A DNA stretch of 64,000 nt from Mytilus californianus. Taxonomy: Eukaryota. The notes under the pieces were generated by a model that saw nothing but the letters and a program-made list of their open reading frames with translations, was not told where the DNA came from and ran no database searches. A program made the translations under genes and the position numbers. Positions 1 to 64,000 of this stretch are shown here, piece after piece; position 1 is the first letter of the stretch, and the number at the start of each line of letters is the position of its first letter. The stretch covers positions 45,074,001 through 45,138,000 of the forward strand of contig NW_026262745.1 in the NCBI RefSeq assembly GCF_021869535.1, written 5' to 3'.

Positions 1-366
1 TTTTTTTTGTCGTTTTTTGTTTTTTGTCATTAACTTACAAAGGTTTGAAAAACCCATTCAGTATTTTCTGCCCTTCTTGTATAACAACAAAAACTAACGT
101 AAGAAAACACAGTTTTCATATTTTAATGATGCATGCCCATAATGAAATAGGCATACATGGAATTCAGTTCATTCAAGGATTTCATTCATGATATATCTTT
201 ATACATATAAACAAAAAGCTCAAGTTATGTATTGCACGCCATTTTTCTTGAACTGTAATATTTAGCCCTATCTTTCATACAAATGTATTTCATTTTAATA
301 TACAACAATGGGACGGAAAATAAATAATACTTTGAAACAATAACAAGAGACAAAAATATACAAAAG

Positions 367-665
367 TTAGTGTCTTAGTCGTAAAGGCGAACCAGAAGGT
401 CTTCCATTTGCCTGGAATTTGAAATGTCTTTTATCATGTGGTTTGGCAAGTGCTGGGCAGTTAGGATGATGATCTTTCAAATGCTTAAAGTGAACTTCCG
501 GATCCGTTGTAGAATGACCACAATCCTCACAAACGTACGTTTTATTGCGCCGTTGTTTGTAACCATAGCTTAGTTCCATACTGTGTACCTTGCGACTGTG
601 CGACTCCAATGAACATCGCTGTGTGAACGCCTTCTCACAATGCTCGCATTTGTATGGCTTTACAC
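367..665 (-). CDS. ovo: ovo/OVOL last exon (zinc fingers 3-4, stop)
   Basis: GVKPYKCEHCEKAFTQRCSLESHSRKVH...TYVCEDCG...HLKDHHP. Acceptor ttcag at 667-666, TAA at 369-367. The five exons sum to 2352 bp = 784 codons. Confidence 0.95.
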
Positions 666-763
666 CTGAAATTAAGAACATATTATTGTCATGCTTACGA
701 ATATAATTGTGAAAGTGAGTTAACAACAAAAATAATTTTCAAGTTGTTAACTTTGATTGATTG

Positions 764-1093
764 AGTGATTGATTGGTGTTTGCTTAACATCGGATCAATG
801 CGAAAAGTCTATATCGTGGCGATGTAAACTATGATTGATTGGTGTTTGCTCTACGCCGCACCAGCGCAAAAGGCTACATCGCGGCGATGTAAACTTTGAT
901 TGATTGGTGTTTGCTCTACGCCGCACCAGCGCAAAAGGCTACATCGCGGCGATGTAAACTTTGATTGATTGGTGTTTGCTCTACGCCGCACCAGCGCAAA
1001 AGGCTACATCGAGACGATGTAAACTTTGATTGATTGGTGTTTGCTCTACGCAACATCAGCGCAAAAGGCTACATCGCGGCGATGTAAACTTTG
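764..1093. repeat. 65-bp tandem minisatellite, about 5 copies, in the last ovo intron
   Basis: gatgtaaact recurs at 821, 886, 951, 1016 and 1081. Each unit holds the inverted repeat tacatcgc-g-gcgatgta. Confidence 0.95.
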
Positions 1094-1322
1094 ACATGTA
1101 AACCTAATATTAAAATAACAATCGTTTAATAAATCGTTAAAGAGAGATGATTCGATATAGTATTTGAATTTAAATATGAAACGTTAAAGGATATATAAGT
1201 CTACTTGTTTTATTGCGTATATTCAAATGAAAGTGTACACATGAATGTATTCATTATGTTCATAACGGAACAGTTCATATGCCTTTTAACAATGTCGACT
1301 TATTGGTAGTAGATGACAACAA

Positions 1323-2280
1323 ATGTATAGAACCTATACTCTTCACAAAATATCTTTTGCTGAACCGAAAAGTGCTAGTTATATAAAACTGTAAATGTTA
1401 TACATCGTATCTTTCTCGTTATAGATATATGTATAGAACCTATACTCTTCACAAAATATCTTTTGCTGAACCGAAAAGTGCTAGTTATATAAAACTGTAA
1501 ATGTTATACATCGTATCTTTCTCGTTATAGATATATGTATAGAACCTATACTCTTCACAAAATATCTTTTGCTGAACCGAAAAGTGCTAGTTATATAAAA
1601 CTGTAAATGTTATACATCGTATCTTTCTCGTTATAGATATATGTATAGAACCTATACTCTTCAAAAAATATCTTTTGCTGAACCGAAAAGTGTTAGTTAT
1701 ATAAAACTGTAAATGTTATACATCGTATCTTTCTCGTTATAGATATATGTATAGAACCTATACGCTTCACAAAATATCTTTTGCTGAACCGAAAAGTGCT
1801 AGTTATATAAAACTGTAAATGTTATACATCGTATCTTTCTCGTTATAGATATATGTATAGAACCTATACGCTTCAAAAAATATCTTTTGCTGAACCGAAA
1901 AGTGCTAGTTAAATAAAACTGTAAATGTTATACATCGTATCTTTCTCGTTATAGATATATGTATAGAACCTATACTCTTCAAAAATATCTTTTGCTGAAC
2001 CGAAAAGTGCTAGTTATATAAAACTGTAAATGTTATACATCGTATCTTTCTCGTTATAGATATATGTATAGAACCTATACGCTTCAAAAAATATCTTTTC
2101 TAAACCGAAAAGTGCTAGTTATATAAAACTGTAAATGTTATACATCGTATCTTTCTCGTTATAGATATATGTATAGAACCTATACGCTTCAAAAAATATC
2201 TTTTGCTGAACCGAAAAGTGCTAGTTAAATAAAACTGTAAATGTTATACATCGTATCTTTCTCGTTATAGATATATGTAT
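1323..2280. repeat. 106-bp tandem minisatellite, about 9 near-identical copies
   Basis: atgtatagaacctata recurs at 1323, 1429, 1535, 1641, 1747, 1853 and onward, with only a few substitutions. Confidence 0.97.
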
Positions 2281-2408
2281 TAAATGAGAACTGATGCTAT
2301 AATTAATGATTTTGTACGGACATGCATTAACAGATTTATTAGGACACCTCAGTAAAGAACAGTTCTAGTGTTTGACGACAACAATACAACTGGTTATTTG
2401 ATTTGTTA

Positions 2409-2657
<249 letters not shown>

Positions 2658-3658
2658 TTATATACTAGTGGAAGTATTCCAGAATATCACTAAAATTCAT
2701 CATATCGATGTGCATACACGAGGGAATCATAACGCGATTTGGGTCAACAAAGTATTCGTTTATGCGCCCCCTTTTGGGCTCTACGACTAACCGTAAAACT
2801 AATTCAATATGAAAATGAGGAGATTTGGTATGATTGCCAATAAGACAACTATGCACCAGAGTTAAAATAAAGTGCTATTAGACAAATATAGGCCACCGTA
2901 CGGCCTTCAACAATAAGAAAACCCATATCGTAAAGACGGCGAAAAAAGACCCCGATATGAAAGAAACAATACAAACGAAAAAAAAATAATGTCTAGTAGG
3001 TTACGTGACGATCTTTTTTTACGGTGTTCCATTTAAAAATACTTAAAATACTTAGCGTATTTTTTATCTTTAAAAAAAATGTTTTATTGTAAAGTGGCAA
3101 TACACTATCCATTACTGTAACAATGTCAAGTCAAACAGTTCACATCCTACAAGGCGTATTTAAATTTTACATAATTGTACTGAAATAGACACTATTCACT
3201 CTATTGTATAATAGTACATTTGTTACCTGTTTATTGAATAATAGTACAATTTGTAACCTGTTTACCTACGACCAGTATCGCACAGTTAGTTATCTTTGTG
3301 AAAAGACCTTTATTGACATTTTACTGATTTGTAAATAAAGTTAAATCATAATGAAATTTGTCAAGTGGCAACTTTTAACGATTTAGTCATTTTTAATCAA
3401 ACATTTAAATAATGACGAGGAAATATTTAATTGTGAAGTAAAATGTGAACATATGGTCTTTACTCAAGCATCTTAAGATAAAGAAAACAGCGCGAAACTG
3501 TGACTGGTAAATTGTCTATTTAAAATACGACACACTTTTCTAAGTTTGCGGCGCGTGCCAAGTACTGAACAACATCACCTGGTGAATGAAAGTGTTGTAG
3601 ACATGGAGTGATGTCCCATGGATAACATTTTTTTCTTTTATGACTTAAATGTACATAC

Positions 3659-3764
3659 CTTGTTGTATATTTGTAATATCAGCAGGCTTTGGCGGCACAA
3701 ATGACGGGTTCTTTATACCGTAACCTCCATTTATCACTTCGAATTTCTGTGGTGTCTGCTGTGT
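3659..3764 (-). CDS. ovo: ovo/OVOL exon 3 (TQQTPQKFEVINGGYGIKNPSFVPPKPADITNIQQ)
   Basis: Not in the ORF track. Acceptor tttttag at 3766-3765, donor G|GTATGT at 3658. It bridges phase 0 to phase 1 exactly as needed and carries the NGG(H/Y)GIKNP motif typical of invertebrate Ovo/Shavenbaby. Confidence 0.9.
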
Positions 3765-3899
3765 CTAAAAAATAAACACTGAATCAAGTCTCGTTGCCAT
3801 AAAAAATGTCATACCCATTTGCAACTAGAGCATAAGAGATTGTATTTGTACAATGTTTCGGTGAGCTTTTTTGGGGTTGGGGAGGCTTCGTATTTCCAA

Positions 3900-4525
3900 A
3901 TTTGTTCAGTATAGACTTTCGCTTTTATTTATTCAATCGCGTCCAGAAATTTGCAATAGGGATGGAAACTCGAGAAACAACACATTTTTTGTCGATTGTT
4001 ACTGTATCATTTTTTTCACATTAATATTGAGCAAAAGTGGCCTTCTATTGGAAAATGTTACAGATTCATGAAGATGATGATACTAGGCGTGACGAACAAC
4101 GAAGCAAGAGAAATATTGTTTTCAAAATTAGAAAGGTATGCTATATCCATTGAGCTTCTATTGGCTGGTGACGGTGATCTTTCTTTTCAGCAAAACAAAG
4201 AAATTTTTGAGTCTGTACAATCATATATCAGAATAACACAAAGATTTAAAACAATCAATTAACATTCTGAATTCCTACTTTCCAACTCTTCACTCCAGTC
4301 CAGTTTTATATATTATTCCATATTATATTGTATTTTTTTGTTTTTTGTTTTTTGTTTTTGTATGCAGTTTGTATTTATACATGCATTCCTACTATGTTTT
4401 TCGTCATTATCTAATGTACTTTGTGTTTATATTTATATAGGGAGAGGACGTCACTAATGTTGTTATAACTTGTGTCCAATCCCTTTTGCTACTTTTGCAA
4501 ATAAAATATGTTTAAACTAAACAAC
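3900..4525 (+). mobile_element. 5'-truncated LINE remnant (CR1/L2-like ORF2 C-terminus plus 3' UTR)
   Basis: ORF 3996..4262 ends in ELLLAGDGDLSFQQNKEIFESVQSYIRITQRF, which resembles invertebrate CR1/L2-group ORF2 C-termini. It is followed by a T-rich UTR ending aataaaatatgtttaaactaaa. Confidence 0.5.
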
Positions 4526-4602
4526 TTGTGAACAATTTGTTCATTTCACTAATCATTTGACATGCTAAAACTATTAAATATAGAACATAAATGTATACAT
4601 AC

Positions 4603-6251
4603 CTTTACGACTTTCAAAACTACGTCTTTGGAACTCTGGTTTGGTATATTTTCTTTGGAGATAGACGATGGTGCCAGAATAGGGGACCCATGTTGCAGCG
4701 CTGCCCTTTGTTGCAGATGAGTGACTGGTGTCCTGTTCACCGATGTATTCTCCTGATTTTGACTAGCATTGTTCGTAATGACCGGTGTTATAGGACATCG
4801 GTACGGCAAATTCTGAAAACATTGGTCAAAACTTTGCGTCGGACTTTCTTTATATATTTGAAAAGGAACATTGTCTACACGTAGTCTTTTTGGTGTTTCA
4901 GACACTGGTGTACAAGGACGTTTCTGTGCATTGGACATATGAACTTCTGGTATCGACCGAATCGGTGTTGTCGAAATTGGCGTAATTCGATGAATTGGCG
5001 TTGTCGGAATTGGTGTTATGGTAGGAGTCGACGTCCTCGAAGGTGGCATTGTACTTGAAGCATACGATTCAGGAGTGCAATGTGATCTGTATGGTAAAAA
5101 TGGACTGGGTATTCTTGGTGAGAAAACGGAATTTACATTCTGAGAAGCATTAATCTGCGGAACCGTCTGAAAAGAGCTGCCTGGTTCCCGTAAGAAGGGG
5201 GATCTAGTACTGTATGAGAAGTTGTAACATCTTTCAGCATCTGGAATCCGAACTTCTGGTATTCTCATCTGAGGTGAATCCAGTCTTTCTGAATGATGAT
5301 ATGAATTTGCAATAAAAGGGGTAGCATAGTTAATAACAGATTGAGGTAAATGTGGACTTCGCAAATTATTTACAATCTGGCTAACAGGAGAACTAAATGC
5401 TGGTGAAACAGGTAGCACTTTGTTTGTTTTTGGTGTAGATACATAATGGAACGGGTTCCATATTTTGGGAGCACTTTTTATTGTTTCTTTTGGATTGACT
5501 TTGGTTTGTTTTTGTTCAGAAGACTCGAATTTCTTCTCACTAATTTCGTCATTTGATTTCACCCTCGTTTCTTTTGTTTGTTTGTTCTCACAACTTTGAC
5601 CATCGTCTGTAAGTCTTTCATTTTTCAATGAGCACTGATCCTGATCATTGTTCAATGGAAATCGAAGAGGAAGTTTCATTACTGTGGTTGGTTGTGTATC
5701 CATGGTAACAGTCTCCTGCAATGTTTCACCCATTGTTTTTCTAGATGATACAAAAACGTTGTAAGCCAAAGAGGCAAAGGGAGGCAATGGCTGATGAGGA
5801 GTTATCAGAGGAAGAGATAACGGTGCAATCCTTTCTCGAATATGTTCTTGAAAACTCGACTCTGAGATATCACTGTACGTGTTGCTATGGTGAACCTGAC
5901 TTCCGGTGCTTTCCACCGATGATATACTTATAGGTCTTGAACATGTACTGATGTCACGTGTGGAACTAGAAAATGACCTGTCAGTATGATAGGCTACTTC
6001 AGCGTCTAGTTCCGGATCTGGTATCTCTTCCTTAATGTAACTCTTTAACGACGATGTCTTATTTTCAATGACCCCAGTTACCGAGTCTACTGTGATGACC
6101 TTGCTTATGGCCCTTGACAGATAGGTCGGTGATTTATCAAACGATACCACTTCTGTTAAGTTTGAAGAATCAGATTCGACTTCGACCTCTTCTTCTTTAA
6201 CTCTCGGTTCTATCAGAGGAATGTCGGATGAACTTTCATGAACGCTCAAAT
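4603..6251 (-). CDS. ovo: ovo/OVOL large exon 2 (Ser/Pro/Thr-rich regulatory region)
   Basis: 1649-bp open exon inside ORF 4549..6249. Acceptor ttttttcag at 6253-6252, donor AAG|GTATGT at 4602 (phase 0). Confidence 0.85.
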
Positions 6252-8437
6252 CTGAAAAAAGAAATCTAAAATAGAGAAGATTGCTTAATTAATTTGACGA
6301 AACGAATACAAGTTACACACATGAAAGGGGCAAGACGATCTTCAGTGTTTATTAAAGTATATATGCATTTAATGAGAGTCTTTCGGGCTATTTACTTGAA
6401 ATATTTCTGGAAGACGAGGGCAGACGCAAACAACATAATGAAACACATTTAAGATTTAGAAACTGAAAATTACGACGTGAATACAATTATACATTTATTT
6501 TATACATGTATTTGATATTTATCAGGGTAAGCTGTTGTTTATCGATAGTTTAATTTTATAGGGTATAAAAAAATATAAAATTATCCCATTTATTATCAAT
6601 TTGCCACAGCTTGATTTTTTTATCCTTTCAACATTTACGATAAATGACCGTGGCGACATGTTGGTCAGATCTCTTTATACAGCTGTCACAAGAAAAAACG
6701 TGTTGCATTTCTTTAACAACTTCACAACTGGAATTGCACATTAAGGAATTATGACATTTTAATAGATATGGACACTTAAAAATAGTTTATCTATTGATTG
6801 AAACTTTGGTGATCGCCATTACGACCAGTGTGTGGCCATTTCTGAATTACTCGCCTTTCCTTCTAACATTAAAAAATTATCTATTGAATTTACTGTATTC
6901 GTTGTCACCGCATGTTTTTAATGTTCTGTTGTTTATTATAAGTTGGACTTTAGAGCATGAAAACTGAAAACAAAGTTTGATACTGCTAAATTATTTTTTT
7001 CTAGGCCGAGTGGGAGGAGGGACTTTTCGTTCAGCAAAAGTGAACAGTACATTTGCAAAACCAGATATTTTTTCCATATGCGAGTTATGTTCACAATTCT
7101 TACGTAAACGAAAATAACTTAATTTTTTTCTGCTTGCACGATTACTGAAGCAACGTTTAGAAATTAAATTCAATGTAGTTATCAATGAAGGAGACTATGC
7201 ATATCTTTTAAATCATTAATAAGCACGTGTGTCAATAAGTCAAGCATCATCAAAAATAAATTTCCGTAAAAAGTTATAACTTTTCGATCTTAACTTTAGA
7301 TGATATGCCTGAAGGAATGCTTGAGTTGTCCATTACAGTGGGGAATATTTAAATATTACACACAATTATTTGCATTTCCTGTGCATTCAGTTTATAAAAT
7401 CTTTAATTTTAATAATAATGGGATGTCAAGAATAAATTATCCTTAGTGTACTCTAGGGTTTGATTTGACCTAATTTAAAAGATATTACTTCTTGACATAA
7501 GAATGACACTGACCGGGATTCACTACCGGCAGATGTTCAAATTACTTGACTTTTTCTTCTGGCCAAAACATTGCAAGTGTTTTTTTATAAAGAAGAAAAG
7601 ATACTCCCTAGACTCCCTGCGGACCACCCCTCTGACCCTCATAAGAAAGGTGTCACATCTGTCTTTGGATGTTTATAACGACCAAACAATTTCTACCTGT
7701 CAGGTAGAGCGCAAGGTGCGACAGGTGTTAGAAAATAACAAGTTGGTCATACAGTGGTTCAAGGTAAAAATGTTGAATGGAATTCCTTTTAAATTAACGG
7801 TCATCTCGTTGAGATGATCTTTCATTCATTCAGAATTTTCTATGTGGGAACAAAAACCTGCATTCCAACTTCCCGTTCAATGGTGTATTGGGTTATCAAA
7901 TTTGAATAGTTTAAAAAGACCCCTGCTATTTTATAGGTTAACTGTTTTACATTTTAACTGTTCCCCTGACAAAAGGCCATAATTTTTCGTATTTGCTCTG
8001 TACTTCTCAAAATCTTCAAAATGACACAAAAAATTTAGAAGGGTCATTTTTCTTCGCGTGTCATAAATCGATCGTTAAAAAGTTGACCGCTGTCAACCTT
8101 CGACTCTGAAAAACATTACAAAAATTTCTTTCATATTAAAAGTTCATAAACTTTATCAAAGTGTTTGCTTTGTAATAGTTTAACCTTTGACTATTATATA
8201 AAACATGAACATTTCACGAACGATTACTAATTATACCCCCCCCCCCCCCTCAACGTTAATTTGTAAACTAAGTCATAGTCAAGAGTATGTATCATCTGTG
8301 TGCGCGTGTGACAGATAGGTATACCAGAAAGATACTCTTATTAAATATATTGGAATCTTGAGCTTGCGCGACGCGCTCTTATATAGCAGTATACACGTTC
8401 GTCTACTTGGAACTTATTAATTGCACGGATTGTAAAA

Positions 8438-8530
8438 ACTCGTCAAAGACACCAGGCTTATAACTTTGCATGCTTGACGCCGTTTCGTTTACAAAAGACT
8501 CGTCAGCGGCGCTCGAATCAAAATAGTTAT
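8438..8530 (-). mobile_element. degenerate retrozyme fragment (hammerhead remnant) in ovo intron 1
   Basis: Minus strand reads cgagcgccgCTGACGAgtcttttgtaaacGAAAcggcGTCaagc. Core retained, stems I and II mismatched. Confidence 0.7.
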
Positions 8531-9157
8531 ATAGTCAAATCAAACTATAATGATTTATAAAATACAGTCCATAGTATAATTGATCACGTTTCTTAGATGC
8601 CTTTATTCACGAAACCATTTTGGGTTTTTCGAAGTTTCTTAATCTTGATCTCAGACGGAAAGCTTTCGTTTAATCTGCGTTCTTATTTTTATCAGGTTTT
8701 GGGAAAATATTACAAATAACACGTTCAATTATATCGAAAAAATTTTGGTACGTTCTCATATGAATCCTGGGATTTAATGCAAATTGGATAAAAGTTTCGA
8801 TAATTGCAAGTGTCAGTAAAATCGAATGGATTTTCTTATCAGACTAATAAATCACCGATCATTTTAATTAATTTATCGCCGTTTAAGAAGGAAGTGCTAA
8901 GATTTCACAAATACATAACGGGCAATAACTCAATAGGTGTTACTTAACAAAGTTGATTAGGAAATATGATGAAGCAACCGTTGTAGGATAAAATGGAATT
9001 TTCACAACGACAAGCGTGTAGTGTTGACATCTTGTCAATCGAGAAATTACTTAATTTGCGTGTTATTAGACTAAGCCCATAATAACATCAATTTTGGTCG
9101 GAATAAAATATAGATAGTGGAATGATTGTAACAGATCTGACCGTCTATCCACCAAGA

Positions 9158-9325
9158 CAGAGGCGGATTTAGGGGGAGGCCCAGAGTGCCCGCAACTCCC
9201 CCCCCCTCCTTTTTTGTGGGAAAATTTGGTAAATTATTTAGGGACCACTGAAGAATGACTGGAGCGGGCCCCCTCTTATGGCAGTCAGTGGGCCCCCCTT
9301 ATGAAAATTTCTGGATCCGACACTG
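9158..9325. mobile_element. hAT-type MITE with 8-bp target-site duplication
   Basis: Imperfect TIRs cagaggcggat / atccgacactg. Exact flanking duplication caccaaga at 9150-9157 and 9326-9333. 8-bp TSDs are typical of hAT. Confidence 0.75.
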
Positions 9326-12300
9326 CACCAAGAAGACTTAAGGTCCTGTATTTAACGGACATTATAACTGAGGACATGGGACTTTATTTATTCATATTTT
9401 TATATTTTCTAATTTGCTTTCTGACTGGTATTGCATCTGTTTTGGTTTTTTATTTTTTTATTTTTAATTTTTCTGTCTGTTTAGGTTAATTTTGTCCCAA
9501 ATCTTTATCATTTACATGACTATAGTATTTCATTATTCGTTAAAATTTACGTTCTTTACATATATTCTTTATAAAAAGAGACGGATGTCATTCATTTTTT
9601 GTTTGTTTTTTGTAAAAAGAGCGCGAGTCTCATAAGATTACATGTCTACCAAATGATAGCTACATGTAGCGTTTTAATCACAGTTTGGAAGCCTCTTATT
9701 GTTATCAGTGTAAAACATTTATTTCGTTACGCAAGAGTCACCCCATTTAATGATCGAGCCGTCAAACTGTTACCAAATTATCTTGATAAAGACCCATTTT
9801 TTACGACTATTTTTACTTTGTATCGTAACGGACAGATCTTTAAATAGTTTTAAGCCAGGTGAAACGTACAAAAAAATACAGTTACAAAAAGAGTACCTAG
9901 AAGGTGAAAATAACATTAATAGCTCAACTTTTTGAATGTTACCTGCTAAAAACATATTTTAAATAATACTTTTATATGTTCTGCTATACATCTGTCGCTG
10001 TTTACAGAAGATTTAATTTTAACTACACAGATGTTTCTAAATTCTTATTTAAAACATAAGATATAATCAAACAAAGGCATATTTACAGGTAAAAGTCGTC
10101 ATACATGAACTTTAATTCGTGTTCATTTTAATAATTGATATTCTTTTAAAGATTGCGATGCTTCCTCGTGCGGAAACGAAAGGTGTATCGCGTGAACGTG
10201 CATCTGTGTTTTCTTATTTGTATTATCATGAATTAATCTTTTATAAATTTTGACTTCTTTTAATTTTTTTATTCATGTATTATGTCATTTCGTTACAACT
10301 ACCTCAAGTAAAGTCAAGTTGATTCCCAAGTTGACCTTTGACGGATTTGACTGTTCTAATAGAGATTTTTTTTGTATTACGTATTTGGCTGTAGAAACTT
10401 TTGGTTTTGAGCAAACCTTATGTAATTTTTTTTTTCAGATATAATACCGTGTCGAACGCATTAAAATCTATCTCATTATTCATATTTATGCCTTCAAAAT
10501 GTGGCTGGAACTAATAAAGTGGTGAGACTAATAGGAACTAATAAAGTAGTGAGACTAATAAAATATTGAATATGGAATCTGGAATATCACACATTTACTT
10601 GTATATATATATATACGATGGCAGAGTACAAGTTTCCCCTCCTTGCCCAATCCCCTGGTAGGAAAATGTAATCAACAACTGTACATATAGTTTAAATAAT
10701 ACAAGATGACTGTAAATCTTTGTAACCACGGACTCGCCTTTGCTCGGTTACTTATTACCCGCAAATCAACGGATTCAACCCGATTCACAAATATGTATGA
10801 ACATCGTTATCCACTTACATCATGGCGATTATAATGTAATGAAATAACCAAATAAAGGAATCAGTATGTAAACTAAAATATAATCCCCTTATCCCTAACT
10901 GTATCGTCCACGGTTTTCTCTGGATATCACGTATTTGTTTCCGGGATTACCTGCATATACTACGGACCACCGTTGTCACAACACACGGGTAACATATTGT
11001 TTTCACTCTAATCATAATCCGTCACCGTAATCCAAATAGGCGAAAAAATGAGATAAAAATGTCTTAATTTTGACACGTTTTGTGTTAGAATGAGAGATAT
11101 TTAATACATTCATAAATGGGTATTTATCAAAAATGTTATTAATAAAAGCAGAGACAGTTTCTTTGACAACATAGATATTTTAGTATCCACGTATGAGAAA
11201 AAAGTCTTAGCAAATTTGAAGAATACATGAATGTTAACGGCATTCTTATTCCGACGGTATAAAAGACGTATTCATCAAATAGCGTCAAATTTAAAAATCA
11301 ATTGTCTGTGAAGCAGAAGTCTGCTGCACATCAATAAATATCGTCAAAGACCTTTCTTATTTTAGAAAATATCCATACTACGCAGCTGTTACAACTAGGT
11401 ACCTAAAATAGAGTAATTTCCTGTTTTCAATCGTTAATCATTGTGTAACGCCATCAATATGCTAATACAAAAAGGTTCCTTAAATACATCTCTCTGGCAG
11501 ACGACCGTTATTGATCATGCAGACGACCAATCCCAGAACGCAGATACAGCGCCTGGGTAATGAAAAATAGCCAAAATCAATATTGAAGCCCATACAAGAT
11601 TACCAGAAGACTGCAATCGACTGTCAGTGACAGATGCTAGATGCATGATGAAATTTAATCAACGATCAACCGTTATTTTAATTATTCACGGACATTGTAA
11701 TTTGAATTTTTTGGCGCGTTCCGATGGGTTTTAAATACCACTCGAAAAACATCTTTAATTCGTTTTAAAATGTTTCTTTCTTCAAAGATGTTAAATCTTT
11801 AATGTTACCGAATAATTAATGACTTTGAAATGATTATGTTAAATTTTGAAAGAGAAAATTTAAATATAAAATTGTATGTATATTTATTACATGCCTTAAG
11901 CAATAACATGACAAATTATATATTTATATTTGTTATAAAAATGTAAGGACAATGTACTGTTGGTATATTTATATAGAAAACACAAACATCTAATTGCCGT
12001 ATTTTGTAACAGACAACAGTTATCAAATAAATTAATCTATTTGACAACATAATTATACAAATAAAGAAATACAATTTTCCTATCTATTTTATAATTTATA
12101 ACCTTCGGTCCCTTTGGGGTATGATAACTTAATCAAACTTCTAACCGGTCTTCAAAAGTTAAATTGAAGTTTTGAATTATATGAGTGTGTCGGCCTAATC
12201 TTTAATGATGCAGAGTTCTAACGGTGCAGACAATTCCAGGCGACAGGTGAATTCGCACTGTTGAGGTGTAAATCTTGTTTGAATGTCGGAAATTTATCGA

Positions 12301-13530
12301 TTTGGTTCGCTACGTGGTTAATTACAATAAAAACTAATTGGTGGGAACTTTATTCGATCCGATGTGTTAATGCATGGTAATTAAAGTTTCCCAGACATTA
12401 TGGAAACGTAGAAATCAACTGTAAAAACAGTATAATCTGTGTGTTGTCATTGTCTAATCAAGGTCTTTATCATTAACAATTGAAAAGTTTGTAATATAAA
12501 CACTTCTCTAACTTTGATCTAATACATAATACATTAGTACATTAGTCTAAAAATGTCTTACTAAAAGTGGACACAACAGACAAGAGTAGGTTTCTTGTAC
12601 ATGATGTATATGAATTTAAAAGAAAAAAAAGTTGCTTGATCCTGGGACATAATATATTGACAGTATAATAGTCCCAGCTGGATCTTAGACCAACACTGTG
12701 ACTGTGAGTCTCCGAATATTTCCGTATCAAAAGATCGTATAAAGCCATTTTACCAAAATTATCAAGTATGTAGGAACATTATTTTTTTTTATATACCTTA
12801 AAGTTTAGTACATTTGGTTTCTGTCTATCCAAAATCTTTCCTTTCTAGAGAAATACTTGTTTGAAATAGATCAATAAAAAAACCTACTTAAACCAAGTTT
12901 TTATATATGTAGCTTGCTGAAACTTGATATTTATAATTCTATGTCAACATTTTTATGTGAATATATATCTATAAAGTTAAAAAATGAATGAAACGATATA
13001 ATTTTAAACCTTTTGGTTTCATTTTTACTATATTAGAGAACTTAAGTATCGGTTGAACTCTTTAAAAAAGTTTTATCTATATAATCAGAGACATATAATA
13101 CAATATTATATGTCTCTGATATAATCAAATCGGGAAATCTTTGAAACAACACAACATAATCACATGTCTACTTATAAACATTCTTCTCCCATGTGTGGTT
13201 AACCATCATTAATTTACCATTCTGACATTTATATTAACAGTAATACACAATTCTCATGATAATACACATATATACGATGATTATAAGAGTATTTTAATTA
13301 ATTAATAATACTCATTTGTATCTGACATGGCAATAAACATCCCCATTTTATCAAATAAAATCTCGAGACCAAGGATTTACTTGACAGAGATAACATTGAA
13401 TTATTACAATCATAATGAACAGTCTGCAATCCTTATTTAACGGATGCTGACAGATGCCCGTCGGATACAGGTGCTAGACATTTCTGTCAAACAGTTGCTA
13501 ATTTTGGTAATTTTTGCCTTTTTACAAAAC

Positions 13531-13550
13531 CCGTTATATTTATATAACGG
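13531..13550. promoter_or_regulatory. palindromic pair of Ovo-type sites (CCGTTA...TAACGG) in ovo intron 1
   Basis: ccgttatat-tt-atataacgg has 9-bp arms. CCGTTA is the established OVOL recognition hexamer. Confidence 0.5.
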
Positions 13551-13654
13551 TATAACTTTAATAGAATTTTAAAAAGATGTTTAAAAATCTAAATAATAGA
13601 GAAGATATAAAAGGCCATCACTTTCATGCTTGATTACATATGAAATAAACATAC

Positions 13655-13775
13655 CTTTATTATTGTGGTTCACGTGAAGTTCAGTAGAATTAATTTCACT
13701 ATCTTCTTGACTTTCTGTTGAAGATGGATTCTCAAATTGTAATGCTGTTCTTCGGACAAGAAAGGTCCTGGGCAT
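13655..13775 (-). CDS. ovo: ovo/OVOL coding exon 1 (SNAG motif MPRTFLVRR)
   Basis: ATG at 13775-13773 gives MPRTFLVRRTALQFENPSSTESQEDSEINSTELHVNHNNK+G. Donor G|GTATGT at 13654. The phase-1 end joins the AT of the 6251 exon to make Asp. Confidence 0.85.
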
Positions 13776-13889
13776 TTTGTGAACTGTCACATTGATGAAA
13801 ACTCTTTTCCTACGAAATGTCAATTTAACACTGAAAACATGAGGATTTTGTGGTTTGTAATAAGCGCCGTTCAGCTGATCAGTCGTCTC

Positions 13890-13945
13890 TGCGCAGGCGC
13901 ATCAAAATTAGCCATTCAACAATCGGGGTGTATTGATATGCAAAT
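13890..13945. promoter_or_regulatory. candidate ovo promoter motifs: NRF1/Ewg-like TGCGCAGGCGCA and octamer ATGCAAAT
   Basis: Motifs at 13890-13901 and 13938-13945, 115-170 bp upstream of the ovo ATG. The TSS is unknown, and a possible acceptor near 13832 means a non-coding exon may lie further upstream. Confidence 0.35.
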
Positions 13946-16900
13946 TAGTTTTTTGTAAATAGCGGTATTTTCAAGTGTGAAGAATTACCTCGTGGAAACC
14001 GTTGAAATGAATGAATGAAAAGATTAACAATAGAAACGGTAACAATTGTAACTTGAATTGTTATCGCGTTTATTTTGTAAATGTACACAATAATAGATTA
14101 TTTACCTGGCTGATTTGCTATTTACATAGGTAATGCAACGGCCCAAAAATTTCACAGGTTTTTGAATTGTTACATTTCTTTAATTGGATAAAGTAACCTT
14201 AAATCAATTTTGAAAACGGAAAGTCATTTTATTTCTTTAATTTCCTCAAAAAAGAAGTAAACATCCTTATAAACAGAGTTAAAGGGCAAACTTAGGTCAG
14301 TAAATAATGGTCTCTTCAGGGAATTGTTTGTTGGCCAGGAAATGAGAAAAATATCATGGGAATTATTGAATCAAAATTGATTTCTTTTGTGGTATTGGTT
14401 TCCGTTTAGAAATTACTATAATTCTATAAACGTTACCATGGTTTTCTGATCAAAAGATTTGATAATTTTTACACAGACACATTTAGAAAACATGCTTGTT
14501 ATTACGAAACTGTTTTAAAATACAAAGGGATATACCATGTTAATTTTATGTACATTAAGATTTTTTTAAAGAAGTAATTGAAACCCTTCTGACCGATTAT
14601 ATCCCCATTTATAAGAACATTGGAGATACGGTTTGTTAAACGGTGATGGACGGCTTCCTCTGTTTCTAAACGGGGTCCTATTTTAATGCGGACATTATGG
14701 ATTCAGAAATTATCAAATGTAACGGCTTGATTTTATATGTTTGCTCACATCTAATTTATTTAGTTTTAATGTCCATTCACCATTTCCTAACGAGATTAAA
14801 TCTGTTCGTGCATGTTGACTGGTTTACTCTTTAGTTTCTCTTGGATGAAGGAGAAAATAATCATCAAGCAAAACGTTTTTGTAAACCATCTATTTGGTTT
14901 CATACAATCAAGATCCCTTACAGAGATTGATAAACTTGCAATTTATATTCTTATAATTAATACGATTTTAAGAGGTCTTTGAATGGTTATTTTCTGGCAT
15001 CAACAAACTAAAAAGAACTACTGTATAACATCTCCTTATTCTATATCCGTATTTGTGAAATATTTTATTTTTTACTTTTTATCATAGACTCTGAGACTAA
15101 TATGTATAAATCAATCTAAAAGTTTCAAGTCGCTTTTACTATTGTTCTTGGTTTTTATTCATATATACACCCAAAATCTCGACTTCATTCTTTTTTTAAT
15201 TTATAAACTCTATCGATCCGAAATTCCGTTACTACGGACTCAAATCTGTGGAAAACTTCAAAGAAAAATTTCAAACTTTTGTTAATGAGACAATTTTTCA
15301 AATTTTATCAAGTGATTGTTCAATATTTGAGTAATTTCAGATCGATCAGCGATAACAATACTGTAAATAAATTGATTTATGGACTTTGTATACAATCAAT
15401 GATTGCCCGGTAAAATCAAAGTCCCGGATTGTAAAATATCCCTGTGTCCCCTGGACTTAATAAACTGGTTAACAACTTGTTTTACAATTTAATTGACTTT
15501 TCGTAGATATTCACTTCTGAACCCGTGGGTTAAACAGTGAGAAGAACTTGATTTCCTCTGTAAAACACGAATGATAAACTGTGTTTTGGTCATAAATTTG
15601 ATACACCCTATTGTTAGACGGTAATTTACATATATTAAGTTGGAATAAAATTAAAATTTTATGGTTTGTTTAATCTACATCAGGTTAAATTACCGTGAAA
15701 TGATTAAAATTGTATCTTATAATTATAGAAATTTGACGATAATTTTGGCAGCCATATGTTAATTCGATTTCCCTATCTCGAATTTAGAATCTGTACTTTC
15801 TGGGGCCACTTGTCTGCGAGTCATATCTTCACCGTTTTATAACTTAAATGAATTGTAAAATATAATTTTAACGTTTATTGAATTCACTGATTGGGTTATT
15901 CTGTTACTGGAAATATTTGAATATGGGAAGAAAACTGAAATACTATATGTCTCGTTTGGGTTAACATTAATTCCTGCATTAACTTTTGTTTGATCTAAAA
16001 GTCAAATAATTGCTTTACCGCTTATGAAATATTCTGACAATTTTGTTAAAAAGCTGTATGTACAGTTAACCCCCCCCCCTTTCTATACTTTATTTCTTGG
16101 AACTTTTGCCTGTGACTTTTTTCCTGCGACTTTTTATCCGTGACTTTATTTCCGTGACTTTTTTCTGTGACTTTTTTTTCTACATTCTTCCAGACATATA
16201 TAAAAGATACTTTCATCTACGTTTCTACGAAAGATTGTTGTTTGTTTTACGCCAAGTGGCAAATATTTCATGCACATTCAAATTGACAATAAACCAAATA
16301 GGTCGGTCCTGAAATAGAGGTCGACCAGGATGGAGGGCAGGAACTTTGGAATGCAACTGGAAACTGAGGGTATATTTGATAGCCATGGGGATCGAAGTTT
16401 GGCCTTTCAACAGGCCACCTACGGAACCCTCAAATATAGTTGTGGCAATGGTTCTTAATGTCCAATGAACGTGACAGTCTCGTAACACAAGGCATCGGAT
16501 TTAATTAAGTCCCGATTCTTACTAAACTTCCACGAAAGATGTATAACTTACTAGTTCTACGAAATTTTGTAAATTACAACATCTACATCAGGTTAAATTT
16601 CCGTGAAATATATGGTTAAACATTGTCGTTATATTTTCTTTTAAAAACAACTAATACAAAGCTTTGTAGATGTATGGATATACGTACTAGAGAGGACATA
16701 CATTTATAGGACAAAAGTTGCAGACAAAAGGTCACAATTCAATTTAAAATTATGTTTGCGTTGGTTAACAATATTTTTATATTTATATATATATACTTAT
16801 AGAATTCTGTTAAAAAAATCTATTGAAAACATAATATTATGATCCAATTTTATTGAGAAAAGCTGTAAGTTGGATAATTTTAGGAAATGGTGTCAAGAAA

Positions 16901-19289
16901 TATATACTTTGAAAGTCTAAAATTGATGAACTAAAAGTTTGTAAAGTTACTAATTCTGACATTTTGTCCTAACATTTTTTTGTTAAACCCCAAGGAATGA
17001 CTGGAGTTTAGAAATATGGAAATCCCGACTGTCATTAAATTCTTGCTAAGGTGGTGCGTTTGTTTGGCTTTCCCGGGATGTATAAATACGCATTCACGAA
17101 AGATCGGAACGGGGACATTAAATCCGATGCCTCTTGTAAGGTATCTGAGAAAGATTGTATCACACAATGAGCCTTACAAACATCGATTATACTTGATTAA
17201 TTGTTGTTTGCTTCTGTTCAGTGGCAAGTATTTCATCAAGAACGAGCATCTATATAAGATGAGTTGCATACTACTTTCATAATTATAAAGGTTTTAGTCT
17301 TAACCCGAGTCTGAGTGTAAATTCACGGTCTAATTTTTCAAATCGTCGACAAAGGCTTATTTTATGCAAATCGTTGATTTTTGTCCTGAAGTAATTTTGT
17401 TTGCAAACCTAGCTACTTAAACAAACTATTTTCAGGAACAAAAATGGATAATGTATATCTATTTCAGAGATCAGACCTTTGTGTAGCCAAAATACTAAAA
17501 CAATAAATTATCCGATTCGCCCTTTTGAACTAAAAGCATCAGTTCCACGAAACACACAAACTTCAGAGTCCACAACAAGAGAACAGAATTTTACGGTTAT
17601 TGGAAGACAGGGAGTCAGGACAACACAATAATCAATTACTAGTAAGCAGGGGTTGAAATTTTGAAATTTTGAATATATACAAAAGAGGCCTGGAATGTCT
17701 CGGGTATAAAGGCTGCCCGGCATTTCTCTGGATCTACATCGAAATGATTGCATAAGGTCATTTTGCATTTTGAAAGCCGGGTAATCAACGGTAATCAAAG
17801 CACATTATAGTTTTTCATCGAAATCACATTTTTATACTTTTGTTCCACTAAATGTCAACGTTTAACAGCTTGACAGGCCATTTTTACTGGCTTAGTGTAA
17901 TAATCTCAAAAAGACCTATAATCAGAAAGGTCAATTTTGCCTGAGGCAGATGCTCAGTTTTACGTAGTAATTAAAAGTGCTGCACCCAAAGAGGACAGGA
18001 GAAGAGTTAAAAGTACATTTCTTTTTTGAAAATTTACTTCGGTACAGGTGTGTATTCCGTGCAAAGCCGACACATTTTATAGTTTCAAACCTTTAAATGA
18101 CTTCCTTCTTGGCCTATCTGAGCCCAAGCCTTCAAACCAAATATAACATCATTCTTTAGGTAGATGAAATTTTGATATTGGCAACGTTATTGAAAGATCT
18201 ACAACCTTTATAAGTTTAAAAGTAATTGTGATACCTGGGATCTTTGTGTAAATTTTGATACGAAAAACATTTTTTTTTCTCCAAAATGTAGCTAGACTAC
18301 CACTAAATCTGAGTTCTGAATATAAAAGGCTTTAAATCGTTAACTATTTAAATTACCTTGGATTGATATATTTTTCTAGAACTGGTAAATTAGCTCGGAC
18401 GTAACCCTTTGAGTAAAGATATTATAATACTGAGCTGAAATTTTAAAGAACAAACACATTTAGTTGTGTTTCTTTTATATAAAAAATAAGAAGCACTTGC
18501 ACGTTTTAACTCGTAGGCTTAGATATATATATATATAATGAACGAATGTAGTTTGTCTCTCACATGATTTATCAGGCCTAATATGATGACAACTGTCTTT
18601 AAATTACAGTTGAGGGTTGGCGCCTTAATTCAAACATGTTTTACCCCGCCACATTCTGTATGTGCCTGTCAAAGTCTGGAGCCTGTAATTCAGTGGCTGT
18701 CGTTTGTATCTGTATATCATATTTGTTTTTCGTCAATTGTTTTGTATATAAATCAGGCCGTTGGTTTTTTCGTTTGACTTATTTTACATTTGTCATTTCG
18801 GGGCCTTTTTTTAGGTGACTATGCGGTAAGAGTTTTGCTCATTGTTGAAGATCGTAAGTTGACCTATAGTTGAAAATATCTGTCATATGGTCTCTGGTGA
18901 AGAGTTGTCTGAATGGCATTCACACTGCACCTTCCTATTTTTACATAATCACTTTTGGGAATTCAATTGTAAATAATCATTCTGATAGAAAACAGAACTT
19001 CTGAATTATGCAACTTATAATATTAGGGATTAATATCCATACCATGTTTCACTGCTGATAAGAGAGCTTCTTTGGACAGCAAATATATTAATAACTGTAA
19101 TGCTTCTAAGTTGAGACCTGATCATCAGTGTCTTATGACTTTAATCATCTTAACTGAAAAAAACACCTTTGTAAATTTTTAGAATCATGAAATAAGGGTG
19201 TGTTCTCTGAGTTAATATATGTGACTTTTATTTGTAAACTTCACGTATATTGTTAGGGATTTTATTTTGCAAAAAAAACCTCGATAGAG

Positions 19290-19435
19290 ATATGAGGTTT
19301 ATAATTTTGTACGCCAGACGCGCGTTTCGTTTATAAAAGACTCATCAGAGACGCTAGAATAAAACAATTTAAAAGCCCAAGTAAAGAAGAAAGTTGAAAG
19401 TTGAAAAGCATTGAGAATAAAACAAATTCCAAAAC
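19290..19435 (-). mobile_element. degenerate retrozyme fragment with hammerhead core
   Basis: Minus strand reads gcgtctCTGATGAgtcttttataaacGAAAcgcgcGTCtggcg, with one mismatch each in stems I and II. Confidence 0.75.
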
Positions 19436-22364
19436 AATGTTTTATCAGGATGGTGAACCACTAAACACACAGATTCTAGGACTTGCTTTTTGTAATATTA
19501 TGTGTCTCGATCAGTAGGTCGTGCTAATTTTTTCCTCCACATGGAAGTAGAACCTATTTATGAGTTAACGTGTAAGCTTCAGACAGTCAGTTCCTGAAAG
19601 AATAGAAAGCATTTAGAGAAAAAATGTTGATCGTTATCCAAACAAAGGAAAGACAACTGACAAGTATAATATCGATTTTGACGTAGAGATTTTCAATTTG
19701 CAGATGATTTGGTCCCACATCTTTTCTAATAAGTGAAATTAAGAATCTCTTACAAGATGCCAGTTTAAGTGATCTTTGTTTTAAGATTCATAAATAAATG
19801 TCAGTAAATAAAAAAATAGATGCTAGATTACATTTCAATAACAATTTTCGAAACAACACATCAGTTTCATTATTATTAAGTATAATGTAGTTATAGTATT
19901 GACTGCAATGTGAAATATTATAAAAGTAAAGCTAAATATATTTTTTGGTTTAAAATTCAAAATAAGAGGATTGTTACGAAATTTGACATTTAACAGTATA
20001 ATAGTCCCAGGTTTTACTTTGTACATTTCATAGTGAATGAAATTCGTCTTCAGAAAGAATAGACATGGGATCAAAAATATAATTATCTTAATTATTTTGT
20101 ATATATAAATATTAAAAATACGCATGTTTATTTTTCCTTATTAAAAATAACATATATCTTATTTGTAAACATTGATAAAATCATTTCCGGGAAGGAGACA
20201 AACTGTACAAATGGCACGATAATTAAGTCAAAATTTACTTATTAAAGATCCTTACACGATAAGTATTGGCAACTGAAAAGATTATTAAAAATTCTATGTT
20301 TTTGGACCAATTAACCGTTATATTATTTACTAATCACATCTGCCTAACTGGGTGTCAAACTTCTACAAATATTGATATAACGTTATCTATTGTTGTTCAT
20401 AATAACCATGTTAACGCCATACCCTCTAGGTTTTACGGTACGAAATCTGATACATGCATGTACAACATGCAAGACATATACATTGTAGGACAATAAAAAA
20501 TTGCTCGTAGCGTTAATAATTCATAAATAATCTTCAATTCGAGTTTTACCGTAAATAAAATTGAATTGATTGTGAATGATTTTTTATCTAAAAATAGTTC
20601 GGTTGAAGTTGTGTTAATGCTTGTTATGAGTCCACTTTCTGGTCGATTTTGATGGACTGAAGTCAGAAATAAACAAACAAAATGTTTCTTTAAATTTATC
20701 CTTTTAAAGTCATGAAATAATAGGATTTTTAATAAAGCCTTATTCTATTATATGTTTATATGTCATATATCATGCTTGGTTCAAAATAAAAATAAAATAA
20801 TTTTAAATATGTAATGTGCAAAATATGATTTTTAACAGAAATGATTATAATTGAGAAAAAAAATGTTTCAGGCATTTTGTTATGTTTCATTTGTTACGGA
20901 TGTGTTATATTCTTGTGAGAGTTTGAATATCATTCGTCTTCCCAAAATAAATCAGACGTTACTAGGTTTGCCATCCGATCGGATCAAACATCCTCGGTTG
21001 TTTCGTGCATGGTTTGTAAAAATTTTGAAGACTGAAAAGTCTGGTTCTAGAACTGCCTCAGGTGGCCATACATTTTTCCTGGACGAAACTTTAGATTTTT
21101 TAGACATTGGATTTCATAAAGTGCTCTCCATCAGTTCTTTCTGCAATCATGTTTGTCGCAATTCCCATAGTTGTAAAGCAAAGGGATGGCGAAAATGTAG
21201 TAAGCAGACGGATCGACGGACACCAATTGTTAACAATAGCTTACACTGACTCATTTAGCCAGACGAGCTCAGGACAGTTTGCTGAATCATATACATTTTG
21301 TTTTAAAGAGGATGTTTCATGATTAAATTATTTACCGGTTTTGATATCATTTTGATTGGCCCTTCTTCCTACTTTTTCATTTTATTCGTTTTGATATTTA
21401 GAAATTAAATGATCACTTGGGTAAAATTATGATTATAAAATAAAATTTACGACACCTCTTAAGGATTGAACTGTTACGTATAGTGTCAGAGGTTACATAT
21501 TTCCGGAGGATATTTAGCAACTTGTGAATGTTAAATACTCCAATAAAATAATAAACTGAAATCTTTATTATACATCAGCATGTCAAAATTTGTAAAAATT
21601 ATGATATTGAACAAAAATAAAGATTTCAAAAAATGATATTAAAATGTCATTCATGTCGAAATGCAGAAGATTTTCATCGTAACAAAATTTTAATGTTATA
21701 AACATTTCTTAATATAAAGATAAAAGTATTTGGTATGTTTGTCAATGGAGGGAGTGAACAGGGGTAAGGGAACATGGTAATCAGGTGGCGGAAAAGGGGG
21801 AGTAAAAATAGGATATTCTGGGGAAAATTTTGAGCAATTTTTCGTCTTGGAGTATTGGGGAGGGAAGTGGGAGTAGGGGAAGGAAGCGGAAATCAGGGAC
21901 CTTTCCACCCCTCTCAATGAGCAAGCTATCAACCATGGGCCAAAGGAAGAGGATGTAAACAACTATATAGTGCACTATACGGCCTTTAACAATGAGCATA
22001 ACCAATACGCATAGAAAGCGATAAAAGGACCCGGTATGACAATACTTGAAACCATTCAAATGAGAAAACCAACGGCCTGATTTAATGCACACACAAAAAA
22101 ACAACAAACGAAAAACAAATAAGACAGACAGCAACCAACGATAACCACTGAATTACAGGCACATACAGAATGTGCCGGGGTTACGGACCTGTTTACCTTT
22201 TCAATGCAACCTATCATTTTTTGTAATTCTATTTTATTTCATTGTAATCGTTTTATCAAAAAAAAAATGCCTTAGCCTCGTGATCTACTGTTAAATATCA
22301 GATTTAGCATCGCCAAAACGACTGAATTATCAACGTTTGAAATGAAATGAATAACACAAGTTTG

Positions 22365-22404
<40 letters not shown>

Positions 22405-23389
22405 ATTGATAGATTGATTGCTGTTTGTTTAACGCCCACTGACTGATATCAAACGTCTTTGTCACATGTTGCCAGTATTATGTTCGATTTGTTAAAATTC
22501 ATTCCGTCCTTCTTTTCTCGTTTGTAACCGTTTTTCGATTTTTTTCATCTTCTAGCATTTAACACTAACTGAATTCAAACAGAAATGCAAAGCATATGAC
22601 AAAATTATTTTTAATTGACAACAACACATATTAGTATATAATATATAGACCAAACGTTTTGTCAAGTAATAAAGGTAAAGGCCATCTATGGTAAACCAAA
22701 AAAACCAGACATTTCTTTTTGCAATGCCTGTTAATTTCATACAGAATTTCAAATTATAAGAGCCAAATTTCAAAAAATACTGACCAAAGACTTTTATTTC
22801 AGATTCTACAATTATAACAATCGTAGTGCTTACGGAACTTTTTTCGGTTAAACTATTCACCAGTAACGCCAAAATGCATTAAAAGATTGGAGCAACAAAA
22901 CAAATGATAACCGAAAGAACAGGCAAAAAATAGACCAACTTCGTGATGGAGAGTATCACCTTAACCAAATTATACCTACTTAATTTATAAATCAAAATTT
23001 ACAATCAAAATGTATCATTTAAAACGTGTCAGTATCGAAACTCTGACTTCTGGCAACTTGCAGTTTTGATCAGGAGCAAATTTCTGTGTAGTTATAGACG
23101 TGTTATTGTTGTCATGTATTATTCCAAATATTTGGTACACTTAGAGTCCTGGCGCCTAAACTCTAAAACTGTATTTCTTTTAAATGAAGACAAAATTTAC
23201 AATACTTACAACGTGTTTCCCTCGGTTTTAGTTTGTGGCCCGGATTTGTTTTTTCTCGGTCGATTTATGAATTTCGAATAGCGGTATACTACTGTTGCCT
23301 TTATTTACATTGACGAGCACGATATGATTATTGAACCTTTCATATTACTCATGTAAAGCTCTGATACCTTGCCCAATTTTGCCTATACT

Positions 23390-23530
23390 TTTTTGTCCTT
23401 TTTGGTTTAGACGCTCTTCATATGTTCAATATAAGCTTTGGATTTTCAAATATTATGGCATCGATCATCACTGAAGAGACATGTATGTCGAAATGCGCAT
23501 CTGGTCCAGAACAATTGGTACTGTTAATGT
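23390..23530 (+). ncRNA. variant retrozyme with type I hammerhead ribozyme (core 23467-23505)
   Basis: atca-CTGAAGA-gaca(tgta)tgtc-GAAA-t(gcgc)a-TC-tggt. All three stems pair. Predicted cleavage after C23501 (AUC triplet). Confidence 0.75.
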
Positions 23531-24729
23531 TATCATCATTATTAATTTAATTTACATTAAAAAAATACCCTAAATTAGTGAGGTATATATATAACTCAGG
23601 ACCTACATGTATATATATTATACACTATATTTATTATGGAAACAGAAATAATTTATAATTCATTTACAAAATTTTGATATTAGGAAGATTAATCGTTTTT
23701 TCTTTAATAATTCAATCCATTCAGTTTTCATTATCTTTTTGCCAAAAAGTAACTGAATCTTCACACAAAAGCAGGTCTAATTACATTCCTATAAATATGT
23801 TTCAGATGTGTAAAAGATTTCATTTAATTCTTTAATTTACTCTTTTAACACGAAAATGACCCTGTTAGCCCACTTAATAAGGAAAATGCAGCTAATTTAA
23901 GGTGTAAATTAAAACTTAATTTTAACAAGTTTCGATGGCCCTTAGGAATTCTTAACAATATTTAAGACTAATAAGACCAGGTTTTACCAGTTTAATAGAT
24001 CAACACCTTTTTAAAAGGCTACTTCAAAGGGGTTTCTGATAATCCTACCAGACAAAAGAAACATTTGTCGACAGGTTTTGAATATTTATATAACTTTTTT
24101 TATGGCTTTATATTTAATAATTTTACTCTTTAACATATGGACTTTCTAACTTTATTAATTTAAATATGAAAAAAAGGAACCGAGCAGTAATCTTTGCCAA
24201 AGGATTAAATCATATATTATCTGAGGCGATTTAATCCCATATTTATATGCACACGGCTAACTAACTCAGCTCCTGTAATTGCATCAAAATTGAAATAAGA
24301 ATCATATATATTAGATTTTTTTTCATTTTACGTCCAGTAGCAGATATTTCATGCACATTCAGGACAAGAACAATTAAAACAAAAATCTAAAATGTACGTT
24401 CGTCAAAGTTTTGTGAACCAAATAAACGCTTATTTCTACTGCCACAGAGATATAAGGGTATGTTTGTTGCAGGGGAAGAACTTTGCCTAGCAAAAGGCTA
24501 TATATAGATCACTCAAATAGTTCTTGTATGGTACCTCTAGCGTGCATAGTTGACATTTGTCTTCGTGAGATATCAGATTACAGTTTTTTCCAATTCGGCC
24601 GGACGTCACTGCGTTTTTATACATCCCAAACATTCAGCCAAACTCACCACCCTTTTTAGCATGTGTTCTACAGCCGGATTGGAGAAAATCAAGGATGACC
24701 ATATATCTATACCGCAGACCAATACTTAG

Positions 24730-24955
24730 TGGGTCTCATTGGGGTCTAAGCGTGACGCGGGATTGCCGATTTTTTGTAAGCGTGACACGTGAAAGTCAAA
24801 TTATTGTGCCGTGAAAACAGGAAATGAAGTCTAGCAGGACACGGGAAATTAAAAAAAAAAATGAGAATTGCTTACGTACATAGTGTAAGCGGGATACGGG
24901 AATCTGACAAAACAGTAAGCGGGATCCGGGATCAGAACCCCCCAATGAGACCCCC
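24730..24955. mobile_element. MITE with 14-bp TIRs and 7-bp TSD (superfamily not assigned)
   Basis: gggtctcattgggg (24731) / ccccaatgagaccc (24940). tacttag is duplicated at 24723-24729 and 24956-24962. Confidence 0.8.
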
Positions 24956-27084
24956 TACTTAGGCATATTTGTAACCATTTTATATACTTACACACAAACC
25001 AACTCTATCTTCCAAAATTATGAAATTGACTCTAACAAGATGTTTTTAAATACCAAAAAGACTTAAAATATATACTTATGCCTATTTCAAGAAGAATCAA
25101 TGCTAATAAGCAATCTGATTAAAATTCAGACCAATATTAACTCGCGTGCTCGTACATCAGAGAACTATATTTTAATTAGATTGTGCTAATAAGCAGAAAA
25201 TCTAAGCATTTTATTTTGCATATAAGAACAGCTATATATATTTAGTTTTAAATGGTTCAGTATGGGGAAAGAAAACAACTTTCACGCACACAATGGCCGA
25301 TGTAAAATACTACGACCTTGGCAGTTAGGTTAGAACGACCTCATCTGAATACATTTATTCAAAATTTATTACCCTAAAGAAAATTTGTAAAATAATAATG
25401 TCAATTTTTTTATCCATTTGTCAAGATTGTTGCTAAATTGATCATTAGTTTTTAAAAGACAAGGTCAGCGTTTAATCCGAGATTTTATGTAACCTCTGCC
25501 CCGCACCTGGTTTTAACAAACACATTAACAAAGTTTGATGCCTACAAATGAGCTGTTATGCATTAAGTACTGCAATGTAACAGGTGACAATGTCTTAATC
25601 ATTGAATCACAAATAGAATTTTGTCACGTTACTATCATTTTTACAAAGATCATCGTTTATCGAGGTGCTTTGGGCATTACTTCTTAGAAAAATACTATTC
25701 TGCTCTTTGGTCGGGTTGTTGTCTCTTTGACACATTCCCCGTTTCCATTCTCAATTTTGTTCTCCATGAAAAAATCAATTTCGAACCCCCTCCGATTACT
25801 TATCCCACATCCCTTTCCAAGAAGTATGACGAAGGCTCTGGTTTTCATTGGTTAAATTTAGTGCGCTTCATCTATTCTTTTCCGCACTAATACAATGATA
25901 GCGGATTTATTCCTCTTTGTTCCTGGAGAGGCATGGTCATTACAACAACCTATATATTTACTCTAACGCCTGTTCTGTTGAAGATTTATGTATCATTATT
26001 ATGTTATACTTATATGAAATTTATAATGGTCATTTTTTTTGGGGTGTGTATTTTTAATTATTCGGTTTTATATAAACGAAAAGAGACATATACAACAAAA
26101 ACAACACTTGAATAGGAACTCCGTTTATAGATATTCAAATATATATAATCTTGGAATTACAAGCAGTTCCTGCTAAAATGACATTGTTCTGTCCAGCTTT
26201 TAGTTTATATGGTAATGTTATTCCTCTTAAATGTCGATTTAAGCTTCGTATAACATGTAACCGTCTTGTTTTTTTACGTAAAGTTCTATAGAAATAATGC
26301 CTCTGTCGTATTTCTTGCGGATGAAACTATATATCTGAGAATAATGTTTCGATTTTTTTGTATCGTAAAGGCTTTTATGCTAAAACAAGCATGCGTTTCA
26401 AGCATCTTAAAATTGCTTTACCTTTGTAGAATGATAGAAGAGACCATAACTCACGATATATATATGTTGTATATGATAACATCCTCGTATTGTATCAGCT
26501 ATTCTGTTTTTGTGCACTTTTCATTTAAAGTTTCCATTTCGCTTTGGAACCTTAGTTTATACATTTGCACCATATAGTTTTTTTTTAGTACAAGAATTGG
26601 CTGAAGCTCGTAATAAATGGTTAGAAAAATCCCATATATACAGTCAATGAAACCAGATAAGGTTTTAAGTTTTTTCTATTACCTATTTAGGGAACCTAAC
26701 AGAGCTCACTCTTATATTCCACTAAATGTACGTTAACTGCGCTCACAAGTATGGGGGAGTTGGATTACGGGAACGACCTGAATAAGGAAAACATAAAAAA
26801 CCAAGAAACACTCTGGTAAAGTGCACCTGGATTTAAAAAACAAAAGATAATAAAATGGAAAAAAAATGAAATAAAAACATAGAGAGAGCAATTTGTTAAT
26901 GTTTCTTTTTCTTAGCATCACATTAGTTACCTAGGAATATCTAAGTTGTTGCAGCAATGTAAATGTCAGCCATTTCAGTCTGTGTATGTTCTTATTTCCA
27001 AACATTAGACCGACTTACCCGCAGACTAATTTTTACGATGTTACATTTGAAAACGACATACCGAAGAGCCTGGAAGTTAAACTG

Positions 27085-27876
27085 GAGGCTCTAAAGAGCC
27101 TGTGTCGCCCGCCTAGGTCTATGTGCATTTTCAACAATGGTCACTCACCAACATTGTAGACTAGAATAGAATTATGACCAAAATCTCTTATATGTTGATC
27201 TGGTATTGCTGATAATTTTTTCTGTTTACTAGTAGTTTCTCTCTATCTTCTTTAATTTTTGCCCAAAACACAAAAGAGGGTACAGACATTGTTATTTAAG
27301 GACAGCTACTCCTAGAAACAGTCCAATAACTATATTGGTAAACTTTTTGACTTATTTGTAGATCTTGTCTTGCTGATAATTTTTGCTACTTAAAGTGTGT
27401 ACTTATCTATCATAGTTTTCAAGATAACAAGAAAAAACACTAGAAATAGGTAAAAATTGTCATTAAAGACCAATAACTCCAATAACGAGTCGACTGAAGA
27501 TTTCGGCCATTATAGATATTTATATATCTTCTCATGCTGATCATTTTTGCTTTTAAAGTTTTCTATCTATCTATTGTATTTTCAAAGATATAATGCACAA
27601 ATCGTTATCAAAGGGCTATAACTCTAATAAGGTGTCGTCTGACGATTTCGGAAATGTTTGACTTATTTGTATATCGTGTCTTGCTGATCATTTTTGCTAT
27701 TCAAAGTTTCTCTCTATCTATTATAATTTTCTCTATTTAAAGCGGTTTTTAAAATAACAGACAAAACTTGCATTTGACCCCTATGTTTAATTTTAGCCAT
27801 GTTGGCCATCTTGGTTAGTAGGCGGGGTCATCGGACACATTTTTAAACTAGATAATTCGGGCCAGGTGAGCTAAAA
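27085..27876 (-). mobile_element. non-autonomous Helentron-like element (HINE/pearl type)
   Basis: Terminal hairpin gaggctct-a-aagagcct at one end and caggtgagctaaaa at the other, with internal diverged tandem repeats (ttgacttatttgta...tcttgctgat). Confidence 0.6.
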
Positions 27877-28272
27877 CGATACAATCACAGAAATGACATT
27901 GTAAGAAACAACTAACCATTATATGAGGAAAACTGGCATTACAGCATAACGACTAACAACCACTAACGACTCTAACACCAGGGGCGTGTTTTTTGTTCTT
28001 CGGTAGTAAGCCAGAAGAGGTCCATTTCTGTTTTTTTTTGCATTGGGAACTTCTGTCTCTCTTCTACCTCTTCCTTTTAAATTTTTTAGACGGCAGAGAC
28101 ACATAACAAACATGGCGTCGTTTAGTCTAAATGACACTAATAAATTTATGAATTCAGATATAATAGAATGTAAGCTGAGTGATAAACGTTTTTATGGTAT
28201 GGAAGCCTTAGTAGGACATCCCTGTAGGGACGATAAGCTGGATAGATATAAGAACTACACGGACAATAACAG

Positions 28273-28449
28273 TAAGGGGACGACTATTTGATATTCTGGG
28301 GAGGGGAGGGGGCAGGAGGATTTTTTTGCGGATTTATTATTCATTTTAATCTGTCGCTAAGCATGTCTATTTTTTCAGCTCTTACCAGGACACCAAATTA
28401 TATTCTCCTCCCCCCTTTCCCCCAAAAAAATCAAATGGTTTTACCCTTA
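28273..28449. mobile_element. degenerate MITE
   Basis: Imperfect TIRs taaggggacgactatttgat / atcaaatggttttaccctta, with G-rich and C-rich subterminal tracts. Confidence 0.45.
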
Positions 28450-28562
28450 TTTAACACGAGTTTAGATTGATTGATTGTTGGTTGCTTATTTGTAACGTCC
28501 AGTGACAAATATTGCATGCATGTTCAGGAAAACACGAGTTTAAAAGTCCGGTATATAATATA

Positions 28563-29230
28563 AAAATAAGGAGATGTGGTATCATTGCCAATGAGGCAAC
28601 TATCCACCAGAGTTCAAATGAAGTGGATGTAAGCAATTATGAGCTACCGTACAATGAAAAAACCCATACCGTATAGTCGGCTATAAAATGCCCCGACGTG
28701 AAAAATGTGAAACAATTCAAACGAAAATACTAACAGCCTAATTATATATAACAAAACAATTTACAAAAATCAAATATGAGTCGACAGACATGAACCAACG
28801 ACCACCACTGAACTACAGGCTCCTGACTTTGGGACAGGCACATAAAGAATATGACAGGGTTAAACTTGTGTGTCAGCGCTCAACTCTCCACTAAACTGGG
28901 ACAGTGGTGTAACAGTACAAGAAAAGAACAAACTGTAAAAATAAGTTCAAATTGGATTGATAACATAAACAGTACCAAATTTTCTGCACCAGATGTGCAT
29001 TAACTCAAAAGATCGGTACGAGACACACACACAAAAACAACTCACATTAAGACAATAGACACAAAGCACCGAAATAAGAGTATTTGCAGTTACTGAAAGC
29101 TTGTTCAAAGCCAATTAAAACTAACAAATAAATCATGTCCTTTGAGACTAAAGTATCAATCAGTACATAACCAACGGATTTAGTCATAAACAGTCTGAGA
29201 AACGCATGACCTTGTATACCTTCAATGTAT
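28563..29230. repeat. copy of the most abundant dispersed repeat family (probable retroposon end)
   Basis: Shared end aaaataaggagatgtggtat..ttgccaatgagacaact. Related copies at about 2810-2990, 18590-18945, 21925-22185, 38560-38920, 43245-43600, 44120-44395, 46680-47285, 61130-61925 and 63490-63610. Most keep this end and are variably truncated at the other. Confidence 0.8.
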
Positions 29231-31399
29231 ACACATACAACTAAGGTTCTCGAAAAGTGGTGGTCCGAAGGTTTTGACCACCAAAGTTTTGCAAGGACCG
29301 ACACAATTTTGGTATTTTGCAGTAGAAATAATACTAGTAGTTAGGACCAGCAGATTTTCTTCAAGGACCACCAGGAAAAAAAAGATTGTGAGAACTCTGC
29401 GGATATTTTGTATATGCAAAAATAATCCAGTTTGGTTATTTTAAAATTTTTGATATACAAGATGTCCTTTTAGATCATATACCAGACAAATATTGACAAA
29501 TTATTATACAGGTTAAGATTATACCTGAAAATCAAATGGTCGGAGCTTTGAGCCATATTCGTTTAGCTAAATTAAGTTAGGAAAGCATAAAGAAAAAATG
29601 TCACGAACACAGCGATTTCTTCCAACCAATTTTCTTTATTTTTACACTTATTACATAATTACATCAATGCCAAAACAGAGTACACTATTACAGGATTTAC
29701 AGTCATGTCTACCGAATGAACTGACGTAACTAAATTTTCTAATAAATCATCATAAACTTCATTTATGTCACCCAACATAAAAAAAATTATGCTATATTCG
29801 ACGGCAAATTGAATTTGTTTTTTATTGCTTCTTCTACAGAATATCCCCAGAAGAGGTCCAGATTCATTTTTTTGGACTCTTCACCAGAAGACATTCTGGA
29901 GATGTACGGAGATGTACGGAAGAGACCATTAAAACACGCCCCAGATGCTCAAACAGGATTCGCACCTCAAAAAAATATTTCCTCATAAAAACAAAAATAC
30001 AATAATATTTATTTTTTGTCCATACACACTAAGTACCGAAGGGCCATTACATCACAATGCAGACTCTTATATTGTTTTGGACTCTACAAATTGTAAATAA
30101 ACAGTACTTACAAGAACCAACTATAGGTTAAACCAGTTTCACTCTAGATGTAATGTTGCCGGTTAAAGTGTACTCTGAAGACTATAGCTTTTCGATCGGA
30201 AAATGCGGGATTGAAAACTCAATTTTTACTCTATTGACATTTTTTACATTTACATTGATTTACGTTTTTACAGATTACATTATTTAAAAAGTACGATATA
30301 TATAAAACATATAATTACAAATTCAACATAAAGTGCAATGCCCCGTTATCCTACATCAGAAATAAAACTAGTAGATTTATAATAATATTGATCAACAAAG
30401 TACTAGCTGCATGTTCATATTCATGAAGTCGTCTAAATGAATTGAAATCCAAAAAAAAATTATAGAATTATAAGGCCACTCCAAATTGATTCATACTTCT
30501 TCGGATTCGCTCGTTCACAATGTTGGAAATTAAAAAAAAAAAATACATTACTGGCCATTCCCTGAAGACTTTCTGAATTATCGCTCCATTTAAATGAACT
30601 CAACAATTTTCATTTTCAAATTATCATCGTTCGTCCACAATTCACAGAAAATTGATGTTTAAAAATATTTCTCACTCACCAAAACAAGTATTTAACTTGG
30701 AGCGGCATACACATTATAAAGGAAAGGGGGTGCAATGTCGATTCCTTTGGGCAAAGTATACGTAATTGAGCTATTCGTTTTGCTGTCTGAATCATTAAAG
30801 TATAAGTAATGATTGAACAACATGAAAAAATACGAGTCTGCAGTCGACGCCGTCATGATGTTAAGAATGTTTCGTTCACTAGATACATATACTGCCTAAT
30901 TATTTTTCAATGAAAACAAATCCGGTGATGCCATAATATTTTCTCATCATCAAAACGGAAATGTTAGCAGCAATAACATATCATATTTAAACACGACACT
31001 GTGGGCCGAATGTCGACAAATTGCAAATTAAAATGTAAAAAAAAAATATTTTTCTCCGCTTTTTACGTACATTCCTTCTATCTTTAGATCCTTTTGTGTA
31101 AAAAATTTAAACTCGAAATACAGTTAGATAACGCTCACTTCGCCTTGAGAAGTAACTACATGCCGTCCACACTATACATATGCAGCAACATCAATACGCA
31201 ATACGCGACAGTTATTATTCTTACAGCTACCCGAAGCTGTGAACAGATATGTCTTTATTTTTCCTGATTTGCACTCGGCACTGATTGATTACAGCCTTAT
31301 TTTCACTGTTTCTAACATGCAGTGGAAGTCTTTCTTAGAAATGCGTAAATACATTTCTGAGTTTCAATGAAAGAGCTAGTGTAACTATAGTTCAAAATA

Positions 31400-32139
31400 T
31401 CACGACAAGTTATATTTACCAAATCGTGTTTTGAAGGCTTTAATAAGGTTTATACTATCCAACATTATAATAAACAGGAAAACAGTTATTAAAATTATCA
31501 AACCACTGATACCCAAATAACGGACGGATGTTCGGTCATCAGTGGCTGAATTTAGCTTTCTAATGGAGGACGATAACTTCCGCTTTTCAACTCGTAGTGA
31601 CGTTTGCAGGTCAACTAATCTTTGTTGTATTTTCTCCTCTGTATTCAGAGAATCAACGGAACAAGGACAGTAACACGAATCACCAACTGTAGTATCTGTC
31701 CCTGGATTAGTGTTGTACACGTCATCAATTTCTGTTGTGACGGTATTTCCTGTTGTTTCTTGATTAGAGTTTGATTGTGTTGATCTGATTGTTGTATCAG
31801 GCATTGTTGCTTCGTCTGATGTCACTGTTGATCCCTTTTGTATCAAACTTGGAGTTGATTCTGCAGCATCTGGAGTGATTGTGTTGTCAACACCATCAGT
31901 TTCTGTTGTGACGGGTTTTCCTGTTGTTTCCGTAGAGCGTTTTAAAACTGTACTTGTAACGGTAACATCTGCATTTTCTGTTGTCTCTGTTTTTGAAGTT
32001 TCCTGTAACTGAAGCATGGTTGTAATGGTTTCTATGGCTGCTGTTGAGGTTCTTGGCTCAGCTGTTGAAGTTTTAGGCTCAGTTGTTGATGGTCTTTGCT
32101 CAGCTGTTGACGAATCAGTAATTGGTGTAGTCGAATATG
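31400..32139 (-). CDS. IgGFc-binding-like membrane protein, last exon: Thr-rich stalk, CYCPC motif, TM helix, short tail
   Basis: Acceptor tattgtag at 32141-32140 (phase 1). Thr/Ser/Glu-rich, then SCYCPC...LRVEKRKLSSSIRKLNSATDDRTS, then hydrophobic YLGISGLIILITVFLFIIML, then stop at 31400. Confidence 0.85.
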
Positions 32140-35100
32140 CTACAATATAAATCAAAACATTTTTATAATACATTTTAGACTTATCAAATGATAGTCTTTA
32201 GTAATGACAATTTTTTACTGTTGGACTTTTGAACGACTTCAGTGCAATGATCACGGAAAGGATAAGTCACGGTTACTTATTAAAGATCATAGAGATCAAA
32301 GCTGTTACGATTAACCAGTATTACTTCGTGAATCTTTCATTGGTGTTTACGAACATCCATGCAGTGGAATCCCTTGTTGTTTTTGAACATCTTGTTGCAA
32401 AAAGTTTCATTCATGTAATCAGAGGGAAAACCAACTGTACAATGGATTAATATTTTATACGTTCTGCAATTGGTTTTAGCGACGGGATAGTCAGTAAATT
32501 TTGACTGGCACTGGGAAAGAGAACACGGTGTATATATAGATTTGAAAATTTTGCCTGTCAACAGGCAACTGTATTATACGTGACCTTCTTTAATTTTGTT
32601 TTACATTTTTTTGATTTGCTGAGAGCGTGACTACAGGCACACAACGTCGAATCTCAAATCTTCATTTTTGATGGACATAGATTAAGGGAAAAGCAAGATT
32701 TTGATTGGTCAAATACCAGACTATTTAAAAAATTCATGTAAGTTTAAGCGCTACGTCCAACAGACAGGGAACAATGTCATCGTTAGTGCGAATATTAGAG
32801 CGCCCACTCATTATTTTTTTTTGGGGGGGGGGGAGGGATATTCCCCCCACATGAATATTTACTTTCAATCATTGTGAGAATCGAGTAATTATTATTAATA
32901 CTGAAATATTGCATAAATATTATTTTTTCATGCACAACCCTTTCCAACATTTTGCGGTGATGATGTTTATTTTGAAAGATTACCTGTTTTTGCTAGTAAC
33001 GATGTCAGGTGGACTTTTTTCATATCTCCTCCCCATTCCCCCAATATCCCATTCCCAAATATCTGTCTTACTCCATGTATATACATGTTCGTCCTAACTA
33101 TTCATGCAATTATCTACATTCTTTTTGATTTGACATATGATTAAATCTAGTTATATAGTTTTTGAAAATTAGTTTACAGAATTGATTTTAACTTTCTTTT
33201 TAATCATCATCAATAAAATATACATCGTATAGAAAAGAAATGTACTTATGCAAATCTTCTATTCAGAGAACCTATTGGCCATCAAACGATTCATGACCTA
33301 TTATCAAAAACTTTCCTCCTTTTAATCTTTCCTTTTACACATGACCGATTTGTCTTTCAGCAAAATCGAATACTCAAGTACCATATTCAATAAATAAAGA
33401 TAAATCTGAAGTAACTCAAATCTTTATTGATATTTCTAGTAATTCGTTTGCATTAATTTAAAATGCAATACAATTATTTATCTATCGCGAAAAGAAGAAA
33501 ATTATAATTAACGATTAATTCATAACAAAGGATAACCGTAACGGTAAGTAGAAGGTTTATGATAAAAAAAAATTAATTCTGGATTAACGGAAAAATCCAA
33601 TCGAGTAAGAATTCATTCCACTTCCCTAGGTGCGCTGGTTTGCTGCAATGAAGAGCTACGACTAGCAGTTATCTCTCCGCAACTTCCATGTGATAATTGG
33701 TTGAATTAGAGATTTCCAATAAAATGACATATGTACGTAACTCGACGTATGGACGTAATGGGACGGGTTATTGCCAACCATCGAATTTGATTGAATACGT
33801 CGCTTAAGTTTAAACAAAGTATTCCAAGACTTTTAAAATCACACACTGGAATGTTTGTCCATACAATTTTTTTTTATCATGACGAAAAATGATAGAAATA
33901 TTGCATTTTTATTTATCACGTGGTTTTCCAGATTCCCGCCTTTATTTTACTGAAATATTATAAGATCACATTAACAAACGTATCCCATACCATACCTATC
34001 GTACGTACGATTCGAGTTATCTTTCGTGGTTTTGATTATGACAATTATTTTTCAATATACTTTGCAGATGAACTCCCCGTTATACTTTTTTTCTGTCTTT
34101 CTTTATAGTTTATCTATCTTTTAATTATATTTGTTGCGGGGGAAATATTTAGAAGGATATGTTTCTGACAATTTCAGAAATATCGAAAGCAGAATTTGTC
34201 AAAATCTCTCTTATAAAGGTTGAAAATTCAGATATAACTATCGCTTCCATTTAATTTATAAACAAAATTATTTTTCATTTATTATAAAATGTATTGATAA
34301 AGAAATCCCTATAAATGTTAGTTTTTTTCTTTAGAATTAAGGTGTGTTCGATTAGGGATTGTTCTGTATTAATTTGTTTAACGGGAATACTATCGGAGTC
34401 AAAATACAAAAGATATTTCCAGGGAATATATTTGATATCCCTTGAAGTGAACTAACTTAGAGTATTTTATCCATTTTATTGATAAACAACTTAAAGGGTG
34501 TCATCGAATTCATTTTAATGAGTACATCATACGGGGATGTGTAAGGTATACGTAAGTAACATTGAACAACATAAAATAATAACATTTTGTTGTCCGCTCC
34601 TTATCCAAGATGCATCCTAAAATGAACAAGGTAGATACAGATATCTTTTTTAAGTAACAGACAAAGTGTAACTCGCAAAAAACTTTTTTTTTGTTTTGAT
34701 CAGGAATCTATCTGAATTCAAATACCTAACCGAATCCTGAGAATTAAGCCTTTAACAAGAAGTTTCATTGAAATATATTGATTAAATGCGCACTAAAAAT
34801 ATTTTTTCATGATATAATTCCACAAATCTGAATTTTTCATAGACAGTATCTTTTTGCCATTGTGTGACCTATCAAGAGTATGATCACCTACACCTATTTT
34901 GCGATTCTTATTTTCAATAAACCGTTCACTCCCTACAAGCATTGGCGTCTTTAAACCAAGATCATTTACCTCACCAGAAATAAAATTCAAGTTACGCTAC
35001 TGTCGATTGATTGACAGTTGGTTGCTTAACGTCCAGTGGCAAATATTTAATGCATAATTAACGTGTAGAGAGCGAGACATTATATCTAAAAGAGGCATCG

Positions 35101-36885
35101 GATTTAACGTCCCCACTCTGACCGGACGGACTGCGTACTTGTACATCCCGCACACCTAAGAGGTTACTATCGAGACGTGGCGACCAAAGAGACAGTTATG
35201 AATCTGGCAGATATACATATACATGAATGTTTATTAATCAGAACATTTGCAACAAGAATGTGTGGCATTAAGACACCGTGCACCTTCACATGATAATATT
35301 TCCATGTTCAGTGCACCACTTAATCTGGGTCAAACTCATAGTTGGTATATAATTTTAAAGGTTTTATATTTTGAACAGAACGGAAGAACGGACGGATGCA
35401 CAGACCAGTAAATATGATATTCACATGCTATCATAAGTTGGTCATAAAACTAAAAAGATCATCTTACTTAACAAAAATTTAATTAAATAGTCCGTACATA
35501 TCCGTTTTTCATACGTATTTGTATAATTAAACGTCAAATATTTTAGGGAAAAAAACCAATTTCAGAACATTGACGTTATAGTACACCTACGTTTGTACGG
35601 GCTCTTCCTTGAATGATCAATCCATGCATCATAATAATTAAAGACAAGATATATATAAACAAATTAACTGATTCAGTAAAGTGTAATCATATTTTTCCTG
35701 CAGATGCGTCCTCAATCATTCCATTTGATAAAATTCTACGGAAAGGTGACACAGATGCATAATGATCTGAATTTTTACCTTCGACAAAAGTATCTTAAAA
35801 TAAATTATAGAAGTATGCTAAAAAAAAAAAAAAGAAGAAGAGGCAAGTCGTGTACACCTTTTACATTCCGGCGTGTTTGAAACTCTTTTCTTGATCTTAT
35901 AACTCAAAAATAGAATATGATCACGCTTCAGATTCCATTATTTTTATTTGTTCAAACTTAATTTTGATTATTGAGCCTTAAGAATTCATCGTTTGAGAGA
36001 TAAATATATGGGTCAAGTGAAGTGACGAAGAAATGGTCGGTGTATTTGATTACCGGTAACTGAACTAATTATTCCCTTTAATGTTGTTGTCAATGATATC
36101 ACCTCAAATTTAATAACAAAATATGTAAAGAACTAAATTAGTCGTTTGTGCTAATTTTTAAATTACATGTGTTCCAACAAAGTATGTGTATTCCACGAGC
36201 CAAAACTTCATGCAGTCTATGGTCCCCTCCGTCGTCCTTCAATGCAATAGACCGAGATACGGTCAGATAGGTCGGTTATGTCGAGTAATGTCATTTTATT
36301 GGAAATCTCTATTAATAAGGATTTATGACACGAACTATTTGAGAGTGCTGTATTTGTCCGCTTCTTGTTCAGAAAACTAGAAATGAGATTCAAATAACAT
36401 AACTTGGAATCATCAAATCTTATTGTTTTAATCTTTAAAAAATTTTGTAAATGGGCGTAAAACCTAATTTACCGGTGTTTGAGAGTTGTGGTGTAAACAC
36501 CAATTAGACAATTAGAAGAGAAATCGGGAGTTAAATTTTCCACAAAAGAAAAACGCGAAAATTATATAATACACCCTGTTTATAAAAGTGATTCATATAA
36601 GATTCTCTGTGTATTTGAGATTAAACCTTTCTTCGGAAAGTGTAAAGTTTGAAAACAGGTGGAAAAACCCACTGAATAATAGACTATTAAGAAAGACTCT
36701 TTCATTTTTGTCATTTTCATTGGGGGATGATGACACAAGAAAGATAGGGCAAGTGCTCCGGTTCCATATACTGGTAAAGTGTAAATACATAAATATAAAG
36801 ACACAAAATGTACTACTAGAATGGTAGAATATAACTAGAATAAAATCTGAAGGAGTATGGTTATTTTTTAATGTGAAATACTTAC

Positions 36886-36936
36886 ACAATAAATCTGCAT
36901 CGCAGTCCTCTTCAAACATCCAGGTATTATCATTAC
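36886..36936 (-). CDS. IgGFc-binding-like protein, 51-bp exon (NDNTWMFEEDCDADLL)
   Basis: Acceptor gtatttaag, donor T|GTAAGT, phase 1-1. It keeps frame between the 38276 and 32139 exons. Confidence 0.65.
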
Positions 36937-37527
36937 CTTAAATACACAAAATAAATAGATAGCCATAATAAAAAGTAAGTTGGAAACAAATCTGATCAAA
37001 TGTTGTAAAATGTTATAGAAAATAAGAAAGACACCGCAAATGGGGTTTCACTAATTGTTATAAATATCAAAGTAGATATAAAAATAGTCTAATTTATTTG
37101 TTTTGTTTTTGTACTTTTTGCGTAATAATTTACAGATAATTCTTTTATCTTCTCCCAACTGGAATTGTAAGAGACCTAACAGACCATAAACAAGAAAAAT
37201 AAGTGCACGACACCACCTATCAAGACAAAGATCGATAAATCTAAATGAAAACGTCATTTCTTATTTCAAACTAAATCAAATGGGTTTATCTTATTCCAAC
37301 GTTCTAAATACAGCTGTAATAATATTCGCTGACGATAACGCATCTTATTATCAATAATTAAGCTAATAAAACACCAAAACATTGATGATTTTTTTGTGTG
37401 TTTATCAGACTTTGTTGTACAATGTTCACATTCAAATGAAAGAGATGGATAAAACTGATTAAAAATATCCTAATTAGGATTGCTGTCTCGTTGAGTATTC
37501 CTCACTTATCCTTTGTAAATACTAAAG

Positions 37528-37736
37528 GATTTTCTACCCCAGAAATATATGACTGTACCTGAATTTAGCAAAACCTTTCAGAATTTTGGGTCCTTATAAT
37601 GCGCTTCAACTTCGTATTTCATTTTGCTTTTTTAACTTTTTTTTATTCGAGCGTCACTGATAGTACTTTTGTAGACGAAACGCGCGTTTGGACTAATTAG
37701 GTTTTTTAATCCTGGTATTTATGATGAGTTTATTTT
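37528..37736 (+). mobile_element. retrozyme fragment with mutated hammerhead
   Basis: gagcgtcaCTGATAGtacttttgtagacGAAAcgcgcGTTtgga plus flanks shared with the 47288-47693 monomer. Core and stem I are damaged. Confidence 0.75.
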
Positions 37737-38275
37737 AATTTATATCTAAATAACAACGTTCAATGCCGATCAATGTACCGAAAACATGCTTCCCGGAATA
37801 TCCTGCATCAGATACGCTGGAGACTATAAGCCAAATACAGTAAATAATGGTGAGTATAGCAAATCCAAAACGAGTCTTAAAAAGATTGATGAATGGATTT
37901 GTATAAAACGTCTAGTGGCAAATATAACATGTGTATCATTACGAGAACTGAATATGAATCCGGCGTTGTACTATAGACCGACACTCTGAGTCATATTTTA
38001 ACGTTCCAGTTCTCAAGAATGACATGTTACTCTACCCGGTCACATTATTTTTGACTCCGAACTTAATAGTCTTTGCTCTTTCTCTCTAATGCCTGGTTCT
38101 TAGCGGAGAACCACCAATATCAATTTTCAAGACTTTGGTTAGATTCGACAGGGGATCGACTTCACAATCTCCCTCACTGGAATTGAACACGAAAGCGTTA
38201 CCACGAAACCACTGAAGCGATACGTCCAAGAAGGCAATATCGTTATATTGATTAAAAAATCAAATGACTCATTAC

Positions 38276-38375
38276 TTATTGTGGCATTCAATGCATTATA
38301 GCATGGGTCTTCGTCGATAACACCATCACAGTCATTGTCAATACCATCAATCGTCTCTAATCTCGGTATACAGTC
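38276..38375 (-). CDS. IgGFc-binding-like protein, second DNDCDG exon (DCIPRLETIDGIDNDCDGVIDEDPCYNALNATI)
   Basis: Acceptor aatttcag at 38377-38376 (phase 0, matching the 41560 donor). Donor A|GTAATG at 38275 is weaker. Paralogous to exon 45905..45995. Confidence 0.75.
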
Positions 38376-39530
38376 CTGAAATTATAATATAAATATATAA
38401 GGTATACGATACATGAACTTAATCAAAGTCTACTCCATGCACCTTCAACTCTGGTCGATACAAATTCACATATACGTTTCTATATAATAAGAAAATAGTC
38501 AAGCTTATCATTATTTCTTTTGGCTTATAAAAGTTTCGGAAACTGCAATTCATACAATTCATCTTTTGTTGTACTGTTACACCACTTCCCAGGTTAGAGG
38601 GATGGTTTGGCTCCAGAAAACATGTTTAGCCTCGCCAAATTATGTATGTGAAGTCCCAAGTTAGGAGCCTGCATTTCATTGGTTGTCTTTTGTTGCTGTG
38701 TATCATAATTGTTTTTCGTTTATGGTATTATACATAAATCCGTTAGTTTTCTCGTTTGAATTGTTTTACATTTGTCATGTCGGGGTCTTTTATAGCTTAC
38801 TATGCGGTATGGGTTTTGATCATTGTTGAAGGCCATATGGTGACCTATAGTTGTTAACTTCTGTGTTATTTGGTCTCTTGAGGAGGACAGTCTCATTGGC
38901 AATCATACCACATCTTCTTAATTTTATAATGGAGTCTTCATCACTGACACCGTGACAACAGCATTATCCCTTGATTCAGATATAACTATTATTTCAGTGT
39001 TACTATGGCAAATATATCATCCACTATGGGGTTAAATGTATTGGCTTGAAAACATGTAAGAAATAATTCTAGAACCTCATTTATGATATCGTAACAGACT
39101 AACCGTCGTTATAATATCATAAACCATCTATTCAGCTACACACTATCAACCAACTTATGTTCACGAGATATTTTTTTTGCGTCTTTCGAAGTAAAAAAAA
39201 CGGGAAATATAAATCGTCGCGACCATGTCACACAATGAAAATGCGACAAGAAAGTTAACACCGAAAAAGTAAATCACTGGATAAGTAGATTGGGCTTTAA
39301 CACGAAAAGTTGTTATATCGCAATAGTTAGTTGGTTTGTAGTTCTGAAGGAATCATATAACCCACAAATAAATAAGGTATTTAATTGACATTCAAAAGAA
39401 CCACACCTTTCTTCTCTTCTTCATATGTGCAGAAAAGAAATTTTTATAGAAATGTCACTGTATACACTCATCCGTACCATCAGCGCCATTACCCACATCA
39501 TCAGTCTCCTGTCGCATCAAATGTCAAATG

Positions 39531-39797
39531 GGACTTTGGTGGCCGCGTTGTCTAAGTAGTCGAACTACTGTATCACTAGCCTGTCAATACTGAGGTTGTG
39601 AGTTGAATCTCGCACGTAGTAGGTACATTCGACCCCAATCTTAATTGACTAGGATCGTCAGTTTTCATAAAGAAGGTCGTTGGTTCTCTCCAGGCTTCCA
39701 GCTTCCTCAACCGATAAAAAATGCCCGCCTCGAAATAGCTCAACAAAGCTGAAAGTGGCGTTAACAAAAACCAACCAATCAATCAATCAATCAATCA
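39531..39797 (+). mobile_element. tRNA-derived SINE
   Basis: A-box-like ggtggccgcgttgtctaag, B-box-like gtgagttgaatc, body shared with 45201-45432, (caat)n tail. Confidence 0.75.
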
Positions 39798-40511
39798 AAT
39801 GTCAAATCACAGTTATTGTTAATATTTGTCAGCCTTCTTTGTATCGGATGTCCAGTTCTCTGTGTTTCAGTGTAAATAGTAATTTTATGCTAAGGTTGTA
39901 ATACAAACTCATGAACTGAAGACAGTCAAGCATCACAATGTTAAAAGAAAAAGACGAAAAAAATGAAATAAGTGTACAAAAGCATTACTCATGCAGAAAG
40001 ATAAAGAATTAACAACAAGGAACCCACCAAAAATTATGGATCAACTATGAAGGTAATCCACAGAAATGGAATATACACTAAACAATACACGACAGAACTA
40101 AACGAAAGCAACAGCAACGAGAATGAGTTTAAAAAGTAGAGGTCAACCCGGGTGCTCAGAAGGTTAATCGATTCTTGTTGCACTATTGAAATCCGTCGTG
40201 TCGCTGATGACATCAATAAATGACATATCCGTTTGCCTTAACCATGGATATCTTTTGAGCATAGACCTTAAACTATTCCTCTCTATAAGATACCTAGTTT
40301 ATCACATTTAACTCAACAGTTACGCCATCGATCTATGATTCAGCTTTGCACCCCTGAAATCATCATGCAAATGAATGCATCACATTTTCAATAGCAACAT
40401 TTTGAATTATTCTGTGTACACTAGGCATAAATGGCCTCAGCCATATTTTGGAGTTTTTGGTTTTCAATGCTCTTCAACTTCGCTTTTGGTTCCGTCTTCC
40501 AAATGTCTTGA

Positions 40512-41290
40512 TTCGAGTGTACTTGTAAGTATCATGTAAACTAAACGCTTGTCTGGCGTAGTAAATATTCGAGTGTATTTGTAAGTATCATGTAGACTAA
40601 ACGATCGTCTGGCGTACTAAATGTTCGAGTGTACTTGTAAGTATCATGTAGACTAAACGATCGTCTGGCGTACTAAATGTTCGAGTGTACTTGTAAGTAT
40701 CATGTAGACTAAACGATCGTCTGGCGTACTAAATGTTCGAGTGTACTTGTAAGTATCATGTAGACTAAACGATCGTCTGGCGTACTAAATGTTCGAGTGT
40801 ACTTGTAAGTATCATGTAGACTAAACGTTCGTCTGGCGTACTAAATGTTCGAAATAAACTCATCATAGATACCAGATTTGAAATTTTATATTTGCGCCAG
40901 ACGCGCGTTTCGTCTACAAAAGACTCATCAGTGACGCTCGAATCAAAAAATGTTAAAAAGGCCAAATAAAGTACGAAGTTGAAGAGCAGTGAGGACCAAA
41001 AATTCCTAAATGTTTTTCCAAATACAGCTAAGGTAACCTATTCCTGAGGTAGAGTGTACTTGTAAGTATCATGTAGACAAAACGCTCGTCTGGCGTACTA
41101 AATGTTTGAGTGTACTTGTAAGTATCATGTAGACTAAACGCTCGTCTGGCGAACTAAATGTTTGAGTGTACTTGTAAGTATGATGTAGACAAAGCGATCG
41201 TCTGGCGCACTAAATGTTTGAGTGTACTTGTAAGTATCATGTAGACTATCTTCCTATATCTATAAACGCTCGTCTGACGTACTAAATGTT
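40512..41290 (+). repeat. 56-bp minisatellite (10 units) homologous to the retrozyme hammerhead, interrupted at 40853-41051
   Basis: Units start at 40512, 40568, 40624, 40680, 40736, 40792, 40848 (split, resumes 41052), 41105, 41161 and 41217. Confidence 0.92.
40853..41051 (-). ncRNA. 199-bp retrozyme fragment with intact type I hammerhead (40895-40936)
   Basis: Minus strand reads cgtca-CTGATGA-gtc(ttttgta)gac-GAAA-c(gcgc)g-TC-tggcg, identical in the core to the 47607-47648 copy. Confidence 0.85.
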
Positions 41291-41559
41291 TAGCCTAGTA
41301 CCAGTATCGTTGATGAGTTATTACTACACTATTGCATGAATTCATACTTCTTATTTAGTCTTTTCTACTCGCACTTCATTTCAAATCATAACATATAACG
41401 ATATTTGATCTGTTGTTTTGAATATCTTGACATATTTACACTGTAATTGAAAAAAAAAACATGAAATAAAATAAACCTGAAATAAACAATACCGATTAAA
41501 ATTCCTTTGAAATTAAAAAAAATACTTCTATAGAATTAATACAATAGAAATTAAGATAC

Positions 41560-42803
41560 CTGTACAATTTGCTGAAATAACATACTTGCAACGTATGCGT
41601 AACTGTATCCAGGTAAATTCGAACCATCAGTTTTCTTTGCACTACCGGCAAAAATGTAGATAAATATGTCTCTATCTGTAGTTATGCTATGGACACCAAT
41701 GCCAATTTCGTGATGAGCAGCCTGTGGCAAAAGTGTACCATCTAAGGTAACTTCTACAACACTCCCAATACTTGAAATATAACCAACAAAGAAAGTGGTA
41801 CTTGCTTCAAATGGAGTCTCTGGAACTACAAACACGCTATTTGACGTATACTGGTCCGTACTAGGTAGGACAAGATTAGAAGGATTTACACCTATATTTA
41901 AAGGCATATACACAGTCACTGATATTTCTTTTTCTGCTAAAATGTTTATTACACATTGCTGTAATGTTAAATGAAAAATTTCAGTAACATAAGAACCAGA
42001 ATAGTTCAGAGATAGGTACATACTTATACCACACTGAGACGAATTAACGGTCACGTGGTTTTTATTTCCTCTTGACATAATTGTAAGTTTGACATATTGA
42101 ATATCAGGAAAAGGGGGACTAATATAGTGTTTTCCCCATGTTTGTGTATGTAACATTTGTTCCGTGACAAACCCCTTGTCTTCTGAAAGACCACCACAGA
42201 AAACTGCTATAGGTTTATTTGCACTAATTCTACTTCCTGTAATGTCGTCCGTTCCGGTAAATTGATACGTTTCACGTGATTTCATTTTAAAAGTTATCAG
42301 CTCGCCGTATCGATATATTCGAAAATTGCTTGAACTGAGAGTATGGTTTGCTCCAAGAGACAACAGGATTCTTACTTTGGTGTTATCCTTTGTAGCAACA
42401 ATAACACATTTACCATCTTTGCCTTTTATTTCCGTGACCGCAAAATAGTCAAAACCTATGGAGTCTGCCGGGTATACAAGAAAAGAACTTACTGCACTTT
42501 CAGTAGAAATATATTGGGCCACTACCAAAATATCACTTGTTGATGTAATCTTTATACCAAACGTTCCGTGAAAAGTCGTATCATACAACAAAATGACGTC
42601 ATATTTTCTAGCTGAAAGTTGTTTGACATCGCCATAGTTCAGGGTTAAGTTCGTTGTCCAGCCTGAATAACTACTTTCCACGTAAATGGTCGCCGGAGTT
42701 GATGTTACTGGTGTCAAAGTTATAGATACATTACTGTATTGGTAGAACTCATTGTCATTCATAAAAGCAAGGAAGAAACTTTTTCCAGCCGTATCAACAG
42801 GGC
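41560..42803 (-). CDS. IgGFc-binding N-terminal-like domain 2 (single 1244-bp exon)
   Basis: PVDTAGKSFFLAFM...SSFLVYPADSIGFDYFAV...DDITGSRISANKPIAVFCG...EQMLHTQTWGKHY fits the IgGFc_binding (FCGBP N-terminal) motif pattern. Acceptor attttag at 42805-42804, donor CAG|GTATCT at 41559. Confidence 0.85.
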
Positions 42804-44447
42804 CTAAAATTTAAACATACATGATAAAAATACAAAAAATAACTTTAATGATTAATGTACATTTATGAAAAGAAAAATATAACAAAAATAGTAGCAATTG
42901 AGAACATTTAAATGCACCTGTTCAATTCAGTCTGTGATTTTTTATACAAGTAAGTCAAATATGAAAGTAAAATGTATGTCATAAACATTATTTAGAAAGG
43001 GGCTTAATTTACAAGATATTTGGGGACCACTAGATTTGTATGACAAAATGAAAATATAAGTAAACAATTAGGGGAAGAACGGGATAAGAATATAAATATA
43101 TATATTCCTTTGTGCTCCTTAATTTAAACATCTTACTAAGATTCCATTATTTAAGCACACACACTATGTATTGGCGGCATATCTTGTGTAGCCAAATAAT
43201 ATATAGCCTGTTGGTGATTTACAGCATTATATATTTGGTAGGTATAGCCCCCGTCTTTCACTTTATTCACATGTCCTTAGTCAGAAGCCTGTTGATAAGT
43301 GGTTGACGTTGGTTGCTGTCTGTCATGTTTGTTTTTTTTTCGCTTATTGTTTTGTTAAAAATCAGGTCGTTGGTTTTTCACGTTGGAATTGCACCTTGCA
43401 TCTGGCGTAAAAAATATAAGACTGGACTTTTTTTTTGTTGTCATTTCGGGCTTTTTTTTAGCTGACTACTTTTAAACAGTATGAGATTTGTTCGTAGTTG
43501 AAGGTCGTACGATAACTATAGTTTTTTACATCCACTTCGTTTGGACTCTAGTGGATAGTTGTCTCATCGGCAATCTTACCAAATCTCCCTAATTTTTATA
43601 TGGACGAGTTTCTAGCTTTGAAAATTGTTTGTTGATCATTATAATTCGTTGTTTGTCTGACTGTTCTGTTGAGTGTCTGCTTTATTTATTGGCATTATTT
43701 ACATGCCTGATCAATACTCCTTTTTGCGGCCGTTTGTGCAGCATAACAGGTCATCGCAGTCGTTTTTGCAGCATTACAGGTCATCACAGCCGTTTCCGTA
43801 AAATGATTCTGTCATTTAAGAATCAACAACTCATTTCACAAAAAAACCTTACGAGAAAGTCATGCACATTTCAGTACAACTTACGATCTATTTTACCGGT
43901 AAGATTTTTTGTGAAAAGAGCCGCTGTCTGATGCCGATTGTGGTACGTCGTCAAAGTTCTAAGGGCATAAAATCGCGTGATAAATGTCAGAATCCAAAAT
44001 ATCGAAGAGGTGTGTATCGTTCAGAAATTGATAAACAACTGCGATTATTCTTCTAAGAGAACTTTGTGTCATGGTTCTTTTTGTTAGTTGGTTTTTATAC
44101 TTTATGTCGATCTAATTAGTCAACTGTTACGCCGTTGTCCTAGGTTAAGGGGAAGGTGAAACGCTTGCAAACATGTTTATCCCCACCAAATTTTATATGT
44201 GCTTGTCCCACTTATTAGTTTTTACATAGATCAGGCTGTTGGTTTTCTTGTTTGCATTGTTTAACATTTTGTCATGTCGAGGACTTTCATAACTTACTAT
44301 TAGTATACGGAGTGGATTTTTCTAATTGTTGACGGCCGAATGGCATTTTGGTATCTGATGGGTAGTTATATCGTTGTCAGTCATACCATTTTATACATGG
44401 AAGTTCCCATCAAACTTTTTAAGGATTATATAATACATTTAATATAC

Positions 44448-44489
44448 CTGAGTTTGCTGTATCTGTATCAGTACAATCCAAACCAGGAT
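44448..44489 (-). CDS. IgGFc-binding-like protein, 42-bp linker exon (DPGLDCTDTDTANS)
   Basis: ctaat branch motif, pyrimidine tract and cttcag acceptor; donor G|GTATAT. Phase 1-1, so its inclusion is not forced by frame. Confidence 0.6.
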
Positions 44490-45200
44490 CTGAAGTATGA
44501 AAGTAGTAAATTAGACATCGTATTATTACCTGAAGTAGAATTCGAACAGAAAATCAACATTAAATATTCCATTGTTTACTGAAAAGGCGCATATTAAATT
44601 CACTATATGTCCTTTATAATGTTAAAATCAACAACAACGAAACCAAAACAAGGCAATGCAATGCACTTTCCATATATCATGGAATTCGAAACAAAACTGA
44701 TGCTAAGTTAAACATTATTGAATCGGTTCAACGTTTACAGAGTTCTGTTTTCTCATCAAAACCGTTGATATAAGAAAATAAAGTGACAAATTGACAATTT
44801 TTTTGTTTTCACAATTATTGATAAAACTTTTTTCCCCAGAAAATTTCAAAAACCGATTTTTGAACTTAAACTTGAAACATTTACACGGTCTGATTAAAAT
44901 TTTATATTCTTTCCAAGAAATGAGGATAATGAATTCTCGTCTTTAAAATTTGGCGCTGCTTTTTGTACTCGATTTCCGCAAAATAAATTTTGACACCTTT
45001 GTTTGATTACACAGTTTTTTCTCACTTTCCGACTTGGTAAGATTTTCTGAACCGTATAAACTCATTTGCTTTGTAAATGAATATTTTTTATCGGATACTC
45101 TAACAGTTTTTGCTATTTCTTATATTTAATGATAAATTAGAGTTCAAACACGCGTATCGTTACTTTGGTTGACTAGTATAATACGAATTTCGATGCGCAC

Positions 45201-45432
45201 GGGCCTCGGTAACCGGGTGTGGTCTTAGAAGTTCATCTACTGTCAACACTGAGGATGTGAGTTCGAATCCCGCACGTGATAGGTGCGTTCGAATCCAATC
45301 TTAATTTACTAGGATTGTCAGTTTTCCTGCTGAAAGTAGGTGGTTCTCTCCAGTCACTCCGGTTTCCTTCAATGACAACGGACCGCTAATATATAGGCAA
45401 TAGTTTTGAAAAACCATTAACAATCAATCATT
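45201..45432 (+). mobile_element. tRNA-derived SINE (second copy)
   Basis: B-box gttcgaatccc at 45261, body homologous to 39531-39797, caatcaatc tail. Confidence 0.75.
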
Positions 45433-45904
45433 ACTCAATCGATGCTGACTTGCCACAAGAAGATAATGGTTGGAATATTATATCACATACATATAAAACG
45501 TAAGCGAATGTTCGTTTTGGTGCCTTATGATAATTTTTATCTGAGAAGCTCGGGGTCAAAAATTATTTAAAAACCTAAATGCATAAATCATATGAAAATA
45601 TCAAATTCGAAAAGACCAAACAGAAGAAAAAAAAACAAACAATATAACACGAAATTAACGCTTTTCTGAATTACTCTTCATCAGAAACGCCAAAACTAAG
45701 AAAATTGAAGGCCAATGTGTATTTTAATTCTTTAAAATAAATTCTACAGCTATTAACTGATAACTTAATAAATTTATATAATAAACCATGAACTGATAAG
45801 ATAATCACGAGCATTTCTGGTATTCATATTTACTTTAGTCTATAATTTTCTAGATATTCCAGTGTGTCTTCGGTAAGATATTTTTTAGTTCAACATATTC
45901 TTAC

Positions 45905-45995
45905 CTTCCAAGTTGATGCAAACATCTTCATCAATGTATCCGTCACAATCGTTATCCTCATAGTCAGCTGGTATCATCGGCGATTGAGTACATGC
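45905..45995 (-). CDS. IgGFc-binding-like protein, first DNDCDG exon (ACTQSPMIPADYEDNDCDGYIDEDVCINLE)
   Basis: Acceptor cttgtag, donor G|GTAAGA. Phase 0 to 1, exactly what is needed between the two domain exons. Confidence 0.85.
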
Positions 45996-46384
45996 CTACA
46001 AGTGTGTATATTAAGTCATGACATTGAGATGAAAAACAGCAATAAAAGCGCTGTTTTTTGCTTTTTGTATTTTTTTTTTTTTTTTGGCTGTGCATGTACT
46101 GATTTTGTGTCATGGATGGATACCCATATCTTTTCTTTTCTATTGAATGAAATCAAAACATCTAATATTGCGTTTTACGCATTCTGATGTATATAGAAAA
46201 GGAAAAAGAAAAATATCCATCTTCGACCAACGATTATTCTCCCTAGATAAATTTCACTGCGCAAGGACAGGATCTAAAGGAATTTGGTTTATTTCACTGT
46301 GTTTCTGAACGACTGAAATCGACACCACAACAAAAATTTTACGGACGCCATCACGAGTTGGTTGACCTTTATGGAATATCTGTA

Positions 46385-46665
46385 TCACATATGACGACGG
46401 ATATTTCCTAAATTATCGTAACCACAATCCTGTCCTCTTTTCCTAGAATGTGACCTACCGAATTTGACTTATTACCGCATTTGTACTAACATGAGCAGCA
46501 CGATGGATGCCACATGTTGAGCAGGATCTGCTTTCCGGAGCAGCTAATACATCTCCGGTTTTTGGTTCGTGTTGCTCAGTCTTTAGTTTTCTATGTTGTG
46601 TTATGTATGTATACTGTTGTTTTCATTTGGTCGTGTTTTTCTGCCACATCATTGTCAGTTCGTTT
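46385..46665 (+). repeat. dispersed repeat fragment, possibly a Penelope-like element end
   Basis: gagcagcacgatggatgccacatgttgagcaggatctgct...gttcgtgttgctcagtctttagttttctatg. Distantly related pieces occur near 58770 and 61240. The classification is from recollection only. Confidence 0.35.
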
Positions 46666-47287
46666 TTGACTTATGATATAAAAATAAGGATATGTGATAT
46701 GTTTGCTAATGAGACAACTATTCACTAAAGTTCAAATGAAGTAGATGTAACTAATTATAGGCAACCGTACGTCCTTCAACAATGAGAAAACTCATACCTT
46801 ATAGTCGGCTATAAAAGGCCCCGACATGAACATATGCAACAATTCAATTGAGAAAACTAACGGCCTTATTTATTACAAAGCAATTAACGGAAAACAAATA
46901 TAACAGAAATGAACCAACGACAATCACTGAACTCCAGGCTCTTGACTTGGGACAGGCACATATAGAATGTGGCGGAGTTGCACATGCTTGAAGGCGAAAA
47001 CCCTCACACTTACCTGGGACAGTGGTGTAACAGTACGACATAAGAAGAAACTATAAAAATCAGTTGAAAAGGGCTTAACTCATCAGATCAATATAAAGCA
47101 GAAAAACATCTAACAAAAACACAGACCGGATGTGGCAGGGTATTTATGCATCCCGAAAAAACAAAAATGACACAAAGTACAGGTCTGATAGTGCTCAAAG
47201 TCAATAACAACTAATAAATAAAATCATGTATTTAAGACTAAAATATCAACCAGTACACATCCAACATCCAATGGAGTTAGTGTAATT

Positions 47288-47693
47288 ATAAAATTTCAAT
47301 CCTGGTATCTATGATGAGTTTATTTACAACCACTGGGTCGGTGCCACTGCTGGTGGAATTTTTATTCCCAGAGGGTATCACCAGCCCAGTAGTCAGCACT
47401 TCTGTGTTGACTTGACTTATCATTGATATGTTCATAATTATAAATCAACTGTTTACAAATCTTGAAATTTTTTGAAATACTAAGGCTTTTCTACCTCAGG
47501 AATAGATAACCTTAGCTGTATTTGGCAAAACTTTTATGAATTTTTGGTTCTCAGTGCTCTTCAACTTCGTACTTTTTTTGGCCTTTTTAACATTTTTTGA
47601 TTCGAGCGTCACTGATGAGTCTTTTGTAGACGAAACGCGCGTCTGGCGCAAATATAAGATTTCAATCCTGGTATCTTTGATGAGTTTATTTAC
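47288..47693 (+). ncRNA. full-length retrozyme monomer (366-bp period) with intact type I hammerhead at 47607-47648
   Basis: About 40-bp terminal direct repeat (cctggtatct at 47301 and 47667). Core cgtca-CTGATGA-gtc(ttttgta)gac-GAAA-c(gcgc)g-TC|tggcg, cleavage predicted after C47643. Confidence 0.88.
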
Positions 47694-47953
47694 AGTCGGT
47701 GAAAAAAAGAGAATTTGATTATCCCTTTGGTATCTTTCACCTCTCTCTTCACTAAGTTTTACGGTCACCGTCATGAATTGGTTGACCGATACGACAAATC
47801 TGTGTCTCAACTAACTCATAACCGATATGTATTCGCAGTCTTAAATCTTTAGATACCAAAATAATCGTCTAATTTGTAATTTTATCGATTGAGTCTTATT
47901 CTCGACTATTATTCTGAATTCAGCACAAGTTACTTCTGAAAATTAACACTGAA

Positions 47954-48885
47954 TCAAAGTGTGCCTGTGAGCCTAAATAAAAGAAAACGAAGAGAGTGAC
48001 AGGACATATGAGAAACAAGGTGATGCACAAACAAAGGAGTTGGTAAGCATTTTTTCAGAAAAAATTGACATTGCTTTAACTCATGCAACCGTGAAACGAC
48101 ATCAGCCATATCATTCTGCTTCCCTGGCAGATGAATTGCAACAAGTTGAAAATTGTAAGTAGCAGACAGCCAAAACAATTCGCGCAAAAATGACATAAAA
48201 AGTTTGTTCTTGGAGGTACACTTATTGATACAACCAACAGTTGATGAATTATCACAATAAATATATACACGCTTATTTTGCCAACATTTAGCCCAACGCT
48301 TGGCCGCCAAAGCCACTGCAAATGCTTCTTGCTCATTAATATGCAAAGTTTGCGCAAATGGGAAATCCTCTTTCCAATTTACATAAAACCAATCGGTACC
48401 AAAAACTTCCCCTGCACCTGTTTTGCAAGCATCAGTATAAACTGAGGTGACAAAATCAGTGTTAAGTAAGAAAGATTTCCCATTAAAAGTGGACATGAAA
48501 TTGTACCACCAATGAATATCATGCAAAATATCCCCGCATAAGCGCATTTTGTGCCAATCATGCTTAAGCTTCGTAATGCCATCAATGATTCTCCGAAGAA
48601 AAACTCTTCCGCCGCGAACCACTGAAGAAGCCCAGTTTAGTTTTCCCGCCAGGGACTGCAGTTGTTTCTTAGAAACATGCTTGCGCTGCTGAAAATCTGT
48701 CAAATCTTTCCTTAACTGCTCTAGTTTTGTGCTAGGTAATCTTAATTCGAATGTTGTGGAGTCTATCTCCACACCTAAAAATACTTATTTCTGGCATGGG
48801 TCCAAGACCTTGGACCAACTTATTGCAAAGCCTAATGTCTTCTTAATAGATTTCTGAGATTGGCAAACACCGGTAAACTACTGTT
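47954..48885 (-). mobile_element. DIRS/Ngaro-type retrotransposon remnant (RT C-terminus plus RNase H), defective
   Basis: LGFAISWSKVLDPCQK*VFLGVEIDS...KQLQSLAGKLNWA...VYTDAC...HINEQEAFAV...IYCDNSSTV...HLPGKQNDMADVVSR. In-frame TAA at 48787-48785. No upstream RT core or recombinase was recognised. Confidence 0.85.
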
Positions 48886-48886
48886 G

Positions 48887-48888
<2 letters not shown>

Positions 48889-48918
<30 letters not shown>
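48889..48918. repeat. (TA)n microsatellite (another at about 22369-22401)
   Basis: Direct reading. Confidence 0.95.
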
Positions 48919-48921
<3 letters not shown>

Positions 48922-49058
48922 CACCAACACGAAATTAAAATTTTATGACTAGTCAAAAATCCATTGTTTGTACTGCTGTTTACCTTTCAGAATATTTTTG
49001 GTATACGTTTTGAATACTGTAACTAGATTCTTAACATGCAAACTGGAATTGTGCTTAC

Positions 49059-50311
49059 CTCATTTAATACATTTAGCCCATGGTTTAAAGGAAAACGGTA
49101 ATGATTTCCGTAATATGCAAAAAACGTGAATGACGAATTAGGATTCTGTAAGTAAAAACTATCATCCTTGTATTCGGTAATTTTAACGCCAGGTATTAAT
49201 GATGCTAGGAAATAATATTTCCGTTTATCCCCAATGATGATCTGAGTTTCTACATGTGCTGTTCCAGGGATACTTGTCACAGTTCCAGTAGAACTGTGAG
49301 CATCAATAGTAGTTGAATATTTGTCCTCATCGTGGGAAATAATATAAATAGGCACATTTCCAAAATCCAGTGTGGGCACAACAATGTTCGAAGACCCTAG
49401 CCATTGCTCGAAAGGAGACAATGTCAGAATCGAATTGAATTTAGGACAAACAATATCTTCTGTCATTTCAAGGTCAACTGTTGCAACTGCGATTGGTTTG
49501 TTACTATCGATGACAATTCTGTCTAAATTTGTTATAGACCTCGTAACCCAATCTCCCGGTTTTTGTAGAATAATTTGATCCATTGAAGACAACTCCACTC
49601 GTGTATTACCTTTGGTAGCTACTATTTTTAGAATTCCGCCATGTTGGCTAAAAGATGTAGGCATGAAATATCTAGTTCCGAGAGTTTCCGAAGGCAACAA
49701 AGGACGCGTTACACCATTTTTAATATTATGTATATTCGTCACTACTGTAGAATGAAAAACAGAGAATGGTTTATTTCCTTTAAGGAATGTTCCTGACAGA
49801 TCGCCTACACTTTCATACGTTACTATATCACCACTGTTCACTACAATGACAAACGTTGGGTCGACTACCTCTGAACCATTCTTTCCGTATACTGGTGAAA
49901 TCGGGACAACCTTTAGCGCAAACTGAATGCTTGTCGAATCATGACCACCTACAATTGTAATGCGACATGCGCTATTGTAGCGACAAAAACCTATGACATG
50001 GTACTCAGTACCCAAATTTTCTGTTGGTATGAAGTAACTAGCGTCAACTAACTGGTATTTGTGTGATGTTTCCGTCAGAAAAAACACATCAGCAGATGCC
50101 GATATGCTACGAATTTGTTCATGATTCTCTATAGTTAAGCTATTTCCTGGAAAAAGATTTTTTTTGTAGGTATTCCCAGTAGTTTCTATATCAACACTAG
50201 TAGATTCAGTTGTTGATGGGTTTATTATTCTGAAAGATTGGGTTGTGTCAGAAGAACCGGTTATGTTGACAAAAACAGGACGGAAATGTTTGCCTACAAA
50301 ATCTTCGCAAT
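49059..50311 (-). CDS. IgGFc-binding N-terminal-like domain 1 (single 1253-bp exon)
   Basis: Frame is open from the ttttcacag acceptor (50313-50312): DCEDFVGKHFRPVF...YFIPTENLGTEYHV...DLSGTFLKGNKPFSVF...LLPSETLGTRY...LSPFEQW. Donor GAG|GTAAGC at 49058. Confidence 0.85.
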
Positions 50312-50571
50312 CTGTGAAAAATAAAAAGAATCATAGATATTCGTCATTAATATATGTTTACATTGTTTTTATTTCATTGTAGACTAATTATATTTACATG
50401 TACTTATTTTTTTACATTCGTATATTTATGGGTCGATTTCGAATTGACGAAGTTTTATTACTTTTATGCGTATATTCGTTCTCTCTGCGTTTTACGTTTG
50501 ATGTATGCTTTCAATACACTTTTATATGAGCAAGAACCAGTAAGATTGAACATACGGATATATATTCATAT

Positions 50572-50650
50572 TTGAGCGTCACTGAGTCTATTGTAGATAA
50601 AACGTGCGTCTGGCGTAGGAAATTATTAGCCTGGTATCTTTGATGAGGTT
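50572..50650 (+). mobile_element. retrozyme fragment, hammerhead core broken
   Basis: gagcgtcaCTGA(3-nt deletion)gtctattgtagataaaacgtgcgtctggcg. CUGAUGA is truncated and GAAA is lost. Confidence 0.7.
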
Positions 50651-50925
50651 TTTTTCAACAATAGACAAATGTATGATTCCATGATCTTAATCATTCTAAG
50701 TCTAGAAAATATATGATTTACACTGGACTGGGTGTGTTGTCTCTTTGACAAATTCCCAAACCCATTCTCAATTCTATAAACTTAAGCAAAGGTAAATCAT
50801 CAAAACATTAACATACAGCGTTCCCCAAGTGCCTTCCGGTATGAATTTGCCGTTATCAAGAACGCTTATAGTCAGCAAAAAATATAGGAAAGCAAAAGAA
50901 TTACTTCCTGGTTTTGTTAATCGAG

Positions 50926-52223
50926 GATGCATTAGAGGGAAAACGGTACTATTACATTTTCCCAGCATTAGGTTGGCCTTTTGTGTACCCAAGGCATGTG
51001 AAGGAAGTCAAATTAGGAGCGCTGTGATTGGATGTAAGGGTACAATATATTTTTTTATGTATCTATGAATAACTGCAGTGTGTATATTTACAATATAAAT
51101 TTTAAAACCTATTGAAACATTTTCTAGAGAATTATTCGAAAAGGCTTCCAAAATTTCATAAATTTGGTGTAAAATGACGGTGGGCATGGATAACATAAAC
51201 AAGCTCCGTTGGAAATTGGTCATGATACTATTTGGCTTCAATTTTTAAAATAGAATAATAAAGTCCTAACACCACACATAACTGTTTTATCCAGGTTTTT
51301 ATTATAAAAAGTGGTAAATATAAAAAATGTTAGTATTGTCGCCTATGGCAGAATAAATAGTACCGTTTTCCCTATACTCAAGATAGCAAGGGAAATCAAA
51401 ATCAATCAGACTTCAGTCATATTTTACTATTTTGAAGCATTTGATAAGTACATTTGATTTTTATCACAAAGAATAGAAATTTTTAACTGAGAACAATACT
51501 GTGTTGAGAAAAGTGCTGAGTCATCATAATAAGTCAAATTGATGGGTACTGATATAAAACTTTATTCTAGGATTTCAATATTAACTATATTGTATAAAAT
51601 GCACCAAACTATAGTTCTTTTGTAGTTGTTTTCACCTTTCGCAATGATCAATTCCCTAAATGTATCACTTGGGTATTTCTCTAGACATAATCTATTAAAA
51701 TGGCAAATTGTCGGGTTAAGTTTGTATACTGTTTATGGGGTTAGGCAATATTTGGTCATACTAGAAGCATTTTCAGTGTTGAAATTGTCCATTTAAGAAA
51801 AAAAGAGGCCCACTTGAGGCTAAATTTAGATAGAATTTATGCTATCCTGTGTAATGAATTGTTCACATTCTTGGCAATTCATGCAGCAAATATTTCAATA
51901 GTGCTTCATTTTGTAGTTTCTATCTTTTATTATATCAGGCATATATTATTTTTCATTTTCTTCTGTTTGAAAGGACTTTTGTTGGAAATCAATACTCCCA
52001 AGGGACATAATTCTGCTTTTTCATAGATTAACAAAGGCAACAAAGGCAACTTTACAGATGAGTATTTTGCATATTTAATGTTTTAAGTGTCTAATATCTT
52101 TGTTTTTATCATCTCAAGACAGAATAATGGATTTTATAACAAGCTCTGAAATTTTGAAATATAGAAAATGTTAGTATTGTCGCCTATGGCAGAATAAATA
52201 GTACCGTTTTCCCTAGATGCATC
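50926..52223. mobile_element. TIR element with a duplicated right end
   Basis: agggaaaacggtactat at 50936 is inverted relative to atagtaccgttttccct at about 51357-51373 and 52198-52214. The two right ends share about 55 bp. Confidence 0.6.
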
Positions 52224-53277
52224 TATATATACTGTATAAAGGATGGACAAGCAAGGTCAATTCCGGAACTAAAATACACATTTATTAATTTATATGATTC
52301 ACATTTATATGTATGTATTATCATTGTATGTATAAAACTAAGTAACTTACTTACAATCAGAAAGTAATGTTTATCTTTAAGAAACACTGTTCTTAAAGAT
52401 ATTATATACTGTATCAATAAGGTAATTGTAACAGCTTTAAACTAACAAATTATTAATTACAATTGTCAACAAAATAAGACATGGACAACTTAACAAACTA
52501 AAATGACCTTAAAATAAATAGTAGATAACTTCTATTGTTATTTGTATTTATTCACATCCTTGTTTTCTGATTGGCAATTATATCCAATCTTCTTGTTTTC
52601 ATACTGCTGCAAAATCTATCAGCTAAGAGATGACTAAAAGATATGAAATAAATCATGATCTTTGTCGAAGCACTGACTGTTTAGCGAATGGTGTGTTTTG
52701 AACCAGGGCAGAATAAGATTTTCCAAAATCAAAAACAAAGATTCTAGGGTGTTCCTGTATACTTTTCGTGTATTTTAGGGAATTAAGAGATAACTGTATT
52801 GTATCTGAAGCTTTGCGGACGTCCATCGGTAGTTTTACTGTCGCAAATTGAGTTTAACTGGCGACGCGTAGCTTATCATCAGCATACTATATGACTACTG
52901 GGGAGTCTTACGGCAAAACAATAGGAATATTACAAGCAGCAATCGAATATCACAAGTCGAAGAAGACTTTAAGTACAAGCAACACCATCCCAAAAAAGGG
53001 GACAACGACACACAGCATTTTGCAAAAAGGAAACATAGCGATTGAGTAGATTCGATGCATTTTCATCAACAGGGAGCTTATGTTGCTGAATGGTTATTTG
53101 TTCAAAAAGTTCGACTAGTGAGAGCCAAATTTCAGAAAGCCAGTGATGTTCAGTAAATCGAAAGTAGCACAGAAGTTGATTTGAACGATCATAGCAAGAG
53201 AGACGATGTCTTCCCCAATAACGAATATAATGTAAATTAGTTGTTTGTTCAATTGATGAGTAAAATATAAAACTTAC

Positions 53278-53314
53278 CAATTAGTCCAAAAAGAAATATG
53301 CAAATCACTGTGAC
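53278..53314 (-). CDS. IgGFc-binding-like protein, signal-peptide exon (VTVICIFLFGLI)
   Basis: Strong acceptor tttgttttgcag and donor G|GTAAGT. Hydrophobic; the phase-1 end joins the 50311 exon (G+AT = Asp). Confidence 0.7.
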
Positions 53315-53588
53315 CTGCAAAACAAACAAAAATAGACAGATAAATTACAAAATGAATTTGCTTTATATATGTTGTATAAACTTAACCGATAATTTAACTT
53401 TTGTAATTTTAATACTAGTCACGCATATTTTGTGTTATAGGGCGATCAAGGTGTTTTAGGTATCATGAATATCTAAAGGAACGTGGAATTTTTATTTAAA
53501 GAACTAATTTTCTATTTGATGGAGGAAAATGTATTATATAGACGACGAAAAACTTATAAGAAGAACTAATAATGAATGAACTTATAAC

Positions 53589-53984
53589 TTTAGGATGTTC
53601 GCTCCTTTTGTTTTTGACTTTTTGTCAGATATTCGGAATTCTCTGGTTTTATCTATATAATTTCATTAAAAATTTTGCTCGCTAACGTCTACTTTTATTT
53701 TCCTAATTTTATAAATAAAGATTAAAAAGACATTTTTGAAAATCTTATAAAATCCTTGTTATTTGTTTATAGTGTTTGACAGAAAATAGGTGCCTATGTT
53801 AAATGAATGAAAAATCTAGAGAGAATAATTTCCCGCCAAATTTTCAATCGCTTATATCTCAAAAAACAAGGAAACGGACCTTTCTTTTTTTCTGCTTTTT
53901 AAGTTTCGTTATTTATATACTATCAATTTACAACAGTCTTTTAGAAATCTTGTTATTATACAACAGAGGAGCGAACATCCTTAA
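53589..53984. mobile_element. MITE with 14-bp TIRs at a TTAA-like site (Kolobok/piggyBac-type target)
   Basis: aggatgttcgctcc (53592) / ggagcgaacatcct (53968). Right end reads ...ccttaa, left end ...tttagg. Confidence 0.55.
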
Positions 53985-54362
53985 AAATTGCTTCATATAT
54001 GTGACCCGCCATGACATTTCCAGGCTTATGGCGGTAAACGTCATAATGAGAAAACGTCGATGTAAAGTCACGTAACATAATCGGGAAACCTGCTTTTACA
54101 TGTCCATTTATATCATGCGGTAAAACAAAGTTTCATTTTTTTTTACTTGAGGAAATTTGAATCTTATATTAGGTATACAAAACAAGTAGACTTTTTACGT
54201 AAAATTAATAATTTAGGATAAAATCCCGTTTAGAATCGCGTTATAAATTCACACAATTTATCTTTTAGATTTCATTGCATTGATCTGAAATAAAATTAGT
54301 TCTCAAAGGGGTCTGAAATAAACTTTAGATCATTATAGGCATTTCAAAGTGCAATGTTTATA

Positions 54363-54800
54363 TTTTTGTCTCGCCTTGACGGAGTCAAAAAGCGAGACTT
54401 ATGTATGCTATTTCCGATGGCGGCGGCAGCGGCGTCGGCGGCGTCAACAATGTATTAGTTTGTGATTAGGTCAGTTTATGGATAACCACTAGTGATAGGT
54501 CAATGCTATTTGGTATGCAGTTGTGTTAGCATTGGCTCATCTCATTTTCATGGAGATTATTTTGTCATGTCTCCTCAGTCATGTCTATTGACTTTGAAAA
54601 GTTTACATGTATTAGTTTGTGATTAGGTCAGTTTAAGGGGGACCACTAGTGGTAGGTCAATAGTATTGGTGTGTAGATGCATTAGCATTGACACATCTCA
54701 TCTCCATGGAGATTATTTGGCTCTTTTCCCACAGTCATGGTCTATTGACTTTGAATATTTTGTATAGTTCATATGTAAAAGTTTGTGATTAGATTAGTTT
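54363..54800 (+). mobile_element. HINE/pearl-like element with nested hairpin, (GGC)n and about 157-bp tandem units
   Basis: gtctcgc...ttgac-gga-gtcaa...gcgagac hairpin, then ggcggcggcagcggcgtcggcggcgtc, then units starting at 54450 and 54607 and a partial third. Confidence 0.65.
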
Positions 54801-57800
54801 AAGATGAACCAATACATATTGCAGCATGCACATTAAGTTTCTGGAGTAAATATCATTGTTTCACATTGTAAGGGAAAATATGAACATATGTATGAAAATA
54901 TGCCTGTACATGTAAGTCAAGAAAAATATGCCTACCCTTTAGAACCCCAATAGTGTCTCATCACATGTTCGTTCCTAGGTTCTTTTTTATCTATGCCTGT
55001 CTTAGAACTACATAAACAAGATCTATGTGTTGTTGAAAGTGTTCTTACACCCCTTTCACCTACATGCCCTAATATTATTGATCATGCTGTTTTGCTGTTT
55101 CATCTTACTCTGCATTAACAGATATTTGATTTAATCACTTTGTTAGGATACATGTACAAAATGTATTCCCAATAAGATAATATTAGAAAGCATATTAAAT
55201 AACTCACAGCTCCTTAATGGTTTATCATATATCTTGGTATTCACTTTCTTAGCATTGGTGTAGTTTTCCTTAAGAGAAAGACTAGAACCCCCCCCCCCCC
55301 CCACCCCCCACCCTCCAACAAAATTGAAGAAGTTTTCCTTAAGAGAAAGACTAGAACCCCACCCCGCCCTCCAACAAAACCACAATAAAAAACAATATGA
55401 AAAGTTATAAATATAACTATAATAGATGAACATACATGAAAAAATTGGGGAAAAAAATAGTAATAAAATCAAAAGTAACAAAAATGACTATATTTCTGTT
55501 ATTTTGTAGAATCTAGCAAAATAATTTGTCATGGTGTTTTTAGTCTCTGTATACTTCATAAAAATGCCAAAAACTTATTTTGACCCTGGTACCTCCATAA
55601 GCATGACAATCTCTTGGCTGGTCACATATATGCCGAATCATATTTATCAGAAATGAAACATAGACTTCCAAATAGCGTGTTCCAGCACTCTCCGTTCCTT
55701 ATCGCAAAGCAGGATCTCACACACGGCCAAGTTAAAATTCCATCATTAAATAGTTATTAATTAAATAATGTGAAATGATATATGTTGGAGGCCGTAGTTA
55801 TTTACATCCTTGTCATATATTTTTTAGGTAGATCATATTAATGTATTATCATGCATTAATGGTTTGGAAAAAGGTAATCTTTTAAAGGGTTAGAAAATAC
55901 ATATATTTAATTCGCTACTATATGGTGTCTTATTGCCGGATATGACTCATTGATAATTTTTTACAGGAGTAACGCCGTGGTTAAACATGAACTGCTAGTA
56001 TACACCGATCGGAAGGCTGATACTTCCAAAACTACTTAGTTCAATCCAATTATTAGTGCGGACTGTGTTTCTAACAATTCTTAATTTTCAGTGTAATGTT
56101 TTGTGGACATTTTATATTGTTGGCGATGGTGGTGTTTGTCTTTTTACTAGTTCTGGTTATTTAGTGATCCCAAGGAATCTTCTTAAATTCATCATCATGA
56201 AAGTTTGAAATAAAAGTAACGACAAACAAAAATTGATACGTTATATTAATTTGGACATAATTACATGTATTATTTGGTTGAAGTAGTTGTATTCAAATAA
56301 AAGGTACTCAGGCATCGAAGTATTATTAGATTAGTAGTAACATGCGTCGAGTGACACAGCCAATCAACTATACACACTCTCTCTCACTCTCTCATAAAAT
56401 TTTACATTTCTACATCAATTTAAATGATTGATTTATGTTTTCAATTTAGTGAATATAAATCATTTGCATATTTGCATTCAAATAAGATAAAACACCTCGA
56501 AACTAATTTATAACGAATTGACTTTAATATGTTATCATATATAACTATTGAATGATAAAAGAGACAAATGCGTATCAAAAATAAGAATCTATGCTCTTTC
56601 ACACGTTAAAATGTCATTAAACAATCAATACTGTTTTCATTGCTCTTATCCAAATGTATGAATACCTTAGAGGATGTACAGTTTGTAATTGAGCAAGAAA
56701 GTATAACATATCAATGTTTTTAAAATTGACACTTTTATAAGGCATAAAATATTTACAGTTAAATAATAGTAATTATAAGGCAATTCAAACCATTGATTTA
56801 GTTCTAAGTTAGATGTACTTTACCAAGATCGTCAACATAAATACAATGATAGTGATGAACATAAGTAAATGATAATATATATAATATATATTTTGAGGAT
56901 CGAAAAACAATAATACAACCGATACATCCATAAAAAAAACTTGCAATTAAGGTTTTATATGTTCTTTGTATAAGATTACCTCACCAGTCTGAAATTCCTA
57001 GTATCAAATATCTTAAAGATTGTTCATCCAATACAGTTGTGGTGTACCAATTCCTACTCTTAATCCAAAAAATGACAAACAATTAGATTAGACGGACAGT
57101 TGAGTCCAGTTTTAGATTGCGAGAAAGTGTGAATACTACGTTCCGCGACAACGAAGGTGTGGTGTGGATGCGGGAAGAGAGTTAACAGAGGGGAATCTAC
57201 TGATCTTTATTAAATCTTTATAGCCTTTTTAATGTTGGAAGAAAATGGACTGGGATCATTTTTTGAGTCAACCAAATATCAGATCTCTGTCTATAAATAA
57301 AAATATGACCGTCCTAAATAATGGAAAAAAAGAAACAATCAATATACCTAACTCTTAGAGATTATCCATACTTAAATACTTATAAATTCGACAGAAATTA
57401 TTTACAAAAGCAACAAATATGCTAATTCTAATTCATGCCTTATTTGAAATAATAATCTCATAAACCGATTTACAATACAAAACTTCCGTTTTATATAAGA
57501 AGTGGTCGAAAATGTATCTAATTATCTTAAACAAATGATCGTGACGATATTTCTGCCAGCATATTAAATTCTACGAATCCGGATATCAGATTTAATGTTA
57601 TTTTCAAACATAATTGGTTAAATAAGTACAGAGTTGATACCAAATACAATAGACTAAGAAACTCGTTATACACAGTAGGTCTGTATCATTTGTCTCATTA
57701 ACCAAAGCATCAGTTTTAAATTTGAACTTTTAACTTTTCATATCTGTTAATGCAAATGTTTTTCTGGTAGTTGTGTTAATAGTAATAGGCTGTTTCATAT

Positions 57801-60800
57801 TCTTTGAATATAAACAAAAAATATGTGATACTGACAAATCAAAGAAAACACTATTGAACCGACACATTGATTACGTATGATTCCATTAACTCTTCACACA
57901 GAATATTGTATCAACTTTATAAAAAAAACAGAGGAAAATTAATCGCTTAAATATATTTTATCTAACTATTACTCTGTTTTCATTGTTGATGCTATTTTAG
58001 AGGCATTTTGTCATGATAGTGTAAGACATAATAGTGTCCTGTGAAAAAGTGTCCGCTTGGAAGTTTTTCACAGAATAAAAGTATCAAATAATGTCCATTG
58101 CCGTAAAATTTTGTCTCTTAATTGGGCATAATTTTACAGCAACAGTTATGAAATACAGGATAATATTTCATAGCAGTTGATATTAAATTATGTCCTCTAA
58201 GGGAAGTAATACAAAGGTTATTTTGTACTTGAATATAAGCAACGGTTATGAAATAGTGCCCTCCCAAAATTCTTGATCAGGTAGAAGCATAAAGAATGTG
58301 ATGGAGTTAAACATTATTTCATTGGAGACATTATCAAAACCTAAATTATCATTTACTGTTCAAGGACCAAATTAAATGGTAAAAATGGTAAATGATAACA
58401 TGGACACTTTTTCACAGGGATTTTTCATAGGTAAATTGTGTCCATGACACATTAAATAAGTAAATATTGTCCATGAACAGTATTTTCTATGAATAAATAG
58501 AATAATAGTTAAACAGCATTGATGCTTTGAATGAACTTATTCATAAAGGTTATTAGTTTAACCTTGTAGTAAGATCTTTCAATACTGTCTTTATTTGTAC
58601 TAACATTGAGTTTAATACATAACTGAACAAGTACTGCTATCCACATTTTGAACACTTAATATCATACAGTCTGTCAATAGTTATCTTTTGGCATTGGAGA
58701 AGGTCATGATTTTTTTTTCAGATTGTTTTAACTTTTTAAAATTAAATTCTTTTTGACGAGATTCAATTCGTATGACGGATGATGCATGCAGGACAGGAGA
58801 CACTTACCCTGTTGACGCACACGGTCGTGATCCGTTTAAAGTTCATGTAATTCCCTCAGGTTTGTTTTGTTTTTTGTTTACCTTGGTTTGTACCTTTTTA
58901 ACAGACTTGAACATCGGTAAATAAAAAAAGTATTTATTTATATACGAAACAACTGAGATGACTTTAATGATCTTAACTTATGCCTTATTTGAACACAATT
59001 CTCTTAACTCGTTTTACAATAAAAGACCTTTTTCTAATAGAAATCGAATATATTATTATCTTATTTTCTAAGCCACTTGACCGCTACGATATTTCGGCCT
59101 ATTACATATTTATTTTTACCATGACCATCTCGTATTACATGTATCATTTGACGAGACATAAGTTTTGAATTAGGACTGATTACATAACATATGTCCATGC
59201 ATGTGAATGCTAATCATTTCATTATAGATGCGTCAATAGTAAAGTACGTTGCATGTTATTTAAATATCAGCAACAATCTGACACTGACAAATCAAAGAAA
59301 ACACTATTCAACCAAAAAATTTATTAAATTGATTGCATCAACTGAACACACGGAAAATTGTATCAACTTTCTATCAAAAACAACGGGCGATTTACGGTTA
59401 ATGTTGATGTATTTTATCATTTCTACCATTCCTCAGTTTTCACTGCTGTTTGTAGGAATTTTGTCAGATTACTTCTATTAAAATGTCTTTCGGAAGACTA
59501 CTAATTAACAAAGTTTGAATATTATTGTATTGATTAAACCATTTTTTTAAACTTTCGGCCACTGGCCTTCTTCAGATTCTTTATCATACTTCTTAACTAG
59601 ATTTGATGTTATATTTATAGGCAATAATTTTTAATAATAAGATTTGATGCAAAAATGTAATATGTGTTCCCTATAGAAATTTTGAAACAAGTAGTTTTGA
59701 ATAGTTAAATATAAGACATAAAATCAGCAGAAGCTTTAAGTATACACATTGGTACATTCTGAGTGAGGTGGTTATTACGGTTGTCGAGATTTTCACGGGT
59801 ATTTATATTCCTATGAGAACTAATTATGACCTGTGTTGGCGATCTGTTTTTTTGCATTTTTATTTTCTAAGGGAACAACACTAAATAAAAAGTAACTAAT
59901 ATGGTTACCCATCTAGTGAAGGAAGACAAGTTGTTTTAACCTTTGGTTTACTTTTTCCTTATTTTTGTCGTCGTTGGTCTTCTTTTAGAATCCTGTTAAT
60001 AACTTTTTTATATTATGACATTGACTTTCGATATTTAGTTTGCAGGTTCATCCCATATCGACGATTTAAAAAGACATAACTTGGCTTTCCCCTCGACCTG
60101 ATCATGAAGGTCAACTATTTTCAAGTAACACAATCCTGTCGGGGCCATATTTTTATTTTCTACAAAAAGGCTATTATATTTCACTATGCGGGTAAATTAC
60201 CTTAAGATGATGTGTTGTATACCATTTGATTTTGACCTTGACATCAACGTCCATTTATTGTTTTCAAAAAAACATAATAGTGTCATGGTCACAACTTGTC
60301 TTTTGACAACAGTTTTTTTATATTTAAATTTGTATGTTGGTGTATCTTACAAAAGAAGACAAATCTATTACAACTCGACGTGACCTTAGAAATTGCCCTT
60401 TGACAATTTTTTTCTTTTAGCGGCAGTACAGGTGAGTGCCATATTTTTTATCTCTTGGAGAAACCCTTTTGTTTTGTTTTTTTGACATCAAGGCGATGTA
60501 ACATGTACCAATTCGTGTCACGTTTGAAACTGACTTTTGGCCTCATGGTCAGCTTTCTTAATGACTGGATTGTTATTGGACCTACCGACACAACTATATA
60601 AATCTATGTGAAACTTAATTTTTATACGTTTGTTTGGCAAGATATATTAATTTACGATATTGCCGTAAAATGACTCTCGTATCAAACTGTGTTTCGAAAC
60701 GAATGCATAGTATTGCCTTAATATACTTTAAAGAACAAGCTTTTGGCAAAGCAAGCTCAATCTTATTTTAGTAAATTCATTTACAGATATAGATTTGGTT

Positions 60801-62830
60801 TAGTAGTTTAGCTATACCTGTATAGGAAACTTACCATTAACTGGATATCACATCCTATTTTTAACGGTGATGTTGTTTTTAGAGTTCGTAAATTTAGAAA
60901 CGATCCATGCAAACGTATTATAACAGTATGATAGTGTAGACTTTGATACATGTCATTTCTAGATAACTAGCATTATTCCTTTGAATAAACTTAGCCTTAA
61001 AGGTTCTCAATTCAACATTGTAGTAGTATCTTAACAATGTCTTCATCGGTACTAACATGGACTGTATTTTTAATAGTTAAATAAATAACTAAACATGTAT
61101 TTTTTATTCATTTAAAAAAAACAAATATTCCTACAGTTCGTTGATACTTTATTTTGGCCTTGCTTACTTTTTCTCAGACTGTTCATGACGTCCTAACACT
61201 AAATTCCAGATTGTGTCATTTTGACTGATTGTGGATTCCCATGACGGATGATGAATGCAAGGCAGGAGGTATTATCCTGTTGGCGCACCCGGTCGTCTTT
61301 CTTTTGGAGTTCTCAGTATTTGTTTCACCTTTGATTTGTATCTTCGTAATGAATTTTGAAGATTTGAACATCGGTAAACTAATGTTGAGTCTAATTTATA
61401 CTAAATCCGTTGGATGTGTAATGATTGATATTTTAGTTTGGAAAAATACAATTAATCTATTTGTTGAAATTGGGCTTTATACAAGCTTTCATTCACTGCA
61501 AGATTAATACTTTGTTTCCTTTCTCTTTTTGTTAGTTGTATTAGTGAAGTCAATCCCTTTCCAGGTAATGTTTTCCCAGTCTGTGATACTGTTGCGCTGT
61601 TACACCTCTGTCGCTGTGTATGTAGTGGCTTTAATGCTCAGTGACAGGTTTCATCCCGCCACTCTTTTTTGATGTGCCTGTCCCAAGTCAGTAGCCTGTA
61701 ATCCAGTAGTTGTCATTGGTTTCTGTCACCCATGATTATTTTGTAGAATTAGGCTGTTGGTTTTCTCTCTTGAATTGTTTCACATTTTCTAATGCCGGGG
61801 CCTTTTAAAGTTTGCTATAATGTATGGATTTTACCCATGTTGATGACTGCAGCGGTTTACATTCTCGTCCTTTTGTTTTTTGTTGGTATATGTCTCATTT
61901 GCATTCATTCATGCTTTTTTTTTATATTAACGTCGGCGAGAAAGAGGGTTCATCTGAAATCACATCAACAGATTTTATCATGATTTCAGTGTGACTATTA
62001 CGTTTTTAAAATTTGACTAGACTCAAATCAAACAAAAAAAGTCACAATCCGATAATAATGCAGACACTATTCATACGTTTAATTGCGTACTAAAGTACAC
62101 GTACTTAACAAGAAGAGTCACTCACTGATCATAGATTCAATTCAATCACAGACAGTAATGAACATGGTCGATTGTTTTCCTAAAATTATTATTCTCTTTT
62201 AAGAATCGAAAAACAATAATTTAACCGATCAGTCTATGAAAAACACATCTCAATTAGAATTTGATTAGATCTTTGTATAAGATAATTGCATCTATCTGAA
62301 ATTCCTATCGTACACCATAAAGATTTTTTCTATTTAACAAAGGTAACCAATTATAGATCATAAGCCCAGAAATATATGGCTGACACTTTGGTCATGGATG
62401 GACAGTGGAACCTAGGTATTAGTTTCTTGATAAGTGGAAGGAAGTTTTGACGACAAGAATCCCACACATGAAATGAGGATGAGAGATTTAAAAGAGAAGT
62501 CAATCCAAATAGCTTTCTGAATTTTAGATACAATCCATGTAAACTCATTGATATCTAAAAACAATAGCTAATTCTTAAAGGTTCTTAATTCAACTTTAAA
62601 GTAACATATTTTAATGCTGTCTTTATCGTTGCAAACAATAATTTTATTATCAATAGTTTAAAACATATGTATTTAATAGTTTTATGACGTCCTAAAACTA
62701 AATCCGTTAAATGTGTAATGATTGATGTTTTAGTCAGGTTATACTTTATTTATCTATTAGTTGAAATAGGACTCTGAACTAAAAAAATGTGCACACGATC
62801 GACGCTTTTACAAGCCTATAAATATACAAA

Positions 62831-62966
62831 ATATGTACATTGTCGGAAAATATAAAATTTATTTGTATGAGCTTTAGAAACAGGACGAAAAGCGAGGCTC
62901 GCCGAGCTTTTCTCCTGTTTCGTAGCGAGTACTAATAAATTTTATATTTTCCGACAATGTACATAT
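62831..62966. repeat. long inverted repeat (33-bp perfect outer arms, partly paired interior)
   Basis: 62831-62863 is the exact reverse complement of 62934-62966. The interior also pairs (gaaacagga/tcctgtttc, gaaaagc/gcttttc). Confidence 0.9.
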
Positions 62967-64000
62967 ATTGTTTTTATCCTGAAATTTACACTCAACACTT
63001 GAAACTTCAGTTGTTAAAATCTAAATCATTGTCTCTAATTTTTCAAAGAAATCGACATAGTTCAAATGCGGACCGCGAAGAAGACCCCAAAATGAACTGG
63101 TACGCAAAAAGATATATCCACATTACCGCTTGCTCAACATGGAAGCGGGATAACAGGAGACTTTAATTGTACAACTACAAATAAAGCAAAAATTTATTTG
63201 TGTATCTGTTATTTGTACAATAGTTAGCTGATTGCAGGATAAAATTATAAAAAGATGCATTCAATTCTTAAAATTATATTTTTATGCTACAACCATGAAA
63301 TTATGACAGTTATACCAAGCTTTTCGCTTGATTTTCTATGCATACTTTTAACATTGGCACGGATAGCACGTGCATTCACAGCTGTTGTATCTTATACAGA
63401 TATGAAATATGATATTCGAGTGCATCACAATTGGTGGCAACCAATCAAATGTACGGATTCTAATGAAACATACATGTAATGTAATTTTACGGTAATGGTG
63501 TTGCTCTTAATTGAAGGCTGTATGGTGATCTGTAGTCGTTTATATTCTTGTCCTCTGGTCTCTGATGGATAATCGTTTAATTGCCAACCATACCACATAT
63601 TTTTCTTTTTAAATTAACGTCAGCAAGAAATGTGTTCATAAAATTTTATTTTAGTTTGGAACCGAACTGACGTTATATTTGTATTTTGAATTGGATTTTT
63701 ATGCAAAGTTATGTTAAGCAAATACAAAAGAATATCTTAACGGTATAGAGAATCATAAACAATTATGTTTCATTGAGGAGCAATTTAAACATTGTTTGTT
63801 CTTTAATGTCCAAATAAGGACACGAATAGTCACAGTACATCTGCACAACAAGTTTTGTTGGTATTTACAGCACGTGAAACAGGGTGTGATTCCTTAAACT
63901 TTGTTATCACTACAGATTGTTGTTAGATTTTGTATTCCAAAGCTCATATATGTTTATACCAAAAAAAAAACAACAACAATGCACATGCAAATATCTTTAT

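What the first reader, a model, noticed from the sequence alone, without database searches (positions are those of the whole stretch)
40425..41323. A minisatellite made of a dead hammerhead ribozyme, split by an antisense live copy
Seen: the 56-bp unit (ttcgagtgtac-ttgtaag-tatcatgtagac-taaa-cgatc-gtc-tggcgtactaaatg) aligns block by block with the hammerhead (ttcgagcgtca-ctgatga-gtcttttgtagac-gaaa-cgcgc-gtc-tggcg). The array is flanked by the retrozyme's normal upstream (gctcttcaacttcg) and downstream (gatgagtta) sequence. So only the ribozyme segment of one element was amplified 10 times, after its catalytic core was lost (CUGAUGA and GAAA absent in all units). Unit 7 is interrupted at ttcga|...|gagtgt by a 199-bp opposite-strand retrozyme piece with an intact core and 1-2-bp junction microhomologies. 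Inference: homology-guided insertion or template switching. Any transcript would hold a hammerhead plus several partly complementary units that could pair with it and inhibit it. I know of no description of this arrangement.
Basis: partly seen in the sequence, partly recalled or inferred. Interest (0 to 1): 0.8.

Follow-up and report, generated by a model that had tools for sequence, protein, structure and literature searches.

The report
Dead-hammerhead minisatellite with nested retrozyme
An old, decayed copy of a very abundant mussel jumping element (a hammerhead-ribozyme "retrozyme") has had its already inactive 56-base ribozyme segment copied ten times in tandem, and a younger truncated copy of the same element family later landed in it backwards; the description is accurate, but ordinary repeat processes explain it and nothing shows a function.

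Summary
Ten 56-bp units lie at 40512-40852 and 41052-41288. They align to the family's type I hammerhead far better than any shuffle. They sit between the normal upstream and downstream sequence of a diverged retrozyme copy.

- **Dead units.** All ten carry the same core-destroying changes, and none scores as a hammerhead in Rfam.
- **Insert.** Unit 7 is split by a 199-bp minus-strand retrozyme piece whose hammerhead (40894-40937) scores 34.0 bits, exactly Rfam's gathering score.
- **Insertion mechanism.** One end of the insert is the family's usual 3' terminus. The other is an arbitrary 5' truncation. Five other copies in this window show the same pattern. So this is ordinary Penelope-type retroposition of a different subfamily into an older array, not homology-guided insertion.
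- **Abundance.** The family is extremely abundant. The 56-bp unit appears private to this locus.
- **Folding.** The flanking antisense units would sequester the hammerhead (about 26 against 5 kcal/mol). No RNA read is attributable to the locus.
- **Assembly.** Contigs from three independent runs confirm the array edges. The insert junctions and the unit count were not checked with long reads.

An unchecked note of this scan (s1-312186) reports another hammerhead-born minisatellite elsewhere in this genome. Verdict: a real, neat curiosity that ordinary repeat processes account for.

The parts
40445..40511 (+). Upstream segment of the old host retrozyme copy (GCTCTTCAACTTCG... up to the hammerhead)
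   Evidence: BLAST 40446-40558 against reference monomer positions 254-369, 74% identity, E 1.8e-16; alignment A1
40512..40852 (+). Left sub-array: units 1-6 of the 56-bp dead-hammerhead minisatellite plus the first 5 nt (TTCGA) of unit 7. Units 3, 4 and 5 are identical
   Evidence: TRF period 56, 6.1 copies, 97% matches; unit list; no Rfam hammerhead hit at E up to 10
40853..41051 (-). 199-bp 5'-truncated copy of a younger retrozyme subfamily (TGGCGCAAATAT type), antisense to the host. The end at 40853 is the family's usual 3' terminus; the end at 41051 is the truncation point
   Evidence: 94% identity over 202 bp to 47490-47691; shared 3' end in all copies; loose ends in reads diverge at 40852 and continue with family sequence at 41053
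40894..40937 (-). Type I hammerhead motif with intact core (CUGAUGA, GAAA, GUC cleavage triplet) and a short palindromic helix III
   Evidence: RF00163 34.0 bits, equal to the gathering score, E 1.1e-05 and 1.1e-04 on the whole window
41052..41288 (+). Right sub-array: rest of unit 7, then units 8, 9 and 10. Unit 10 carries a 16-bp insertion at about 41249-41264. This side is more diverged than the left
   Evidence: TRF period 56, 3.5 copies, 94%; unit list; contigs of X2 (41111-41248) and X7 (41072-41188)
41289..41328 (+). Downstream tail of the host retrozyme copy (TTTAGCCTAGTACC...GATGAGTTATTACTACA), ending at the family's usual 3' end
   Evidence: Alignment A1; printed 3' ends; BLAST to 50600-50663, E 4.7e-4
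47284..47694 (+). Comparator, not part of the locus: full 366-bp retrozyme monomer with about 45 bp of terminal redundancy and an intact hammerhead at 47606-47649
   Evidence: Self-BLAST 47284-47328 against 47650-47694, 93%; RF00163 34.0 bits
41551..42762 (-). Context: 403-aa ORF with an IgGFc_binding domain, ending at a candidate splice donor (CAG|GTATCT) about 230 bp before the array in gene orientation
   Evidence: ORF list; Pfam PF17517 E 1.4e-33; the donor is read from the sequence, an inference

Best explanation
This is the product of three ordinary, separate events at one locus of a mussel genome. (1) An old copy of the hammerhead-bearing non-LTR retrozyme family (TGGCGTAC subfamily) inserted here and decayed. 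Its ribozyme lost four catalytic nucleotides and part of helices I and II. (2) A 56-bp stretch, covering the whole dead ribozyme plus 9 nt downstream, was duplicated between two TT sites. It then expanded in place by replication slippage or unequal exchange into a private minisatellite. (3) A younger copy of a sister subfamily retroposed into unit 7 in the opposite orientation by target-primed reverse transcription of the Penelope-like type. It kept the element's normal 3' end and lost its 5' half. The left sub-array then kept expanding (units 3-5 are identical). Shown: the anatomy, the homology, the dead and intact motifs, the shared 3' end with variable 5' ends, and the private status of the unit. 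Inferred: the order of events, the enzymes and the lack of function. The predicted pairing of the intact hammerhead with the antisense units follows from the inverted arrangement and need not be selected.
For: Array and homology. All ten units share the same core changes. Mean pairwise unit difference is 6.1%, while the unit differs from live hammerheads by about 20-25%, so most divergence predates the amplification. The edge units are the most diverged and the inner ones are identical, as expected for DNA-level turnover. Seven family copies in the window end within about 4 nt of GATGAGTTTATTT(ACA). Their 5' ends differ, giving lengths of about 95, 130-155, 170, 200, 224 and 410 bp. Reads from many other copies diverge at 40852 with low agreement and continue with family sequence beyond 41053. 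Host and insert belong to different subfamilies, 74% against 94% identity to the 47k copy. Summed word depth over the hammerhead bin is 5e4-9e4 times the unique flank depth, but only about 1-8 times over the 56-bp units. Family sequence fills 2.7% of this window. Published descriptions of Penelope-like elements and animal retrozymes report strong 5' truncation, adjacent inverted truncated copies and opposite-strand hammerhead pairs 100-700 bp apart. They also report mussel retrozymes of 350-390 bp (PMC8557442, PMC4209133, PMC7229834, 10.64898/2026.07.22.740005).
Against: There is no clear target-site duplication (0-2 bp) and no poly(A). The retroposition scar therefore rests on the shared 3' end and the 5' truncation alone. 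The insert ends 3-4 nt short of the 3' end of most copies. Only seven copies were examined. Summed word depth is not a true copy number. The unit covers almost exactly the ribozyme, which could hint at a ribozyme-related cause that was not tested. The insert junctions were not confirmed by independent long reads.
Confidence: 0.8

Rival explanations
1. One reading: the antisense piece entered by homology-guided insertion, or by a replication template switch (microhomology-mediated) that copied a nearby genomic retrozyme copy into the homologous dead unit.
For: The junctions share 1-2 bp. A 94% identical copy lies 6.5 kb away at 47490-47691. The target is itself family sequence.
Against: The insert is antisense, so host-insert homology cannot align the two. 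One end falls at the family's canonical 3' terminus, within about 4 nt. That is expected for retroposition and would be roughly a 2% coincidence for a random template switch (the 2% is my estimate). There are 12 differences from the nearby copy. At least 8 positions in the insert differ from the family majority, so it is not a recent local copy. Chance nesting is expected at this family density.
Confidence: 0.07
2. The array was made by reverse transcriptase, not by DNA slippage. Either repeated template jumping over the hammerhead region occurred during retroposition, or a 56-nt mini-circle RNA bounded by cleavage sites was copied by rolling circle.
For: Retrozymes are proposed to be copied from circular RNA in more-than-unit lengths (PMC4209133, PMC7229834). 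The unit covers the whole ribozyme. An unchecked note of this scan (s1-312186) reports another array born inside a hammerhead of this genome.
Against: The array edges (40512 and 41288) do not coincide with the cleavage site GUC|UGGCG, which lies 14 nt inside the unit. A dead ribozyme cannot make the mini-circle. The units are much more alike (6.1%) than the host is to any relative. Units 3-5 are identical, so DNA-level turnover is needed anyway. Other notes of this scan report many unrelated 46-56-bp minisatellites in this genome (unchecked).
Confidence: 0.07
3. The arrangement is functional: a minus-strand (possibly intronic) transcript folds into a long imperfect hairpin. This either silences the intact hammerhead so that it does not cut the host pre-mRNA, or feeds small-RNA or editing pathways against retrozymes.
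For: Enforcing hammerhead helices I and II costs about 5 kcal/mol in the insert alone or in a normal monomer. It costs about 26 kcal/mol once one antisense unit flanks it. The duplex of hammerhead and antisense unit is -51.4 kcal/mol against -17.7 +/- 3.7 for shuffles. The 313-nt fold has z = -2.8. The intact motif is sense to a neighbouring IgGFc_binding ORF on the minus strand.
Against: Any inverted nested repeat gives such a hairpin. In the one RNA run sampled (about 6% of it read), no read lay on the units or the unique flanks, and 96% of reads on the retrozyme part ran on into unlike sequence, so they come from other copies. This type of hammerhead has a weak helix III and cleaves slowly or as a dimer (PMC4209133, PMC7229834), so a lone copy needs no inhibitor. 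The unit is private to one locus, with no sign of conservation.
Confidence: 0.04
4. Assembly artefact: the array length or the inverted insert results from mis-joining of repeats.
For: Penelope-type tandem and inverted structures are known to trouble assemblies (PMC8557442). No listed contig bridges 40852/40853 or 41051/41052.
Against: Contigs from three runs, three studies and two organism labels reproduce flank-to-array joins on both sides. They also reproduce the order of unit-specific variants in units 7b-10. Unit 7 is split cleanly, with both halves present and no loss.
Confidence: 0.03

Closest known systems
Animal non-LTR retrozymes (type I hammerhead repeats of mussels and other metazoans; Cervera and de la Pena 2020, PMC7229834)
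   Same: The hammerhead type is the same, and the GC content is low (0.36-0.37). The monomer size of the full copy in this window (366 bp) falls within the published 350-390 bp for a mussel. The family is very abundant and is present in RNA reads.
   Different: The host copy is a decayed single copy. Only its 56-bp ribozyme segment is repeated, and no unit is catalytically competent. The insert is a 5'-truncated fragment, not a tandem of monomers, so neither can release a circular RNA.
Penelope-like element insertion architecture (Arkhipova and colleagues; PMC8557442) and hammerheads in their terminal repeats (PMC4209133)
   Same: Strong 5' truncation with a fixed 3' end, inverted truncated copies next to direct ones, and opposite-strand hammerhead pairs a few hundred bp apart.
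   Different: Here the two copies differ in age and subfamily, so they come from two events and not one complex insertion. No reverse transcriptase gene is present at the locus.
Transposon-derived minisatellites and satellites, including tandem-repeat cores inside bivalve mobile elements (PMC3879986, PMC7492417, PMC6947457)
   Same: An internal segment of a mobile element is amplified in tandem in place. The edge units are more diverged than the inner ones.
   Different: Those arrays are carried by many copies of the element and spread with it. This unit is at about single-locus depth.
Hammerhead-bearing satellite DNAs (newt satellite 2, Schistosoma Sm-alpha and W-elements, Dolichopoda pDo500; PMC2837043, PMC8490949)
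   Same: Tandem repeats in which every unit contains a hammerhead-derived sequence.
   Different: Their units are hundreds of bp long and the ribozyme is conserved and active. Here the unit is little more than the ribozyme, and it is dead.

Membership tests
Hammerhead ribozyme type I (Rfam RF00163), the insert's motif | Covariance-model score at or above the gathering score; conserved core CUGAUGA...GAAA and an H-ending cleavage triplet | tested here: met
   34.0 bits against a gathering score of 34, over the full model 1-45. The core and GUC are read from the sequence. The score is only borderline, exactly at threshold.
Hammerhead ribozyme type I (Rfam RF00163), the insert's motif | Self-cleavage activity | not testable with these tools
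   Needs in vitro transcription. The published mussel retrozyme cleaves slowly, kobs about 0.1 per min (PMC7229834).
Hammerhead ribozyme type I (Rfam RF00163), the 56-bp units | Conserved catalytic core and model score | tested here: not met
   No hit on any unit at E up to 10. In the alignment CUGAUGA reads CUUGUAA and GAAA reads UAAA, AAAA or AAAG, with a 1-nt deletion in helix I.
Non-LTR retrozyme (animal) | Type I hammerhead inside a non-coding repeat of about 170-400 bp with low GC | tested here: met
   Met for the family: the 366-bp monomer at 47284-47649 has GC 0.37 and an intact hammerhead.
Non-LTR retrozyme (animal) | Two or more tandem monomers, so that two ribozymes can excise a unit that circularises | tested here: not met
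   At this locus there is one intact hammerhead in a 199-bp fragment and ten dead ones. The 47k copy has 1.1 units with one hammerhead.
Non-LTR retrozyme (animal) | Expression as circular RNA | tested here: inconclusive
   RNA reads of the family are present on both read directions in X21 but come from other copies. Circularity cannot be seen in them.
Penelope-type (target-primed) retroposed copy | Common 3' terminus with variable 5' truncation among copies | tested here: met
   Seven copies in the window; loose ends in reads.
Penelope-type (target-primed) retroposed copy | Mobilisation by a Penelope-like reverse transcriptase and GIY-YIG endonuclease | not tested
   No such gene was examined in this window. 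The link rests on the literature (10.64898/2026.07.22.740005, PMC8557442).
Minisatellite | Head-to-tail repeats of a 10-100-bp unit, several copies, at one locus | tested here: met
   TRF period 56, 6.1 + 3.5 copies. Word depth over the units is about 1-8 times the unique depth.

The most novel reading that the evidence does not exclude
Hammerhead segments of retrozymes may be recurrent seeds of short-period arrays in this mussel genome; a second case is noted elsewhere by this scan but is unchecked. Possible causes are hairpin or palindrome-induced slippage, or reverse-transcriptase jumping at ribozyme-processed RNA. Arrays that capture an antisense live copy would then act as hairpin-RNA loci that restrain retrozymes or protect host introns from ribozyme cutting.
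Probability: 0.06. Interest if true: 0.55.

Novelty: new member of a known kind. Interest (0 to 1): 0.2.

Why it matters
If it were more than chance, it would point to a link between ribozyme structure and repeat birth, or to a host or element mechanism that masks an intronic self-cleaving RNA. As it stands, the locus is a clean textbook illustration of three things. A retrozyme copy decays. An internal transposon segment becomes a private minisatellite. Penelope-type truncated copies nest in older ones. It also gives a dated ordering of those events. The locus may be useful as a marker, through variable unit number and presence or absence of the insert, but it opens no new question.

Tried and rejected
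- **Rfam, default filters.** The whole window at gathering threshold found nothing. The hammerheads appeared only with the laxer E-value mode, so the first blank was a filter effect.
- **First motif pattern.** It had the wrong spacer length and found nothing. The corrected pattern found four sites.
- **Metagenome scan.** An exact scan of metagenome contigs for the dead-core unit gave 0 hits. This is uninformative, because mussel DNA is not expected there.
- **Earlier notes by sequence.** The search of earlier findings by sequence gave nothing.
- **Literature.** A search for 'hammerhead ribozyme' plus 'minisatellite' returned 7 papers, none describing such an array.
- **Downstream exons.** Pfam on seven ORF pieces (six downstream of the IgGFc_binding exon) gave only a sub-threshold MopE-type motif at 38142-38381. 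The intronic position therefore remains an inference.
- **Large protein searches.** Not used. The family scan had already named the neighbouring ORF, and it is peripheral.
- **One complex Penelope-type insertion.** I rejected this for host plus insert, because the two differ in subfamily and in divergence (74% against 94% to the same reference).
- **Array edges at the cleavage site.** Rejected: the cleavage site lies 14 nt inside the unit.

Full report
**What is in the sequence**

Tandem Repeats Finder reports a 56-bp period twice. There are 6.1 copies at 40512-40852 (97% matches) and 3.5 copies at 41052-41246 (94%). Reading the units one by one gives:

- six full units from 40512;
- the first five bases of a seventh (TTCGA);
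- 199 bp of other sequence (40853-41051);
- the rest of unit 7 (GAGTGT...);
- units 8 and 9;
- a tenth unit that carries an extra 16 bp at about 41249-41264 and ends at 41288.

**Is the unit a hammerhead derivative?**

The window holds a full copy of the element at 47284-47694. It is a 366-bp monomer with about 45 bp of terminal redundancy. The unit consensus aligned to that copy's hammerhead region scores 24. By comparison, 5000 dinucleotide-preserving shuffles give 4.2 +/- 1.8 with a maximum of 15, and 4883 random segments of the window reach at most 19. Identity is 75-81% to five of the six family copies tested and 64% to the sixth, c8k.

The homology does not stop at the unit. The 66 bp before the array together with unit 1 match the element upstream of and into its ribozyme (BLAST E 1.8e-16). 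The 40 bp after the array match the element's tail. So the array sits exactly where one ribozyme should be in an otherwise collinear, diverged copy.

**Dead and live motifs**

With permissive filters, Rfam finds Hammerhead_1 at 40894-40937 on the minus strand. The score is 34.0 bits, exactly the family's gathering score. The identical motif at 47606-47649 scores the same, and a degenerate one at 19311-19354 scores 26.2 bits. No unit is reported even at E up to 10.

In the alignment the core box CUGAUGA reads CUUGUAA in the units. GAAA reads UAAA (AAAA or AAAG in two units). One base of helix I is deleted, and the third pair of helix II is broken. By established mutagenesis of the hammerhead, G5, A6, G8 and G12 are each essential, so the units are catalytically dead.

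All ten units share these changes, including the two most diverged edge units. The units differ from each other by 6.1% on average but from live copies by 20-25%. Homogenisation within the array could in principle have spread the changes later.

**Which element and which genome**

Earlier notes of this scan name the genome as the California mussel and list many retrozyme arrays. I did not verify the species. The published mussel retrozymes are 350-390 bp repeats with a type I hammerhead that lacks the usual loop-loop contacts and cleaves slowly (PMC7229834). That matches the 366-bp, 37% GC monomer here. Helix III of the live motif is a 2-bp stem with a palindromic GCGC loop. This is the form described as working best in dimers (PMC4209133).

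**How the antisense piece got there**

BLAST and an alignment of all family copies in the window show seven copies or fragments:

| Copy | Coordinates | Strand |
|---|---|---|
| c8k | 8392-8547 | - |
| c19k | 19273-19443 | - |
| c37k | 37512-37735 | + |
| host | 40445-41328 | + |
| insert | 40853-41051 | - |
| ref47k | 47284-47694 | + |
| c50k | 50570-50660 | + |

They all end within about four bases of GATGAGTTTATTT(ACA). They begin at very different internal positions.

- **3' end.** The insert's left end in window coordinates is this common 3' terminus.
- **5' end.** Its right end is an arbitrary internal point.
- **Reads from other copies.** Contigs and reads from thousands of other copies diverge from one another at 40852. 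At 41053 they continue with the family sequence AAAGCCTTAGTATTTC.

A fixed 3' end with variable 5' truncation is the scar of target-primed reverse transcription. For Penelope-like elements the literature describes strong 5' truncation, adjacent inverted truncated copies and hammerhead pairs on opposite strands 100-700 bp apart (PMC8557442, PMC4209133). [quoted passage not shown]

Three points separate host and insert:

- The insert is antisense to its host, so homology could not have guided it.
- Only 1-2 bp are shared at the junctions, and unit 7 is otherwise intact (0-2 bp duplicated, nothing lost).
- They belong to different subfamilies (TGGCGTAC... against TGGCGCAAATAT... after the cleavage site) and have different ages, 74% against 94% identity to the same reference.

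They are therefore two separate events and not one complex insertion.

Chance nesting is not surprising. Family sequence makes up 2.7% of this window. Summed word depth over the hammerhead bin is 5e4-9e4 times that of the unique flanks in three DNA runs. This is a rough measure and not a copy number.

**History of the array**

The array edges imply a first duplication between two TT sites 56 bp apart (GA|TTCGAG and ATG|TTTAGCC). The edge units are the most diverged. Units 3, 4 and 5 are identical. The left sub-array is tighter (2.3 differences per pair) than the right (4.3). This fits DNA-level slippage or unequal exchange that went on after the insert had split the array.

Word depth over the units is only about 1-8 times the unique depth. 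The unit is thus private to this locus, or nearly so, and is not a dispersed satellite or a subfamily with a variant ribozyme. Other follow-up notes of this scan describe many 46-56-bp minisatellites in the same genome. One unchecked note describes another array born inside a hammerhead. Minisatellite birth seems frequent here, which lowers the surprise further.

**The proposed pairing**

- Enforcing hammerhead helices I and II costs about 5 kcal/mol over the optimum in the 199-nt insert alone, and 5.5 kcal/mol in a normal monomer.
- It costs about 26 kcal/mol as soon as one antisense unit is present on each side. The pair probabilities of the ribozyme helices then fall to zero.
- The duplex of hammerhead and antisense unit is -51.4 kcal/mol, against -17.7 +/- 3.7 for shuffled units.
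- The 313-nt fold has z = -2.8.

This holds for any inverted nested repeat.

In the one RNA run that could be laid (about 6% of it read), reads fell only on the retrozyme-family parts, and 96% of them ran on into unlike sequence. None lay on the units, the unique flanks or the neighbouring exon. There is thus no evidence that the locus is transcribed, and the sampling was too shallow to show that it is silent.

**Context**

A 403-aa ORF at 41551-42762 on the minus strand carries an IgGFc_binding domain (Pfam E 1.4e-33). It ends at a plausible splice donor about 230 bp before the array in gene orientation. The array may therefore lie in an intron, with the intact hammerhead sense to the gene. 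A possible next exon at 38142-38381 has only a sub-threshold motif match, so this remains an inference.

**Assembly**

Contigs from three runs, three studies and two organism labels cover these stretches with few differences:

- unique left flank into unit 2 (39900-40608);
- units 3-4 (40627-40712);
- units 7b-10 (41072-41248);
- unit 10 into the right flank (41219-41900).

The array and its edges are therefore real and shared among individuals. No listed contig bridges the insert junctions, short-read contigs cannot count identical units, and the reads tool is capped at one call.

**Verdict**

The description is accurate and well observed. The mechanism proposed for the insertion is not supported. 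The regulatory idea is possible on paper only.

The locus is best read as a decayed retrozyme copy whose dead ribozyme segment became a private minisatellite, later hit by an ordinary truncated retroposition of a sister subfamily. I found no paper describing a minisatellite whose unit is a dead hammerhead. It is nonetheless a particular case of well-known processes: transposon-derived tandem repeats and nested Penelope-type insertions. I rate it a new member of a known kind, with low interest.

Noticed in passing
window 41551-42762 (-): A 403-aa uninterrupted ORF with an IgGFc_binding domain (Pfam PF17517, E 1.4e-33). It ends at a candidate splice donor. A possible further exon with an IDNDCDG-type metal-binding motif lies at 38142-38381 (-), and a Thr/Ser-rich mucin-like ORF at 31403-32197 (-).
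   Followed up: partly
window 47284-47694 (+): A full 366-bp retrozyme monomer with about 45 bp repeated at both ends and an intact hammerhead. Its 5' end lies only about 10-15 nt downstream of the ribozyme cleavage site.
   Followed up: partly
window 8392-8547 (-), 19273-19443 (-), 37512-37735 (+), 50570-50660 (+): Four more 5'-truncated copies of the same family, all sharing the 3' end. The one at 19311-19354 keeps a sub-threshold hammerhead (26.2 bits). The one at 50570 has lost part of the CUGAUGA box.
   Followed up: partly
window 41249-41264: A 16-bp insertion (TCTTCCTATATCTATA) inside unit 10, flanked by short CTAT repeats. Its origin is not explained.
   Followed up: no
window 766-1094, 1323-2280, 54450-54755: Other tandem arrays in the window: 65 bp x 5, 106 bp x 9.1 (98% matches) and 157 bp x 1.9. 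None resembles the hammerhead unit by eye.
   Followed up: no
window 40838-41105 in RNA run X21: RNA reads of the retrozyme family lie on both read directions (about 317 against 185 in the core bin). Many run from the element's 3' end into diverse flanks. This suggests read-through transcripts of many genomic copies besides any circular RNA. The strandedness of the library is unknown.
   Followed up: no
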